Shown: piece after piece, positions 1 to 64,000 of the stretch
How the letters are laid out: the number at the start of each line of letters is the position of its first letter
Numbering within the stretch: the first letter of the stretch is position 1
Assembly (NCBI GenBank): GCA_004213955.1
Contig: SGZL01000001.1
Location: 43,041 to 107,040, forward strand
Length of the DNA stretch: 64,000 nt
DNA from: Gammaproteobacteria bacterium
GTDB taxonomy: Bacteria; Pseudomonadota; Gammaproteobacteria; Magnimaribacterales; AG-339-G14
Reading direction: 5' to 3'
The notes under the pieces: generated by a model
Database searches by the model: none
Seen by the model: only the letters and a program-made list of their open reading frames with translations
What the model was told of the DNA's origin: nothing
Position numbers and translations under genes: made by a program

Positions 1-2
1 TT

Positions 3-3000
3 GTAAGTATGGATGATCTTGCGCAAAAGACGTCTGAACTGGGATATGAATCTGTGGCTATAACAGATAATTCAAATCTTTTTGGATTTGTAAATTTTTA
101 TCAAACTATGAGAGAAAACGGTATCAAACCAATTTGTGGATCTGAAATGACTCTTGAAGGAGAAAACACTAAAGGTCAACTAACTCTATTGGCGAGAAAT
201 TTAGAGGGTTATAGAAACCTTATGAAATTAATATCTTTTGCTAATACGAACGGAAAAAGAAAAAAAGAATGTCTTATAAGTCTAGAAATTTTAAAAGATA
301 ATAAAGATGGATTGATTATGTTTAGCGGAGGTTTGGAAAGTCAAATTGCCCACTCAGTTTTGGCAGATAAATTTGATTTGGCAGAAAAACAAGCCCGTTT
401 TTTTAAAGACATTTTTCAAGAAAATTTTTTTTTAGAGATAACCAGAGTCGGCTTTGATAATGAAAAAAAGTGCAATGATTCACTGATCGAGATATCAAAA
501 TCTTCTGACATTCCTTTAATTGCGTCAAATAGAGTTAGGTTTTTAAACCAAAACGAATTTGAATCTCATGAAACTAGAGTAAGTATTCAATCTGGATATG
601 TATTAAGTGATCCAAGAAGAAAACGAGACTACAAAGAAGATCAATATCTTAAGTCATTTGAAGAAATGCAAGAACTATTTGAAGACATTCCAGAAGCTAT
701 TGATAATGCTTTCGAAGTTTCAAAAATGTGTAACCTTGAAATTAAAACGGGTATTTATGTTTTACCGGATTTTGAAACTCCAGATGAGCTGAAAGAATCT
801 GAATATTTAAGAAAATTATCAGAGAAGGGGATTCTTGAAAAAACAAAATTTAATTACCTTGAAGAACTGCCTTCAGAATATTTAGAAAGATTTAATTATG
901 AACTAGATACTATTCTTAAGATGGGTTACGAGGGTTATTTTCTAATTGTTGCCGATTTTGTAAATTGGGCCAAAAGTAATGACGTTCCTGTAGGCCCTGG
1001 TCGTGGATCCGGGGCAGGATCTCTTATTGCTTATGCTTTAGGAATAACTGGATTGGATCCTATGAAATACGATCTTTTATTTGAAAGGTTCTTAAATCCA
1101 GACAGAATTAGTAATCCGGATTTTGATATAGACTTTTGCAGAGATGGAAGAGAAAAGGTCATAGATTACGTTACTAACAAATATGGAAAGCATGCTGTGG
1201 CTCAAATTTGTACGTTTGGAACCATGGCTGCAAGAGCCGTTGTTAGAGATGTTGCTAGAGCTCAAGGCAAGTCCTATAGCTTAGGAGATAAAATTGCAAA
1301 ACTTATACCCTTCAGCCCTGAAATGACTTTAGAAAGAGCTATAAACGAAAGTAAAGATCTTAAACAAATTTTAAAAATTGATGAGGATGCATCGGAAATA
1401 TTTGAGATGGCCCTTAAATTGGAAGGAACTACTAGAAGCGTTGGTAAGCATGCAGCCGGAGTAGTTATAGCGCCTTCTGCGATAAATGATTATTCACCTT
1501 TATATCTTGATGCAGATACTTATGATGAAAATATTTCGCAAAGTTACGCTACTCAGTACAGTATGGAGGACATAGAAGCAGTAGGTCTGCAAAAATTTGA
1601 TTTTTTAGGATTAAAGACATTAACAGTAATTAATAACGCCTTATTACAAATAAATGATTTTAGAGATTCTATTAATTTAGAACCAATAAATATAGATGAA
1701 CTCGATTTAGACGATAAAGGGGTATTTGAATTACTTCAGAAAGGAATAACAACAGCTGTTTTTCAGATGGAATCAAGAGGCATGCGCGAATATCTAATAA
1801 AATTAAAACCTAATACATTTGAAGATATTATTGCAATGATCGCTCTTTATAGACCTGGACCGCTAGAAATGAAGATGGTGGATACATATATCGATAGGAA
1901 AAATGGAGATGAAAACATTGATTATTCCAAAGACAATGAAGTCGAGAAGATTCTAAAGAGTACCTACGGAGTTATTGTGTATCAAGAACAAGTCATGCAA
2001 CTAGCTCAAGAATTCTCAGGCTTTACTTTAGGTCAGGCAGATATTTTAAGAAAAGCTATGGGAAAAAAAATTCCTGAAGTAATGGAAAGTCAAAAGGAAA
2101 GTTTTATCGAAGGGGCTCAAAATAAGAATAAAGTTAAAAGAGTAGCTGAAGATTTGTGGGACCAAATTGAAACATTTGCTGGATATGGGTTTAATAAATC
2201 TCATTCTGCAGCTTACGCACTTATTTCTTATCAAACTGCATGGCTGAAATCACATTATCCCTCTCAATTTATGGCATCAGCTTTGTCATCAGAACTTGAT
2301 GACACTGATAAAATTAAAATTCTTATAGACGATTCTCACTCATTAGGATTGAAAATTAATCCGCCAGATATAAATAAAAGTTCAAAAAATTTTCTTTCTC
2401 TAAATGAAGAAAATATTCTATTTGGCCTCGGTGCAATAAAAGGTGTAGGAGATTCAGCGATAGAGAATATTGTCGAAGAGAGAAGTAATGGAGATTTTAA
2501 AAGCTTAAAAGATTTTTGTTTTCGAGTTGATTTATCGAAGGTAGATAAGCGATGCCTGGAACCTTTAATAAAAAGCGGCGCCATGGATATATTTTCTAAT
2601 GATAGATTTAAACTTTTAGATCAGATGGAAGATATTTTAAAACTGGCAAGACAAGAATTAGAAAATCTTGAAAATGGTCAGACTGATATGTTCGGGGTTC
2701 AAGAATTTTCTCCTGAGGGAAAAAAAGAAGTTGATGAAGCTAATCACTCAAATGAAACATCAAAATTAGAATTTGAATCTTTAGGTTATCATCTCCAACA
2801 TCATCCAGTTGATGAAAACTTCTGGGAACTAGAGCATATATCTCCTGTAAAAATTAAAGATCTTGTCTTAGGTAAAAATTTTCAAAGATGTTGCGGAGTT
2901 ATTATTACTCATAATAGAATCCAAACAAGAAGGGGAGTAATTGTCTTTGCCACTTTAGATGATAATTCAGACAGAATAGAGCTGACTATAAATCAAGAAG

Positions 3001-3416
3001 TTCTCGATCAATCTAACTTATCTTTTAATGGACATGAAATTATAATCGCTGATGGAGAGGTTATAGAGGAGAATATTGAAAAAATAAAACAATTCGGATT
3101 AGCAAAAAAGATGAGAGTCACACAACTTTATACTTTAGAGCAAGCAAGAATAAAATTTGCTAGAAAACTGTCTATAAATGTCTCTGAAAACCAGCCACAA
3201 AAAATTGAAAAATTGATTGAAAATTTACAAAATTTTTCTTTAGAAGAAACTTCAGATGGTTGTCCGGTTGAATTAAATTATCATACCAAAGATGGAAGAG
3301 TTGGAATGGATCTAAGAGAAAACTTTAATATTTCTCTCACTAATGATAATTTTGACACTTTAAAGAGGACCTGTGGAATAAAAAATATAGATTTACATTA
3401 CTTTTTGAGAAATTAA
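3..3416 (+). CDS. dnaE: DNA polymerase III alpha subunit (5' end lies upstream of window)
   Basis: PHP remnant (AITDNSNLFGFVNFY), GPGRGSGAGS, catalytic PDFDIDF, GYGFNKSHSAAY, OB fold. The frame is open from the window edge and the N-terminal HLxVHS motif is missing, so ATG at 9 is not the true start. Confidence 0.97.
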   Translation, partial: VSMDDLAQKTSELGYESVAITDNSNLFGFVNFYQTMRENGIKPICGSEMTLEGENTKGQLTLLARNLEGYRNLMKLISFANTNGKRKKECLISLEILKDNKDGLIMFSGGLESQIAHSVLADKFDLAEKQARFFKDIFQENFFLEITRVGFDNEKKCNDSLIEISKSSDIPLIASNRVRFLNQNEFESHETRVSIQSGYVLSDPRRKRDYKEDQYLKSFEEMQELFEDIPEAIDNAFEVSKMCNLEIKTGIYVLPDFETPDELKESEYLRKLSEKGILEKTKFNYLEELPSEYLERFNYELDTILKMGYEGYFLIVADFVNWAKSNDVPVGPGRGSGAGSLIAYALGITGLDPMKYDLLFERFLNPDRISNPDFDIDFCRDGREKVIDYVTNKYGKHAVAQICTFGTMAARAVVRDVARAQGKSYSLGDKIAKLIPFSPEMTLERAINESKDLKQILKIDEDASEIFEMALKLEGTTRSVGKHAAGVVIAPSAINDYSPLYLDADTYDENISQSYATQYSMEDIEAVGLQKFDFLGLKTLTVINNALLQINDFRDSINLEPINIDELDLDDKGVFELLQKGITTAVFQMESRGMREYLIKLKPNTFEDIIAMIALYRPGPLEMKMVDTYIDRKNGDENIDYSKDNEVEKILKSTYGVIVYQEQVMQLAQEFSGFTLGQADILRKAMGKKIPEVMESQKESFIEGAQNKNKVKRVAEDLWDQIETFAGYGFNKSHSAAYALISYQTAWLKSHYPSQFMASALSSELDDTDKIKILIDDSHSLGLKINPPDINKSSKNFLSLNEENILFGLGAIKGVGDSAIENIVEERSNGDFKSLKDFCFRVDLSKVDKRCLEPLIKSGAMDIFSNDRFKLLDQMEDILKLARQELENLENGQTDMFGVQEFSPEGKKEVDEANHSNETSKLEFESLGYHLQHHPVDENFWELEHISPVKIKDLVLGKNFQRCCGVIITHNRIQTRRGVIVFATLDDNSDRIELTINQEVLDQSNLSFNGHEIIIADGEVIEENIEKIKQFGLAKKMRVTQLYTLEQARIKFARKLSINVSENQPQKIEKLIENLQNFSLEETSDGCPVELNYHTKDGRVGMDLRENFNISLTNDNFDTLKRTCGIKNIDLHYFLRN

Positions 3417-4364
3417 ATGGCTTACACTTACCTTGAATTTGAAAAACCTATTAGCGACCTTGAAAGCAAAATAGAGAACCTTGAAACTTCTACAAAAAAT
3501 GAAAATGCAGTTTCTAAAGAAATATCTGATATTAGTAATCAAATTGAGAAAACTACTAAAGAAATCTATAGCAGATTAGATATTTGGCAAAAAGTTCAAG
3601 TTGCAAGACACCCTCATAGACCTCATTTTTCTGATTACATAGAAAATATTTTTACAGACTTTGATGAATTACATGGCGATAGAACCTTTGGAGACGATAG
3701 GGCTATTATCGGAGGTCTCGCAAAATTTAAGAATATGCCCGTTGTGTTGTTAGGACATGAAAAGGGTAAAAATACCGAAGATAAGTTAAATAGAAATTTT
3801 GGTATGGCTCAACCAGAAGGATATAGAAAAGCAGAAAGACTCATGAAACTAGCAGAAAATTTTAACTTACCTCTTATAACATTTGTTGATACACCGGGAG
3901 CTTATCCTGGTATCGAAAGTGAGGAGAGAGGAATGAGTGAGGCCATAGCTAAAAACTTAAGCGTTCTTTCAAATTTGAAAACTAGAATAATTGTCATTAT
4001 TTCAGGCGAAGGAGGCTCAGGCGGGGCATTGGCGATTGGAGTTGGAGATCACATTTGTATGTTGGAATATTCAATTTATGCAGTTGCTTCTCCCGAAGCT
4101 TGCGCTTCAATTATTTGGAGAGATAAATCCAAAGCTAATGAAGCAGCAAAAGCTATGAAAGTTGATGCCGAAAGTTTGATTAAATTTGGTTTAATAGACG
4201 AAGTTATTTCTGAGCCTTTAGGTGGGGCGCATAGAGATTTAGGTGGATCTTGCAATTTAATAAGTGATTCTATTGAAAAAACCCTCAATGATTTGAATAC
4301 TCAAGATATAGACGAAATTCTTAAGAAAAGATATGAAAAAATTATGTCTTACGGTTTGGTTTAA
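3417..4364 (+). CDS. accA: acetyl-CoA carboxylase carboxyltransferase alpha subunit
   Basis: YLEFEKPI start, ARHPHRP, NFGMAQPEGYRKA, DTPGAYPG, GEGGSGGALA; dnaE-accA-tilS order. Confidence 0.97.
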   Translation: MAYTYLEFEKPISDLESKIENLETSTKNENAVSKEISDISNQIEKTTKEIYSRLDIWQKVQVARHPHRPHFSDYIENIFTDFDELHGDRTFGDDRAIIGGLAKFKNMPVVLLGHEKGKNTEDKLNRNFGMAQPEGYRKAERLMKLAENFNLPLITFVDTPGAYPGIESEERGMSEAIAKNLSVLSNLKTRIIVIISGEGGSGGALAIGVGDHICMLEYSIYAVASPEACASIIWRDKSKANEAAKAMKVDAESLIKFGLIDEVISEPLGGAHRDLGGSCNLISDSIEKTLNDLNTQDIDEILKKRYEKIMSYGLV

Positions 4365-4367
4365 TAA

Positions 4368-5333
4368 TTGATTGATCCAAAATCTCTGATAATTCCTCAT
4401 TTGCAAGAAAATAAGACGTGCTATGTTGCTTACAGCGGAGGAGTTGACTCAACTGTACTGCTTTATGAAGTCGGAGAAGCAGCTAAAGATATCAAATGCA
4501 ATGTTGTGGCAATACACATCAATCATGAATATTCTAAATATTCCGGGCAATGGGAAAAGCATTGCAAAAGCTTTTGTAAAGATTATGGATTAATCTTAAA
4601 AAAATTTTCTTTCAAATCTAATAATTTAAAAGGAGCAAGCCTTGAATCTTTGATGAGAGAAAAAAGATATAACATCTTTGAGAAAGTTTTGAGTAAGGAT
4701 GAAATTTTGTTTATGGGGCATCATCTAGACGACCAAATTGAAACATTATTTTTTAGAATGTTAAGAGGATCTGGCTTAAAGGGTTCCTCTTCTATCCCAG
4801 CAAAACGAGCTTTAGGAAAGGGAATCTTAATAAGACCGTTTCTTAAATTATCTAAGAATGATCTTATCGAAATAGCTAAAAGAAAAAAATTGAGTTATGT
4901 TGAAGATGAATCAAATAATAATATTGAATTTGATCGAAATTATTTACGAAACGAAGTTATATCAAAAATTTCAAAAAGATGGCCAAATTATAGAAAAAGT
5001 CTTTCAAAATATATAGATAATAATAAGGCGTCATATGATTTTTTAAGCAAAACTTCATCCCAAGAACTTAAAAATATTCTCGTTGAGGAAAAAATCAATG
5101 TAGAGAAATTAAAAAAATATGATTCCGAATATCAAAAGATACTAATCTTGAATTGGTTGGAATCAAAAAAATTTAGATTGCCAAGTTCCCAAGTCTTAGA
5201 AGAATTAACAAAATCTTTTTTAAATACTAAAAAAACAAGCCAGCCTAAATTTATCTGGGGCTCCAAAGAAAAAGGCAATTACGTATGTTTGAGAATAAAA
5301 AAAGGGTTTATGTCTGCAGAATCTAATCTATAG
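4368..5333 (+). CDS. tilS: tRNA(Ile)-lysidine synthetase, short form
   Basis: VAYSGGVDS PP-loop, GHHLDDQIET, LIRPFL, DESN..FDRNYLR; follows accA; TTG start. Confidence 0.92.
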   Translation: MIDPKSLIIPHLQENKTCYVAYSGGVDSTVLLYEVGEAAKDIKCNVVAIHINHEYSKYSGQWEKHCKSFCKDYGLILKKFSFKSNNLKGASLESLMREKRYNIFEKVLSKDEILFMGHHLDDQIETLFFRMLRGSGLKGSSSIPAKRALGKGILIRPFLKLSKNDLIEIAKRKKLSYVEDESNNNIEFDRNYLRNEVISKISKRWPNYRKSLSKYIDNNKASYDFLSKTSSQELKNILVEEKINVEKLKKYDSEYQKILILNWLESKKFRLPSSQVLEELTKSFLNTKKTSQPKFIWGSKEKGNYVCLRIKKGFMSAESNL

Positions 5334-7005
5334 ATTTATTGATTCCGCTAATTATTGCTTCAAAAGATGCTGCAACAGTGTTTGAGTTAATTCCTATTCC
5401 CCAGAAGGTCTCATCTTTGATAGATATTTCTATATAAGCTGCAGCTGAAGCATCTGCACCAGAGGAAATTGCATGTTGATGGTAATCTGATATTTTTATT
5501 GACGAATTAAGTAATTCACTCAAAGCATTAATACAGGCTTCGATAGGACCATTTCCTTCACCGCTTATTTCAACTTCTTTTCCCTTAAAATTTATATTAA
5601 GTTTTAGGACATCAGAGTTAATCTTGTTGGAGGAATTCTCTGAACTAATACTATGACTCAGATATTTTAAGCTCGTTCCAACGTCAATATAATTTTTTTT
5701 AAATTCTTGCCATATTTCCTCAACCTCAATCTCTTTACCACTATCATCTGTTATTTCTTGAATAACTTTTGAAAAGTCAATTTGTAATCTTCTGGGCAAC
5801 GATAAGCCATGATCTTTTTCTAATAAATATGCAACGCCTCCTTTTCCTGATTGACTATTTATCCTAATAACAGCTTCATAAGTTCTGCCCACATCTGCAG
5901 GATCTATAGGTAAATATGGAACTGCCCATTTAGGATCATTGGATTCTCTCATAGCATCAAAACCCTTTTTGATGGCATCTTGGTGAGATCCTGAGAAAGC
6001 AGTAAAAACTAAATCACCAGCATAAGGATGACGAGGATGAACAGGCAATTGATTACAATATTCAACCTCTCGCATAACTTTGTTTATATCAGAAAAATCT
6101 AACTTTGGATCTATGCCTTGAGTTAGTTGATTAAGAGCTAAAGAAACAATATCAACATTACCGGTTCTCTCTCCATTACCAAATAAAGTGCCTTCAATCC
6201 TATCAGCTCCTGCCATAAGCCCTAGTTCAGCTGCAGCAACTGCAGTCCCTCTGTCATTATGGGGATGAAGACTTAATAATATATTATCTCTATCGATAAG
6301 ATTTTCTGACATCCATTCTATTTGATCCGCATAAATATTTGGTGTGGATAATTCAACAGTTGCAGGTAGGTTCATAATTGTCTTATTTGATTCAGTAGGC
6401 TCCCAAATTTCATTAACTCTATTACACACTTCTAGAGCGTATTCCAATTCGGTTCCAGTAAAACTTTCTGGGCTATATTGAAACTGCCAATTTACATCTT
6501 TCATTTCAGATGCTAAATTTTTTACTAATTCAGCACCATCTGTTGCTATTTTGGTAATACCACTTTTTTCTTTATTAAAAACAACTTTTCTTTGAAGTGT
6601 AGAAGTTGAATTGTATAAATGAATAATTACGTTTTTACAATCAGCAACCGACTCAAAAGTTTTTTTGATTAGATGTTCTCTAGCTTGTGTAAGCACCTGT
6701 ATTTGGACATCGTCAGGTATTAATTTTTGTTTAACTAATTCTTGGACAAAATTAAATTCTGTATCTGAAGCTGATGGAAAGCCTATTTCAACTTGTTTGA
6801 ATCCCAGTTCTACAAGCATTGAAAAAAATCTTATTTTTTTTTCAATACCCATAGGCTCTATCAAGGCTTGATTTCCATCCCTTAAGTCAACACTGCACCA
6901 GACAGGGGGTTTAGTGACCTGATTTTCTGGCCATTTCCTAGAATTAAGTTCTACCTTTTTAAAAGCAGAATATTTAGAAGCTGAGCTATTTATAATTTCT
7001 TTCAA
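5323..7005 (-). CDS. leuA: 2-isopropylmalate synthase
   Basis: WCSVDLRDGNQAL, HLYNSTS, LHPHNDRG, GNGERTGNVD, INSQSGKGG, C-terminal regulatory GNGPI motif. Confidence 0.95.
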   Translation of the reverse strand: MKEIINSSASKYSAFKKVELNSRKWPENQVTKPPVWCSVDLRDGNQALIEPMGIEKKIRFFSMLVELGFKQVEIGFPSASDTEFNFVQELVKQKLIPDDVQIQVLTQAREHLIKKTFESVADCKNVIIHLYNSTSTLQRKVVFNKEKSGITKIATDGAELVKNLASEMKDVNWQFQYSPESFTGTELEYALEVCNRVNEIWEPTESNKTIMNLPATVELSTPNIYADQIEWMSENLIDRDNILLSLHPHNDRGTAVAAAELGLMAGADRIEGTLFGNGERTGNVDIVSLALNQLTQGIDPKLDFSDINKVMREVEYCNQLPVHPRHPYAGDLVFTAFSGSHQDAIKKGFDAMRESNDPKWAVPYLPIDPADVGRTYEAVIRINSQSGKGGVAYLLEKDHGLSLPRRLQIDFSKVIQEITDDSGKEIEVEEIWQEFKKNYIDVGTSLKYLSHSISSENSSNKINSDVLKLNINFKGKEVEISGEGNGPIEACINALSELLNSSIKISDYHQHAISSGADASAAAYIEISIKDETFWGIGINSNTVAASFEAIISGINKSID

Positions 7006-7050
7006 TTTTAATTTTAGATTTGGATTAAAATATTATATAGGATTAATTAA

Positions 7051-7344
7051 ATGAAATTTGGCGAGTATATCTTAGAAGAATTAAAATTTGATAAATGGAA
7101 ATTAAATAAAGATTTCCTTTTTAAAAAAAATAAAGTTGTAAAGATAAAAATTAAAAAATTTAGTCCTACTGAAATATCTTTTTTATTTTCTTTATCCATG
7201 TCCTTTGGACTAGATTTTAAAGAAAAAGATTCAAATGAAATTTTAAATTTTTTTGTAGAAAATAAAATTATAAAACCCAATTGTTTAGAAGAGTTTATGC
7301 TTAATCCAAAAAAAAGAAAAAATGCCTGGAAAAAAATCGATTAA
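7051..7344 (+). CDS. holD: putative minimal DNA polymerase III psi subunit (HolD-like)
   Basis: Directly upstream of and overlapping rimI (holD-rimI order). N-terminal YILEELKFDKWKL and C-terminal PNCLEEFMLNPKKRKNAWKKI match the pattern of E. coli HolD termini as I recall them (WQLQQLGITQWSL; PALTDLRANPTARAALWQQI). Confidence 0.62.
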   Translation: MKFGEYILEELKFDKWKLNKDFLFKKNKVVKIKIKKFSPTEISFLFSLSMSFGLDFKEKDSNEILNFFVENKIIKPNCLEEFMLNPKKRKNAWKKID

Positions 7345-7855
7345 ATTTAAATCTTTAGAATTTAAAGATTTAGATCAAATCATGGAAATAGAAAAATTAT
7401 CTAATCCTACGCCTTGGTCAATAGGAAGCTTTATTGACTGTATAAATTCTAGTTATCAAAATATTGTGATATTACAAGATGATTTGCTGTTAGGATTTTG
7501 CATTTCTACAGTTAATTTTACTGAGTCTCATCTTTTGAATATATCAATACATCCTGACTTTAGATCTCAGGGTATGGGTCAAAAGCTTTTGGATAAAACA
7601 GAAAAAGAACTTACTAAAAAAGGAGTATCAGATATATTTTTAGAGGTTAGAAATAGTAATATAGGTGCAATCAGTTTCTATAAAAAAAATGATTACAGAA
7701 ATGTGGGAAAAAGGAAAAATTACTATAGATTATTAGCGGGTAGAGAAGATGGACTTATTTATACTAAACACATAAATCTATCTTCATTTGTTAGTATTTC
7801 AAGGTTTTTTCTTTTCTTTTTAAAAAAAATAATTAGTTTTAATAGGGGGTATTAA
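7322..7855 (+). CDS. rimI: ribosomal protein S18 N-acetyltransferase
   Basis: GNAT motifs NISIHPDFRSQGMG, LEVRNSNIGAISFY, RKNYY...EDG. Confidence 0.9.
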   Translation: MPGKKSIKFKSLEFKDLDQIMEIEKLSNPTPWSIGSFIDCINSSYQNIVILQDDLLLGFCISTVNFTESHLLNISIHPDFRSQGMGQKLLDKTEKELTKKGVSDIFLEVRNSNIGAISFYKKNDYRNVGKRKNYYRLLAGREDGLIYTKHINLSSFVSISRFFLFFLKKIISFNRGY

Positions 7856-8896
7856 ATGGAATTTAGAAAATTAGGCAACACTGGAATTGATGTGAGTTTA
7901 ATTTGTCTTGGAACTATGACGTGGGGGCAACAAAATACTCAACAAGAAGGCTTCGAGCAAATGGATTATGCTGTTGAACAAGGAGTAAATTTCTTTGATA
8001 CAGCTGAACTTTATTCCATCCCTCCAAAAGCAGAAACACAAGGAAGTACTGAAACGATTATTGGAAATTGGTTTAGTAAAAATGGAAATAGGAAGGAAAT
8101 TATTCTAGCAACTAAAGTTGCGGGCAGAAGTGGAATGAAATGGTTTAGAGGGGGCGAAACTAGACTTAATAAAAAAAATATTGAAGAAGCAATAGAAGGA
8201 AGCTTGAAAAGACTCCAAACTGACTATATTGATCTATATCAGTTGCATTGGCCGGATCGAGCTTTAAACATTTTTGGTGGAGGATTGGGCTTGTATAAGC
8301 ATTATGATCTGGAGTCTATTCCAATTGAAGAAACACTGGAGGTTCTTGAAGAAATAGTAAAAACCGGGAAAGTAAGACACATTGGTTTGTCTAACGAAAC
8401 TCCATGGGGATTATCTGAATTCTTAAACGTATCAGAGAAGAAATCTTACCCAAGAGCACAGTCTGTCCAGAATGCTTATAATCTTTTAAATAGGAATTAT
8501 GAAACTGGAATGTCAGAGTTTTTCCACAGAAGTGAAGTAGGTTTGCTTGCTTATTCTCCTTTAGCTCAAGGTTATTTATCGGGAAAGTATTTAGATGGAA
8601 AACTTCCCGAAGGATCGAGAACCAAGTTATTTGGAAGAGGTCAAAGATACGAAACGCCTAGTGCAGAATCAGCTATTAGGAAATATGTAGGTCTGGCTGA
8701 GCAGTCTGATTTAGATCCTTCCCTGATGGCAAATGCTTTCGTTAATTCGAGAGACTTTGTTACTTCAAATATCATTGGAGCAACCTCAATGGCTCAACTA
8801 AAACTCGCAATAAAGAGCGAACAAACGAAGTTATCTCAAGATATATTGGATGAATTAGATAAGATTCATTCGGAATGTCCTAATCCTTGTCCTTAA
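7856..8896 (+). CDS. tas: NADP(H)-dependent aldo-keto reductase, Tas-like
   Basis: LGTMTWG, DTAELY, ATKV, DLYQLHWP, IGLSNETPWG, LLAYSPL. Confidence 0.85.
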   Translation: MEFRKLGNTGIDVSLICLGTMTWGQQNTQQEGFEQMDYAVEQGVNFFDTAELYSIPPKAETQGSTETIIGNWFSKNGNRKEIILATKVAGRSGMKWFRGGETRLNKKNIEEAIEGSLKRLQTDYIDLYQLHWPDRALNIFGGGLGLYKHYDLESIPIEETLEVLEEIVKTGKVRHIGLSNETPWGLSEFLNVSEKKSYPRAQSVQNAYNLLNRNYETGMSEFFHRSEVGLLAYSPLAQGYLSGKYLDGKLPEGSRTKLFGRGQRYETPSAESAIRKYVGLAEQSDLDPSLMANAFVNSRDFVTSNIIGATSMAQLKLAIKSEQTKLSQDILDELDKIHSECPNPCP

Positions 8897-8905
8897 AAAT
8901 AATTA

Positions 8906-9349
8906 GTGGGAACAGTTAAAGATATTTACATCCAAAAATGTAGAAACTTTTCTAGTATTGACGAAGAAAGTTTTCAAGAAATAATTGATCTTCGAGATAA
9001 AAGTAAAGGAGACAAGATATATGACGACCAAAAAATTGACAAAGAAAGTCATCATTTACTGATTTATTTAAAAGAAATTTTAGTTGCTTATGCAAGACTT
9101 TGGCCCAATACAAAAGAAGATATATCCCTTCAAAGATTTTCTGTTTCTAAAGAATATAGAAATAAAGGAGTGGCAAAAAAATTGATGGAATTTATCTTTC
9201 AAGTCCAGAATGAAAAATTTATTAATTCCTCTTTGATTTTGACCTCTAGAGAGTATACAAAAGAATTTTATGAAAAATTTGGTTTCGTAGCTTATAAAAA
9301 AAATATTGAAGAAAAAAAAATAAGATTTTATATGAGAAAAACTAAATAG
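8906..9349 (+). CDS. GNAT-family acetyltransferase (ElaA-like)
   Basis: HLL..LVAYARL, RFSVSKEYRNKGVAKKLM, FYEKFGF; GTG start. Confidence 0.75.
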   Translation: MGTVKDIYIQKCRNFSSIDEESFQEIIDLRDKSKGDKIYDDQKIDKESHHLLIYLKEILVAYARLWPNTKEDISLQRFSVSKEYRNKGVAKKLMEFIFQVQNEKFINSSLILTSREYTKEFYEKFGFVAYKKNIEEKKIRFYMRKTK

Positions 9350-9713
9350 TTTTTATCTCATTAGCTTGCGGCCCTTTAACACTAGAAACAACTTTGTAAC
9401 TAACTCTAGTATTTTCTTTCAAGTTTTTTCGGTCTTTTTCATTTACTGATGCAAAATGAATAAAAAGATCGCCGCCTTTATCTCTTTCAAGAAAACCATA
9501 ACCTTTACTTGGATCAAACCATTTTATGGTTCCTTTTTCTCTTTTAAGTCTATATTTTATTTCTTTTCCATAAACTATGGTCATACTGGAAATATAAGTA
9601 GAAAACAAAATAAAAAGAAAAGCCCTAAGGAAACTTTCTTGAAAAAGGTAATTATAAAGCCCAGCTGCCAAAAGGCTTATAATTATTCCTGCTGTAGCTC
9701 CTCTTAACCACAT
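9342..9713 (-). CDS. cold-shock domain protein with two N-terminal hydrophobic segments
   Basis: C-terminal CSD: KGTIKWFD, KGYGFL (RNP1), LFIHF (RNP2), KGPQA; residues ~6-48 hydrophobic. Confidence 0.88.
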   Translation of the reverse strand: MWLRGATAGIIISLLAAGLYNYLFQESFLRAFLFILFSTYISSMTIVYGKEIKYRLKREKGTIKWFDPSKGYGFLERDKGGDLFIHFASVNEKDRKNLKENTRVSYKVVSSVKGPQANEIKTI

Positions 9714-9720
9714 AACGAAA

Positions 9721-12462
9721 TTATACTTTTTTTAATACCTTAATATGTTTTTTAGTTTCAGAAATTTTAGTTTTTATTTCTTTCATTTGCATTCTTCTTT
9801 CTTTAATAAGTGATTTTGGCGCATTACTTAGGAATTTTTTATTTTTTAATTGTTTTTGCAAAGATTCAAACTGTACATCCATTTTTTTTGATTTTTCTAA
9901 ATTTCTTTTAATTTCTTCATTTGAATTTATAAGACCTTTTAAAGGAATAAATAGTTTATCGTCTGTTACAAGAATTATAGAAGATGGAGGAGGGCTTGAT
10001 TCATAAATAATATTATTAACACCTCCAAGCCTTTCAAGATATAACTTATATTGATTTAAAGTTTTAAAAGTTTTGTTTTTGCTATCTAAACATAAATCTA
10101 TTTTAACTTTTGGAGATAATTTCATCTCAGCTCTAAAGTTTCTAATACCTACTATTGCAGATTTTATCAGCTCTATTTCTTTAAAAGATTTTTCTGAATT
10201 TATTATTTTTGGAAAGTTTCTTTGGGAAATGCTTTTTTTATTAAACTTATGATATTTTTTGGATTGTTGCCAAATTTCTTCAGTTATGAAAGGTATTATC
10301 GGATGTAAAGCTATTAAAATTGATTCCAGAGATGTTACTAGCGAATTTAAAATTGACCCTTTATCTTTGACTGTTAAATTCTCGCTTTGCAATCTAATTT
10401 TACAGAACTCGATGTACCAATCGCAGTAAATATCCCAAACAAACTCGTAAATAACCTTTGTTGCAAGATCAAATCTATAATTTTCTAAATGAAGGCAATA
10501 TTCTTTCAGAGTTTTATTAAGTTCGTTAAGTAACCATAAATCTTCACTCGATCTCGAAGCGCCTTTCCCAATTTTCTTTTCGTTGCATTGCAATAAAATA
10601 AATCTCGAAGCATTCCATAATTTATTGCAAAAATTTCTATATCCCTCAACTCTTTTTAAATCAAAATTTATGTCTCGACTTCCCGAAGCAAGAGAACAAA
10701 AAGTAAACCTTACAGCATCGGCTCCATAGGGAGAGATTCCATCAGGATATTCTAAAGCCGTCTTATTCGTAATTTTTTGTTTTTGTTTTGGATTTATTAA
10801 GTTTGAAGTTCTTTTGTCTATTAAAGTTTTTAAGTCAATTCCATCAATAATATCTATTGGATCGATTATATTCCCTTTTGACTTTGACATTTTTTCACCT
10901 TCGCCGTCTCTTACTAGTCCATGAATATAGACCTCTTTAAAGGGAACTTCCTTTAGAAATTTATGCGATATCATTATCATTCTTGCAACCCAAAAGAAAA
11001 TTATGTCGAATCCTGTAACTAATACTGAAGTAGGATGGAATTTCTTTAGAAATTTTGTTTTTTTAGGCCAACCAAGCGTCACAAATGTCCAAAGTTGAGA
11101 AGAAAACCAAGTATCTAATACATCTTCATCTCTTGCTAACTTTAGGGTGTTTTTGAGTTTATATTTTTTTCTTACTATTTCTTCAGTCGCGCCTACATAG
11201 ACATTGTCGCTTTCATCATACCAAGCTGGAATTCTGTGTCCCCACCACAACTGACGAGAAATACACCAGTCTCTTATATCATTCATCCAAGAAAAATAAG
11301 TCTTTTCCCAATTAGCGGGAACAAATTTTACTTTTCTTGTTTTTACCAATTTTATTGCATCCTCAGCAAGTTCTCTAGATTTTAAATACCATTGCTTGGT
11401 TAGCATCGGTTCTAAAATTTCTCCAGTCCTTTCACTTCTTGGTACATTATGTTTATGTTCGAGTTCTTTGATGAGAGCTCCACTTTTTTGTAAATCCTCC
11501 AATAATATTTTTCTTGCATCTACAACAGAAAGATTTTGATACTTTTTGGGAACATTTTCATTCAGAAGACCATTTTTATTTAAGATATTTATTATTGGTA
11601 AATTATGCTTTTTACCAATTTCGAAATCATTGAAATCATGTGCTGGAGTAATTTTTAAACAACCTGTGCCAAAACTTTCATCTACGTAATTGTCTCCAAT
11701 AACTTTGATTGACCTTTCACAAAAAGGAACTTCAAATTCTTCGCCTATAAGATTTTTATATTTTTTATCGTTTGGATTTACTGCTATAGCAACATCACCA
11801 AACATTGTTTCAGGTCGGGTTGTTGCTACTACAATAGATTTATTTTTATCGCTATTTTTATAAGCTATATGCCAAATTTTTGAATTTTCTTCTTTTGATA
11901 AAAGCTCTAAATCAGAGATTGCAGTTTGCAAACTCACATCCCAATTTACTAACCTATAGCCTCTATATATCAAATCTTCTTCGTAAAGCGAGCAGAATAT
12001 TTCAGTTACAGCATCACTGAAATCATTATCCATAGTAAATTTTTCTCTACTCCAATCTAATGAAGCCCCCATTCTTTTTAATTGCGAAGAGATAATATTT
12101 CCTGAGCTTGATTTCCATTTCCAAATCTCTTTCTCAAATTTATTTCTACCAATTTTTTCTCTAGATAGTCCTTTATGTTCAAGATTCCTCTCAACAACAA
12201 GTTGAGTCGCGATCCCAGCATGATCGGTTCCCGGCTGCCAGAGAACCTCAAAGCCTTTCAATCTTTTATACCTTGCCAGAGTATCCATTAATGTATTTTG
12301 GAATCCATGACCCATATGAAGATTTCCTGTCACATTTGGCGGAGGAATCATTATGCTATAAGGTTTTTTGTTAGATGAAGCATTAGACCTAAAAAGGTTA
12401 TTTTTTTCCCAAAAGGCGTACCATTTTTTTTCTATTTTTTTTGGCTCAAATATTTTTTTCAT
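9721..12462 (-). CDS. valS: valine--tRNA ligase (start placed at ATG 12462)
   Basis: PPPNVTGNLHMGH (HIGH), KMSKS, WCISRQLWWGHRIP, C-terminal coiled coil; pepA-holC-valS order. Confidence 0.97.
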   Translation of the reverse strand: MKKIFEPKKIEKKWYAFWEKNNLFRSNASSNKKPYSIMIPPPNVTGNLHMGHGFQNTLMDTLARYKRLKGFEVLWQPGTDHAGIATQLVVERNLEHKGLSREKIGRNKFEKEIWKWKSSSGNIISSQLKRMGASLDWSREKFTMDNDFSDAVTEIFCSLYEEDLIYRGYRLVNWDVSLQTAISDLELLSKEENSKIWHIAYKNSDKNKSIVVATTRPETMFGDVAIAVNPNDKKYKNLIGEEFEVPFCERSIKVIGDNYVDESFGTGCLKITPAHDFNDFEIGKKHNLPIINILNKNGLLNENVPKKYQNLSVVDARKILLEDLQKSGALIKELEHKHNVPRSERTGEILEPMLTKQWYLKSRELAEDAIKLVKTRKVKFVPANWEKTYFSWMNDIRDWCISRQLWWGHRIPAWYDESDNVYVGATEEIVRKKYKLKNTLKLARDEDVLDTWFSSQLWTFVTLGWPKKTKFLKKFHPTSVLVTGFDIIFFWVARMIMISHKFLKEVPFKEVYIHGLVRDGEGEKMSKSKGNIIDPIDIIDGIDLKTLIDKRTSNLINPKQKQKITNKTALEYPDGISPYGADAVRFTFCSLASGSRDINFDLKRVEGYRNFCNKLWNASRFILLQCNEKKIGKGASRSSEDLWLLNELNKTLKEYCLHLENYRFDLATKVIYEFVWDIYCDWYIEFCKIRLQSENLTVKDKGSILNSLVTSLESILIALHPIIPFITEEIWQQSKKYHKFNKKSISQRNFPKIINSEKSFKEIELIKSAIVGIRNFRAEMKLSPKVKIDLCLDSKNKTFKTLNQYKLYLERLGGVNNIIYESSPPPSSIILVTDDKLFIPLKGLINSNEEIKRNLEKSKKMDVQFESLQKQLKNKKFLSNAPKSLIKERRMQMKEIKTKISETKKHIKVLKKV

Positions 12463-12907
12463 TTTCTTCAATAAACTCTGGTTTGAGTCCATCTCCTAGG
12501 CATTTTTTGTAGCTTTCTCTTGCTGTGTTTTGAAAGGTTGAGTTATCTGTGATGACAATCTGATAAGTTTTCTTAAAATCACAGTAATTAGATGGTATTT
12601 GAGGATTAAGATTTATTAGATAAAAGAAATCTTCTTCATTTTTTAAACCGGGGTAAGAAATAAGAACATTACAATTTTTTGAATTTTTTTCCGTTGTTAT
12701 TTTGTGAGGAATATATATATCTTCTGGAAAACCCCATAATCTTTCGTTTAGAATTGAGGCCTGTTCCGCATCATTGCATCTTATATTAATTTTTTTTGAG
12801 TCAATTGCTGACAAATCTTCATAAGTGATTCTTCCAGTTAGCTTACAAACAAAATCGATAGCTTTTTCTTCTGTATCTCCAGCTTTTAAAAAGCTTACAG
12901 TACTCAT
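12446..12907 (-). CDS. holC: DNA polymerase III chi subunit, divergent
   Basis: Between pepA and valS; LNERLWGF..YIPH motif; LINL. Confidence 0.8.
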   Translation of the reverse strand: MSTVSFLKAGDTEEKAIDFVCKLTGRITYEDLSAIDSKKINIRCNDAEQASILNERLWGFPEDIYIPHKITTEKNSKNCNVLISYPGLKNEEDFFYLINLNPQIPSNYCDFKKTYQIVITDNSTFQNTARESYKKCLGDGLKPEFIEENEKNI

Positions 12908-12911
12908 ATAT

Positions 12912-14420
12912 TTATTTTCTAGACAATAAATATTCCGTAAGAAGAGGAACAGGTCTTCCGCTAGAGGTTTTTCCTACTCGCCCTCCATAAGCGGTACCAG
13001 CAATATCTAGATGAGCCCATTTGTAAGTTTTTGTAAAACGTGAAAGAAAACATGCAGCTGTTATTGTTCCAGCTCTTCCACCAATATTAGCAATATCAGC
13101 GTATTTGCTGTTTATATCACTTTGATATTCATCCCATAATGGAAGCTGCCATGCTTTATCGCAACTTGAAAAACCACTTTCCATAATATTGTCAGCTAAT
13201 CCTTGGTCATTTGATAGAAGCCCTGTTGCTTGGTGACCTAAGGCAACAACACACGCTCCTGTTAAAGTTGCAATATCGATTACACTAGCCGGCTTGAATC
13301 TTTCTACGTAAGTTAATGCATCACAAAGAACCAATCTTCCCTCAGCATCTGTATTTAAAATTTCTACTGTTTGACCAGATAAAGTATTGACTACATCACC
13401 TGGTTTGGTGGCTGTACTACTAGGCATATTTTCTGCTGAAGCAACGATTCCAATGATATTTAATTTCGGCTTTATTTCACCAATAGCTCTCATTGTTCCA
13501 AATACACTTGCTGAACCAGACATGTCATATTTCATTTCATCCATATTTGGACTTGGTTTTATGCTGATACCACCCGTATCAAAAGTGATTCCTTTTCCAA
13601 CTATAACGTGTGGTCTAGATTTTTTTTCTGCTCCAGAATACTGCATGATGATAAATTTAGATTCCTGAGCACTTCCATTACCTACAGAGAGAAGACAATC
13701 CATACCAAGTTTCTTCATCTCCTTTTCGCCCAAAACTTTTGTTTTTATTGAAGAATACGTTTTTGACAATAATTTAGCTTGATTAGCAAGATGAGTTGGA
13801 GTGCATATATTTGCTGGAGTGTTAGCTAGATTCTTAGAAGTATTCATTCCTGCTCCAACTATTTGGCCTATTTTTATGGATGAAATAATTTTTGTTTTAG
13901 ACACGTCTCCTTCTAAATTTAGAAAATTCACTTTTCTTAACTTATATTTTGGCTGCTTTTTTTTGCCATCAAAAAAATATTGATAACAGCCAGACTCTAT
14001 ATCTCTAGTAAGAATTTTATACACCCATGATGCATTTTTTGACTTAACTTTTATTTCGGGAAGGAAGATATCTAAATTTTGTGAATTAGCAGAGATGGTA
14101 ATTTTTGATAGTGCATTACTTAAATTTGAAAATTCGTCTTCGTTAAGTTCCTTATTTTTTTTACCTAGACCAATAAAATAAACTTTGTTAGCTTTGAAAC
14201 CAGTCAATTCAGGAAGATAAAGTTGATTCTTTAATCCGCCTGTTAATTCTTGCCTATTAAGTAATTTTTTAATTGAGCCTGACGACGCGGCGTTTAAAAC
14301 TTTTGTAATATCATTTAATTTTTTATCCTCATTTATACCAATCACCAAACACTCAGAGTTAAGATTTTGCAAAGAGTTAATTTTTTTTTCATTTGTAGTT
14401 ATTGAAATTAGTTTTTTCAT
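12912..14420 (-). CDS. pepA: leucyl aminopeptidase (M17)
   Basis: GKGITFDTGG, MKYDMSG, NTDAEGRLVL, HLDIAGT. Confidence 0.96.
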   Translation of the reverse strand: MKKLISITTNEKKINSLQNLNSECLVIGINEDKKLNDITKVLNAASSGSIKKLLNRQELTGGLKNQLYLPELTGFKANKVYFIGLGKKNKELNEDEFSNLSNALSKITISANSQNLDIFLPEIKVKSKNASWVYKILTRDIESGCYQYFFDGKKKQPKYKLRKVNFLNLEGDVSKTKIISSIKIGQIVGAGMNTSKNLANTPANICTPTHLANQAKLLSKTYSSIKTKVLGEKEMKKLGMDCLLSVGNGSAQESKFIIMQYSGAEKKSRPHVIVGKGITFDTGGISIKPSPNMDEMKYDMSGSASVFGTMRAIGEIKPKLNIIGIVASAENMPSSTATKPGDVVNTLSGQTVEILNTDAEGRLVLCDALTYVERFKPASVIDIATLTGACVVALGHQATGLLSNDQGLADNIMESGFSSCDKAWQLPLWDEYQSDINSKYADIANIGGRAGTITAACFLSRFTKTYKWAHLDIAGTAYGGRVGKTSSGRPVPLLTEYLLSRK

Positions 14421-14477
14421 TTTTGCTCCAATCTAAATTTGTTAGATAATACTTAATATGTTCATTGAAAAACTATT

Positions 14478-15632
14478 ATGCCAAAAATAATATCTTTTTA
14501 TATATTAAACCAAGTGTTAAAAACGTTACTTATAACTTTTATTATTTTATTTGGAATATTATTCTTTAATCAGTCAATTGATTTTTTAGAAAAAGCTTCA
14601 AATGGAGAGTTGTATCCAAGCCTTGTAAGTTTAGTTTTAATTTTCTCTGTACCTTCTATATTAGAAGTTGTGATACCAGCTTCAGTATTTATTGGTACTT
14701 TGATCTCAATATACAATTTAAAAAAAACCAATGAAATAACTTTTGCAAGTCAAGCCGGTTTAAGTAATTTAAAATTAATTTATCTATCATTAATACCCTC
14801 AGCGGTTATTTCTATTTTTTTAATTTTTAACTCTTTTTTTATTTCTCCTTCTTCAAATGAACGTTTAAGCTTTCTTTCAAATTCTCAATCTTTTGCAGAT
14901 AATTTTAAATTGATGGGAGAAGGAAAGGTAAATCAAATCAAAGAACTAAATGGAGTTTTTTATGCTGAAGGGGCATCAGATTTAGGATTTCAAAATATTT
15001 TTGCAAAAATTGAATCTGACGATCTCAATTACATTTTGAATTCTGATGAAGTTACCGCCAGTTCTTCGGATGACTCTTACAATCAAATTATATTTGAGCA
15101 AGGAGAATTGGTTATTCCCTTAGAAAAGAACGATTTATTTTTAAACTTTCAAAGTTTAATTTTTTTATTTCCTAAAAATCAAGTTATTGTAAACGAAGAT
15201 ATAAAAACCAAAAATTGGTATGAATTAATAAATAAAGTTGATTCAAAATTTTATCTCTCTGAGATATTTGAAAGAATTTCCTTGAGTTTAATGTTGATAG
15301 TTTCTGTTTTAATAGCTGTTCCTTTAAGCTTAAAAATGCATGAAAGCGGAAGATTTTTATTAATTTTTTCTGGCCTAGTTATTTTTTTGTCATATTATGG
15401 ATTAGTAATTGGACAAAAAGTTTTTGTTGAAGAGGGCATTTTAAGCCCCATTCAGATTTTTTTAATCATTCATGGAGTTTACTTAAGCCTGGGACTCTCG
15501 CTTTTTGGTTTGAATAATTACGTATTAGATATAAATTCGATTGTGGCTAGAAAATATTCGAAAAAGTGGTTTATTCAACTTTCTTTTTTCTTTTTTTTAG
15601 TTATTTTATTTTTTAATTTTATATTTTTATAA
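14478..15632 (+). CDS. lptF: LPS export ABC permease LptF, divergent
   Basis: Divergent from pepA; 3 TM + periplasmic domain + TMs; NEI...QAGLS motif. Confidence 0.75.
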   Translation: MPKIISFYILNQVLKTLLITFIILFGILFFNQSIDFLEKASNGELYPSLVSLVLIFSVPSILEVVIPASVFIGTLISIYNLKKTNEITFASQAGLSNLKLIYLSLIPSAVISIFLIFNSFFISPSSNERLSFLSNSQSFADNFKLMGEGKVNQIKELNGVFYAEGASDLGFQNIFAKIESDDLNYILNSDEVTASSSDDSYNQIIFEQGELVIPLEKNDLFLNFQSLIFLFPKNQVIVNEDIKTKNWYELINKVDSKFYLSEIFERISLSLMLIVSVLIAVPLSLKMHESGRFLLIFSGLVIFLSYYGLVIGQKVFVEEGILSPIQIFLIIHGVYLSLGLSLFGLNNYVLDINSIVARKYSKKWFIQLSFFFFLVILFFNFIFL

Positions 15633-15641
15633 AACTTTGAT

Positions 15642-16664
15642 ATGAATGTAATTTTTGGAGATACGATTGATAAGTTTTTTTTCAAAGAATCTTTGAAAAT
15701 TCTTTTTTTTGTATCTTTTTTAATATTTTCATTAGATCTTCTTTTAAATTTAGTAAAAGAATTAGAGGATTTAAGTATAAATTATTCATTTTTAGAAATT
15801 CTTCAATATATTTTTTATATTTCTCTGAGTCGACTTTGTGAGATCTTACCATTATGTGCCGTTATCTCTGCAATTTTGACTTTTGGCTTTTTGAGTGATT
15901 CTGGCGAATTAATTGCTGCTCAAATACTAGGTAAATCTATGTTGGCTAATATTTTAAACATTCTGAAACCAATAATTATTTTCTTAATATTTACTTTGTT
16001 AAGTTTTGAATTAATTACTCCAAAATTAGAAATTTTAGCTAAAAATATTAAATTTAAAGACCAAGAGTTAGCTATTAAATCAGACTGGTTGCAAAAAAAT
16101 AATGTTCTAGCTAATTATTCTTTTCTAGATAACTCTGGATCCGATATTAAACTTTATTATCTCAATGAAGAAAAAAGGTTACAGTCTATAGTTGAAGCTA
16201 AATCATTCGAAATACAAGAAGATAAATGGCAGTTAAATGAAGCTTTCGACTCAATAAAAAAAGAAAATTATTCTGTATTTTATTGGGAGGAGGGTCCTAA
16301 TGTAGGAATTAATGAAGATCTAGGAATTAAAGAACTTCCCTTATCTCAAGTTTATAAAATTCTTACTCAAACAGGACCAGAAAGAGAGAAAAAAAAGATA
16401 TCTTACGAGTTTTGGAAAAAATTATTAGAGCCATTTTCGGCGGTCTCCATAATTATTTTGTCCATCGCGTTATCCATTCTATTTTTTGAAAAGAATAAAA
16501 ACCTAGAAAGGCTTTTGTTTGGAGCATTGATGGCATTTGGTTTCAATTTAATTTTAAAAATTCTAGGAAATATAGCAATAATTAATAACATATCTCCTGG
16601 GCTAGCAATATTACTTCCTTCTTTGATAGTGGGCTTCCTTGGCTTAAGGTTATTAAAAGCTTAA
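15642..16664 (+). CDS. lptG: LPS export ABC permease LptG, divergent
   Basis: Follows lptF; SGELIA motif, FWKKLLEP; same topology. Confidence 0.75.
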   Translation: MNVIFGDTIDKFFFKESLKILFFVSFLIFSLDLLLNLVKELEDLSINYSFLEILQYIFYISLSRLCEILPLCAVISAILTFGFLSDSGELIAAQILGKSMLANILNILKPIIIFLIFTLLSFELITPKLEILAKNIKFKDQELAIKSDWLQKNNVLANYSFLDNSGSDIKLYYLNEEKRLQSIVEAKSFEIQEDKWQLNEAFDSIKKENYSVFYWEEGPNVGINEDLGIKELPLSQVYKILTQTGPEREKKKISYEFWKKLLEPFSAVSIIILSIALSILFFEKNKNLERLLFGALMAFGFNLILKILGNIAIINNISPGLAILLPSLIVGFLGLRLLKA

Positions 16665-17107
16665 TCAGATCTAATTACCTTGGTTTTTGACCAAATATCA
16701 TTTAAAGATTTTTTTTCTCTATTGAAAAAAATATATAAATAATTAATTCCAAAAAAAATATTGAATAAAAATCCAAAAAAACATCTTTTTAATAAATCTC
16801 CAGTAGTAAGTTTTTCATTTGTTTCTCCTACTACTTTTATCTTCCAAACTTGCATTCCTAAAGTTTGCCCATTATTTACTTTCCAGAAGTAAGTAAAGAA
16901 TAAGAATCCTATAAACAAATAAGAGATTTGTAAGAATAATCTTTCTGAGGGAGTTTCAAATGATTTATCAAATAGAAAAGTAATAATTAAAAGAAACCCT
17001 ATAATTATTCCAGTTATAAGTAGGCTATCGTAAAAAAGGGCTAAGATTCTCCTCCAAAATCCAGCTGATATATTTATTTTTTGCTTCTCAAAATCCTCAG
17101 TTGTCAT
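16661..17107 (-). CDS. RDD family membrane protein
   Basis: AGFWRRILALFYD, GQTLGMQVWKIKV, SLNDIWSKT; convergent after lptG as in many gammaproteobacteria. Confidence 0.85.
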   Translation of the reverse strand: MTTEDFEKQKINISAGFWRRILALFYDSLLITGIIIGFLLIITFLFDKSFETPSERLFLQISYLFIGFLFFTYFWKVNNGQTLGMQVWKIKVVGETNEKLTTGDLLKRCFFGFLFNIFFGINYLYIFFNREKKSLNDIWSKTKVIRSD

Positions 17108-17990
17108 GAAGATCTTCATTGAGTTTATTTACATTTAAGTTCTTTTTGCATTGAATGGCGCCAGTCAACGAATTTCTGATAAATAAAAGATCAGTCTTAT
17201 TGGACAATTCCTTAGCTTTTAGTGATTCGACTATTTTTCCAGTTTCGTCGAGCATTTCTATCTTAGCGCCACTTGTAAGGTAAAGTCCTGCCTCGATAGT
17301 ACATCGATCCCCAAGAGGAATTCCTAGTCCAGAATTTGCACCTAATAGACAGTTTTTCCCTATTGATATTTTTATGTTATTGCCTCCCGAGAGAGTGCCC
17401 ATGGTAGACGCACCTCCTCCAATATCAGAATTTTCATCAACAACGACACCTTGCGAAATTCTTCCTTCTACCATCGCCTCACCTAAAGTACCTGCATTAA
17501 AATTTACAAATCCTTCGTGCATCACAGTGGTACCAGCTCCTAAATATGCGCCTAATCTAACCCTGCTAGCATCAGCAATTCTGACATCAATAAGTGATAC
17601 ATAATCTAGAAGAGAGGGAAATTTATCTAAAGAAAAAACTTTTATAGGTGAGCCTTTAATTTTGTTTTCATTTATTTTCCCTGCAAGTTCTTCAACATCA
17701 ACTGGACCAATGGATGTCCAAGCAACATTAGGAAGAATTCCGAATATCCCATCTAAATTTGTTTCGTTTGGTTTTATCAATCTTAACGAAATCAAGTGAA
17801 GTTTTAGATATGCCTCTGGAACAGAGGACGGAGGAATGTCATCTGATACTTTTACTAACTTATGCTCTGGAGTTTCTTTTAAATTAGTTTCGGATGAAGA
17901 AATATTGTCAGGGTGAAAGTACATATCAAGGTACTTACCCTTTTTATTTTTTTTGCCTATTCCTAATGCAAACCAATTTTTATTTGTCAT
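17097..17990 (-). CDS. dapD: 2,3,4,5-tetrahydropyridine-2,6-dicarboxylate N-succinyltransferase (Pseudomonas/actinobacterial type)
   Basis: YLKLHLIS, RIADASRVRLGAYLG, TVMHEGFVNFNAGT, VEGRISQGV, TMGTLSGG. Confidence 0.93.
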   Translation of the reverse strand: MTNKNWFALGIGKKNKKGKYLDMYFHPDNISSSETNLKETPEHKLVKVSDDIPPSSVPEAYLKLHLISLRLIKPNETNLDGIFGILPNVAWTSIGPVDVEELAGKINENKIKGSPIKVFSLDKFPSLLDYVSLIDVRIADASRVRLGAYLGAGTTVMHEGFVNFNAGTLGEAMVEGRISQGVVVDENSDIGGGASTMGTLSGGNNIKISIGKNCLLGANSGLGIPLGDRCTIEAGLYLTSGAKIEMLDETGKIVESLKAKELSNKTDLLFIRNSLTGAIQCKKNLNVNKLNEDLHDN

Positions 17991-17992
17991 AT

Positions 17993-19159
17993 TTATAAAA
18001 TATCAGAAATTTTTTCTAAAGCTTCTTTAACGATTTTCTTGTTATGAACTAATGCAATTCTTACATAGTTTTCTGCGGGATTCTTTCCATTTTTCGATAC
18101 AGCAAGATATTTACCAGGAAGAGTAACAATATTTTTTTGTTTATAAAGTCTTTTTGAAAATTTTTCTCCATTTTCAGTTTTTAACCACATATAAAAAGCT
18201 CCATCTGGTTCCTTGTAGTCAAGAATTTTATTAGCCAAGGAGAAATTTTCGTTATAAAAACTTCTATTATCTTTAACAAACTTTTCGTCTCGCCAAGCTT
18301 CACTGCTAGCTATTTGAATTGGAATCGGAATACTTACCCCATGAAAAGATCTATACTTTTTGAAATTTTTGATAAGATTTTTGTCTCCACAAATCATTCC
18401 AGATCTGAATCCAGGCAAGTTAGATCTCTTCGATAAACTATGTAGAGATAATATATTCTTAAAATTTCCATATTTTTTAAATGAAATTTCTATGAGACTT
18501 TTAGGAGGATTCTGACGATAAATATCAACGTAACATTCGTCACTAACGATGTAGAAACCATATTTTCTTGAAAGTTTTATGACTTTTAAAATCTCGCTTT
18601 CGCTCATTACACTTCCTGTAGGGTTTGATGGAGAGCAAAGAACAAGAATTTGACATTTTCTCCAAATGTCTGATTTTATTGAATCTAGGTCAAGAGAAAA
18701 ATTTTTTGTATCAATCAAATTGATATGTTTTGAAACTCCTCCAGCTAAAAGAGTAGCTCCCCCATAAATTTGGTAAAAAGGGTTAGGCATTAAAACATAA
18801 GGTCTTTCGGATTTATTTTCTCTATTAAATAAAGATTGAATTACCGAAAACGTGCCTTCTCGTGTGCCTCCCAAGTTAAGAATATTTTCTTCTGTTACAT
18901 CTTTTATGCCAAATCTTTTATTTAAATAATGTTTATAGGCAGAATTTAAATCATGAATGCTATCCATAGGAGGGTATTGTGAAAAAAGTTTTTTATTCTT
19001 AGTGAGAATTTTTAAAACTTCAGCGCTAGAATTTTTTTGTGGTTCTCCTATAGATAAATTAATAAATGGATTGCCCTTTTTATTTGGCGATACTGCCGAA
19101 AGCAACTTTCTTAACTTATCAAATGGATAGGAATTTATTTCAGATATCAGGTGATTCAT
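17993..19159 (-). CDS. dapC: succinyldiaminopimelate aminotransferase (PLP class I)
   Basis: YPFDKL, LSIGEP, PNPFYQIY, SDECY, SLSKRSNLPGFRSG; adjacent to dapD. Confidence 0.88.
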   Translation of the reverse strand: MNHLISEINSYPFDKLRKLLSAVSPNKKGNPFINLSIGEPQKNSSAEVLKILTKNKKLFSQYPPMDSIHDLNSAYKHYLNKRFGIKDVTEENILNLGGTREGTFSVIQSLFNRENKSERPYVLMPNPFYQIYGGATLLAGGVSKHINLIDTKNFSLDLDSIKSDIWRKCQILVLCSPSNPTGSVMSESEILKVIKLSRKYGFYIVSDECYVDIYRQNPPKSLIEISFKKYGNFKNILSLHSLSKRSNLPGFRSGMICGDKNLIKNFKKYRSFHGVSIPIPIQIASSEAWRDEKFVKDNRSFYNENFSLANKILDYKEPDGAFYMWLKTENGEKFSKRLYKQKNIVTLPGKYLAVSKNGKNPAENYVRIALVHNKKIVKEALEKISDIL

Positions 19160-19923
19160 ACCAAAGATTCTTCTTGTCTTAATGTAAGAACTTCATATCC
19201 AGAATTAGTTACCAAAATGGTATGCTCCCACTGGGCCGATAATCTTCCATCGATTGTTTCGACCGTCCAACCATCTTTTTTTGATAATTTAGTTTTATAA
19301 CTTCCAATATTTATCATAGGCTCGATTGTAAAACACATGCCTTCTTTTAAGGTTAATCCGGTATTTGGAATTCCATAATGTAGAACTTGAGGGTCTTCAT
19401 GAAAAACTCTTCCAATTCCATGCCCACAGTAATCTCTAACTACTGAGTAATGGTATTTCTCAGCTATTGATTGAATTGTGTAACCTATATCACCAAGTCT
19501 CGCACCAGGCTTCACAATTTTAATTGCTTCGTACATACACTTTTGGGTTACATCTATTAATTTTTTTGCGTGGGGTTTCTCTGAACCTACCATAAACATT
19601 TTACTAGTATCTCCATGAAAACCGTCTTTAATGACAGTTACATCGATATTCAAAATATCTCCATCCTTAAGAATTTTTGATTCACTAGGAATGCCATGAC
19701 AAACCACTTGATTTATAGAAGTACATATTGACTTAGGAAAGCCCTTGTAGTTTAAAGGAGCCGGAATACATTTAAGATCTTCTGTGATGTATCTATGGCA
19801 AATTTCATCTAATTTGCCGGTTGAAACGCCAGGCATTACAAATTCGCTTATCATCTCTAGAGTTTGTGAAGCAAGCTTGCCTGCCTCCCTCATTTTTTGT
19901 ATTTCATCAGAATTTTTTATCAT
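19156..19923 (-). CDS. map: methionine aminopeptidase
   Basis: CTSINQVVCHGIP, NIDVT, HGDTS, CGHGIG, FTIEPM, SAQWEHT. Confidence 0.97.
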   Translation of the reverse strand: MIKNSDEIQKMREAGKLASQTLEMISEFVMPGVSTGKLDEICHRYITEDLKCIPAPLNYKGFPKSICTSINQVVCHGIPSESKILKDGDILNIDVTVIKDGFHGDTSKMFMVGSEKPHAKKLIDVTQKCMYEAIKIVKPGARLGDIGYTIQSIAEKYHYSVVRDYCGHGIGRVFHEDPQVLHYGIPNTGLTLKEGMCFTIEPMINIGSYKTKLSKKDGWTVETIDGRLSAQWEHTILVTNSGYEVLTLRQEESLV

Positions 19924-20053
19924 TTTCTTACAGTTAGCCTAGACTAAATGAGTATATTTCATTATAGTCATTTTTTAATGCAATCGGCATTAGTTGTAAT
20001 AATCGCGATAATTAGATTTTCTTCTATTTCGCGATTTTTTTTAATATTTAGCT

Positions 20054-21175
20054 TTGAAAAATAATCAATCATTTAAAGGAAAGCTTAGCTTAAAATCAGG
20101 ACATACTTTTTTTGGTGAGATTTTTGGTTCGTTCGAACCCCAAGTTGGAGAAATAATTTTTAATACATCGATGTCAGGTTATCAAGAGATAATTACTGAC
20201 TTGTCCTACACTGATCAAATTATCTGTTTTACTTACCCTCATATTGGAAATGTTGGAACTAATGAAGAGGATTTAGAATCACTTTCTGGAGGATGCAAGG
20301 GAATTGTTATTAGGGAGATTACAAAAATTACAAGTAATTGGAGGAACAAAGAAGACTTATCCTCGTTCCTTAAAAAAAAGAATATAACTGGAATATCAGG
20401 AGTTGATACTAGAAAGTTAACTAGAATCTTAAGAGAAGAGGGCTCACAACCAGCTGTAATTTCAAAAGAAAAATATTCAGAAAACAAAATACAATCTTTA
20501 TTTGATTCATTCGGAGATTTGAAAGGGAAAGATTTGGCCAAGAAAGTTACATGTAAAAAAAAATACAATTGGGATGAAGGTTCAATAAATATAGAAAAAC
20601 CAGAAAAAAAATTTAAAGTTGTGGCCTATGATTTTGGAGTGAAACACAATATTTTACGTTTATTGGTGGATAGAGGCTGTGAAATTAAAGTAGTCTCGGC
20701 AAAAACTCCGCCCGAGGAAGTTTTAAAAATGAATCCAGATGGAATCTTTCTTTCTAATGGCCCGGGCGACCCCGATCCGTGTGATTATGCAATAAGCTCA
20801 ATTAAAGTAATGTTAGAAAAAAAATTACCTATTTTTGGAATTTGTCTTGGACATCAACTTTTAGGATTGGCTCTGGGCTTGAAAACAGAAAAAATGAAAT
20901 TTGGTCATCATGGAGCTAATCATCCTGTTAAGGATTTAAAAACTAATGAAGTATTCATAACAAGTCAAAATCATGGTTTCACTATCAGTGAAAGTAGCAT
21001 AAAAAACAATAATAATATTGAGGTCACTCATAGATCTCTATTTGATAACACCATTCAAGGCATTTCGTATAAAAATGGAAAAGCGTTTAGCTTTCAAGGT
21101 CATCCAGAAGCTAGTCCTGGGCCGCAAGACATTCGAGGGCTGTTCGATAAATTTATAAAAAATATGTCAAATTAG
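20054..21175 (+). CDS. carA: carbamoyl-phosphate synthase small subunit
   Basis: FNTSMSGYQE, LSNGPGDP, GICLGHQ, TSQNHGF, FQGHPEASPGP; TTG start. Confidence 0.96.
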   Translation: MKNNQSFKGKLSLKSGHTFFGEIFGSFEPQVGEIIFNTSMSGYQEIITDLSYTDQIICFTYPHIGNVGTNEEDLESLSGGCKGIVIREITKITSNWRNKEDLSSFLKKKNITGISGVDTRKLTRILREEGSQPAVISKEKYSENKIQSLFDSFGDLKGKDLAKKVTCKKKYNWDEGSINIEKPEKKFKVVAYDFGVKHNILRLLVDRGCEIKVVSAKTPPEEVLKMNPDGIFLSNGPGDPDPCDYAISSIKVMLEKKLPIFGICLGHQLLGLALGLKTEKMKFGHHGANHPVKDLKTNEVFITSQNHGFTISESSIKNNNNIEVTHRSLFDNTIQGISYKNGKAFSFQGHPEASPGPQDIRGLFDKFIKNMSN

Positions 21176-21181
21176 TACTTC

Positions 21182-24100
21182 ATGCCAAAAAGAAAAGATA
21201 TAAGTTCGATCCTGATTATAGGAGCAGGCCCAATTGTAATTGGTCAAGCATGTGAATTTGATTACTCTGGCGTTCAAGCATGCAAGGCTCTAAAAGAAGA
21301 AGGCTATAGAGTAATTTTAGTCAATTCAAATCCAGCAACAATCATGACTGATCCTGAGTTAGCAGATGCAACCTACATTGAACCAATAAATTGGGAATCT
21401 CTAAAAAAAATAATATCAAAAGAAAAGCCAGATGCAATCTTGCCTACGATGGGGGGACAAACTGGTTTAAATGCAGCTCTTGATTTAAGTAAGCATGGAG
21501 TTTTAAAAGAATTTAATGTCGAGTTAATCGGAGCAACTAAGGAAGCAATAGATAAAGCTGAAGATAGAGAAATGTTTGCTGAGTGTATGAAAAAAATAGG
21601 CCTTAAAACACCAAAAGCTGGTTTGGCTCATAATCTTGATGAAGCAAAGAAAATTCTAAAACTGGTTGGATTCCCATGCATTATTCGTCCTAATTTTACA
21701 ATGGGAGGCTCAGGAAGTGGTATAGCATACAATCCAGAAGAATTTGAAGAGATTTGTGAGAGGGGCTTAGATTTATCTCCCACCTCTGAGTTATATATTG
21801 ATCAATATTTATCTGGCTGGAAAGAGTACGAAATGGAGGTCGTAAGAGATAAAGCTGACAACTGCATTATTATTTGTAGCATAGAAAACTTTGATCCGAT
21901 GGGCGTTCATACTGGAGATTCTATTACTGTTGCTCCAGCGCAAACGCTTACTGACAAGGAATATCAAAACATGAGAAACGCTTCAATGGCAATTTTGAGA
22001 GAGATAGGTGTAGAAACAGGCGGATCAAATGTGCAATTTTCAATAAACCCAGAAAATGGAGATATGATAATAATTGAGATGAACCCTAGAGTTTCAAGAT
22101 CTTCAGCATTAGCTTCTAAAGCAACTGGATTTCCAATAGCAAAAATTGCTGCAAAATTAGCTGTCGGTTTTACATTAGATGAATTGAAAAACGATATCAG
22201 TGGCGATGGAATACCGGCATCTTTTGAACCTACGATAGATTATGTTGTTACTAAAATTCCTAGATTTAATTTTGAAAAATTTCCTGGAGCAGATGAAATT
22301 TTAACTTCACAAATGAAATCAGTAGGAGAAGTTATGGCCATAGGGTCATCATTTCAAGAGTCCTTTCAAAAAGCAATACGAGGATTAGAAATTGGAAAAA
22401 GTGGATTAGAGGAACTTGATGTTAAGCCAACAAAATCAGAAATTCGTTCTAGATTAATTTCTCCAACTCCTGAGAGAATATTTTATATTGCAGAAGCTTT
22501 CAGAAATAACCATAAATTAGAAGAGATTTTTGATTTAACAGGCATTGATCCATGGTTTTTATCTGAACTTGAAGAATTAGTAATTTACGAAAAAGAAATT
22601 CAGAAAAAAGGATTCTTAGACGATAAACAGGCATTCATTGGAGCAAAAAAAAGAGGCTTTTCTGATGAAAGAATAGCCCAACTTTTAAAAATAAATGAGG
22701 GCGATGTAAGAAATAAAAGAAAAAAATTACAGATAAATCCTGTTTTTAAAAGAGTTGACACTTGCGGAGCAGAATTTAGAACGACAACTGCTTATATGTA
22801 TTCAACTTATCAGGATGAATGTGAATCAGAACCAACAAAAAATAAAAAGATTATGGTCCTTGGCGGCGGTCCCAATAGAATAGGTCAAGGAATAGAATTT
22901 GATTATTGCTGTGTACACGCTGCTCAAGCTTTAAAAGAAGATGGATATGAAACAATTATGGTTAACTGTAATCCTGAGACAGTTTCTACGGATTATGATA
23001 CTTCTGACCGTTTATATTTTGAACCCATTACATTAGAAGACGTAATTGAAATTGTGGATCTTGAAAAACCAGAAGGCTTGATAATTCAATATGGTGGACA
23101 AACCCCTTTAAAGTTAGCAAGCGCTCTTGAAAGCTTAAACATTCCAATTCTTGGAACTTCCCCGGATCAGATAGATTTATCAGAAGATAGAGAAAGGTTT
23201 TTAAATTTTGTGAAGAAAAATAATTTAACACAGCCACCAAATGGTATGGCTTCAAATGAAAAACAAGCTCTCAAAGTAGCCAATATGATCGGTTATCCAT
23301 TAGTTGTCAGACCCTCTTATGTCCTGGGCGGTAGAGCAATGGAAATTGTTTACGATGATAAAGATTTAGTAAAGTATTTAAATACTGCATTTAAGGTAAA
23401 TGATTCCAATCCTGTACTTCTTGATAGATTCCTAGATATTGCTATTGAGTTCGATGTTGAAGCAATTAGTGATGGAGATGAAATAGTTATCTGCGGAATT
23501 TTGCAACATATTGAGCAAGCAGGTGTCCATTCAGGAGATTCTGCTTGTTCCATTCCTCCTTACGACATTTCTAAAACTGTAATTAAAAAAATTAAGGTTG
23601 AAGTAAACAAAGTCATTTCTAATATGAAGATTGTTGGATTAGTAAATGTTCAATTAGCCTATGTTAATGATCAGGTCTATCTTCTTGAAGTAAACCCTAG
23701 AGCTTCAAGGACCATACCTTTTGTTTCAAAAGCATTAGGTGTTCCGTTAGCAAGAATTGCAGCTAAAGTCATGGCTGGAAAAAGTCTAAAAGAATTAAAT
23801 TTTAAAGGAGTTCCAGATATAAAACGTTTCTGTGTCAAAGAGGCTGTAATGCCATTTAATAAATTTCAAAATGTTGATCCCATATTAGGTCCTGAAATGC
23901 GATCCACAGGAGAAGTTATGGGTATCGGTAATACTTTTGCAGAGGCTTTTGAGAAAGCTGAAGTTGCTGCAGGAGTAGAAATTCCTAAAACTGGATGTGC
24001 TTTCATTAGTGTTAGAGATACAGATAAACAGTTTTTATCTGAGATTATCACTTCTTTAAACCAAGAAGGGTTTAAACTTATTGCAACTAAAGGAACTGCT

Positions 24101-24373
24101 GCCGTCATTAAAGATATGGGATTTAAAGTTAAACAAATTAAAAAAGTTTTGGAAGGTAGGCCCAACATAATAGATTTAATGAAAAATAAAGAAGTAAATC
24201 TTGTTATAAATACTACCGAAGGCAGAGAGTCTATAAAGGATTCAGCTTCTATAAGGAGAACAGCTTTAGATCAAAAAATATGTTGTACAACAACAATTCA
24301 AGGAGCCAAAGCTATATGCGAAGTTTTATCAAAAAAAGTTGATTGGTCTTATCAAAAATTACAAGAAATTTAA
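21182..24373 (+). CDS. carB: carbamoyl-phosphate synthase large subunit
   Basis: [17 protein letters not shown], duplicated ATP-grasp, MGS domain. Confidence 0.98.
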
Positions 24374-24379
24374 TTAGAT

Positions 24380-24856
24380 ATGTCTGATAGAGAGCCAATG
24401 ACAGTAGAAGGAGAGTTAGGTTTGCAAACTGAACTTCAGACTCTTTTGAAAGAAAGACCAAAAATTTCAAAAGCCATTGCAGAGGCTAGAGAATTTGGCG
24501 ATCTCAAAGAAAACGCAGAATACCACGCTGCTAAGGAGCAGCAGGGCATTTCAGAGGCAAGGATAAGGGAAATTGAATCAAAACTTTCAAGATCTCAAGT
24601 AATAAATATAAAGGAAATCCCAGAAATGGGAAAAGTTATTTTTGGCGCTACAATTAATCTATATGAGATTGATAACAACCAAGAAGTTAATTATAAAATT
24701 GTTGGAGAAGATGAAGCTGATGTAAAACAAGGAAAGATTTCTTTTTCCTCTCCCATCTCTAGAGCAATGATTGGTAAGGAAGCAGGTGAAACCATAAAAT
24801 TTGAAAGTCCCTCTGGAACTAAAGAATACGAAATAATCTCAATACATCATATTTAA
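24380..24856 (+). CDS. greA: transcription elongation factor GreA
   Basis: [24 protein letters not shown]; follows carB. Confidence 0.96.
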
Positions 24857-24861
24857 ATCGC

Positions 24862-25440
24862 ATGTCTAGAAGTTCTTCATATTTCAAGGGAGAAAAATTT
24901 AATGCTTTGGCAAAAAAAGAAGGATATAGATCAAGAGCAGCTTATAAACTTATCCAGATACAAAAAGATTATAAAATAATCAAATCTGGAGATAACATTC
25001 TTGACTTGGGATCTTCCCCGGGAGGTTGGTCTCAGGTAGCTAGTAGTATTTTAAAAGGAACTGGTTCAATTATTGCTATTGACATTCTTCCAATGAAAAA
25101 AATTACTAATGTTGATTTTCATCAGATAGATTTAAATGATGTAAGTAAAATAGACATACTAGAATCCTCTATTGTTTTATCAGATATTGCCCCCAATATT
25201 AGTGGAGTAAATGTTATCGATAACGAAAATATGATTTCCTTATTAGAAATAGAGATAAGTATAGTAGACAAATTTCTACAAATTGGTGGAAAATACTTAT
25301 GTAAATGTTTTGAAGGCGAATCTTTGAATTTTTTAAATAGTAAACTTAAAGATCGCTTTGAAATTGTAAAAAGAATTAAACCCGATGCATCGAGATCAAC
25401 TTCAAAGGAATGTTATGTCTTGGGCATTGAAAAGAAATAG
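24862..25440 (+). CDS. rlmE: 23S rRNA Um2552 methyltransferase
   Basis: GYRSRAAYKL, DLGSSPGGWSQ, SDIAPN, K-D-K-E tetrad positions; precedes ftsH. Confidence 0.92.
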   Translation: MSRSSSYFKGEKFNALAKKEGYRSRAAYKLIQIQKDYKIIKSGDNILDLGSSPGGWSQVASSILKGTGSIIAIDILPMKKITNVDFHQIDLNDVSKIDILESSIVLSDIAPNISGVNVIDNENMISLLEIEISIVDKFLQIGGKYLCKCFEGESLNFLNSKLKDRFEIVKRIKPDASRSTSKECYVLGIEKK

Positions 25441-25449
25441 AGAAAAGAT

Positions 25450-27357
25450 ATGTCACAATTTTTAAGAAATACTTTCATTTGGCTTTTTATTGCTGGTGCA
25501 ACTTTTTTTGCATTACAAAATTTTAATCAAGGCCCCTCATCTCAGAATATGACTTATTCAGAGTTTGTTTCTCTCGTCAATAAAGATCAAATTGCTAGTG
25601 TGTCATTTCAAGGCGATGGGTATACCATTAACGGCTTCAAAGATGATGGCACTCCTTTTACTACCACTAGACCAATTTATGTTCAAGATAATCAACTTAT
25701 GGATGATTTATTTGAGCATCAGGTTGAAGTTTTTGGAGAGGAGCCACAAACAGAAAGTATTTGGACTCAATTATTAGTAGCAAGTTTTCCAATTTTAATA
25801 ATTTTAGCAATCTTTTTCTTCTTCATGCGTCAGATGCAAGGAGGTATGGGAGGTAGAGGCGGCCCAATGAGTTTTGGCAAAAGTAAAGCCAAAATGCTCG
25901 AAGGCGGAAAAGTTAAAACAACTTTCAAAGACGTAGCAGGTGTTGAGGAAGCTAAAGAAGAGGTTCAAGAGCTAGTTGATTTCCTCAGAGATCCTTCAAA
26001 GTTTCAAAGGTTGGGTGGAAAAATACCAAGAGGTATTTTGATGAGCGGCTCTCCAGGAACAGGTAAGACACTTCTTGCTAGAGCTATTGCAGGTGAGGCT
26101 CAAGTTCCATTTTTTTCAATTTCAGGTTCAGATTTTGTTGAAATGTTTGTCGGTGTTGGAGCTTCTAGAGTTAGAGATATGTTTGAACAAGCTAAAAGGC
26201 AAGCTCCTTGTATAGTCTTTATTGATGAGATAGATGCAGTTGGTAGACATAGAGGAGCAGGACTCGGTGGTGGTCACGACGAAAGAGAGCAAACTTTAAA
26301 CCAGCTTCTTGTAGAAATGGATGGTTTTGAGGCAAATGAGGGCATTATTATAATTGCTGCCACCAACAGACCTGATGTTTTGGATCCAGCACTTTTAAGG
26401 CCTGGACGATTTGATAGACAAGTTGTTGTCCCACTTCCTGACATAAAAGGCCGTGAGCAAATTTTAAAGGTGCATTGTAGAAATGTTCCTATTTCAGAAA
26501 ATGTTGAATTATCCTTTATAGCGAGAGGTACTCCAGGTTTTTCAGGAGCGGATCTGGCAAATTTGGTTAACGAGGCTGCACTATTTTCTGCCAGATCTGG
26601 TAAGAAAAAAATCTCTATGAATGAATTAGAGCTAGCCAAAGATAAAGTAATGATGGGAGCCGAGAGGAAATCAATGGTAATGAGCCTTGAAGAAAAAACA
26701 AGAACAGCCTACCACGAAGCTGGCCACGCTATCGTCGGACGAGAATTAAAAGAGCATGATCCAGTTTACAAGGTCTCTATTATTCCAAGAGGTAGAGCCC
26801 TGGGAGTAACCGTTTTTCTTCCTGAAGAAGATAGATACAGTCTAAGCAAGCAAGGCATTATTGATAGAATTTGCGGTCTTTTCGGCGGAAGAATAGCAGA
26901 AGAACTAATTTATGGTGATAAGGGCGTTACTACTGGAGCGTCTAATGACATTGAAAGAGCTACTGAACTAGCAAGAAATATGGTCACTAAATGGGGATTA
27001 TCTGAAAAATTAGGTCCTATGAGATACGAAGAAGAAAACGATGAGCCTTTTCTAGGAAGATCTGCTTCCAACACTTCTACAGTTTTTTCAGATCAAACTG
27101 CTAAGCTTATAGACGAAGAATCCAAGAAAATTATCGATAAATGTTACAAAACAGCAACAGATTTGCTGAATAAAAACATTGAAAAACTTCATGCTATGGC
27201 AAAAGCTTTAGTAGAATTTGAGACGCTCAATACAGACCAAATTGATGACATTATGGTAGGAGCAAAACCAAGATCAGGTGAATCCGATGATTCTGGAACA
27301 AAAACTCCTCGAAAAAAATCAAACCCATCTATCTCTGATCCAGCAAATCAAACATAG
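25450..27357 (+). CDS. ftsH: ATP-dependent zinc metalloprotease FtsH
   Basis: 2 TM, Walker [17 protein letters not shown] zinc motif. Confidence 0.98.
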
Positions 27358-27363
27358 TTTCTA

Positions 27364-28167
27364 ATGTTGTTTGGAGATAAGGAGCTTATCTTTGATAAGC
27401 CTCTTATTATGGGCGTTATAAATCTTACTCCTGATTCATTTTCTGATGGAGGTAAATTTTTAAAAAAAAATTCAAAGACTATTTTAGATATAGATAAAAT
27501 TTCTTTTGAGCTTGACCAGCTAGAGAAAGATGGGGCTTCTTTTATTGATATTGGAGCGGAATCTACAAGACCAGGGCATACTAAAATTTCTCCAGAGGAA
27601 GAGCTAGATAGGTTAATGCCCGCATTAGAATTAATATCAAATTCAAATTGTGTAATTTCAATCGATTCTAGAAAACCAGAAATAATAAGAGAAGTTTTAA
27701 ATTATCCTATTGGGTTAATTAATGATGTTAGCTCTTTAGATTCCATAGCATCCAAAGAATTGATAAGAGATCATAATATTCCAGTATGTGTTATGCACAA
27801 TACTCGAAATAAACTAATTTCGATTGAAGACGATATCCATAATTTTTTCAATAAAAAGATTAATGAATTAACTTCATTTGGAATACCAAAGAATAATATT
27901 ATTTTGGATCCTGGATTTGGTTATGACAAATCTTTGGAAGACAATAAAAAGTTATTATTCGAGGTTGACTATTCTCGTTATGAAAATAAATTACTTATAG
28001 GGCTTTCTAGAAAAAGGTTTTTAAATAAAATATTTCAAAAGTCAGAATTAAAGGATTTAGACGAAAAATCTACCTTTGCTAGTATAATTGCATCAGAAAG
28101 AGGAGCGAATATTTTGAGAATTCATAATGTTTCTATGTTGTCTTCGAAAATAAATGAATCGAAATAA
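27364..28167 (+). CDS. folP: dihydropteroate synthase
   Basis: MGVINLTPDSFSDGG, IGAESTRPG, LDPGFG, GLSRKRF, RIHNV. Confidence 0.93.
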   Translation: MLFGDKELIFDKPLIMGVINLTPDSFSDGGKFLKKNSKTILDIDKISFELDQLEKDGASFIDIGAESTRPGHTKISPEEELDRLMPALELISNSNCVISIDSRKPEIIREVLNYPIGLINDVSSLDSIASKELIRDHNIPVCVMHNTRNKLISIEDDIHNFFNKKINELTSFGIPKNNIILDPGFGYDKSLEDNKKLLFEVDYSRYENKLLIGLSRKRFLNKIFQKSELKDLDEKSTFASIIASERGANILRIHNVSMLSSKINESK

Positions 28168-29516
28168 TGTTAAAAAGAATTAAGAATAAGTACTTTGGAA
28201 CTGATGGGGTCAGAGGACCTATTAATAAAAATACTAATCCAGAATTTGTTTTAAAACTTGGCTGGGCAGCAGGAAAAGTATTTTCTGAAAATGGTATTAA
28301 TTCAGTAATTATTGGAAAGGATACAAGAATCTCAGGTTATTTATTAGAAACTGCAATTCAGTCTGGATTCATATCTGCGGGAATAGACGTCAAATTAGTA
28401 GGGCCTTTACCTACTCCTGCGGTTGCCCACTTAGCAAATAGTTTTAAAAATACTGCTGGAGTAGTTATTAGTGCTTCGCATAACTCATATAAAGATAATG
28501 GAATAAAATTTTTCGACAATAAAGGAAAGAAATTAAGTAAAGAGTTAGAGCTTCAAATAGAGGCATTAGTTGATCAAAAAATTGATGTTGTTAACGTGGA
28601 AGAATTAGGAAAAGCTTCGAGAATATCAGATGCTGGAGGAAGGTATGTAGAGTTTTGTAAAAAATCCTTGGTTAAAAATGAAGATTTTTCTGGTTTGAAA
28701 CTGGTTTTAGATGTTGCAAATGGGGCGGCTTATGATGTTGCGCCAAAAGTTTTTAAAGAATTAGGCGCTGACTTAACAGTAATATCAAACAATCCTAATG
28801 GATTGAATATAAATGAAAATTGCGGTTCGACAAATATAGAGTTCTTAAAAAAAGCTGTTGCTGAATGTGAAGCTGATTTTGGTTTAGCTTTAGATGGAGA
28901 CGGAGATAGATTAATTTTCATTGGAAAGGACTTAAATGAAATCGATGGAGATCAGATTCTTTACTTGCTTGCCAAGGAAAAGTTTCAGCACAACATTTAT
29001 TTAGGAACTAAAGGCGTGGTTGGAACATTGATGAGTAACCAAGGGCTTGTAGATGCTTTAAATGAAATTGATATTGAGCTTGTTAGGTCTGATGTAGGCG
29101 ATAGAAATGTATTTGAAAAACTTGAAGAATTAGGCTGGGAATTAGGTGGGGAGCAATCAGGACATATTATCTGTTTAGACTCTGCAATAACTGGAGATGC
29201 AATAATTGCCTCAATTAAACTTCTTGATGCAATAGATTTTTCTTACGAAACATTTAAAGAGAAAATTAAAGATTTTAAGAAATATCCTCAGATATTAAGA
29301 AACATTAAAACTTCTGATCCTGACAAAATTTTAAAAAATAAAAAATTCAACGATTTGAGAAAAAAATGTGAGAATGAAATAAAAGATATTGGAAGGATAA
29401 ATGTTAGGAAATCTGGCACCGAAAGCTTATTAAGGATAATGGTAGAGAGTAATGACTCTTCTACTACTAAGTTAATCTCAAACAAATTAGCAGATTTAGC
29501 AATAGATTTATCGTGA
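28167..29516 (+). CDS. glmM: phosphoglucosamine mutase
   Basis: FGTDGVRG, SASHN, DGDGDR, GGEQSGH. Confidence 0.96.
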   Translation: MLKRIKNKYFGTDGVRGPINKNTNPEFVLKLGWAAGKVFSENGINSVIIGKDTRISGYLLETAIQSGFISAGIDVKLVGPLPTPAVAHLANSFKNTAGVVISASHNSYKDNGIKFFDNKGKKLSKELELQIEALVDQKIDVVNVEELGKASRISDAGGRYVEFCKKSLVKNEDFSGLKLVLDVANGAAYDVAPKVFKELGADLTVISNNPNGLNINENCGSTNIEFLKKAVAECEADFGLALDGDGDRLIFIGKDLNEIDGDQILYLLAKEKFQHNIYLGTKGVVGTLMSNQGLVDALNEIDIELVRSDVGDRNVFEKLEELGWELGGEQSGHIICLDSAITGDAIIASIKLLDAIDFSYETFKEKIKDFKKYPQILRNIKTSDPDKILKNKKFNDLRKKCENEIKDIGRINVRKSGTESLLRIMVESNDSSTTKLISNKLADLAIDLS

Positions 29517-30247
29517 AATATCTCATAGCTAATTGGAAAATGAATCTAATTAATTCTAAGAGTTGGATTTTGGAATTTAATAAAAATCTTAATAGTTTTA
29601 ATCTTAGTGAAGATTTAAAAATTGTTATCTGCCCGAATTATGTCCAGTTGTCTGAATTTACAAAAAATTTTTCAGCGAAAATAAAATTAAGTATTGGAGC
29701 GCAGAATGTATCAGAAAAAAACTCAGGAGCATTTACTGGCGAGGTTTCTGCTGAACACTTATCAGAAATATCAAAAATTGATTTTTGTATAATAGGACAT
29801 TCTGAAAGAAGATGTTTGGGTGAGACAGATGAAATAATTAAAGGAAAAGTTAAGCAATTATTATCAAAAAATATAACTCCAATAATTTGTGTTGGAGAAA
29901 GTCATGAAATTCAAGAAAAAGGTGAAACAGAAAAATTTCTTTCTTCGCAGTTAGAGTTGATTATAAAAGATCAAAATCTAGATATTAATTCTTGTATTTT
30001 TGCATATGAGCCTTTGTGGGCTATTGGAAAAGGAGTTCCCGCCGATCTTAAATTAATAAACTCCTCTATTTCACATATTAAGAGCATATTTAATTCCAAT
30101 AATTTAGATTTAGATATTTTATATGGCGGAAGTGTTGACAGTAAAAACTCAAGGGAAATTTTGTCTGTTGATAATGTTTCAGGACTATTAGTTGGAAATT
30201 CTTCGCTAGATGGAAAAGAATTTGCTAATATCGCCAAAAATTTTTAA
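29513..30247 (+). CDS. tpiA: triosephosphate isomerase
   Basis: ANWKMN, GHSERR, AYEPLWAIG, LYGGSV; GTG start. Confidence 0.95.
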   Translation: MKYLIANWKMNLINSKSWILEFNKNLNSFNLSEDLKIVICPNYVQLSEFTKNFSAKIKLSIGAQNVSEKNSGAFTGEVSAEHLSEISKIDFCIIGHSERRCLGETDEIIKGKVKQLLSKNITPIICVGESHEIQEKGETEKFLSSQLELIIKDQNLDINSCIFAYEPLWAIGKGVPADLKLINSSISHIKSIFNSNNLDLDILYGGSVDSKNSREILSVDNVSGLLVGNSSLDGKEFANIAKNF

Positions 30248-30249
30248 TA

Positions 30250-30570
30250 ATGCTTACTTTTTTAATTGGCTTACAGATTTTTATAGCAGTCTTACTTGTG
30301 GCAATTATATTGCTTCAAAACGGAAAAGGGGCTGATATTGGCTCTGCATTTGGAAGTGGAAACAATAATGGAATGTTGGGTCCTATAGAGTCAGGCACTA
30401 TCTTGACTTCAATCACATGGATACTTGTCTTACTTTTCTTTATTAATACTCTTAGCATATCCGTTTATCAAAAAATAAATCTTGATACGGAGTTAGAAAT
30501 ATTTTCTGAGCGCCTAGATACAGAAGAAAAATCAGACGAAATCCTAGAAATTGACGATTTACCTGACTAA
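30250..30570 (+). CDS. secG: preprotein translocase subunit SecG
   Basis: ILLQNGKGADIGSAFG between two TMs; tpiA-secG-tRNA-Leu order. Confidence 0.92.
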   Translation: MLTFLIGLQIFIAVLLVAIILLQNGKGADIGSAFGSGNNNGMLGPIESGTILTSITWILVLLFFINTLSISVYQKINLDTELEIFSERLDTEEKSDEILEIDDLPD

Positions 30571-30574
30571 AATT

Positions 30575-30661
30575 GCCGAAGTGGTGGAACTGGTAGACAC
30601 GCTATCTTGAGGGGGTAGTGAGCTATTGCTCGTGGAGGTTCAAATCCTCTCTTCGGCACCA
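30575..30661 (+). tRNA. tRNA-Leu(GAG)
   Basis: GCCGAAG/CTTCGGC acceptor stem, anticodon arm CTATC-TTGAGGG-GGTAG, long variable arm, GGTTCAAATCC, encoded CCA. Confidence 0.96.
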
Positions 30662-30667
30662 ATTTAC

Positions 30668-30696
30668 TTGACCAAATTTAATGTAAATCCTATACT
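30668..30696 (+). promoter_or_regulatory. sigma70-type promoter for tRNA-fMet-rimP-nusA-infB
   Basis: TTGACC-17 bp-TATACT, 12 nt before the tRNA. Confidence 0.7.
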
Positions 30697-30708
30697 CCTG
30701 CGACTTAT

Positions 30709-30784
<76 letters not shown>

Positions 30785-30785
<1 letters not shown>

Positions 30786-30809
30786 AATAGGCCCTTTATG
30801 GGCCTATTT
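30785..30809 (+). terminator. hairpin after tRNA-fMet (weak terminator or processing site)
   Basis: AAATAGGCCC-TTTAT-GGGCCTATTT: perfect 10-bp stem, short U tract. Confidence 0.55.
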
Positions 30810-30820
30810 AATATAATATT

Positions 30821-31282
30821 ATGGATGTAAAAGAAAAGATAAAATCGCTGCTAGAAAATGATATTAATGACCTTGGGTATATTATTTGGGGTTTAGAAAT
30901 ATCAGGTAATTCTTCTTCTAAATTAGTGAGACTTTTTATTGATAAAACTAATGGAAATATAGATTTATTTGATTGTGAAAAGGTTAGTAATCAGGCTATA
31001 GAAATTCTAAACAATTCAGATTTCATAGATTTCAAATATCGACTAGAAGTTTCTTCTCCAGGTATAGATAGAAGTTTTTTTGGCTTTGAACAACATAAAG
31101 AGTTTATTGGAAATTTAATAGAAGTTAAATTTAGAATTGAAAATAAAAATAAGACTATCAGAGGAGAGTTAATCGAATTTGATAAAGATTTTTTACAGGT
31201 AAAATTAGAAAATGATAATTACGAAAAAATTAAATCATCTAATTATTTATCTTCAAAATTAATTTATCAGGAGCTTATATAA
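30821..31282 (+). CDS. rimP: ribosome maturation factor RimP
   Basis: VRLFID, DCEKVS, YRLEVSSPGIDR; upstream of nusA. Confidence 0.92.
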   Translation: MDVKEKIKSLLENDINDLGYIIWGLEISGNSSSKLVRLFIDKTNGNIDLFDCEKVSNQAIEILNNSDFIDFKYRLEVSSPGIDRSFFGFEQHKEFIGNLIEVKFRIENKNKTIRGELIEFDKDFLQVKLENDNYEKIKSSNYLSSKLIYQELI

Positions 31283-31284
31283 AA

Positions 31285-32748
31285 ATGAATGAAGAAATTT
31301 TAATGGTCGCAGAATCGGTTTCTAACGAGAAGGATCTTCCAAAAGATACAATTTTTGAGGCAATAGAACTTGCTTTAGCAAGTGCTGCAAAAAAAAGATA
31401 TGAAAGCGATGTTGATATTAAAGTTTTTATCGATAGAGATACTGGTGATTTTGAAACTTTTAGATGCTGGACCGCTGTTGATTTTGAAGATTATGAAAAC
31501 TCAGAAATTCATATTTTGGCTGATAGCGATCTCGCAGATGAGAAAGGATTAAAAGAAGGTGATATTGATAAAGAACAAATTGAAAACGCCGAATTTGGAA
31601 GAATATCTGCACAAGCTGCAAAACAAGTAATTGTGCAAAAAGTAAGAGATGCTGAGAGGCTTGAAATTATTAAAAGATTTAGACCTTATATTGATACTCT
31701 TGTAAACGGCACTGTAAAAAAAGTTACTCGTGAATTTATAATTGTTGACTTAGGGGATAATGCTGAAGCATCTTTATCAAGAAGAGATTTAGTTCAAGGA
31801 GAAATTTATAGAATAGGAGATCGTATTAAAGGAATTTTAGGAGAGACAGTAAGAGAAAATAGAGGCTCTCAACTAGTTTTAAGCAGAAGCGCAAACGAAA
31901 TGGTTGTGGAATTATTTAAATTAGAAGTTCCAGAAATTGCAGAAGAAGTAATACAAATTAGAGCTGTAGCAAGAGATGCCGGAGCTAGGACCAAAATAGC
32001 TGTCAAAACTAATGATGTAAGAATAGATCCAGTTGGAGCGTGTGTTGGCATGCGAGGGTCAAGGGTTCAAGCCGTTTCTAACGAAATTGGTAGTGAACGA
32101 ATAGATATCGTGGTTTGGGAAGACGATCCTGCAAAACTTTTAATTAATACTTTGTCTCCGGCAGAGGTCACTTCAATAGTTCTTGATGAGGAAAACAGAG
32201 CTATGGAAGTAAAAGTAAAAGATGAAAATTTGGCTTTAGCTATCGGTAGAAATGGTCAAAATATTAGACTTGCTTCAGAGCTAATAGGTTGGCAAATCCA
32301 AATCGGAGGAGAAAATGATGATTTAAGAGTCGATGATTCTCCAGAAAATGCTTTGATTAAATTTATGGGAGTCGATAGCGATTTAGCTGAAAAACTGATA
32401 GAAAACGGTTTTGATACAGTTCAGAAAATATCCGAATCTTCTAAAGAGGACCTGGAACAGATAGAGGAAATTGATACTGACATTTCAGAGGCTTTACTAG
32501 AAAGGTCAGAAGCTGCTCTCTTAGAATTGGCTTTGTCGGATATAGAAAACGAAGAATCTAAAGACAATACTTTAGAGAGTATTGAATTGTTAGATATAGA
32601 TCTTATTGAAAAATTAAAAAGTAATAGCATAACTTCCAAAGAAGAGCTTGCTGATCTAGCTTCAGATGAATTAATGCCAATTTTAGAAATATCTGAAGAT
32701 CAGGCGGGTGAAATAATAATGGCTGCAAGGGCAGATTGGTTTGATTAA
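31285..32748 (+). CDS. nusA: transcription termination/antitermination factor NusA
   Basis: FGRISAQAAKQ, S1 and KH domains, GACVGMRGSRVQ, AR repeats, AARADWF end. Confidence 0.97.
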   Translation: MNEEILMVAESVSNEKDLPKDTIFEAIELALASAAKKRYESDVDIKVFIDRDTGDFETFRCWTAVDFEDYENSEIHILADSDLADEKGLKEGDIDKEQIENAEFGRISAQAAKQVIVQKVRDAERLEIIKRFRPYIDTLVNGTVKKVTREFIIVDLGDNAEASLSRRDLVQGEIYRIGDRIKGILGETVRENRGSQLVLSRSANEMVVELFKLEVPEIAEEVIQIRAVARDAGARTKIAVKTNDVRIDPVGACVGMRGSRVQAVSNEIGSERIDIVVWEDDPAKLLINTLSPAEVTSIVLDEENRAMEVKVKDENLALAIGRNGQNIRLASELIGWQIQIGGENDDLRVDDSPENALIKFMGVDSDLAEKLIENGFDTVQKISESSKEDLEQIEEIDTDISEALLERSEAALLELALSDIENEESKDNTLESIELLDIDLIEKLKSNSITSKEELADLASDELMPILEISEDQAGEIIMAARADWFD

Positions 32749-32754
32749 AAATTT

Positions 32755-35070
32755 ATGAAAATAATTCAAGTCGCTAAGGCAATAGGTTACTCTCCTGAGG
32801 ATCTTTTGGATCAGATTAAGGCTGCAGGTTTGTTGCATAAAAATGTGGAAGATGAAATCTCAAATGAAGATAAAAAAACTCTTTTAAATTTCATCAAATC
32901 TTCGAAAAAATCTTCTAAAAAAACAATTTCACTAAAAAAAACCTCAAAAGAAACAAGCAATACTAAAATATCAATTACTCGTCTCAATCAAAGTAAAAAG
33001 TCAGATAATTTAGAAATTTCTAAAGATTTTTCTGGAACTATTGATTTTGATGATGCAGAAAAAAAGAGAATTTCTGCAGAGAAATCTAGCGAATTAAAAA
33101 GAAATCAAAATGCTGATGAAAAAAATAAAAATAACGTAGTAAGAAGAGTTAAAAAAACTGATGCTCCAAAAAAACAGATTAGACCTGCGGCTGTTAAAAA
33201 AACATCTTTTGCTCAAGATGATAATAAAAAACAAAAAAGAGAACTTGAAGGTGAAAAATACTTAGAAACTAAATTATCATCAAATGTCCAAAACTTTGAA
33301 AAACCTAATGAATTTGTTCAAAAAGAAGTAAAAATTCCTGATTTCATTTCTGTCGCCAATTTGGCTAAGTCTTTATCAATAAAATCTTCAGAGTTAATAA
33401 AATCTTTAATGAATAATGGCGTCATGGTTACCTTAAACCAAACCATCGATCAAGAAACTGCTCTCCTAGTGATAGAGGAACTTGGACATATTGGAATTCC
33501 ACTAGATGAAAATAAAGATGAAGAGAATTTGATTGAAAACCTTACTTATGAAGGCGAGGAACAAGTAAGGGACCCGGTGGTTTCTGTTCTAGGACATGTT
33601 GACCATGGAAAGACTTCAATTCTTGACTACATAAGAAAATCCACTGTTGCTGATTCTGAAGAAGGCGGAATAACGCAAGGTATTGGAGCTTATCAGACTA
33701 TTCATGAAAAAAAATTAATAACATTTATTGATACACCTGGGCATGCAGCCTTTTCTCAAATGCGTGCTAGAGGCGCAAATTCCACAGATATTGTAATTTT
33801 AGTAGTTGCTGCTGACGATAGTGTGCAACCGCAGACTCAAGAAGCCTATGATCATGCAAAAGCAGCAGGAGTTGAAATTATTGTTGCTATAAATAAAGTA
33901 GATAAACCAGAAGCGGACGTAGAGAAAGTAAAAGGTGACTTGTCTGCAATCGGCCTTACTCCAGAAGATTGGGGAGGAGATGTGCAAATGATTCCAGTTT
34001 CTGCTAGTTCAGGAGAAGGAATTTCGGATCTTCTTGATAGTATTATTCTTGTATCAGAGGTTTTGGAGTTGAAAACAAATCACGAAGGCCCTGCTGCAGG
34101 AATTGTTCTCGAATCAGGAGTAAAAAAAGGCGAAGGAGCTGTAGCAACCTTATTAGTGAAAAAGGGCACACTAAAAACTGGAGATTTAATACTCGTTGGA
34201 GATCAATATAGGAAAATTAGAAGTTTAAAAAACTTTTTAGAAGAAAATATCGATAGCGCTCCTCCTTCGCATCCTGCTTTTATATCTGGTCTAGAATATT
34301 CTCCAAATGCTGGAGATGAATTTATAGTTGTAAAAGATGAAAAAGCTGCAAAAGCTCTCTCCGAAAATAGAGCAAAAAAAATAAGAGATAAAAGGCTGGC
34401 TCAAAGAAGCGGTGTAGCTAATGAAAATTTATTTGCTAATGTTGCAGAAGGTGCCAAACCCTCGGTAAATTTAATCATTAAATCCGATACTAATGGTTCT
34501 CTTGAAGCGCTAGTTGGCGCGATTACAAATTTAAAAGTAGAAGAGGTTAATATAAAAATAGTTTTAGATGCTGTTGGACCAATTTCAGAAAACGACGTGA
34601 ATTTAGCGATAGCCTCAGAAGCATCAATTTTTGGATTCAATGTTAGGGCAGATTCAGCAGCTGGTAATCTCGCTGAGGAAGAAGGTATTTCTATAAAGTA
34701 CTTTGGAATAATTTACGATTTGATTGATGAAATAAAATCAACCATCGAAGGTTCTCTAAGTCCAGAAATTAAAGAAAGTATTAAAGGAATTGCATTAGTA
34801 AAAGATGTCTTTAAGTCACCAAAATTTGGAGCCGTTGCTGGCTCTGTTGTTGAAGAGGGGACAATCTCATCTAAGATGAACGTTAGAGTTCTTAGAGACA
34901 ATATTGTAATTCATGAAGGAATTTTAGACTCGTTGAGACGATTCAAAGATGAAGCTAAAGAGGTAAAGTCTGGAACTGAATGTGGAATTGGCATTTTTAA
35001 CTATTCTGATATAAAAATTGGAGACAGAATAGAAGTTTTCGAAAGAGAAGAAATAAAGCGAAGATTATAA
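32755..35070 (+). CDS. infB: translation initiation factor IF-2
   Basis: GHVDHGKTS, DTPGHAAF, NKVD, LRRFKD, ECGIG. Confidence 0.97.
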   Translation: MKIIQVAKAIGYSPEDLLDQIKAAGLLHKNVEDEISNEDKKTLLNFIKSSKKSSKKTISLKKTSKETSNTKISITRLNQSKKSDNLEISKDFSGTIDFDDAEKKRISAEKSSELKRNQNADEKNKNNVVRRVKKTDAPKKQIRPAAVKKTSFAQDDNKKQKRELEGEKYLETKLSSNVQNFEKPNEFVQKEVKIPDFISVANLAKSLSIKSSELIKSLMNNGVMVTLNQTIDQETALLVIEELGHIGIPLDENKDEENLIENLTYEGEEQVRDPVVSVLGHVDHGKTSILDYIRKSTVADSEEGGITQGIGAYQTIHEKKLITFIDTPGHAAFSQMRARGANSTDIVILVVAADDSVQPQTQEAYDHAKAAGVEIIVAINKVDKPEADVEKVKGDLSAIGLTPEDWGGDVQMIPVSASSGEGISDLLDSIILVSEVLELKTNHEGPAAGIVLESGVKKGEGAVATLLVKKGTLKTGDLILVGDQYRKIRSLKNFLEENIDSAPPSHPAFISGLEYSPNAGDEFIVVKDEKAAKALSENRAKKIRDKRLAQRSGVANENLFANVAEGAKPSVNLIIKSDTNGSLEALVGAITNLKVEEVNIKIVLDAVGPISENDVNLAIASEASIFGFNVRADSAAGNLAEEEGISIKYFGIIYDLIDEIKSTIEGSLSPEIKESIKGIALVKDVFKSPKFGAVAGSVVEEGTISSKMNVRVLRDNIVIHEGILDSLRRFKDEAKEVKSGTECGIGIFNYSDIKIGDRIEVFEREEIKRRL

Positions 35071-35379
35071 TTGTTTAAGTCTACACCCTTCAAAAGGTCA
35101 CAAAGAGTAAGCGATCTTATAAGAAAAGAAGTTGCCAATATATTTCTGTTTGAGTTAAAAGACCCAAGGCTTAAAAATATAACTATAAGCAGAGTTGAAA
35201 TGAGTGACGATCTCTCAAATGCAACAATCTTTTATTTTTCTAATTTTCTTGATACTAATAAAAGTGAAATTAATAAAGTTTTAGATAAAAGCAATGGTTT
35301 TATAAAGTCAACACTTGGAAAACGACTTAGTCTGAAAAAAATACCAAAATTATTTTTTAAGGAAGAGATTGATGCTTAA
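35071..35379 (+). CDS. rbfA: ribosome-binding factor A
   Basis: RSQRVSDLIRKEV, LKDPRL, EMSDDLS, KKIPKLFF; infB-rbfA-truB order. Confidence 0.88.
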   Translation: MFKSTPFKRSQRVSDLIRKEVANIFLFELKDPRLKNITISRVEMSDDLSNATIFYFSNFLDTNKSEINKVLDKSNGFIKSTLGKRLSLKKIPKLFFKEEIDA

Positions 35380-36262
35380 TGGAGCTTTAATCTTAAATAA
35401 ACCAAGTGGAGTATCATCAGGAGTTTTTTCTCGTAAAGTAAAAAAACTACTAACTCATAAAGAAAAAGTTGGACATGCTGGAACCTTAGATCCTTTGGCA
35501 AGTGGGATTCTAATAGTATGCATCGGACAAATGACAAAATTTATAAATTATCTTACTAAAGAAAGAAAAACCTATATTGTCGAAATTACCGTTGGTATGA
35601 AAACATCCACAGGTGATACTGATGGAGAAATTATAAAACTCTCAAAAAAAATACCTTCTAAAGAAGAATTTAAGAAAGAAATAAAAATTTTTTTAGGAGA
35701 TATCGATCAAAAACCCCCGATTTTTTCATCTCTAAAATACAAAGGTAAACCTTACAGATATTATGCTAAGAAAGGTATTCCAATCCCAATCAATGAAAGA
35801 AAGGTAAGAATTGAAAATATAAAAATTATTTCTCTACTAGAAAATAAGTTAAAACTTAAGGTAGATTGTGGTCCTGGAACTTATATTCGTTCTTTAGCAG
35901 AAGACATTTGTGAAAATCTAGGCGCTCTTGGTTCTGTTTCTAGTTTAGTTAGAATAAAATCTGCAGGATTTCAAATAAAAAATAGCTTTGAATTGGATCA
36001 AATAACCAAGGAAAATATAGATAGAAAAATTATTTCTCCAGGGGATGCACTTAGTGCTTTAGATAGGATACAATGCCGACCAGAAATAGTAGAAAAAATA
36101 ACTAATGGCCAAGCAATAGAAATGGAAAGGGCCAAGGAAAACGGATTCTTTAGACTTTTTGATAAACACGAAAATTTTTTAGGAATAGTTGAAAGTTATG
36201 AAGGGTTTTTGAAACCCAAAAGATTACTAGGTAATTTTAACAAAATTGGAGATAGCTCTTGA
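35372..36262 (+). CDS. truB: tRNA pseudouridine(55) synthase
   Basis: [30 protein letters not shown]. Confidence 0.93.
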
Positions 36263-36528
36263 GCTTAAATTTAGAAAAAAAGGGTGAAGTTATTAAACAG
36301 TTCGCTAGATCTGATACAGACACTGGTTCGCCAGAGGTGCAAATTGCACTTTTAACTGAAAATATTCTTGCATTGCAAAATCATTTTGAAGATCATCACA
36401 AAGATCATCATTCTCGTCAGGGATTAATAAGAATGGTTAATAAGAGAAGAAAACTTTTAGACTACTTAAAAAAGAAAGATAATTCTAAGTACAGTAGGAT
36501 TCTTAAAGAGCTAAATCTTAGAAAATAA
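36259..36528 (+). CDS. rpsO: 30S ribosomal protein S15
   Basis: [28 protein letters not shown]; TTG start overlapping the truB stop. Confidence 0.96.
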
Positions 36529-36552
36529 AAAAAATTAAATCACAAAATTAAT

Positions 36553-38655
36553 ATGGATAATGAAAAAATTATATCCTGTAAAAAGACTATTGCAGGAAAA
36601 GAAGTTTCTTTGGAAACTGGTAAAATAGCAAGACAAGCAACTTCTTCAGTAATTGCTACTTCTGGAGATACCCAAGTGTTAGTCACAGTTGTCGCAGGAG
36701 GACAAAAAGAAGGTCAAAGTTTTTTCCCGTTGACTGTAAATTATATTGAAAAATTTTATGCAGCAGGAAAAATTCCAGGCAGCTTTTTTCGAAGAGAGGG
36801 CAGGCCTTCTGAAGGTGAAGTTCTTACTTCAAGACTTATAGACAGACCTATAAGGCCACTCTTTCCAAAAGGTTATACTCAAGAAGTTCAGGTAGTTTGT
36901 ACTGTCTTATCAATGGATAAAGACGACACAGCGGATATAATTTCTTTAATAGGTGTGTCTGCTGCTTTGCAATTATCAGGATTACCATTTCAAGGACCTT
37001 TGTCAGCAGCCAAGGTTGGTTTTGTAGATGGAAATTACGTACTAAATCCTTCTTTGAGTGAATTGGAAAACTCAAAGTTAGATATGGTCATTGCTGGTTC
37101 GACTGATGCTGTTTTCATGGTCGAGTCTGAGGCTAAAGAATTAACTGAAGATCAAATGTTGGGAGCAATCTTATTTGCGCAACAAGAAATGAAACCAAGT
37201 TTAGATTTAATTGAAGAGCTTGTTTCACAAGTTGAAGTTGAACCTATTGAGTATTCTATAGAAGAAGAAGACAAAGACTTAATGGATATGGTTTCAAATT
37301 CTGTTAGTTCTAAAATTGAAGAGGCGTATCAAATTCCAGAAAAAGCATTAAGACAACAAGCCGTTGCTGATGCTAGGGAATATCTGTCAGATCAATTCGA
37401 CGACGAGGATGAAGAAAAATTAGATAAAGCAAAAAACTACTTTAAATCTTTAGAATCTTCAATTGTAAGAACACGTCTTCTCAAAGGATTACCAAGAATT
37501 GATGGAAGAGATTTGGATACTGTTAGACCTATATCTATTGAGACAGGTTTTTTGAAGCAAGCTCACGGTTCAGCTCTTTTTACTAGAGGAGAGACTCAAT
37601 CAATTGGAGTAGCAACAATAGACTCTCTTAAACTTTCTCAATTGCTAGATACGCTCCACGGAGATACTAAAGATCCTTTTATGCTACATTATAATTTTCC
37701 TCCTTATTCTGTTGGTGAAGCAGGAATGATTGGTAGCCCTAAACGAAGAGAAATAGGACATGGAAAGCTTGCCAGAAGAGCTCTTGAAGCAGTTCTCCCT
37801 AATCCACAAGAATTTGAATATGCCATCAGAGTAGTTTCAGAGATCACCGAATCGAATGGATCTAGTTCAATGGCTACAGTTTGCTCTTCAAGCCTGGCGA
37901 TGATGGATGCAGGAATTCCTTTGAAAAAAGCTGTTGCAGGAGTTGCTATGGGTCTTGTAAAGAGCGAAGAAGATCATTGTGTCATTACTGATATTCTTGG
38001 AGATGAAGATCATTTAGGCGATATGGATTTTAAAGTCGCTGGAACTTCTGATGGTGTCACTGCTTTGCAAATGGATATAAAAATAGCGGGCATAAACGAA
38101 AAGATTCTTCAGGATGCTTTAAATAAAGCTAACACTGCTAGATCTCATATTCTGCAGGAAATGTCTAAAGTTCTAAATGAATCAAGACCTGAGTTATCAG
38201 ATTTAGCTCCTCAAGCAATAAAAACATCTATTCCAAAAAATAAAATTGGAGAAGTTATTGGTAAAGGTGGCAGCACAATAAAAAGCATTACAGAAAAAAC
38301 TGATACAAATATTGATATTAGCGACAATGGAGACATAAAAATTTACGGTAGAAGTAAAGAATCAAGACAAGAGGCTTTGGATATTATTGAATCGATGATT
38401 TCTGATCCTGAAGTAGGTTTAATCTGTGTTGGTACTGTAGTAAAGATTGTCGATTTTGGAGCTTTCGTTTCATTTGATAATGGGAAAGAAGGATTAGTGC
38501 ATATCTCAGAAATTGCTGAAGAAAGAGTTAAAAACGTAAAAGATTATCTTGTCGAGGGAGAGGAAGTCGATATTAAAGTAATTGGCGTAGATAACCGTGG
38601 AAAAGTTAAGCTAAGTATGAAAGCAGTTAGTAACGATCCTGAAAATACTGATTAA
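36553..38655 (+). CDS. pnp: polyribonucleotide nucleotidyltransferase
   Basis: FFPLTVNY, SRLIDRPIRP, RREIGHG, DHLGDMDFKVAG, KH and S1. Confidence 0.98.
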   Translation: MDNEKIISCKKTIAGKEVSLETGKIARQATSSVIATSGDTQVLVTVVAGGQKEGQSFFPLTVNYIEKFYAAGKIPGSFFRREGRPSEGEVLTSRLIDRPIRPLFPKGYTQEVQVVCTVLSMDKDDTADIISLIGVSAALQLSGLPFQGPLSAAKVGFVDGNYVLNPSLSELENSKLDMVIAGSTDAVFMVESEAKELTEDQMLGAILFAQQEMKPSLDLIEELVSQVEVEPIEYSIEEEDKDLMDMVSNSVSSKIEEAYQIPEKALRQQAVADAREYLSDQFDDEDEEKLDKAKNYFKSLESSIVRTRLLKGLPRIDGRDLDTVRPISIETGFLKQAHGSALFTRGETQSIGVATIDSLKLSQLLDTLHGDTKDPFMLHYNFPPYSVGEAGMIGSPKRREIGHGKLARRALEAVLPNPQEFEYAIRVVSEITESNGSSSMATVCSSSLAMMDAGIPLKKAVAGVAMGLVKSEEDHCVITDILGDEDHLGDMDFKVAGTSDGVTALQMDIKIAGINEKILQDALNKANTARSHILQEMSKVLNESRPELSDLAPQAIKTSIPKNKIGEVIGKGGSTIKSITEKTDTNIDISDNGDIKIYGRSKESRQEALDIIESMISDPEVGLICVGTVVKIVDFGAFVSFDNGKEGLVHISEIAEERVKNVKDYLVEGEEVDIKVIGVDNRGKVKLSMKAVSNDPENTD

Positions 38656-38658
38656 TAT

Positions 38659-38735
38659 TGGTGGCTATGCTTGGACTTGAACCAAGGACCTCAGCATTAT
38701 GAATGCTGCGCTCTAACCAGCTGAGCTACATAGCC
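38659..38735 (-). tRNA. elongator tRNA-Met(CAT)
   Basis: Reverse complement GGCTATGTAGCTCAGCTGGTTAGAGC...TCATAA...CATAGCCACCA. Acceptor stem resembles E. coli Met-m rather than Ile2. Confidence 0.92.
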
Positions 38736-38743
38736 GAAAGTGG

Positions 38744-38772
38744 ATTCTCTTTTTGATCAATTGCTTTGTCAA
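38744..38772 (-). promoter_or_regulatory. sigma70-type promoter for tRNA-Met
   Basis: Minus strand TTGACA-17 bp-GAGAAT, 8 nt before the tRNA. Confidence 0.65.
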
Positions 38773-38775
38773 GTT

Positions 38776-39861
38776 TTAAACGTTGAATCTAAATAAAATT
38801 ACGTCGCCTTCGTTGACAACATATTCTGATCCTTCCGAACGTAATTTTCCTGCGATTTTAGCTCCTTGATCTCCTTGGTAAGCAATAAAATCTTCAAAAC
38901 TTATAACTTCAGCTCTTATAAAACCTTTTTGAAAATCCGTGTGAATTACTCCAGCAGCTTCAGGAGCTAGAGAACCTTTTTTAAGTATCCAAGATTTTAC
39001 TTCTTTTTCACCAGCTGTAAAAAAAGTTCCTAGACCTAGACTATTGTATGAAGTCTTTATTAATTTCTCTAAAGCTGGTTGAACAATACCCATCTCTTCT
39101 AAGAAAGTTTTCTTTTCGTTTTGTTCTAATTCAGAAATTTCTGCTTCAAGTTTTATTGATAAAGGAATGAACTCTGAATTCTCCTTTAAGGCTTTATCTT
39201 TTAACTTTTTGTATTGCTCTTCATTTTTATCTTCATCAATATTAGCTACGTATATAAAAGGTTTTAGACAAATTAAATTATATTCTTTCAAATATTTCTT
39301 TTTTTCTTCTGATAATTTCAGTATTTCTTTCTTATTTGACTCTCCTACAAGCTCTATAACTTCTTCAACTATAGTCAGTTTCTCTTTAGCAAATTTATCT
39401 AGTTGAGAATTTTTTCTATTAAGATTTGATTGAATCTTTTGAAGAATATCTAGATCTGCAAGCATCAATTCAGTTTCAATAATTTCAACATCTGAAATAG
39501 GATCAACCTGATCATTGACGTGAACAATATTCTCGTTCTCAAAACATCTAACAACTTGAATAATTGTTTGGGTTTCACGAATATGCGAAAGGAAAGTATT
39601 TCCTAAGCCTTCTCCTTTTGAAGCTCCTTCTACAAGACCTGCAATATCAACAAATTCAACGCTAGCAGGTATTATTTTTTCAGGGTTAATAATTTTCGCC
39701 AATTGCTCTAATCTTTCATCTGGGACTTCAACAATTCCCAAATTAGGCTCAATAGTACAAAAAGGATAATTTTCTGCATCTATTTTTGAATTTGTTAAAG
39801 CATTGAATAGGGTAGATTTTCCAACATTTGGAAGTCCCACAATTCCACACTTAAGAGACAT
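38776..39861 (-). CDS. ychF: redox-regulated ATPase YchF (start at ATG 39861)
   Basis: CGIVGLPNVGKST, YPFCTIEPN, DIAGLV, TGS domain; TAATG coupling with pth. Confidence 0.96.
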   Translation of the reverse strand: MSLKCGIVGLPNVGKSTLFNALTNSKIDAENYPFCTIEPNLGIVEVPDERLEQLAKIINPEKIIPASVEFVDIAGLVEGASKGEGLGNTFLSHIRETQTIIQVVRCFENENIVHVNDQVDPISDVEIIETELMLADLDILQKIQSNLNRKNSQLDKFAKEKLTIVEEVIELVGESNKKEILKLSEEKKKYLKEYNLICLKPFIYVANIDEDKNEEQYKKLKDKALKENSEFIPLSIKLEAEISELEQNEKKTFLEEMGIVQPALEKLIKTSYNSLGLGTFFTAGEKEVKSWILKKGSLAPEAAGVIHTDFQKGFIRAEVISFEDFIAYQGDQGAKIAGKLRSEGSEYVVNEGDVILFRFNV

Positions 39862-40436
39862 TATTTCGAGTGAAGTTTGTTCACGGCTTTTTCCCAATTA
39901 TTTGAAATTACGTCCTCAATAATTTCTATTCCTGAAGATATTGCCATTTTTCTTTCGTGGATTTCTTTTTTAGTTCCTTTTTTTACAACATAGTCATTAA
40001 CCTGTTTAGAATCACCAGGATGACCAATTCCTATTCTCATTCTTAAAAAATCTTTATTTCCACCCAAATTTTCAATAATACTTTTCAATCCATTATGTCC
40101 TCCGTCACCTCCGTATTTCTTGAGCTTGCATGAACCTGATGGCAAGTCCAAATCATCATGAATTATCAAGACATTATTGATATTAAGATTATATTTCTTT
40201 AAAGCTGGTTTCAAAGCGTTACCACTGTTATTCATAAAAACATCAGGAATTAAGAGATAAACACTTATAGCATCAAGTCTGTAAATGGATACTCTAGCCT
40301 TTACGGATTTAACTTCTTTAAATTTTAAATTCCACTTCTTTGAAAGCGCCTCAATAAAGTCAATTCCAGCGTTGTGACGCGTGCTAGCGTACCTAGCACC
40401 TGGGTTTCCCAGGCCAGCAATTAAAAATTTTTCCAT
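39861..40436 (-). CDS. pth: peptidyl-tRNA hydrolase
   Basis: GLGNPG..Y..TRHNAG, FMNNSG, HDDLD, GGHNGL, RIGIGHP. Confidence 0.96.
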   Translation of the reverse strand: MEKFLIAGLGNPGARYASTRHNAGIDFIEALSKKWNLKFKEVKSVKARVSIYRLDAISVYLLIPDVFMNNSGNALKPALKKYNLNINNVLIIHDDLDLPSGSCKLKKYGGDGGHNGLKSIIENLGGNKDFLRMRIGIGHPGDSKQVNDYVVKKGTKKEIHERKMAISSGIEIIEDVISNNWEKAVNKLHSK

Positions 40437-41131
40437 TAAGAATTTTCTTCTTCGGTATCCTTATCGGCATCTGAAGAATCTTCTTTTGGATCTTCCTCGC
40501 CCAATGCAGCTTCGGAAATTTCTCCTTCAACATCTTCTTCAATTTCAAGAGAAGCTCTTGTGGTGCTACAAGAGACAATTGGTTGATCTTGACCTGTCAA
40601 AAGAGTATTTGATAAATCTACCCCTTCAGGCAGAGCAAGCCCAGTTTGCATTATAGAGTTTCCTAATTTCAATTCAGCAACATCTACCTCAATAAATTCA
40701 GGTAAATTTTCTGCAAGACAAGTAAGCTCAATATCATTTTTATTTTTCGAAATCATTCCACCTTCATTTTTGACGCCAAAACATGCATCTTCGTTAATAA
40801 ACTTAATAGGAACTTGCATGGTAATCTTAGTTTTTGACGAGACTCTCATAAAGTCTACATGAACTGGTTTATCATTTGATGGATTAATTTGAACTTCCTT
40901 GAGGATAACTTTGTGAGATTCTTCATTTTGCTGAAGGACTATTATCTGAGAAAAGATGCTCGGTAATTCTAATGCTTTGCGAAGGTCTTTTGCCTGAAGA
41001 GAAATTTTTCTTGTATCTTCTCCTGCGCCATAGACAACACCTGGAATATCTCCTAGATTTCTTATTTTATTAGCAGAAAGCTTTTGTTTTTCTGATAAGT
41101 ATTCGAATTCTAATATCGTTTGATCTGTCAT
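40436..41131 (-). CDS. rplY: 50S ribosomal protein L25/Ctc (long form, acidic tail)
   Basis: IPGVVYG, HVDFMR, VPIKF, LPEFIEVD; prs-rplY-pth order. Confidence 0.92.
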   Translation of the reverse strand: MTDQTILEFEYLSEKQKLSANKIRNLGDIPGVVYGAGEDTRKISLQAKDLRKALELPSIFSQIIVLQQNEESHKVILKEVQINPSNDKPVHVDFMRVSSKTKITMQVPIKFINEDACFGVKNEGGMISKNKNDIELTCLAENLPEFIEVDVAELKLGNSIMQTGLALPEGVDLSNTLLTGQDQPIVSCSTTRASLEIEEDVEGEISEAALGEEDPKEDSSDADKDTEEENS

Positions 41132-41139
41132 TTGTTACC

Positions 41140-42096
41140 TCAAAGAAACATTGCACTCACTGATTCTTCTTTATTAACTCTGTTGATTGCTTCAGCAATA
41201 GTTTTTTCAAGAGAAATAATTTTTATCTTTTTCAATTTTGAAGCTTCTTTTGAAAGCGGGATTGTATCAGTCACAATAATTTCGTCTAGACCTGATTTTT
41301 CAATTCTTTCAAGAGCAGGTCCTGATAGAACAGGATGCGTTGCATAGGATATTACTTTTTTAGCTCCAGATTCTTTGAGTGCTTCTGCTGCATTACATAT
41401 TGTTCCTGCAGTATCAACAATGTCATCAACTAAAACACATGTCTTATTTTGTACATCGCCAATAACATTCATAACCTGAGATTGATTATCTTTTTCCCTT
41501 CTTTTATCAATAATTGCTAAATCAGCATCGTTTAAGAGTTTTGCTAAAGCTCTTGCTCTGACAACTCCTCCAACATCTGGAGAAACTATAATCAAATTTT
41601 CATAGTTTGCTTTATTGATATGTTCATAAGTTACATTTGTTCCATAAATATTATCTACAGGAACATTGAAAAACCCTTGAATTTGGTCTGAATGAAGTTC
41701 AATAGTTAATATTCTGTCTGCTCCAGCATTTTGGAGCATTTCTGCAACTAATTTTGCACTAATTGGAACTCTCTCGGATCTAACCCGACGATCTTGTCTG
41801 GCATAACCAAAATATGGAATTACGGCTGTTATTCTCGACGCAGAAGACCTTCTAAGTGCATCGATCATAATTAATAGCTCCATTAAATTCTCATTAGCTG
41901 GATAACAGGTTGATTGAATTATGAAAACATCCATTCCTCTGACATGCTCGTCTATTCTTACATTAAGCTCATCATCGCTAAACCTGCCTACGAAGGCATC
42001 CCCTAAGCCTTTTCCTAATTCTTTTGCTACTCTTTCTGAAAGAGAAATATTAGAAGTTCCTGTAAAGAGTACTAAATTGTTATTTTGATCAGTCAT
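41140..42096 (-). CDS. prs: ribose-phosphate pyrophosphokinase (start at ATG 42096)
   Basis: [33 protein letters not shown]. The longer ORF call runs through the tRNA. Confidence 0.96.
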
Positions 42097-42120
42097 CTTT
42101 CTATTTTTGTTAATCACCAA

Positions 42121-42195
42121 TGGCTGGGGTGGATGGATTCGAACCATCGCATGGCGGCATCAAAAGCCGCTGCCTTACCGCTTGGCTACACCCCA
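42121..42195 (-). tRNA. tRNA-Gln(TTG)
   Basis: Reverse complement TGGGGTGTAGCCAAGCGGTAAGGC...GCGGC-TTTTGAT-GCCGC...CACCCCAGCCA; U1:A72. Confidence 0.96.
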
Positions 42196-43002
42196 TAATT
42201 CTATATCATTTATAATTTTTGAATTATTCAATGTAGTAGTTACAAAACAATTCATATTAGATGGAGCATTATCCATTATTTTTGAAGCTTCATCAAAATT
42301 ATTAAACAATGAGTAAATTGTTGAGCCTGTTCCAGATAGATAAGCGTCATTGTATTCTTCTATCCATTCAAAAGATTTATTAATTTCATTAAAATTTTTT
42401 CTAGCCCAATTTTCAAAAGAATTAAAAAAAACTTTTTTATGTATACCACTAGCACAAAAGTTTTTATTTTTTTCAAAAGCTTCTTGGGTTGAAATTTTAG
42501 AATCAGGCAAGATAATCAATATTGGTTTTTCCTCAAGAGTAATATTTTCAAAAATTTCTCCTCTTCCAGTTGCTTGGCAAGATTTGCCATGTACAAATAC
42601 AGGTACATCTGATCCTAAGGACAAAGCAATATTAAAAAGGTTTTTTTTATTGAGCCTCAAATTGTAAATTTTATTCAAAGCCAATAATATTGAAGCAGCA
42701 TTAGAGCTAGCCCCTCCTAATCCCGACTTAGTAGGTATCTTCTTATCAATACTTATTTTAAGTTTTTCTTTAAAACCTATTTCATTTTTTAAAATTTGTA
42801 ATAATTTATAAATAATATTTTCTTTTTGTTGGATACCTTTGCAAATTATTTCGCTTTCCATTACGTTGTTTTCTATAGAAATCTGATCTCCCCAATCAAG
42901 AAATTGAAAAATTGTTTCTATATTGTGAAAGTTATCTTTTCTTTTATTTAATACTTTCAGACCAAGATTTATTTTTGCTGGAGAGTTAATTTTAAAATTC
43001 AT
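42175..43002 (-). CDS. ispE: 4-diphosphocytidyl-2-C-methyl-D-erythritol kinase
   Basis: SPAKINLGL, KKIPTKSGLGGASS, LGSDVP, LSGTGS; last 7 codons lie inside tRNA-Gln. Confidence 0.92.
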   Translation of the reverse strand: MNFKINSPAKINLGLKVLNKRKDNFHNIETIFQFLDWGDQISIENNVMESEIICKGIQQKENIIYKLLQILKNEIGFKEKLKISIDKKIPTKSGLGGASSNAASILLALNKIYNLRLNKKNLFNIALSLGSDVPVFVHGKSCQATGRGEIFENITLEEKPILIILPDSKISTQEAFEKNKNFCASGIHKKVFFNSFENWARKNFNEINKSFEWIEEYNDAYLSGTGSTIYSLFNNFDEASKIMDNAPSNMNCFVTTTLNNSKIINDIELWGVAKR

Positions 43003-43490
43003 CTAAAAATTAATTTTATTGTAAATAGGTTTTTGTTATTCGTAATTTCGATCAAAGTTGAATTAGTCTTAGGACTTCGTTTAATAGATAAATTTCCTAT
43101 ATTTAGTCTTTGACAAACTATTTCATTACAGGGTTCAAAAATCCAGAAAAATATTTTATAAAAATTAACATCAATTAAATTAGAGTCACTGTAATTTAAA
43201 AAAAGTTTAGACTCTTTTTTACTTAAAAATGCTTTCTCTTTAGAAAATTTTACTTCGTATTCTTTTTTAGAATTAATAGTCTTTATTTTTAAAGAAAAAA
43301 CATTATCTTGCTTAAGAATTTTAACAAAACCATTAAGATATACTTCACTGGAAGCGAATAGGAATTTACCATCTGCAAGAACAGTATATTTCTCATCAAA
43401 ATTCATCTTGCTTGAGCAAGAGTTAAGTATGAAAAGAAAAAAAATAAAAAATATAGATACAATACTGTTCGTTCCATTTGAAATTTTCAT
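42999..43490 (-). CDS. lolB: lipoprotein, probably highly divergent LolB
   Basis: Signal peptide with lipobox-like LNSC; coupled upstream of ispE (the lolB position); little recognisable motif. Confidence 0.5.
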   Translation of the reverse strand: MKISNGTNSIVSIFFIFFLFILNSCSSKMNFDEKYTVLADGKFLFASSEVYLNGFVKILKQDNVFSLKIKTINSKKEYEVKFSKEKAFLSKKESKLFLNYSDSNLIDVNFYKIFFWIFEPCNEIVCQRLNIGNLSIKRSPKTNSTLIEITNNKNLFTIKLIFR

Positions 43491-43519
43491 TAAAATAATA
43501 ATATTTTGGTTAAATAAAA

Positions 43520-44617
43520 ATGCTTAAATCCATTATACAAAGACTAGAGTCGGCAGAAGAAAGATTTAAATTTTTAGAAAATGAAATATCTTCATCTGAA
43601 ATAATAAGTGATCAAAAAGTTTATACTTTATATACTAAAGAGTACTCAGATCTGAAACCTTTAGTTGAAAAACATCTTGAATTTAAAAAAATTAAAAACG
43701 AAATCGAAGAAGCAAAGCTATTAATTAATGATTCGGATGGTGAGCTTAGAGACCTTGCAAAAGAGGAGCTATCTAAATTTAGTGAGTTACTCATTGAGCT
43801 AGAATTAGATTTAAAAAAATTATTAATTCCGAAAAACACAGACGAAGAGAAAGATATTTTTCTCGAAATTAGAGCAGGAACCGGTGGAGATGAAGCAGGT
43901 CTTTTTGTGGGAGACCTTTTTAGAATGTTTAGTAGGCTCTCAGAAAGAAATAAGTGGAATGTGGAAATGACTTCTTCGCGTGAAGCAGAAAAAGGAGGTT
44001 TTAAAGAAATTGTTGCAAAAATTTCAGGAAATCAAGTCTATAAGTATCTTCAATTTGAATCAGGAGTTCACAGGGTTCAAAGAGTTCCAGAAACCGAGTC
44101 ACAAGGAAGAATTCATACTTCAGCATGTTCTGTTGCAATATTACCAGTAATAGAAAGTTTAAATGAGATACAAATTGATAAAACAGATATAAGAGTTGAT
44201 ACATTTAGAGCTTCAGGAGCAGGAGGTCAACACGTAAACAAAACTGACTCTGCAGTGCGACTTACTCACATTCCAACCGGAATAGTAGTTGAATGCCAAG
44301 ATGGAAGATCGCAACATAAGAATAAAGCAAAGGCTATGTTACTTTTGCAATCAAAATTATTAGAAAAAGCCTCTGAAGAGCAAAATTCTGAACTAGATAA
44401 AAAAAGAAAAAATATGGTTGGTTCTGGAGACAGATCAGAAAAGATAAGAACTTACAATTTTCCTCAAAATCGAGTAACTGATCATAGAATAGATTTCACA
44501 AGCCATAACTTGGAAGCTTTTCTAGATGGGGATATGGAAAATATTTTTAAAGAACTTCTCGAAGAAAATCAATCAAGAATGTTACTCAATCTAGAGAATG
44601 AAACATTTGAAAATTAA
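43520..44617 (+). CDS. prfA: peptide chain release factor 1
   Basis: [15 protein letters not shown] (VPETES) anticodon mimic, GAGGQHVN. Confidence 0.97.
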
Positions 44618-45419
44618 AATTTCTGAAGCAATAGATTTTGCAAACTTGACAATAGATGCTTTTGATACAGAACTTTTAATGTGTTTTGTAAAAAAAGTAG
44701 ATAGATCGTATTTGTATGCTCATCGAAATGAATTTTTAACTAAAGAAGAAAAAATTTATTTTTTTGAATTAGTTGAGATGAGGAAATTGAAAAAACCCTT
44801 AGCTTATCTTTTAGGCAAGAAAGGTTTCTGGAAAAACGATTTTTATATAAATTCGTCGGTATTAGTACCAAGGCCAGAAACTGAAATTTTAGTAGAAAAA
44901 ATTTTAGATTATGATTTAACAGGAAAGGAGCTATTAGAATTAGGAGTAGGTTCTGGAGTTATCTCTATTTCACTTGGATTGGAAAATCACAAGCTGAGTA
45001 TAATAGGAACGGATTCCAGCATAGATGCCTTAACGGTAGCTAATATCAATTCAAAAAAGTTAAATTCTGAAAACGTAATTTTTTTAAATCACGATTGGAA
45101 CAATAAATGGCTTTTCCCAAAAATGGATTTTATAGTTTCGAATCCACCTTATGTAAGCAAATCTGAATTAATAGGTAATGAAGATGGAATTTGGTTTGAG
45201 CCCGAAATGGCTCTTTTTTCCGATGATGCGGGAATGACGGATATAAAAACAATTATTTTTAAAAGTATTAATTTTCTTAAAAATAATGGTAAGTTGCTCC
45301 TAGAGCACGCCCCTAATCAAGCAAAAAAAATAGTCAAAGAAGCAAAAAAAGCTGGCTATACAAAAATCGAGCAAATAAATGACTACAATGGTCTTTCTAG
45401 AGTATCGATTTTAAGTTGA
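44598..45419 (+). CDS. prmC: release factor glutamine methyltransferase
   Basis: [33 protein letters not shown]. Confidence 0.94.
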
Positions 45420-46168
45420 TGAAAGATAAGGATTTACTAAGATATAGCAGACATATAATGTTGCCTGAAATTGACATTGACGGGCAAAAAAGTATTTCCT
45501 CTTCTAGAATCGCAGTTGTAGGTTTAGGTGGTTTAGGATGCTCAGCTTCTGTCTATTTAACTGCATCGGGAATTGGAGAGTTAAATTTAATAGATAATGA
45601 TTTTATAGACCTTACAAACTTACAGAGGCAAATTTTATTTTCTGAAGTAGACTTAAATAAAAAAAAAGTCGAAATCGCAGAAAAAAAACTATTATCTTTA
45701 AACGATAGCGTTAAAGTTAATTCAAAAAATATAAGACTTGATAATTCAAATATTGATGAGATTTTAGAAGGATCAGAATTAATTCTAGATTGCACGGATA
45801 ATTTCGAAACAAGAAAAGCAATAAATGCTTATTGTTTAAATGAAAAAAAAATATTAATCTCAGGATCTTCACAAGGTTGGAAGGGGCAGTTTTTTACTCT
45901 TGATTTTAGAAACGAAAATTCTCCTTGCTATCAATGTTTTTTTGAGGACTTAAACGGTGAAGATTTAACCTGCAGAGAATCAAGTATTTTCTCACCGTTA
46001 GTTGGCATTATTGGATCTTTTATGGCTTCTGAACTTATAAAAAAAGTAGTTTCAATAGGCGAATTAAAATCAGAGATGATCGAAATTGATTTAATGCAAA
46101 ATAAATTTAATAGATTGAATTTACGAAAGAATAAAAACTGCTTACTTTGCTCAAAAGTTAAAAAATAA
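45419..46168 (+). CDS. MoeB/ThiF-family adenylyltransferase
   Basis: RYSRHIML, VGLGGLG, NLQRQ, DCTDN, CYQC...CLLC zinc pairs; prmC-moeB order. Confidence 0.88.
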   Translation: MKDKDLLRYSRHIMLPEIDIDGQKSISSSRIAVVGLGGLGCSASVYLTASGIGELNLIDNDFIDLTNLQRQILFSEVDLNKKKVEIAEKKLLSLNDSVKVNSKNIRLDNSNIDEILEGSELILDCTDNFETRKAINAYCLNEKKILISGSSQGWKGQFFTLDFRNENSPCYQCFFEDLNGEDLTCRESSIFSPLVGIIGSFMASELIKKVVSIGELKSEMIEIDLMQNKFNRLNLRKNKNCLLCSKVKK

Positions 46169-46169
46169 G

Positions 46170-46198
46170 TTGAAGCTTTGATATTACAGTTATATTCT
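46170..46198 (+). promoter_or_regulatory. candidate sigma70 promoter for the acyl-CoA ligase/MaoC pair
   Basis: TTGAAG-17 bp-TATTCT; AGGAG Shine-Dalgarno before ATG 46237. Confidence 0.45.
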
Positions 46199-46236
46199 TA
46201 GTTCCTAATTTTTTTAATTACCTCTAGGAGATAAAG

Positions 46237-47856
46237 ATGTTGGGTAACATGATGCAAGAACAGTTGATTATTTCAGGTGTTCTGGAACACGCAGAAAAAT
46301 ACAATGCGAATACTGAAATTGTAAGTAATACAATTGAGGGCGGGATTCATAGATATACTATTAAAGATTCAGCTCAGAGATCAAAAAAGCTTGCTAATGC
46401 ATTACTTAAACTAGGAGTTGAAGAGGGAGACGTTATAGCAACGATGGCTGTAAATAGTTATCGGCACTTAGAGTTATATTTTGGTATTTCAGGATTGGGA
46501 GCTATTTTACATACTTTAAATCCAAGATTATTTCCCGATGACATCAAATACATTGTCAATCATGCTGAAGATAAATATATTTTTGTAGATGCTCCATTTT
46601 TACCAATTATTGAAGGCGTACTTCCAGATTTAAAGACTCTTAAAGGGATTATTGTCCTTACAGATAAGGCTAATATGCCTTCTTCGTCTATTGAAAATTT
46701 AATATGTTACGAAGATTTAATATCGGATGAATCTGAAGAAATTGTATGGCCTCAGTTTGATGAAAATACTGCTTCGTCTTTATGCTATACATCTGGAACA
46801 ACAGGAAATCCCAAAGGAGTGCTCTATTCTCACAGGTCAACTATCTTGCACGCTTGGTATGCTACTGCCGGAAATGCCATGAATGTAACCTCTAAGACTG
46901 TTTTATTGCCTGTTGTACCTATGTTTCATGTCAATGCATGGGGAATTCCTTACGCATCATTTATGTATGGAGCCAAAATGGTTTTTCCCGGACCATTCAC
47001 TGATGGAGAATCAATAAGCAATTTGATAACTACTGAAAAAGTAAATCAACTTATGGGTGTGCCAACAGTTTGGCTAGACTTACTTAACTATACTGAAAAA
47101 AATAATATTGTCTTAGATTCAGTTGAAAGCGTTTTAGTAGGTGGATCAGCGGCTCCTAAAGCAATGATTAAAGCTTTTCAAGAAAAGCACGATTGTTTTT
47201 TACTTCATGGCTGGGGCATGACTGAAATGAGCCCTTTGGGAACACTAAATGCATACACCCCAGAAATGGACGGCATGGATCTAGATGAAAGATATGATAT
47301 TCAAACCAGTCAAGGAAAAGCAGTATTTGGTTGCTCAATGAAAATTGTAGACGACTCAGGGAAAACTTTACCTAATGATGGTAAAACTTTTGGAAGATTA
47401 ATGGTTAAGGGACCATCAATTATAGAGAGATACTTTAAATCAGAAGAAACCGCATTGGAAGAAGGGTGGTTTGACACTGGTGATGTTGCAACAATAGATA
47501 CAAGTGGATATATGAGAATAGTAGATAGAAGTAAGGATGTTATTAAATCGGGCGGTGAATGGATTAGCTCGATAGATTTAGAAAATACTGCAGTTGGTCA
47601 TCCTGGAGTTGCAGAAGCGTGTGTAGTTGGTGTAGCTCATCCTAAATGGGACGAAAGACCAATATTATTTATCGTCAAAAATGATATCGAAGATTGCGAT
47701 AAGGATTCAATTATAAGTTTTCTTTCTGATAAGATTGCTAAATGGTGGTTACCAGACGATATTATATTCGTTGATGAGTTACCTCATGGAGCGACTGGAA
47801 AGTTGCTTAAAACTGGATTGAGAGAGGAATATCAGAATCACTTAATAGAAAAATAA
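46237..47856 (+). CDS. acyl-CoA synthetase, 3-(methylthio)propionyl-CoA ligase (DmdB)-like or medium/long-chain fatty acid-CoA ligase
   Basis: MLGNMM..L start, [45 protein letters not shown]. Confidence 0.85.
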
Positions 47857-47866
47857 GGAGGAAAAA

Positions 47867-48322
47867 ATGTCAGGATTAGTCCCAGCAGAAACTTTAAAAG
47901 ATTATATTGGAACAGAGTTCGAACCATCAGACTGGTTGGAGGTAGATCAGGATCGTATTAATCAGTTTGCTGATGCAACGTTAGATTATCAATTCATTCA
48001 TATTGATTCAGAAAAAGCCACGCCTTTATTTGGTTCAACTATTGCTCATGGATTTCTATCTTTATCTTTAATAGCAGGTTTAAAGGCTGGTGGAATAGCT
48101 CCAGACAATATGACTATGGCCTTCAATTATGGATTGGATAGAGTAAGATTTTTAACACCCGTAAACGTAGGGTCGAAAGTAAGGACAAAAGCCAAGCTAT
48201 TATCTGTAGATGAAAAAGATGATGGAAGGTATTTAGTAAAAAATGAAGTCTCTATGGAAATAGAAGGGCAAGAAAAACCCGCTTTTATAGCTGAATCATT
48301 AACAATGTTTGTTACTGGCTAA
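47867..48322 (+). CDS. MaoC/NodN-like hotdog dehydratase
   Basis: FADATLDYQFIH, TIAHGFLSL, NYGLDRVRF; AAGGAGG RBS. Confidence 0.88.
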   Translation: MSGLVPAETLKDYIGTEFEPSDWLEVDQDRINQFADATLDYQFIHIDSEKATPLFGSTIAHGFLSLSLIAGLKAGGIAPDNMTMAFNYGLDRVRFLTPVNVGSKVRTKAKLLSVDEKDDGRYLVKNEVSMEIEGQEKPAFIAESLTMFVTG

Positions 48323-49763
48323 GTTTCTCTTTTAAAATTTTATTTACGACCTTAGGGTCTGCTGAACCTTGGGTCGTTTTCATTACTTGACCAACAAAAA
48401 ATCCAAATAATTTTTCCTTTCCTTTTTTAAATTGTTCTAATTGTTTAGGATTTTTACTGATTACCTCTGAAATAATCCTTGAGATATCATCTTCATTAGA
48501 AATTTGTTTAAGATTTTCTTTTTCAATAATCTCTTTTACTTTTAGATCTTCGTTCCAAAGAATCTCAAGTACTTTTTTGGCAGCAGGGTCTGATATTTTA
48601 TTTTCATTTAAGCAATTTAGAAGGTCTATTAAATCACTTGAAGAAATGAGTGAATCTTCTACTAAACAATTATTTTTATTTAAAATTGCTGAGAAATCTC
48701 CCAATATCCATTTAGCAGCTGTTTTGACATCTTTTACTGAGATGGCTACTTTTTCAAAAAAATTGCTCATTCCTTTTGAGCTATTTAAAATTTCAGACTC
48801 ATAAATACTCAAGCCATATTCTGAGCAGAATCTAGAAATTTTTTGCTCTGGAAGTTCAGGCAAAGACTTTCTAATATTTTCAATATACTCGTTAGATATT
48901 TGCAAGGGAATCAAATCTGGTTCAGGAAAATACCTATAGTCATTTGCATGTTCTTTTGATCTCATAGATCTAGTTTCGTTTTTTTGAGAATCATAAAGCC
49001 TAGTCTCTTGCTCAATTTCATTGTTTGTTTCCTTAATTTTTATTTGCCTAGAAATTTCAAAATTAATTGCTTTTTCAACAAATTTAAATGAGTTGATGTT
49101 CTTGATTTCTGTTCTAAATCCATATTCAGTCTCACCTTTTTTTCTGATTGAAACGTTCGCATCACATCGCATGGAACCTTGAGACATATTTCCATCTGAA
49201 ATGTCTAAAAAAGTAACTATTGAATGGATTTTCTTTAAATAAGCAACCGCTTCTTTTGCAGATCTTAAGTCGGGTTCAGATACTATCTCTAGAAGCGGAG
49301 TTCCTGCTCTATTCAAGTCTATAGCACTTGATGAATCATATTTGTCATGAATTGACTTGCCAGCATCTTCTTCTAAATGTGCTCTAGTAATTCCTATTAA
49401 CTTTTTCTCCTCATCACATTCAATTTCTACTGAGCCTTGACCAACTATGGGATCGTCTAACTGACTTATTTGATATCCCTTAGGAAGATCTGGGTAAAAA
49501 TAATTTTTCCTAGCAAAAATTGCGGTATTTGCAATTTCTGCATTTATAGAACAACCAAACTTAACAGCCATTTCTATGGCTTTTTTATTAAGAACAGGCA
49601 AAACTCCGGGCAATCCTAAATCAATAATGGAAGCCTGAGAATTTTGTTCAATTCCAAACTTTGTAGGAGAATTTGAAAAAATTTTAGATTTTGTAGAAAG
49701 TTGTACGTGAATCTCCAATCCAATGACAGATTCCCAATTTTTATATTCATCTTTCTCAGACAT
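48312..49763 (-). CDS. gatB: Asp/Glu-tRNA amidotransferase subunit B
   Basis: IGLEIHVQL, RKNYFYPDLPKGYQISQ, HLEEDAGKS, RCDANVS, DYRYFPEPDL. Confidence 0.97.
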   Translation of the reverse strand: MSEKDEYKNWESVIGLEIHVQLSTKSKIFSNSPTKFGIEQNSQASIIDLGLPGVLPVLNKKAIEMAVKFGCSINAEIANTAIFARKNYFYPDLPKGYQISQLDDPIVGQGSVEIECDEEKKLIGITRAHLEEDAGKSIHDKYDSSSAIDLNRAGTPLLEIVSEPDLRSAKEAVAYLKKIHSIVTFLDISDGNMSQGSMRCDANVSIRKKGETEYGFRTEIKNINSFKFVEKAINFEISRQIKIKETNNEIEQETRLYDSQKNETRSMRSKEHANDYRYFPEPDLIPLQISNEYIENIRKSLPELPEQKISRFCSEYGLSIYESEILNSSKGMSNFFEKVAISVKDVKTAAKWILGDFSAILNKNNCLVEDSLISSSDLIDLLNCLNENKISDPAAKKVLEILWNEDLKVKEIIEKENLKQISNEDDISRIISEVISKNPKQLEQFKKGKEKLFGFFVGQVMKTTQGSADPKVVNKILKEKLSQ

Positions 49764-51180
49764 GGTAATCAGTTAGTTTTTGGAATTCATGAGAAATATT
49801 TAAAATTTTACCTTCTTCTAGATGGTTACCTATGAATTGGAGTCCAAGCGGCATTTCTTTTTTATATCCCGAAGGTATAGAAATCGCAGGAAGACCTGCT
49901 AAATTTGCCGGTATGGTATAAATATCTTGTTCATACATTTTTACTGGGTCTTGGATTGAATCCAAATCGAAAGCTTCATTAGAGCAGGTTGGCATCGCAA
50001 TTACCGATACATTTTTAAAAGCATTTTTAAAACTCTCTGTAATCATTGCTCTAATTTTTTGAGCTTTAATATAATAAGCATCAAAATAACCTGCTGATAG
50101 GCAGTAAGTTCCTATAAGAATTCTTTTTTTTACCTCTTCTCCGAATCCTTCTGATCTCGTTCTCACATAAAGATCTTCCAAATCTTTAGGATTTTCACAA
50201 CGATATCCAAATTTAATACCATCATATCTGGATAGATTTGCAGAACACTCAGCTGGGGCTATTACATAATAAGATGGAAGAGAATATTCTAAGAAAGGTA
50301 AATCTATGTCTTTAGTTTTAAAACCATTTTTTTCAAGTAGATTTATGTTTTCTAAAAAATTTTTTTTAACATTTTCATCTTCAATGTTTTCTATTATCTT
50401 TTTGGGAACTCCAATTAAATGTTCCATTTTTGAAATTGTTTCATTTTTTAGGTTAGGAACCTCTTTATTTATAGATGTAGAGTCTTTTTCATCAAATCCT
50501 GAAATTATCTCAAGAGCTATGGCTGAATCTAAAGCAGATTTAGCAAAAATACCTGCTTGATCAAGGCTCGAAGCAAATGCGATCATTCCCCATCTTGAAA
50601 CTCTTCCATAGGTAGGTTTTATACCGGTTATTCCACAAAAAGAAGCAGGTTGCCTTATAGAGCCTCCTGTATCGGTTCCGGTGGCAAAAGCACACATGTT
50701 TGCTTTTACAGCTGCTGCAGATCCTCCTGAAGAGCCACCAGGACTTTTGAGCGAATTAATTGGATTTTTTACCTTCCCAAAAAAACTAGTCTCATTTGAT
50801 GAACCCATAGCAAATTCATCCATGTTTGTTTTTCCAAGCATTATTGTTTGAGATTTTTCTAATTTTTCAACCACTGTGGAAGAGTAGGGAGATGTAAAAT
50901 TTTTTAACATTTTTGATCCACAAGTTGTTTTTTGTCCTTTCACACAAAAAATGTCCTTATGAGCGATTGGAATCCCTTGAATAAGACTTTTCCTATCTTT
51001 CAAATCATCGATTATTTCGGCTTGCTCAAGTGCGTTTTCATTTATTGATATAAAGCAATTAAGATCTTTTTTTTCTTCAATATTTTTTAAATATGATGAA
51101 GTTAATTCGTATGATGATATTTTTTTCTTCTCAAGAAGCCTTATTTGATCTTCTAAACTAAGCGAGACAATATCATTCAT
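49756..51180 (-). CDS. gatA: Asp/Glu-tRNA amidotransferase subunit A
   Basis: GKTNMDEFAMGSS, PGGSSGGSAAA, TDTGGSIRQPA amidase signature. Confidence 0.97.
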   Translation of the reverse strand: MNDIVSLSLEDQIRLLEKKKISSYELTSSYLKNIEEKKDLNCFISINENALEQAEIIDDLKDRKSLIQGIPIAHKDIFCVKGQKTTCGSKMLKNFTSPYSSTVVEKLEKSQTIMLGKTNMDEFAMGSSNETSFFGKVKNPINSLKSPGGSSGGSAAAVKANMCAFATGTDTGGSIRQPASFCGITGIKPTYGRVSRWGMIAFASSLDQAGIFAKSALDSAIALEIISGFDEKDSTSINKEVPNLKNETISKMEHLIGVPKKIIENIEDENVKKNFLENINLLEKNGFKTKDIDLPFLEYSLPSYYVIAPAECSANLSRYDGIKFGYRCENPKDLEDLYVRTRSEGFGEEVKKRILIGTYCLSAGYFDAYYIKAQKIRAMITESFKNAFKNVSVIAMPTCSNEAFDLDSIQDPVKMYEQDIYTIPANLAGLPAISIPSGYKKEMPLGLQFIGNHLEEGKILNISHEFQKLTDYHV

Positions 51181-51470
51181 TTTTGATCTATTACTTTAGG
51201 AGACAAATAATATCCCTCATCTGACTGAGGGGCGTTTTTTAAGTATTCATCTCTTTCTATGTCTTCTGCAATTACATCTTCTCTTAAATTTTGGGCTTCA
51301 TTTAAGGGATGGCTCATAGGTTTAACTTTGTCTGTATTAACTTCGTTCATTTGATCTACCATTAATAAAATAGATTCTAATTCTTTAGATATTTTTTCTT
51401 TCATTGTTTTTTCAATCTCTAATTTTGACAATAAAGAAATATTTTTAAGAGTATCTTCTGAAATTTTCAT
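51177..51470 (-). CDS. gatC: Asp/Glu-tRNA amidotransferase subunit C
   Basis: LSKLEI, PMSHP, LREDV, PKVI; upstream of gatA. Confidence 0.92.
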   Translation of the reverse strand: MKISEDTLKNISLLSKLEIEKTMKEKISKELESILLMVDQMNEVNTDKVKPMSHPLNEAQNLREDVIAEDIERDEYLKNAPQSDEGYYLSPKVIDQK

Positions 51471-51547
51471 ACAATAAGGTAATTTAAGTTATTATAACAA
51501 AGGCAAGAATAAAAAATTTATTGCAATTTTACATTTAAATTTTATCT

Positions 51548-52594
51548 ATGTTCTCTTTATCAAAATATTTAAAAGGTTTTTATTCTACAGATTTATCTAT
51601 AGACCTGGGAACCGCAAACACCCTAGTTTATGTCAAAGGAAGAGGAATAGTTTTGGATGAACCTTCAGTAGTTGCAATAAAAAAAACTGATGGCCACAGA
51701 TCTGTCGTAGCAGTTGGATCTGAAGCCAAAAGAATGCTTGGACGAGTTCCAGGTAATATTGATGCAATTCGTCCGCTAAAAGATGGCGTTATTGCTGATT
51801 TTCAAGTTACAGAAAAAATGCTTCAGCATTTTATTCAAGAAGTACATGGTGAAAACTTTTTTAGACCTAGCCCAAGAATTTTAATTTGCGTTCCATGTCA
51901 ATCGACTCAAGTAGAAAGAAGAGCAATAAGAGAATCAGCTCTTCAAGCAGGAGCTAGAGAGGTAAGATTGATAGAAGAGCCTATGGCCGCAGCTATAGGA
52001 GCTGGCTTGCCAGTTGAAGAAGCGTCAGGGTCAATGGTTGTGGATATAGGAGGCGGAACTACGGAAATTGCTATTCTTGCTTTAAACGGTGTTGTTTTTT
52101 CAAGTTCACTTAAAACTGGCGGTGATAGATTTAATGAATCTATAGTGTCGTATCTAAGAAGAAAATATGGTGTTTTAGTTGGAGAGTCTACCGCGGAGAG
52201 AATAAAAGAAAATGTCGGCTGCGCGTCTGTAGATAGTGAAATTAGAGAAATGGAAGTAAGGGGAAGAAATCTAGCTGAGGGGGTTCCAAATACTCTTAAT
52301 ATCTCAAGTACCGAAATCTATGAGGCTATTTCTGGGCCTTTATCATCGATATTGCAGTCGATTAGAAATGCTTTAGAACAATCTCCACCAGAATTGAGTT
52401 CAGATATTTCAGAAAGAGGAATTGTCTTGACTGGAGGAGGAGCATTATTGAGGGATTTAGACATTATGATATCTGAACAAACTGGTATACCAGTGATTAT
52501 TGCGGAAGATCCTTTAACTTGTGTTGCTAGGGGTGGCGGAATTGCTCTAGATTTATTGGACAAATATGATGTAGATTTATTGTCTACCGAGTAA
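51548..52594 (+). CDS. mreB: rod shape-determining protein MreB
   Basis: [43 protein letters not shown]. Confidence 0.98.
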
Positions 52595-53443
52595 ATGTAC
52601 AATAAAGAATTAAAGCAAACGCAGATATCTAAAACCGCTATTTTCACCACAGGCTCAATGAGAGCCTCAAAAATCTTACCTTCTTTTATTCTAGTTTTAA
52701 CAATTTTCTTTTCAGACTATTTTTTTAATTTTGGAAAAGATATAAGAATATTTTTCTTAAAAACCTCTCAACCTGTAACTGAAATTCCAATAGCTCTTGG
52801 AAATGTTTTTGACAGGTTAGTTTTTTTCTTCAGTTCTCAAAACCAGCTATTTATTGAGATAAATAACTTGAATAAAGAAATAGAAAAATTAAATATCGAA
52901 ATTATAAAAATGAAAGGAATAGAAAATGAAAATATTGAGCTTTCTGAATTGATGAATCTTTCTAAAAGAGAACAATTTTCTTTCTCTATGTTAGGGGAAA
53001 TTAAAAGCAAATCTTTTTTTCCTAATGAATCTTTGAACGTTACAACAGATATAAAAAAAATTAACAATGATATGGTAGTTTTAAATCGAAATGGAATGAT
53101 AGGACAGATTGATCAAGTCCTTCCTAATTCAGTAAAAGTATTGCCAATTTATAAAAAAGACAACATTGTTCCCGCATACTTCCCAAGATTAGGTTTAAAT
53201 ATTATTTTAAAAGGCACAGGAAAAGACAAATTATTTTCTATTGAAAATTTAAGTAGTGGTGTTAATTTGAAAATAGGAGATGAGATTTTTTCTTCTGGAT
53301 TAGGAGGAAAGTTTCCAAAAGGTTATTTAATCGGAAAGGTCAAAAGGATCTCGAATGATCCAAATTTAAAGTTTCAAACTGTAGAAGTTCAATCCATAGC
53401 AGTTTTTGATAATGGCTCAAAAGTATTATTTATTTCGCCATGA
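52595..53443 (+). CDS. mreC: rod shape-determining protein MreC
   Basis: TM + coiled coil (ENIELSEL), SSGLGGKFPKGYLIG. Confidence 0.85.
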   Translation: MYNKELKQTQISKTAIFTTGSMRASKILPSFILVLTIFFSDYFFNFGKDIRIFFLKTSQPVTEIPIALGNVFDRLVFFFSSQNQLFIEINNLNKEIEKLNIEIIKMKGIENENIELSELMNLSKREQFSFSMLGEIKSKSFFPNESLNVTTDIKKINNDMVVLNRNGMIGQIDQVLPNSVKVLPIYKKDNIVPAYFPRLGLNIILKGTGKDKLFSIENLSSGVNLKIGDEIFSSGLGGKFPKGYLIGKVKRISNDPNLKFQTVEVQSIAVFDNGSKVLFISP

Positions 53444-53946
53444 CAGAATTTTTAGATCCAAAAAGACCATCTTTCCCAGTTTATATAACCATTGGATTAA
53501 CAATAATCTTTTTTTCTTTTTTAGAAATCTTTCTTAGGACGTTATTTCCAACATTTTTGAACATACCTCTTACGCTCATGTGTCTTATATATTGGAATAT
53601 GGCACTTCCAAAAAGCGTTGGGTTAACATGGGCTATATTCTGTGGTTTCATTTTAGATTTATCGCAAAATCTAGTTTTGGGATCTAATGTAATGATTTTT
53701 TTAGCTTCCTCTTATTTAATACAAAGATATTTCCATAGGTTAAGGGCTTTATATAGAATACAACAATCGTTGATAGTTGCGAGTATGGTCTTTACTTATC
53801 AGTTGATATTTATATTTTCTTTTTTAAACTTTTCAAATCAGATTCTTATAGAGGTCTTACTATTTACTTTTATTTCAGCTTTGATTTGGCCAATAATATT
53901 TGGTTTACTAAGATTTATAAGAATAAAGTTTACCTACATTAGTTAA
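53440..53946 (+). CDS. mreD: rod shape-determining protein MreD
   Basis: IYWNMALP, GFILDL..VLG; polytopic; after mreC. Confidence 0.85.
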   Translation: MTEFLDPKRPSFPVYITIGLTIIFFSFLEIFLRTLFPTFLNIPLTLMCLIYWNMALPKSVGLTWAIFCGFILDLSQNLVLGSNVMIFLASSYLIQRYFHRLRALYRIQQSLIVASMVFTYQLIFIFSFLNFSNQILIEVLLFTFISALIWPIIFGLLRFIRIKFTYIS

Positions 53947-55277
53947 CTGTAGAAAATCGTTGCTAATCCTAAAAAAGATAAGAATCCTACAACGTCTGTA
54001 ATAGTAGTCACAATTACACTTCCTGCAATAGCCGGATCCAGTTTAAAAAACTTTAATATCAATGGAATTCCCATTCCGCTGATTACCGCCATGAACAAAT
54101 TTATCACCATTGATAATAAAATAATCAAGGCTATCGTAATTTCATTGAACCAAAAGTAGGAAATAGAGCCAAGTACCAAAGCCCAAAAAAAACCATTTAC
54201 CAATCCTACAGTGACCTCTCTAGATAGAAGATATAAATAATTAGAAGACATTATTTGGCCCAAAGCTAATCCTCTAACTGTTATGGTAAGTGTTTGGGTT
54301 GCAGCAACACCTCCCATGCTAGCAATTATTGGCATTAATACTGCTAAGAAGATAACTTCTTCAATAGTTTCTTTAAAAATATTTATAACTGATGAAGCGA
54401 TTATTGCAGTGAATAAATTTATGCCTAACCAAAAACCTCTGCTTTTAATAGCCGAAGATGTTCTTTCAAAAGTATCTCCACTTAAACCTGAGAATTGTTT
54501 TAAAGATTCATCAGCTTCAGATTTTATTTCATCGATTACATCGTCAAAAGTAATTCTGCCTATCAAGTTGTTTTCATCATCAATAACAGGAGCAGATATT
54601 AAATCTTCTTTTTCGAATACTTTAATAACTTCATTTGAATTTAAACTTGCATTAAGAGGTTTTTTTTCAACCATTATATTTTTAATAATCTCGCCAGGGG
54701 GGTTAGTGATGAGGTTTGAAATAGGCAAAACTCCTCTAAATTTGTTATTTCTACTTACTACAAATAAATTATCTGTTGACAACGGGATATTATTTTTTAT
54801 TCTGAGATATCGCATTACCAGTTCGACAGAATGATAAGGTCGAACAACAATGACATCGGTATTCATTAAACCACCGGCTGAATCCTCAGGATATTTCAAA
54901 ACTTTTTCTAAAATGTCCTTATTCTGGAAAGACATCTTTTCAAGAACTTCTTTCATTATTTGCTCTGGAAGATCTTGCAATATGTCTGCTATTTCATCGG
55001 TTTCTAGGTCTTTTGTGACCAGTGCAACTTCATCTGGATCCATATAGGATAAAATAGTTTCTCTAACATCATCAGATAAATTTTTTAAAATTTCTCCTTC
55101 ATTTTTTTCTTCGATTAGTTGCCAAATAAAAGCTCTCTTCTTTGGCGGGCTTGACTCAATGATGAGCGCTATTTCGTATGCTGGCAGAGAATTAAATAAT
55201 TCTTTAGATTCTTTATATTTACCCTCATAAAGAATCTTTTGAATATCATGATTTCCTGAATTAAATTCATCGCTCAT
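53943..55277 (-). CDS. mgtE: magnesium transporter MgtE
   Basis: YPEDSAGGLM, CBS pair, MGGVAATQT, DPA..TTITDVVG. Confidence 0.93.
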   Translation of the reverse strand: MSDEFNSGNHDIQKILYEGKYKESKELFNSLPAYEIALIIESSPPKKRAFIWQLIEEKNEGEILKNLSDDVRETILSYMDPDEVALVTKDLETDEIADILQDLPEQIMKEVLEKMSFQNKDILEKVLKYPEDSAGGLMNTDVIVVRPYHSVELVMRYLRIKNNIPLSTDNLFVVSRNNKFRGVLPISNLITNPPGEIIKNIMVEKKPLNASLNSNEVIKVFEKEDLISAPVIDDENNLIGRITFDDVIDEIKSEADESLKQFSGLSGDTFERTSSAIKSRGFWLGINLFTAIIASSVINIFKETIEEVIFLAVLMPIIASMGGVAATQTLTITVRGLALGQIMSSNYLYLLSREVTVGLVNGFFWALVLGSISYFWFNEITIALIILLSMVINLFMAVISGMGIPLILKFFKLDPAIAGSVIVTTITDVVGFLSFLGLATIFYS

Positions 55278-55504
55278 AGTAAAGTTTTTCTATCATGAGA
55301 CGAAGGAATCTTTAATTTAGCTCTATACTTCGAAATTGTTTTTCTTGAAATGAATACTTTATGTTTTTTTTCAAATAAAAGTTTTAATTTTTCGTCAGTT
55401 AGTGGAGATGATTTATTTTCTTCTGTTATAGATTGTTGCAAGAATTCTAAAAGAAGAGTTTTTTTTGTTTTTTTTAAATTTAGTTTAATTTTGCTAATTT
55501 TCAA
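55274..55504 (-). CDS. rpoN: stand-alone sigma-54 C-terminal RpoN-box (HTH) domain, 76 aa
   Basis: EENKSSPLTDEKL...ISRKTISKYRAKLKIPSSHDRK matches the sigma-54 C-terminus (EN..KPLSD.KL...VARRTVAKYRE.L.IP.S..RK). It sits immediately after lptB, has an AGGAG-N6-TTG start, and an ATGA overlap with mgtE. Confidence 0.8.
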   Translation of the reverse strand: MKISKIKLNLKKTKKTLLLEFLQQSITEENKSSPLTDEKLKLLFEKKHKVFISRKTISKYRAKLKIPSSHDRKTLL

Positions 55505-56210
55505 ACGAATCTCCTAAATAAACCTTTCTTACAGTCTCATCATTTAGAATTTTTTTTGAAGATCCTTCAGCAATAATGTTTCCCGAGCTAATTACAAATA
55601 TCTTTTTACAGATGTCTGTAGTGGCTTTTACATTATGATCACTAATTAAAATACCTAAACCTTTTTCGGTTAACTTTTGAATTAATTCTTTTAGATCATC
55701 TATAGCTAAAGGATCTATTCCTGCAAAAGGTTCATCTAACATAATAAATGTAGGGTTTAAGGCAACAGACCTAGCGATCTCAACTCTTCGTCTTTGACCG
55801 CCTGAAAGTTCTCTTCCCTTTTGCTTAGCGAGTGATGAGATTTTAAACTCTTCCATAATCTCATTCATTCTTCTTTTTATTTCAAGTTTTGAAGAAAATT
55901 TTGTTTCTAAAGAGGATTTTAAATTATCTTCAACTGACAGATTTCTAAATATTGACGGCTCTTGAGGCAAATAAACCAAGCCTGCATCTGCCCTAGAGCT
56001 CAAAGAAAGGTTGGTAATCTCTGTATTGTTAAGCAAAACTAAGCCGTTACTTGGTTTAGTTAACCCGGCTAAAATATAAAAAAGAGTAGTTTTTCCTGCT
56101 CCATTTGGCCCAAGTAAACCCGTAATTTCGTCTAGTTTTATACTGATTGATATTTCTTTTAAAATAGAGTTTCTACCGTAAGATTTACTTATTTTTATTG
56201 TTTCAATCAT
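55494..56210 (-). CDS. lptB: LPS export ABC ATPase LptB
   Basis: GPNGAGKTT, YLPQEPSIFR, LSGGQRRRVEIAR, LDEPFAGIDP, VYLG. Confidence 0.96.
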   Translation of the reverse strand: MIETIKISKSYGRNSILKEISISIKLDEITGLLGPNGAGKTTLFYILAGLTKPSNGLVLLNNTEITNLSLSSRADAGLVYLPQEPSIFRNLSVEDNLKSSLETKFSSKLEIKRRMNEIMEEFKISSLAKQKGRELSGGQRRRVEIARSVALNPTFIMLDEPFAGIDPLAIDDLKELIQKLTEKGLGILISDHNVKATTDICKKIFVISSGNIIAEGSSKKILNDETVRKVYLGDSFEN

Positions 56211-56760
56211 TTACAGCTTCGTATCTTACATTTGTACTTCTAAGGATTTTTCTTTCAGATAAATCAACTAAGATTGAATCTGCTGAGTAAATTTGCCCAT
56301 CGAAGGAGAGTTTCAAGTTTTCTGACACCTCTGCAGTATTTTCATTTAGATTTAATTCTAACTTTCCAATTACTCCATTGAATTCAGTATTATCAAAAGT
56401 ACCTTCAAAATTTACGAGCTCATTGAATTTGAAAACATTAGACTTGTAAAAAAAATCAGCAGTTTTTGAAATGCCTAATATTTTTAAATTTTTTTTATTA
56501 TCAAAACTTATTTCTGGATTAAATAAACGCATGAAATCTGAATCTGCCAAACTATTTAGCATCTGACTTTTAATAGAAAAATCAATAGTTCTGTCAGAAA
56601 AAGATACCTTTAAACTGACTTCATCTGCTTGGAAAATATTTTTCACAATGGGATCTGTTAATTCATTTTTTTCAGAATCTATAAAATTTGAGGTTAAAAA
56701 TAGCGATATTCCAATCAGGCTAATTAATAGAATCGAATAAATAATTATATTTCTTTGCAT
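56203..56760 (-). CDS. LptC-like LPS transport protein, divergent
   Basis: Single N-terminal TM then beta-rich periplasmic region; only gene between kdsD and lptB. Confidence 0.6.
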   Translation of the reverse strand: MQRNIIIYSILLISLIGISLFLTSNFIDSEKNELTDPIVKNIFQADEVSLKVSFSDRTIDFSIKSQMLNSLADSDFMRLFNPEISFDNKKNLKILGISKTADFFYKSNVFKFNELVNFEGTFDNTEFNGVIGKLELNLNENTAEVSENLKLSFDGQIYSADSILVDLSERKILRSTNVRYEAVND

Positions 56761-57746
56761 CAAATGATTTTTGCTTTTAATAAATCATGCATTCTTAAAA
56801 GACCTATAACCCTTCCATTTGTGTTTTTTACAAGCAGAGAAAAAACTTTATATCTCTCCATTTGAGAAATAGCTTTTGAGAGAAATTCGTTCTCATTGAT
56901 AAATTTAAAATCTCTTGTCATCACTTTTGCTAAAGTTATTTTGCTTATATCAATTTTTTTCTCTAAACATCTTCTTAAATCTCCATCAGTAAAAATACCT
57001 GTGATTTTATTGTTCTTATTAATCATGGTTAATCCAAGTCCTGCCGAAGATATTGGATAAATTGCATCGGAAATTTTTGTATTTTCAGCTAATGATGGAA
57101 TATCTTTTTTTTGAACCATGAGATCTTTTGCCTTAAAGAACTTTTTCCCTAAACTCCCACCTGGATGGTTTTCAGCAAAATCCTTTGGAGAAAAATTCTT
57201 TGCTTCAAGTAATGAGATTGCTATAGCATCTCCCAATAACAACATTGAAGTAGAGCTCGTAGTCGGCGCTAAATCCATGGGGCAAGCTTCTTCATCAATT
57301 TTTAAATCAATAGATATTTTTGCATTGTTGGCTAAAGTTGATGTCTTATTTCCTGTTATGGATAGAATTTTTTTTACTTTTTTCGCACAAGTTGGCAGAA
57401 TTTTTAGTATTTCCTCTGTTTCTCCTGAGAACGAGAAAATAATGAGAAGATCTTTTTTTGTTAGAACTCCCAAGTCTCCATGACTTGCTTCTGCAGCACT
57501 AATGTAAATTGCAGGAGTACCGGTAGAAGAAAGCGTGGAGCAAACTTTTTCAGCTATATTTCCGGATTTACCTATGCCCATAAGAAATAAATTTCCTTTA
57601 TTGTCTAATATTTCCTGACAGAACTTATTGTAATTTTTAGAATCTAAATCAAAAGGAATTTTTGAAAGAGAATTTATTTCTTTTTTAAAAGTATTTTTTG
57701 CCGATTTAAAGAAATTAAAATTTAAATTTTGCTTATCCATTTTCAT
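56760..57746 (-). CDS. kdsD: arabinose-5-phosphate isomerase (KdsD/GutQ)
   Basis: GIGKSGNIA, EASHGDLG, EACPMDLAPTTSS, HPGGSLG, CBS pair. Confidence 0.93.
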   Translation of the reverse strand: MKMDKQNLNFNFFKSAKNTFKKEINSLSKIPFDLDSKNYNKFCQEILDNKGNLFLMGIGKSGNIAEKVCSTLSSTGTPAIYISAAEASHGDLGVLTKKDLLIIFSFSGETEEILKILPTCAKKVKKILSITGNKTSTLANNAKISIDLKIDEEACPMDLAPTTSSTSMLLLGDAIAISLLEAKNFSPKDFAENHPGGSLGKKFFKAKDLMVQKKDIPSLAENTKISDAIYPISSAGLGLTMINKNNKITGIFTDGDLRRCLEKKIDISKITLAKVMTRDFKFINENEFLSKAISQMERYKVFSLLVKNTNGRVIGLLRMHDLLKAKII

Positions 57747-57798
57747 GCTTTATATGCTATTCATAGAGTTTTATAATAAACTATTGCAACTTTTTTTC

Positions 57799-60263
<2,465 letters not shown>

Positions 60264-60267
<4 letters not shown>

Positions 60268-61583
60268 AAAAACTTATTTTAAAAGAGGAAGCTTTCAAAG
60301 ATTTTCTTTCGTTTCAAAGATCTAAAGATCCTTTAAAAGATCTAGATGAAGTTTCTGAAGACGTTAGAAAAATAATTTCCAAAGTAAGGCTAAAAGGAGA
60401 CAAAGCTCTTCTCGAATATACCAAAAAATTTGATAAATTAAATTTAAAAAAAATTGAAGAGCTAATATTTACCAAAGCTGATATGCATCATGCATACTCT
60501 CAACTTGATAAAAACAAAAAGCAAAGCCTTAGATACTTAAAAAAAAGAATAAAAAAATTCCATGAGTCCATTCCCTTAAGCGATTGGCAACTAAAAGATA
60601 AAATTTTCGAAAAATATGGACAAGTATCACGTCCTATAAAAAGAGTTGGGCTTTACGCGCCTGGAGGAAATGCAATTTATCCCTCGTCTGTCTTAATGAC
60701 TTCAGTACTTGCTAAATTAGCAGGAGTTAAAGAGATTTTACTTTCTTTTCCTCCATCTCGTTCGGACTTGAAAGAACTCATGTTAGCAGCTGCACACATT
60801 GGTGGTGTGGATGAGGTAGTTTGTTTAGGAGGTGCTCAGTCGATTGCCGCTATGACTTTTGGAACAGATACTATTAAAAAAGTAGATAAAATTTTTGGCC
60901 CTGGAAATCAATATGTGGCGGAAGCAAAACGTCAAGTCTATGGCGTAGTTGGGATTGATGGCATGACTGGACCTTCAGAAGTAATGATCATTGCTGATGA
61001 ATCAGCTAATAATGAAATGCTAGCGCTTGATTTAATTGCTCAAGCAGAACATGGTCCAAATTCAACTTGTATTCTTGTGCTAATAAATTCAAAAAATAAC
61101 CAGGAGTTTATTAATGAACTAAATATTTGTTTTAACGACCTAAATTATGACGAAAATTCAAATGCTTATTCATCTTTAAAAAATTATGGACGTATAGTAA
61201 ATGTTAAAAACTATAATGAAGCTAAAGAAATCTGTAATGAGTTCAATCCAGAACATCTTCAGATAGTTTTGAAAAAATATGAAAATATAAACCTTAAAGA
61301 TCTTTACGCAGGAGCTATTTTCTTAGGTCAAAATAATACGGCCGTATTAGGAGATTATTGCGCTGGTCCAAGTCATGTAATCCCCACAAATGGTGCAACT
61401 AAGTTTAGCTCTCAATTGTCGGTTCAAGATTTTTTTGTAAATTCGTCTTTTACTCAAATAGAGGATTCAAGAAGTAAAGATTTTAAGAAAGTACTCAACA
61501 ATTCCATGTTTATTGCTGAACAAGAGGGGCTATTGGCTCATGCTAAAGCAGTCGGATTAAGAATAAAAAAACTGTTTAATTAA
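60264..61583 (+). CDS. hisD: histidinol dehydrogenase
   Basis: GLYAPGG, KIFGPGNQYV, GPSEV, AQAEH, PEHL, GPSHVIPT. Confidence 0.95.
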
Positions 61584-62325
61584 TTATTTCGTTGTATATT
61601 TTAAGAACTTCATCAATTGGAATCGCAAAATTTAGCCCCTGACTTCCACCAGAGGTGGTCTCAATCAAATTGGTAATACCAATTAAATTTCCTTCTCTAT
61701 CTATTAAAGCCCCTCCAGAATTTCCAGGATTTATGGAAGCATCTGTTTGAATAAAAGATCCATTTACATTTTTGAATTGTCTATTAATCGCACTTACTAT
61801 TCCCATGCTAAAAGATTTGCCTAAACCTTGAGGGTTCCCAATAGCAATAACTTGTTCTCCAACTCTAAGGTCATCTATATTTTTTTTTATCTTAAGTGGT
61901 TTTAAATTTAGATTACTTATTGTTTGAATTACCGCTATATCTGCGCTTTCATTAAACCCTAAAATCACAGCTTCATTAATTTCACCACTATTTAATTCAA
62001 TAATTAATTTTTGATTATTTTTAAAAGCTTCCTTTATTACATGATAGTTGGTAACTATTTTACCGTCGGTATCAAAAACAACGCCTGATCCATTAGGGAA
62101 AAAGCCAGTTTTGATAACCTGTTGATACCTTTTAAATCCCAATAAATTAGATCTCTCCTGCCAAGCTTTCCATTTTTTCATACTCCAAATATTAACTACA
62201 GAAGGAGATGCATTCTCAAGAATGTCTGGTAAGCTTTTTGTAGTTGTTAAATTTAAAAAAATAAGCCCAGAAAGAAGTCCTAAAACAAGCCAAATTGAAA
62301 CAGAGATTGTAGTTTTTTTATTCAT
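61576..62325 (-). CDS. DegS/AlgW-type trypsin-like serine protease without PDZ domain
   Basis: N-terminal TM, TNYHV, ADIAV, QTDASINPGNSGG; ends 11 residues after NFAIP. Confidence 0.85.
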   Translation of the reverse strand: MNKKTTISVSIWLVLGLLSGLIFLNLTTTKSLPDILENASPSVVNIWSMKKWKAWQERSNLLGFKRYQQVIKTGFFPNGSGVVFDTDGKIVTNYHVIKEAFKNNQKLIIELNSGEINEAVILGFNESADIAVIQTISNLNLKPLKIKKNIDDLRVGEQVIAIGNPQGLGKSFSMGIVSAINRQFKNVNGSFIQTDASINPGNSGGALIDREGNLIGITNLIETTSGGSQGLNFAIPIDEVLKIYNEIIN

Positions 62326-62332
62326 TGAAGTT

Positions 62333-62361
62333 TTGAAATTATAACTTCTCTGAGTTATTAT
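62333..62361 (+). promoter_or_regulatory. sigma70 promoter for rplM-rpsI(-pet)
   Basis: TTGAAA-17 bp-TATTAT followed by GC-rich discriminator TCACGCCC. Confidence 0.6.
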
Positions 62362-62389
62362 TCACGCCCTCAAACTTATTTATATAAAA

Positions 62390-62818
62390 ATGAAGACTAA
62401 AAGTTTTAAAATTAGTGAAGTAGATCAAAAATGGCATCTCATTGATGCTGAAAATAAAACTTTAGGAAGGCTTTCTTCCAGAGTTTCTTCAATTTTGATG
62501 GGTAAAAATAAGTCACAATATACTCCTAATAACGATTTAGGAGATTTTGTGGTGATAATTAATGCAGAAAAAATAAAACTTACAGGAAATAAAGAGTCCC
62601 AAAAAAAATATTATAAACATTCTGGATACCCCGGAGGTTTGAAAACAACTACCTTGAAAGAATTAAGAAAAAACAATCCTGAGCAAATAATTTTTAAAGC
62701 CATAAAAGGTATGCTTCCTAAAAATAAACTAGCAGACAAAATGATCTCTAAATTAAAAGTCTACAAAGGATCAGCTCATCCACATGTTGGTCAAAAACCT
62801 GAATTGATAGAATCATAA
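62390..62818 (+). CDS. rplM: 50S ribosomal protein L13
   Basis: [35 protein letters not shown]. Confidence 0.98.
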
Positions 62819-62822
62819 AAAT

Positions 62823-63215
62823 ATGGATCAAGAAAAAACATATGCTACTGGTAGAAGAAAAACTTCTACTGCTAGAGTTTACATAAGTAAAGGTAAAGGA
62901 AATATATTAGTAAACGATATACCTTTAGAAGAATACTTTGGAAGAGAAGTTGCTAAAATATTAGTTATGCAACCTTTAGTTTTACTTGAAATTGCTGACA
63001 AATTTGATGTAGATGTGAAAGTCTCTGGTGGAGGTTCTTTTGGACAAGCTGGAGCTATTAGACACGGAATTTCAAGAGCTTTGGAAAAATACGATGTTGA
63101 TTTTAGAAAATCCTTAAAATCGGCAGGATATTTAACTAGAGACTCAAGACAGGTAGAACGAAAAAAAGTTGGATTAGTAAAAGCAAGAAAATCGAAACAA
63201 TTTAGTAAAAGATAA
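62823..63215 (+). CDS. rpsI: 30S ribosomal protein S9
   Basis: [33 protein letters not shown]. Confidence 0.98.
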
Positions 63216-63219
63216 TTTA

Positions 63220-63816
63220 ATGGTTCAGCCTATATCTCCTCCAAACCCTGGAAGAAGAAAATTTTTAAGCTTAATAACTGGCCTTATGGCATCAGTAGGA
63301 GCAGTTTTTCTAGCTGTTCCCTTTTTAAGTGCATTTAAACCTAGTGCAAGAGCTGAAGCCGCTGGAGCACCTGTACAAGTAGACATTTCCTCTTTAGTTC
63401 CAGGTCAAATGAAAATTGTTGAATGGCGAGGCAAGCCAATATTTGTTGTTAAAATGGCTGAAAATACTGTCAAACTTCTTTCGTCAAACTTAAACAGGTT
63501 AGCCGATCCAAACGGAGAAGATTCTAATCAGCCAGATTATGTTAAAAATCAAATTAGATCCAGAAAAGAGGGCGTTGCTGTCATAACTGGAGTTTGCACT
63601 CATTTAGGCTGTTCTCCTAAATATTATCCTGAGACGGGTTCCGTTGCATTTGACTCAGATTGGCAAGGAGGATTTTTTTGTCCGTGCCACGGATCTAAAT
63701 TTGATATGGTGGGAAGAGTATATGCTGGAGTTCCCGCTCCAACAAATATGGATGTTCCACCGCATTATTTTCCCAAAGATAATTTATTAGTTATTGGTTT
63801 AGACGGAGTTTCATAA
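63220..63816 (+). CDS. petA: ubiquinol-cytochrome c reductase Rieske Fe-S subunit
   Basis: Tat motif RRKFL, CTHLGC, CPCHGS, PAP.N. Confidence 0.96.
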   Translation: MVQPISPPNPGRRKFLSLITGLMASVGAVFLAVPFLSAFKPSARAEAAGAPVQVDISSLVPGQMKIVEWRGKPIFVVKMAENTVKLLSSNLNRLADPNGEDSNQPDYVKNQIRSRKEGVAVITGVCTHLGCSPKYYPETGSVAFDSDWQGGFFCPCHGSKFDMVGRVYAGVPAPTNMDVPPHYFPKDNLLVIGLDGVS

Positions 63817-64000
63817 TGTTACAGTGGATTAATAGTAGATTTCCAATTACAGATTTAGTTGAAAGACATCTTTCAAAATATCCTGCCCCGACGAACCTCA
63901 ATTTTTGGTATTTATTTGGATTTTTATTAATCATAGTTTTAGTAATGCAAATCCTTACTGGGCTTTGGTTGATGATGAATTACACAAATACTGCTGAAGA
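63816..64000 (+). CDS. petB: cytochrome b of the bc1 complex (partial, runs off window)
   Basis: ATG overlaps the petA stop; my translation is MLQWINSRFP...PTNLNFWYLFG...QILTGLWLMMNYT. Confidence 0.92.
   Translation, partial: MLQWINSRFPITDLVERHLSKYPAPTNLNFWYLFGFLLIIVLVMQILTGLWLMMNYTNTAE

Follow-up and report, generated by a model that had tools for sequence, protein, structure and literature searches.

The DNA analysed here (hereafter the window) is a stretch of 64,000 nucleotides from a gammaproteobacterial genome that amounts to 1.06 Mb on 28 contigs and is estimated to be 93% complete. The G+C content of the window is mostly 29–36%, and is 29% in the region under study, where an open reading frame (ORF) of 97 codons lies between the divergently oriented leuA and the start of rimI. 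The genes and signals concerned are as follows.

5323–7005, minus strand: leuA ORF, the divergent upstream neighbour that delimits the conserved slot
7039–7042, plus strand: Shine-Dalgarno-like AGGA, 8 nt 5' of the ATG, read from the sequence
7051–7344, plus strand: candidate miniature psi (HolD) coding sequence, ATG start, 97 codons
7322–7855, plus strand: rimI (TIGR01575, 108.9 bits against a cut-off of 86.4)
12446–12907, minus strand: holC, encoding chi (PF04364, E 1.4e-18), in a pepA-holC-valS arrangement

A TAA stop directly abuts the ATG of the 97-aa ORF on its 5' side and thereby fixes the N-terminus of the product, while the AGGA may serve as its Shine-Dalgarno sequence. The deduced protein contains 21 Lys among its 97 residues and has a computed pI of 9.6, and the gene shares 23 nt (7322–7344) with rimI, in agreement with the initial annotation, which had described a Lys-rich ORF overlapping the rimI start. 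The position given there for holC is likewise confirmed by the PF04364 match. The ORF had also been presented as hidden and missed by annotation, which does not hold, as it is called in NCBI, JGI, ENA and Tara data and only a name is missing. Two observations concern the flanking genes. The start codons of leuA and the 97-aa ORF are 45 bp apart (7006–7050), and both promoters must therefore be located inside coding sequence or overlap each other. RimI of the window's family is 169–198 aa long as ORF-called and carries a hydrophobic/basic C-terminal tail of 20–30 residues (window 7770–7855; L005 1784–2293; L011 1429–2025; L017 1507–2022), which is similar in kind across genera and is missing from the 144–145-aa RimI of a sister family, f3.

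The exact 97-aa protein is recorded on 38 contigs (NCBI, JGI, ENA, Logan and Tara), as "hypothetical protein" wherever it is named and otherwise without a name. A database search returned 15 relatives at 57–98% identity, nearly all of 94–97 aa and aligning without gaps, and orthologues across genera g1–g4 are 26–98% identical, again without gaps. By profile search, a copy of this short family was located, as a single open frame, in 40 of the 41 sampled genomes of the window's family; its proteins measure 89–99 aa from the start codon, the enclosing stop-to-stop frames being sometimes longer. The shortness of the ORF, the AT-richness of its surroundings and the presence of a 77-aa ORF antisense to it would suit a chance open frame or the decaying remnant of a pseudogene; however, both frame and length are kept across four genera, an identical protein recurs on all of the above contigs, and pairwise dN/dS within the genus is 0.08–0.35, with dS reaching 1.9. 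Furthermore, the lone stop among the 40 family matches (genome G002) falls at the C-terminus, at the end point of a 95-aa form. The probability of a chance or decaying frame is thus negligible, this explanation being effectively refuted already, and the 97-aa ORF is a real, conserved gene under purifying selection.

With respect to the identity of this gene, it had been proposed to encode a minimal psi subunit (HolD) of the DNA polymerase III clamp loader with a shortened core, in part because holD-rimI is a conserved gene order. E. coli HolD, the protein described by PF03603 and by structures 1EM8, 3SXU and 3GLI, is 137 aa long, as had been stated, and its gene overlaps rimI by 32 nt. In f3, which belongs to the same order as the window's family, proteins of 139–149 aa score above the PF03603 cut-off of 22.2 bits (36.5 and 34.9 bits), bear the name "DNA polymerase III subunit psi" in NCBI and JGI, and are encoded between divergent leuA and rimI, that is, in the slot occupied by the 97-aa ORF. 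The same leuA-X-rimI slot holds 89–99-aa proteins in other genera of the window's family, and the leuA neighbour flanks psi in relatives L001–L008 and L011–L019. Additionally, the eight psi genes verified by Pfam elsewhere in the class all have rimI as the next gene downstream. The gene order invoked by the initial annotation is thus found in f3, in E. coli and in eight further members of the class, and the survey of ORFs upstream of rimI that it had suggested supports positional orthology to psi.

Searches that start from the single protein give a different picture. The 97-aa protein alone has no match at E<=10 in Pfam, NCBIfam or PDB sequences, a profile restricted to the window's genus has none among PDB sequences, and a PF03603 search of the entire source genome returned nothing. 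Neither the 97-aa protein nor any other member of the short family reaches the curated PF03603 cut-off of 22.2 bits; six of 14 members match this model weakly, the best at E 5.4e-4 and 20.6 bits, and in some genera of the window's family it is the N-terminus that matches, at E 0.014–0.04. As PF03603 detects psi in only eight of 300 evenly sampled gammaproteobacterial genomes (E<=1e-5), a missing match says little about the absence of psi, and the cut-off is a detection threshold and not a biological feature. The genus profile retrieved 11 proteins from 1.84 billion representatives, all of them members of the short family, with no bridge to annotated psi. When psi HMMs were compared with the 7,175 six-frame ORFs of the genome, the 97-aa ORF ranked second to fourth at E 0.6–0.8, which is noise level. 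The top-ranking match was an antisense frame within a 468-aa gene. Neither the psi HMMs nor PF03603 yielded a better psi candidate among the six-frame ORFs, and a canonical holD elsewhere in the genome was not found, an outcome that favours the psi reading. With single-sequence scores at noise level, the psi homology of the 97-aa protein rests on family profiles and synteny.

Profile–profile comparison (hhalign) was performed with a short-family profile of 16 sequences from four genera and a psi profile of 14 sequences (E. coli HolD, eight Pfam-verified psi from other gammaproteobacteria and five sister-family psi). Early comparisons with small alignments were weak (E 0.022, 0.0016 and 0.002; probabilities of 2–16%), and significance was reached only with broader alignments on both sides. 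Within the short family, proteins of the window's genus and of a neighbouring genus matched at Prob 97% and E 1.1e-10. The comparisons with psi, together with controls that included composition-preserving column shuffles, are given below.

Short family against the 14-sequence psi profile: Prob 93.5%, E 2.3e-7, score 43.1, columns 5–95 against 8–135 (91 columns)
Short family against an independent 26-sequence psi alignment from a protein database: Prob 91.5%, E 8.6e-7, score 41.8, 6–95 against 16–145 (90 columns)
Short family against sister-family psi only: Prob 84.5%, E 6.9e-6, score 36.7, 6–95 against 10–139
Short family against psi from outside the order only: Prob 32.8%, E 4.6e-4, score 26.7, C-terminal 22 columns only
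Window's genus only against the 14-sequence psi profile: Prob 4.8%, E 0.008, score 19.0, 5–95 against 8–135
Best of 200 short-family column shuffles against the 14-sequence psi profile: E 0.025, score 16.9, 19 columns
Reversed short family against the 14-sequence psi profile: Prob 0.1%, E 0.43, score 9.8, 1 column

The alignments to the 14- and 26-sequence profiles are collinear and run from end to end. Of the profile search proposed in the initial annotation, therefore, the family-level part bears out the relationship to psi (E 2.3e-7 and 8.6e-7), while the single protein is without a match to any psi model. The lack of any single-sequence or fold match, psi HMM scores at noise level and a Lys-rich, low-complexity composition would be accounted for if psi had been lost and replaced in front of rimI by an unrelated basic protein of small size, whose likeness to psi would be convergent or compositional. 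Such a replacement is nevertheless very improbable, as the collinear profile alignment scores far above the shuffles that preserve composition and holds against two psi alignments, as intermediates with N-termini matching PF03603 exist in genera g2 and g4, and as the rimI overlap resembles that of E. coli. Position and profile comparison together establish the 97-aa gene, at the level of sequence, as a positional orthologue of psi that is related to it at profile level.

The segments of the 97-aa protein that were compared with psi, in order from the N-terminus, are listed here.

7072–7104, plus strand: N-terminal motif LEELKFDKWKL (residues 8–18), counterpart of the E. coli peptide that binds the DnaX collar
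7114–7143, plus strand: predicted beta-hairpin (residues 22–31) of the AlphaFold model, aligned to the first psi hairpin
7162–7212, plus strand: helix alpha-1, SPTEISFLFSLSMSFGL (residues 38–54), pLDDT 81–90, aligned to the conserved psi helix
7222–7260, plus strand: single predicted helix (residues 58–70) in place of a central strand-helix-strand of ~45 residues, from two models and hhalign gaps
7285–7338, plus strand: C-terminal helix motif LEEFMLNPKKRKNAWKKI (residues 79–96), counterpart of E. coli LTDLRANPTARAALWQQI (residues 108–125)

The N-terminal motif, L8-x2-L11-x4-W16-x-L18, has the spacing of LQQLGITQWSL (residues 9–19) of E. coli psi, and its distance from Met1 is the same. Across the short family, W16 and L18 do not vary. 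The motif reads LKEMGISSW and IKEVGIQQW in relatives, to be compared with LEELKFDKW (residues 8–16) in the 97-aa protein and LQQLGITQW (residues 9–17) in E. coli; the Gly of the psi motif is replaced by Lys in the window's genus. It is this N-terminal stretch that gives rise to the weak PF03603 matches of the relatives, and by analogy with work on E. coli (PMC3197488, PMC11436948) LEELKFDKWKL would bind the DnaX collar. At the other end, L79-x2-F82-x2-N85-P86-x2-R89-x3-W93-x2-I96 is spaced identically to L108..I125 of E. coli psi. Both spacings that had been noted in the initial annotation are thus exact, the one departure being the leading Pro of the C-terminal motif, which is shifted by one residue in E. 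coli. R89, K90, N91 and W93 are invariant within the window's genus, and the C-terminal helix carries a (K/R)(K/R)xxW element as RKNAW at residues 89–93; all 14 reference psi have K/R-x-x-x-W or K-K-x-L-W at the corresponding position. In a post hoc test of the 7,175 six-frame ORFs of the genome, the 97-aa ORF was the sole carrier of the N-terminal motif followed by a relaxed form of the C-terminal motif.

An AlphaFold2 model of the 97-aa protein, built on a family alignment of 14 sequences, has a pLDDT of 77 and contains helices at residues 3–10 (N-terminal and of weak confidence), 39–51, 58–70, 79–84 and 86–95, in addition to a hairpin formed by residues 22–25 and 28–31. In the hhalign alignment the hairpin maps to strands E38–45 and E48–52 of sister-family psi, and the psi helix aligned with alpha-1 ends in ..(A/S)(I/V)GL (compare SPEHQLLKKIMVAVGL of L026 and EQAHRLLDAMLFSIGL of L030). 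A model of sister-family psi (pLDDT 76) presents the elements of the short form in the same order and has, as extra elements, a strand-helix-strand unit (80–87, 89–97 and 104–108) and a strand at 119–122. The models and the hhalign mapping suggest that ~45 central residues of psi correspond to helix 58–70 of the short form, which would thus represent a reduced fold; its predicted topology retains the hairpin and four helices and is short of three strands. A Foldseek search of the PDB with the short model found no psi and nothing below E 1; the control, a model of Pfam-verified sister-family psi, was itself marginal, matching 1EM8 chain B at E 0.098 over 42 columns. Separately, the best Foldseek matches of the sister-family psi model were family-4 uracil-DNA glycosylases (E 0.04–0.09, ~132–135 columns), which ranked above E. 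coli psi, and this hints at a uracil-DNA glycosylase-like fold for psi on the basis of the model.

Taken together, the family-profile homology, the synteny and the finding of no other holD in the genome support the minimal psi with a shortened core that had been proposed, and the 97-aa ORF most probably encodes a miniaturised orthologue of the clamp-loader subunit psi, shorter by about a third than every psi used for comparison.

It is known that the folded part of psi binds chi and that chi in turn binds the C-terminal tail of SSB (PMC11436948, PMC3290774, PMC3197488). The four families of the order, f1 being that of the window, differ in the two subunits.

f1: psi in the short form of 89–99 aa; chi in 25/25 genomes
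f2: proteins of 125–134 aa upstream of rimI, with no PF03603 match at E<=10; chi present
f3: Pfam-verified psi of 139–149 aa; no detectable chi, pepA abutting valS
f4 (0.9–1.1-Mb family): no psi-like gene upstream of rimI; an ORF of 132–133 aa in the chi slot

The f2 proteins (L013 1975–2376, minus; L014 1962–2366, minus; L016 1087–1464, plus; L018 1107–1496, plus) match the psi profile at Prob 94.7% and E 5.7e-8 and are, judged by their sequences, further unnamed psi subunits. In f3, chi was found by PF04364 in none of six genomes, and a search with the window's HolC gave no credible match in seven; pepA–valS junctions were observed at L033 1482–1492, L034 2976–2994, L035 3003–3022 and L039 1481–1492. 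A genome with psi and no chi inverts what is usually seen. According to the literature, psi diverges to such an extent that searches miss it in many genomes that bear chi, and this apparent absence is a puzzle of long standing (PMC3290774, PMC3197488). In f4, the gene just upstream of rimI (L020–L022) encodes an enoyl-CoA hydratase, and the ORF between pepA and valS (L036 1085–1486, L037 849–1250 and L038 1094–1492, all on the minus strand) has no Pfam chi match and aligns weakly, from end to end, with chi in hhalign (E 0.0034); it may represent a highly divergent chi in a family without psi. As the order does not always keep both subunits, the co-presence of chi and psi in the window's genome is no proof of a complex, and HolC is a presumed partner of the short psi. 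The psi of E. coli is not soluble unless chi is present.

In the mechanism that we propose, the short psi would keep three parts of psi in their original order, including the hairpin and alpha-1 followed by the C-terminal helix pair, with one helix standing in for the ~45 central residues that form the strand-helix-strand of the alpha/beta core. Its N-terminus would dock on DnaX, as in E. coli, and its folded remainder would bind chi, the product of holC 5 kb away; chi would hold SSB by its C-terminal tail and so connect the clamp loader with the SSB-coated template. The short psi is probably co-translated with the overlapping rimI. By analogy with E. coli psi, we consider it likely that the bridging of DnaX and chi is retained, as a full function, because the N-terminal peptide, alpha-1, the C-terminal helix and chi itself (25/25) are all kept. 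The predicted loss of three core strands nonetheless makes the survival of the chi-binding surface uncertain. The gene might instead encode half a psi, a descendant that kept the DnaX-binding peptide and lost chi binding together with the central sheet, in which case chi would act alone or alongside different proteins, for instance a YoaA-like helicase. The ~45 missing core residues fit such a protein, as does the report that E. coli psi alone makes the clamp loader more stable and increases the affinity of the loader for the clamp (PMC3197488). Moreover, f3 keeps psi while chi is undetectable there, and psi is therefore of use in this order even where chi is missing. However, alpha-1 and the C-terminal helix, the segments conserved family-wide, are the best conserved outside the N-terminus and also align with canonical psi, and chi is kept in every one of the 25 short-form genomes, and a protein reduced to its DnaX-binding function is accordingly unlikely.

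The candidate short psi may be compared with three known proteins. It has in common with E. coli HolD the location in a gene upstream of and overlapping rimI, the N-terminal peptide, a C-terminal helix of the form L-x2-(F/L)-x2-NP-x2-R-x3-W-x2-I and a genome that encodes chi; it differs in being 40 residues shorter, in matching the E. coli row at 10% identity across the columns aligned by hhalign, in lacking a PF03603 match and in a predicted central sheet that consists of one hairpin. With f3 psi (e.g. L001 1483–1902) it shares the leuA-psi-rimI slot, the order of predicted elements and a profile E-value of 6.9e-6 to 8.6e-7 over 90 columns, whereas f3 psi keeps the strand-helix-strand core and passes Pfam, and f3 genomes are without chi while that of the window encodes it. 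The psi of Pseudomonas (Pae-psi; Jarvis et al. 2005) is similarly invisible to ordinary searches; the "cryptic" pseudomonad psi was recognised by conserved N-terminal and chi-binding residues (PMC3197488; see also PMC3290774). Whereas the short psi would have lost core elements, Pae-psi gained loops and a long disordered N-terminus and has about double the size of its E. coli counterpart.

The advance reported here is one of annotation and evolution and does not include a new mechanism. No subunit of the bacterial replicase is less conserved than psi, and here psi would persist in a streamlined genome of ~1 Mb, where curated models do not recognise it; a "missing subunit" call would thereby be corrected for an abundant marine lineage. 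Within one order, proteins of 139–149, 125–134 and 89–99 aa make up a natural deletion series, with several genomes per family, that may be used to define which parts of psi are needed for the binding of DnaX and of chi. It is conceivable, if somewhat doubtful, that the 89–99-aa marine proteins constitute the smallest functional psi, in which the central beta-sheet has given way to one helix while the binding of both DnaX and chi is kept. Finally, the order contains lineages with psi and no chi as well as lineages with a chi-like protein and no psi; if this is true, both "accessory" subunits would be kept or lost independently, which would challenge the view of psi as a mere bridge for chi.

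What the first reader, a model, noticed from the sequence alone, without database searches (positions are those of the whole stretch)
55274..55504. Mini sigma-54: only the RpoN-box DNA-binding domain remains, as an intact coupled ORF
Seen: a 76-aa ORF fills the whole space between lptB and mgtE. It aligns by eye to the last ~65 residues of sigma-54 and ends at the same point (…IPSSHDRKTLL vs E. coli …IPPSNQRKQLV). It has an AGGAG-N6-TTG start, an 11-nt overlap with lptB and an ATGA overlap with mgtE. There is no room for Region I (activator contact), the core-binding domain or the -12 helix. Known: this C-terminal HTH recognises the -24 element and can bind DNA as an isolated domain. The RpoN box is altered here (ARRTVAKYR to SRKTISKYR). 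Inference: it cannot act as a sigma factor. It may be an exapted small DNA-binding repressor or architectural protein with new specificity, a translational coupler for mgtE, or a decaying remnant. A clean cut at the domain boundary with motif retention favours selection.
Basis: partly seen in the sequence, partly recalled or inferred. Interest (0 to 1): 0.85.

Follow-up and report, generated by a model that had tools for sequence, protein, structure and literature searches.

The report
Stand-alone sigma-54 RpoN-domain protein, SAR86
In SAR86, one of the most abundant marine bacterial groups, the sigma-54 gene is reduced to a 76-residue protein holding only its promoter-recognition domain; this mini-protein is conserved under purifying selection across the group, so it is probably a small DNA-binding regulator and not a sigma factor or a dead remnant.

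Summary
Window 55274-55504 (-) is a 76-aa ORF with an AGGAG-N6-TTG start, an 11-nt overlap with lptB and an ATGA overlap with mgtE. It sits where rpoN sits in E. coli. It matches only the last 60 positions of Pfam Sigma54_DBD (E 8e-13) and E. coli sigma-54 residues 418-476 of 477. AlphaFold models of two family branches give the three-helix RpoN fold.

The organism is SAR86. About 140 sequence clusters of 73-81 aa fall into two branches about 43% identical, with the same lptB-mini-mgtE synteny and tight gene junctions. Pairwise dN/dS is 0.13-0.27 (Fisher p about 1e-6), in a genome that is about 98% coding. It is not a pseudogene.

Every universally conserved RpoN-domain residue is kept. The one diagnostic change is invariant: Arg to Lys at the position of E. 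coli R456, a residue where substitutions re-target -24 recognition. A lysine-rich N-terminal tail has also been added.

Region I, the core-binding domain and the -12 HTH are absent, so it cannot be a sigma factor. It is most likely an exapted stand-alone DNA-binding protein, a natural counterpart of the engineered RpoN* roadblock.

Two things are untested: its DNA target, and whether a full rpoN or activators exist elsewhere in SAR86 genomes.

The parts
55274..55504 (-). Mini-RpoN gene. It encodes a 76-aa, 9.0-kDa protein with pI 10.3 and net charge about +13, consisting of the stand-alone RpoN domain of sigma-54.
   Evidence: ORF. Pfam PF04552 E 8e-13, covering profile positions 101-159 of 160. 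Alignment to E. coli sigma-54 residues 418-476. AlphaFold pLDDT 77 with helices 14-28, 37-48, 54-63 and 69-75. Top 13 Foldseek hits are sigma-54 chains aligned over only 54-61 columns, TMq 0.58-0.65. dN/dS 0.13-0.27. Charge and pI.
55502..55515 (-). Translation start: AGGAG (55511-55515), a 6-nt spacer, then TTG (55502-55504). It lies inside the 3' end of lptB.
   Evidence: Sequence. The TTG start and the GGAG are conserved in the seven loci examined. The GGAG lies in the lptB 'LGD/E' codons. The overlap with lptB is 11 nt, or 4 nt in L004, L005 and L010.
55460..55504 (-). Lysine-rich N-terminal tail (residues 1-15, read as LKISKIKLNLKKTKK with the TTG as Leu). It is predicted disordered. K12, K14 and K15 are invariant in the family and absent from full-length sigma-54.
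   Evidence: Translation. pLDDT 56 for residues 1-10. Invariant and mini-specific columns.
55322..55348 (-). RpoN box and recognition helix, SRKTISKYR (residues 53-61). K55 (55340-55342) replaces the Arg at the position of E. coli R456.
   Evidence: Translation. The box is invariant in 62 of 62 matches in the window's branch, and SRKTI[SA]KYR is kept in the second branch. R455 and R456 are proposed base contacts, and R456 substitutions re-target the -24 element (PMC12096077).
55274..55277 (-). ATGA junction where the mini stop (TGA) overlaps the mgtE start (ATG).
   Evidence: The junction ranges from -14 to +3 nt across the compared loci.
55494..56210 (-). lptB (ABC ATPase of the LPS transporter), the upstream gene that is translationally coupled to the mini gene.
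   Evidence: Pfam ABC_tran E 2e-34 plus BCA_ABC_TP_C. It has the same position relative to rpoN as in E. coli.
53943..55277 (-). mgtE (Mg2+ transporter), the downstream coupled gene.
   Evidence: Pfam MgtE, MgtE_N and CBS. No Rfam riboswitch lies upstream.
56203..57746 (-). kdsD (56760-57746) and a 186-aa membrane-anchored ORF at the lptC position (56203-56763). These are the first genes of the same tightly packed gene string.
   Evidence: ORFs. SIS and CBS domains on the orthologue of the first gene. No terminator-like site between kdsD and mgtE. The 186-aa ORF has no Pfam hit at E<=1.

Best explanation
Origin (shown): This is a relic of rpoN reduced in place to its last domain and kept as a working protein. 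In the SAR86 lineage the ~400 codons for Region I, Region II, the core-binding domain and the ELH-HTH (-12) module are missing. So are the hpf-ptsN-rapZ-npr genes that follow rpoN in E. coli. What remains is a 73-81-aa ORF beginning in the linker about 15 residues before helix 1 of the RpoN domain.

Expression (inferred from anatomy): The ORF uses a conserved TTG start that overlaps the lptB stop, and its own stop overlaps or abuts the mgtE start. It is therefore most likely made by translational coupling as part of the kdsD-lptC-lptB-mini-mgtE gene string.

Function (inferred): The protein cannot bind core RNA polymerase as a sigma factor or respond to enhancer-binding activators. It keeps the three-helix HTH fold and every conserved residue of the -24 recognition helix. 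It has also gained a conserved lysine-rich N-terminal tail. It therefore most likely binds DNA on its own. The probable site is related to the GG-containing -24 element, with affinity or specificity tuned by the invariant Arg-to-Lys change at the R456 position. The most likely role is a small repressor (roadblock) or an architectural protein.

Target genes are unknown.
For: Domain identity.

Fold: Two independent AlphaFold models (pLDDT 77 and 80) have sigma-54 RpoN domains, including the DNA-bound 2O8K, as their best PDB matches.

Positional orthology with rpoN: The gene lies directly 3' of lptB with kdsD and mla genes upstream, as in E. coli.

Conservation: 65 clusters of 63-99% identity and about 70 more in a second branch, with ~43% identity between branches. 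All are SAR86 or unnamed marine metagenome sequences. Synteny is identical in L001-L008 and L010, the last being a 1.23-Mb contig.

Selection: dN/dS is 0.13-0.27. For window vs L001, Nd is 10.5 of 181 sites and Sd is 16.5 of 47 sites (Fisher p 9e-7). This is similar to lptC at 0.14-0.19. The genome has a median intergenic gap of 0 nt and is ~98% coding, so 231 useless bases would be an outlier.

Residue pattern: E431, P436, D439, R455, T457, K460, Y461, R462, L465, R473 and K474 (E. coli numbering) are all kept at >=97% across the pooled family set. K at the R456 position and the K12/K14/K15 patch are invariant and specific to the family.

Precedent: The isolated 60-aa A. aeolicus RpoN domain binds the -24 element with Kd ~109 nM. 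Expressed alone in P. aeruginosa it lowers transcription of ~700 genes, also in a delta-rpoN strain (PMC5626770; PMC6491466). R456 substitutions re-target -24 recognition (PMC12096077).
Against: There is no experimental or expression evidence for the protein.

No candidate operator was found. Canonical -24/-12 sites and TGGCAC are not enriched in the 64-kb window. No conserved GG-type motif appears in the few intergenic regions compared across loci.

The second branch has lost the otherwise universal Pro436.

The effect of R456K on binding is unknown.

Rare frameshifted variants exist on single short contigs (P0064, P0065, P0071).

Whether SAR86 genomes hold a second, full-length rpoN could not be checked.
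Confidence: 0.6

Rival explanations
1. It is a general basic nucleic-acid-binding protein. The mini-protein would have lost sequence-specific recognition and would act as a non-specific nucleoid-associated, RNA-binding or ribosome-associated protein. Its charge would matter more than base readout.
For: Net charge is about +13 and pI is 10.3, twice the charge of the E. coli RpoN domain. A disordered lysine tail has been added. No enriched or conserved candidate site was found. The base-contacting Arg at the R456 position is replaced by Lys.
Against: The recognition helix is invariant across about 140 clusters, while the rest of the protein diverges to about 43% identity. That pattern is expected for specific readout and not for charge alone. 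R455, T457, K460, Y461 and R462 are all kept.
Confidence: 0.2
2. It is only a translational coupler or leader ORF. The reading frame would be kept only to pass ribosomes from lptB to mgtE, or to tune mgtE expression, and the peptide itself would have no function.
For: Start and stop overlap the neighbouring genes in all lineages examined, with junctions of 4-11 nt and -14 to +3 nt. The start is a weak TTG codon. There is no terminator or riboswitch in the string.
Against: A coupler needs no particular amino-acid sequence. Here dN/dS is 0.13-0.27, and the invariant residues are exactly the fold and DNA-contact residues of the RpoN domain. A 4-nt overlap between lptB and mgtE would do the same job at no cost in a genome that is ~98% coding.
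Confidence: 0.07
3. It is one half of a split sigma-54. The N-terminal part (Region I, core-binding domain, -12 HTH) would be encoded elsewhere in SAR86 genomes, and the two polypeptides together would still give sigma-54-type transcription.
For: Nothing direct. In full-length sigma-54 the RpoN domain is joined to the rest by a linker.
Against: No other sigma-54 segment is present in the 64-kb window. No enhancer-binding-protein motifs or PF00158 hits appear in the window or the fetched loci. There is no enrichment of -24/-12 promoters. No paper links SAR86 with sigma-54. These genomes are only 1.05-1.66 Mb on average per family (PMC11582366). The invariant R456K change is unlike any working sigma-54 among the 66 examined.
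Confidence: 0.05
4. It is a decaying remnant (pseudogene) of rpoN that has not yet been deleted.
For: It is a fragment of a larger ancestral gene. A few frameshifted alleles are seen on single short contigs.
Against: Length is kept at 73-81 aa across two deeply diverged branches. Non-synonymous changes are strongly depleted (Fisher p 1e-6 to 1e-9). The start codon and junctions are conserved. The genome is extremely compact.
Confidence: 0.03

Closest known systems
C-terminal RpoN domain of sigma-54 (E. coli residues ~415-477; PDB 2MT3, 2AHQ, 2O8K/2O9L; C-terminal third of Pfam PF04552)
   Same: It is homologous and collinear from helix 1 to the C-terminus. It has the same three-helix HTH fold, the same conserved residues including the RpoN-box recognition helix, and the same genomic position after lptB.
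   Different: Here the domain is the whole protein. There is no Region I, core-binding domain or ELH-HTH, so it cannot join RNA polymerase. It has an invariant Lys at the R456 position and an added lysine-rich N-terminal tail.
RpoN* 'molecular roadblock' (engineered last 60 aa of A. aeolicus RpoN; Lloyd et al. 2017, PMC5626770; PMC6491466)
   Same: Both are a stand-alone RpoN domain of about the same size. RpoN* shows that such a protein binds -24-type sites and represses transcription in vivo without RNA polymerase contact, also in a delta-rpoN strain.
   Different: RpoN* is synthetic, carries the canonical RR box and acts in a host that has sigma-54 promoters. The SAR86 protein is natural and ancient, carries RK, and lives in a genome with no sign of such promoters in the 64 kb examined.
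Engineered sigma-54 R456 variants with new -24 specificity (R456H/Y/L; PMC12096077)
   Same: The change is at the same residue of the recognition helix.
   Different: Those variants are full-length sigma factors. R456K was not among the variants reported as losing the wild-type promoter and is not mentioned in the paper's text. Its effect is therefore unknown.
Tandem RpoN-domain repeat proteins found here (P0066, P0067, P0068, P0072, P0077 and others)
   Same: They are another case of the RpoN subdomain (Pfam profile positions ~101-160) used outside a sigma factor.
   Different: They carry 3-9 Pfam-scored copies per protein (5-9 stretches in the profile search), most have signal-peptide-like N-termini, and they come from unknown organisms. 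In several repeats read by eye the two Arg positions of the box are replaced. They are not related to SAR86 by context.

Membership tests
Sigma-54 (RpoN) sigma factors | Region I, the activator-interacting domain (Pfam PF00309) | tested here: not met
   No Pfam hit at E<=1. phmmer of full-length E. coli RpoN against the six-frame window matches only the C-terminal 60 residues. lptB overlaps the start codon, so there is no room for it.
Sigma-54 (RpoN) sigma factors | Core RNA polymerase-binding domain (Pfam PF04963) | tested here: not met
   No hit.
Sigma-54 (RpoN) sigma factors | ELH-HTH module that reads the -12 element (PF04552 profile positions ~1-100) | tested here: not met
   The Pfam match starts at profile position 101 of 160. 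No 'HESTISR'-type motif occurs in any frame of the window or the loci.
Sigma-54 (RpoN) sigma factors | C-terminal RpoN domain with the RpoN box (ARRTVAKYR-type) | tested here: met
   The box is SRKTISKYR, with K in place of the second Arg. This K is not seen in any of 66 full-length sigma-54 proteins.
Sigma-54 (RpoN) sigma factors | Partner enhancer-binding AAA+ activators (PF00158) and -24/-12 promoters in the genome | tested here: inconclusive
   None were found in the 64-kb window or about 100 kb of related loci. Whole SAR86 genomes could not be searched.
Pfam PF04552 Sigma54_DBD (domain family) | Score above the curated gathering threshold | tested here: met
   48.9 bits against a cut-off of 22.8, but only as a partial match covering the last 37% of the profile.
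Functional protein-coding gene (as opposed to pseudogene) | Intact frame of constant length in diverged relatives, with dN/dS well below 1 | tested here: met
   Length of 73-81 aa in about 140 clusters. dN/dS 0.13-0.27 with Fisher p 1e-6 to 1e-9.
Sequence-specific DNA-binding transcription factor | Demonstrated binding to a defined operator, with an effect on transcription | not testable with these tools
   Only indirect support is available: a conserved recognition helix and the RpoN* precedent.

The most novel reading that the evidence does not exclude
SAR86 has lost sigma-54-dependent transcription altogether. It has turned the factor's -24 recognition domain into an independent, sequence-specific transcription factor. 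Its specificity was re-tuned by the R456K change and its affinity raised by a new lysine tail. It controls a conserved set of genes in one of the ocean's most abundant bacteria. To my knowledge, and in the papers searched here, no natural case of a sigma factor's promoter-recognition domain surviving as a stand-alone regulator has been described. It would be a natural counterpart of the synthetic RpoN* roadblock.
Probability: 0.35. Interest if true: 0.8.

Novelty: new variant of a known kind. Interest (0 to 1): 0.62.

Why it matters
Gene loss versus domain salvage: Sigma-54 is usually either present as a complete system (factor, AAA+ activators, -24/-12 promoters) or absent. Here a streamlined, globally abundant marine lineage has kept exactly one domain of it for a long evolutionary time. 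This shows that genome reduction can salvage a domain and not only delete a gene.

A testable natural experiment: The isolated RpoN domain is known to bind DNA and to repress transcription when expressed artificially. SAR86 may show what such a protein does when evolution keeps it. The invariant R456K change sits at a residue that synthetic biologists mutate to re-target sigma-54.

Practical consequences: JGI auto-names several of these 53-116-aa Sigma54_DBD proteins, including 75- and 78-aa minis, 'RNA polymerase sigma-54 factor'. That label would wrongly credit SAR86 with sigma-54 regulation. A cultured SAR86 strain, HIMB1674, now exists (PMC11582366), which could help follow-up if it carries the gene; whether it does was not checked here.

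Tried and rejected
1. Fusion hypothesis. I asked whether the conserved N-terminal 'KKTKKTLLLEF' derives from the 'RxxTLLxV' start of the sigma-54 extra-long helix through an internal deletion. I rejected this. The segment aligns without gaps to helix 1 of the RpoN domain (T16-E29 to E. coli T418-E431), and by eye the alternative register matches poorly.

2. Intermediate forms.
- P0082 (148 aa, whole DBD, AT-rich) looked like a half-way stage. It sits on a single 822-bp contig from an unknown organism, with an eroded upstream frame. It is uninformative.
- More distant short hits (P0298-P0304) are fragments of ordinary sigma-54 with RR boxes.

3. Operator search, all without result.
- TGGCAC-N5-TTGC with up to 2 mismatches gives 34 matches against 24.6 +/- 5.3 expected; 6 of 100 shuffles reach 34.
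- TGGCAC gives 7 matches against 9 expected.
- An alignment of the kdsD upstream region shows a conserved block with no GG-type -24 element; by eye it resembles a sigma-70-type promoter.
- Shared 9-mers in the intergenic DNA of six loci are only A/T runs.

4. Literature. Nothing was found linking SAR86 with sigma-54 or rpoN. One badly chosen query returned only unrelated papers.

5. Published marker table. The CheckM marker table of Ramfelt et al. 2024 might have listed the sigma-54 Pfam domains as absent from SAR86. The stored copy is truncated and has no such rows.

6. tblastn. E. coli RpoN against the window missed even the mini ORF. phmmer on six-frame ORFs was used instead.

7. Whole-genome check. 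A search for a full-length rpoN or enhancer-binding proteins in SAR86 genomes was not possible.
Full report
**1. Observation**

- It lies at 55274..55504 on the minus strand, is 76 aa long and starts with TTG.
- The minus strand reads AGGAG-attcgt-TTG at the start.
- lptB ends at 55494, giving an 11-nt overlap with the mini ORF.
- The mini stop and the mgtE start form ATGA at 55274-55277.

The homology is restricted to the last domain of sigma-54.
- Pfam gives Sigma54_DBD at E 8e-13 and 48.9 bits (cut-off 22.8). Protein residues 14-73 match profile positions 101-159 of 160. There is no Sigma54_CBD or Sigma54_AID hit.
- NCBIfam rpoN models match only their last ~60 positions and score far below their cut-offs.
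- Against PDB sequences, residues 16-75 align to E. coli sigma-54 residues 418-476 of 477. They also align to the isolated RpoN-domain structures 2MT3, 2O8K and 2AHQ.
- phmmer of full-length E. coli RpoN against the six-frame translation of the whole window finds only this ORF (E 8e-9). E. coli Hpf, PtsN, RapZ, NPr, LptA, LptC and KdsC find nothing.

**2. Organism and conservation**

The window is about 32% G+C. Related loci come from SAR86 single-cell genomes and a SAR86 MAG. One of them, GCA_902540125.1, belongs to the family RedeBAC7D11 (PMC11582366 supplement).

The family has two branches.
- The first protein search found 65 clusters. Full-length members are 74-80 aa and 63-99% identical, and come from marine metagenomes including Tara.
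- A profile of the most divergent members found a second branch of about 70 clusters, 73-81 aa long. One member sits on a 1.23-Mb contig.
- The two branches are about 43% identical. They share an invariant SRKTI[SA]KYR and an IKK[ST]x[KR]TxIxEFL segment.

A profile search of 1.84 billion representative proteins found no other lineage with this protein. Other short hits have ordinary RR boxes and look like fragments of normal sigma-54.

Source annotations are 'hypothetical protein [SAR86 cluster bacterium]' at NCBI and an automatic 'RNA polymerase sigma-54 factor' at JGI. The exact window protein is seen on 29 contigs, and sister variants on up to 162.

**3. Context**

Synteny is the same in all loci fetched for context (L001-L008 and L010): mlaC / kdsD, a 186-aa membrane-anchored ORF, lptB, the mini gene, mgtE / mreDCB.

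E. coli has kdsD-kdsC-lptC-lptA-lptB-rpoN-hpf-ptsN-rapZ-npr, with mla genes upstream. The mini gene therefore occupies the position of rpoN. Relative to E. coli, SAR86 lacks the first ~400 codons of rpoN and the four genes that follow it.

Junctions are tight in all lineages examined.
- The TTG start is conserved.
- The overlap with lptB is 11 or 4 nt.
- The distance from the mini stop to the mgtE start ranges from -14 to +3 nt.

No terminator-like site lies between kdsD and mgtE, and no Rfam element lies near mgtE.

The genome is extremely compact. Across 64 genes the median intergenic gap is 0 nt and about 98% of the window is coding. The three gaps over 100 bp include those holding three of the window's four tRNA genes.

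**4. Selection**

Nei-Gojobori estimates on six orthologue sets are shown below. Synonymous sites are saturated in most comparisons, so these ratios are rough.

| Gene | Pairwise dN/dS |
|---|---|
| mini | 0.13-0.27 (pairs excluding the most divergent locus L005) |
| lptC-like ORF | 0.14-0.19 |
| lptB | 0.06-0.09 |
| mgtE | 0.03-0.05 |

- For window vs L001, the mini gene has 10.5 non-synonymous changes in 181 sites and 16.5 synonymous changes in 47 sites (Fisher p 9e-7).
- Excluding the overlapping codons does not change the result.
- Protein identity of the mini tracks that of its neighbours. Against L005 it is 47%, compared with 60% for lptB and 34% for the lptC-like ORF.
- Three frameshifted variants exist, each on a single short contig. 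They are likely homopolymer errors or rare alleles.

**5. Structure and residues**

AlphaFold models of both branches (pLDDT 77 and 80) give a disordered N-terminal tail followed by three helices and a short C-terminal turn. For both models the best PDB matches are sigma-54 RpoN domains, with rmsd 1.3-3.1 Å over 53-61 columns. For the second branch these include 2O8K, the domain bound to -24 DNA.

I compared 64 family members with 66 full-length sigma-54 proteins column by column.
- Every position that is universally conserved in sigma-54 is kept at >=97% across the pooled set of 64 family members: E431, P436, D439, R455, T457, K460, Y461, R462, L465, R473 and K474.
- Invariant residues specific to the family are K at the R456 position (0 of 66 in sigma-54), K12, K14, K15, L17, L18 and K41.
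- S at box positions 1 and 6 and I at position 5 are ordinary variants.
- The protein is 9.0 kDa, with pI 10.3 and charge about +13. The E. coli domain carries about +6.
- The second branch has lost P436.

**6. What is known about the domain**

- The last 60 residues of A. aeolicus RpoN bind the -24 element with Kd ~109 nM.
- Expressed alone as RpoN*, they reduce transcription of about 700 P. aeruginosa genes, also without native RpoN.
- A Tyr-to-Ala change in the box weakens this effect (PMC5626770; PMC6491466). That Tyr is invariant here as Y60.
- R455 and R456 are proposed to hydrogen-bond bases.
- R456H, R456Y and R456L switch -24 preference. Seven substitutions almost completely lose the wild-type promoter, and Lys is not among them (PMC12096077). 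R456K may therefore weaken or shift recognition, or leave it unchanged.

**7. Mechanism proposed**

*Shown:*
- The gene is a conserved, selected protein-coding gene.
- It derives from rpoN in place.
- It encodes only the RpoN domain, so it cannot be a sigma factor.

*Inferred:*
- It is translated by coupling with lptB and mgtE.
- It binds DNA as a stand-alone HTH protein helped by its basic tail.
- It acts as a small repressor (roadblock) or an architectural protein.

*Not known:*
- Its target sites are not known. I found no enriched -24/-12 or TGGCAC sites and no conserved candidate operator.
- Whether it is expressed is not known.
- Whether SAR86 has any other sigma-54 component is not known. 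None is present in the window or the fetched loci: all 64 window genes are housekeeping and there is no PF00158 hit. Whole genomes could not be searched.

**8. Rivals**

| Rival | Confidence | Main weakness |
|---|---|---|
| Non-specific basic nucleic-acid-binding protein | 0.2 | The recognition helix is invariant |
| Coupler ORF only | 0.07 | Does not explain residue-level conservation |
| Split sigma-54 | 0.05 | No supporting evidence |
| Pseudogene | 0.03 | Contradicted by selection and length conservation |

**9. Novelty and score**

The domain is well known, and its ability to act alone has been shown only with an engineered construct. A natural, ancient, lineage-wide stand-alone RpoN-domain protein is not mentioned in the papers searched. 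I file it as a new variant of a known kind, with interest 0.62. It is a clear and surprising case of domain salvage in a major marine lineage, and it is directly testable. Its function is still inferred.

Noticed in passing
Not in the window; proteins P0066, P0067, P0068, P0069, P0072, P0074 and P0077: Proteins of 202-603 aa are built from 2-9 tandem copies of the RpoN subdomain (Pfam Sigma54_DBD profile positions ~101-160, E down to 1e-85). Several have signal-peptide-like N-termini. In several repeats read by eye the two Arg positions of the box are replaced. This looks like a separate, apparently undescribed reuse of the domain in unknown, non-AT-rich organisms.
   Followed up: partly
window 56203-56763 (-): The 186-aa ORF at the lptC position has an N-terminal membrane anchor but no Pfam hit at E<=1, and no phmmer match to E. 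coli LptC or LptA. No kdsC or lptA homologue is detectable in the operon or anywhere in the window, although lptF and lptG are present at 14478-16664.
   Followed up: partly
window, whole 64 kb: Gene packing is extreme. The median intergenic gap is 0 nt, 34 of 63 junctions overlap or abut, and about 98% of the window is coding. No transcription regulator is present among the 64 genes apart from GreA, NusA and a cold-shock-domain protein.
   Followed up: yes
window 55274-55504 vs L001 6001-6231: Synonymous divergence of the mini gene between the two closest genomes (pS 0.35, dS 0.47) is lower than in all five neighbouring genes (dS 0.72-1.05). With only ~47 synonymous sites this is marginal. 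It could reflect Lys-codon bias or an extra nucleotide-level constraint, such as signals for mgtE.
   Followed up: no
L009 1-822 (ENA ERZ23495210 scaffold_287408): An 822-bp contig of about 28% G+C (estimated by eye) from an unknown organism carries a sigma-54 frame holding only the DBD region (P0082, 148 aa from a TTG). About 80 further in-frame codons lie upstream, then stops. It may be another truncated or eroding rpoN.
   Followed up: partly
P0064, P0065, P0071, P0291 and P0293: A few family members are frameshifted midway, and each sits on a single short contig. These are probably homopolymer assembly errors in A-rich runs, but rare null alleles cannot be excluded. P0070 (124 aa) looks like a chimeric join with an unrelated N-terminus.
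   Followed up: no
L010 3925-5243: On the 1.23-Mb long-read contig, hisD is called as two ORFs of 335 and 104 aa, while it is a single 440-aa gene in L006. This is likely a residual frameshift error in that assembly. It is a caution for using that contig as a reference.
   Followed up: no
window 42999-43490 (-): A 163-aa ORF between ispE-like (GHMP kinase) and prfA genes has no Pfam hit at E<=1e-5. From memory, this position suggests a diverged LolB.
   Followed up: no
P0159 (637 aa): This is the only protein outside the SAR86 family with Lys at the second Arg of the RpoN box (ARKTINKYR). It was not examined further.
   Followed up: no
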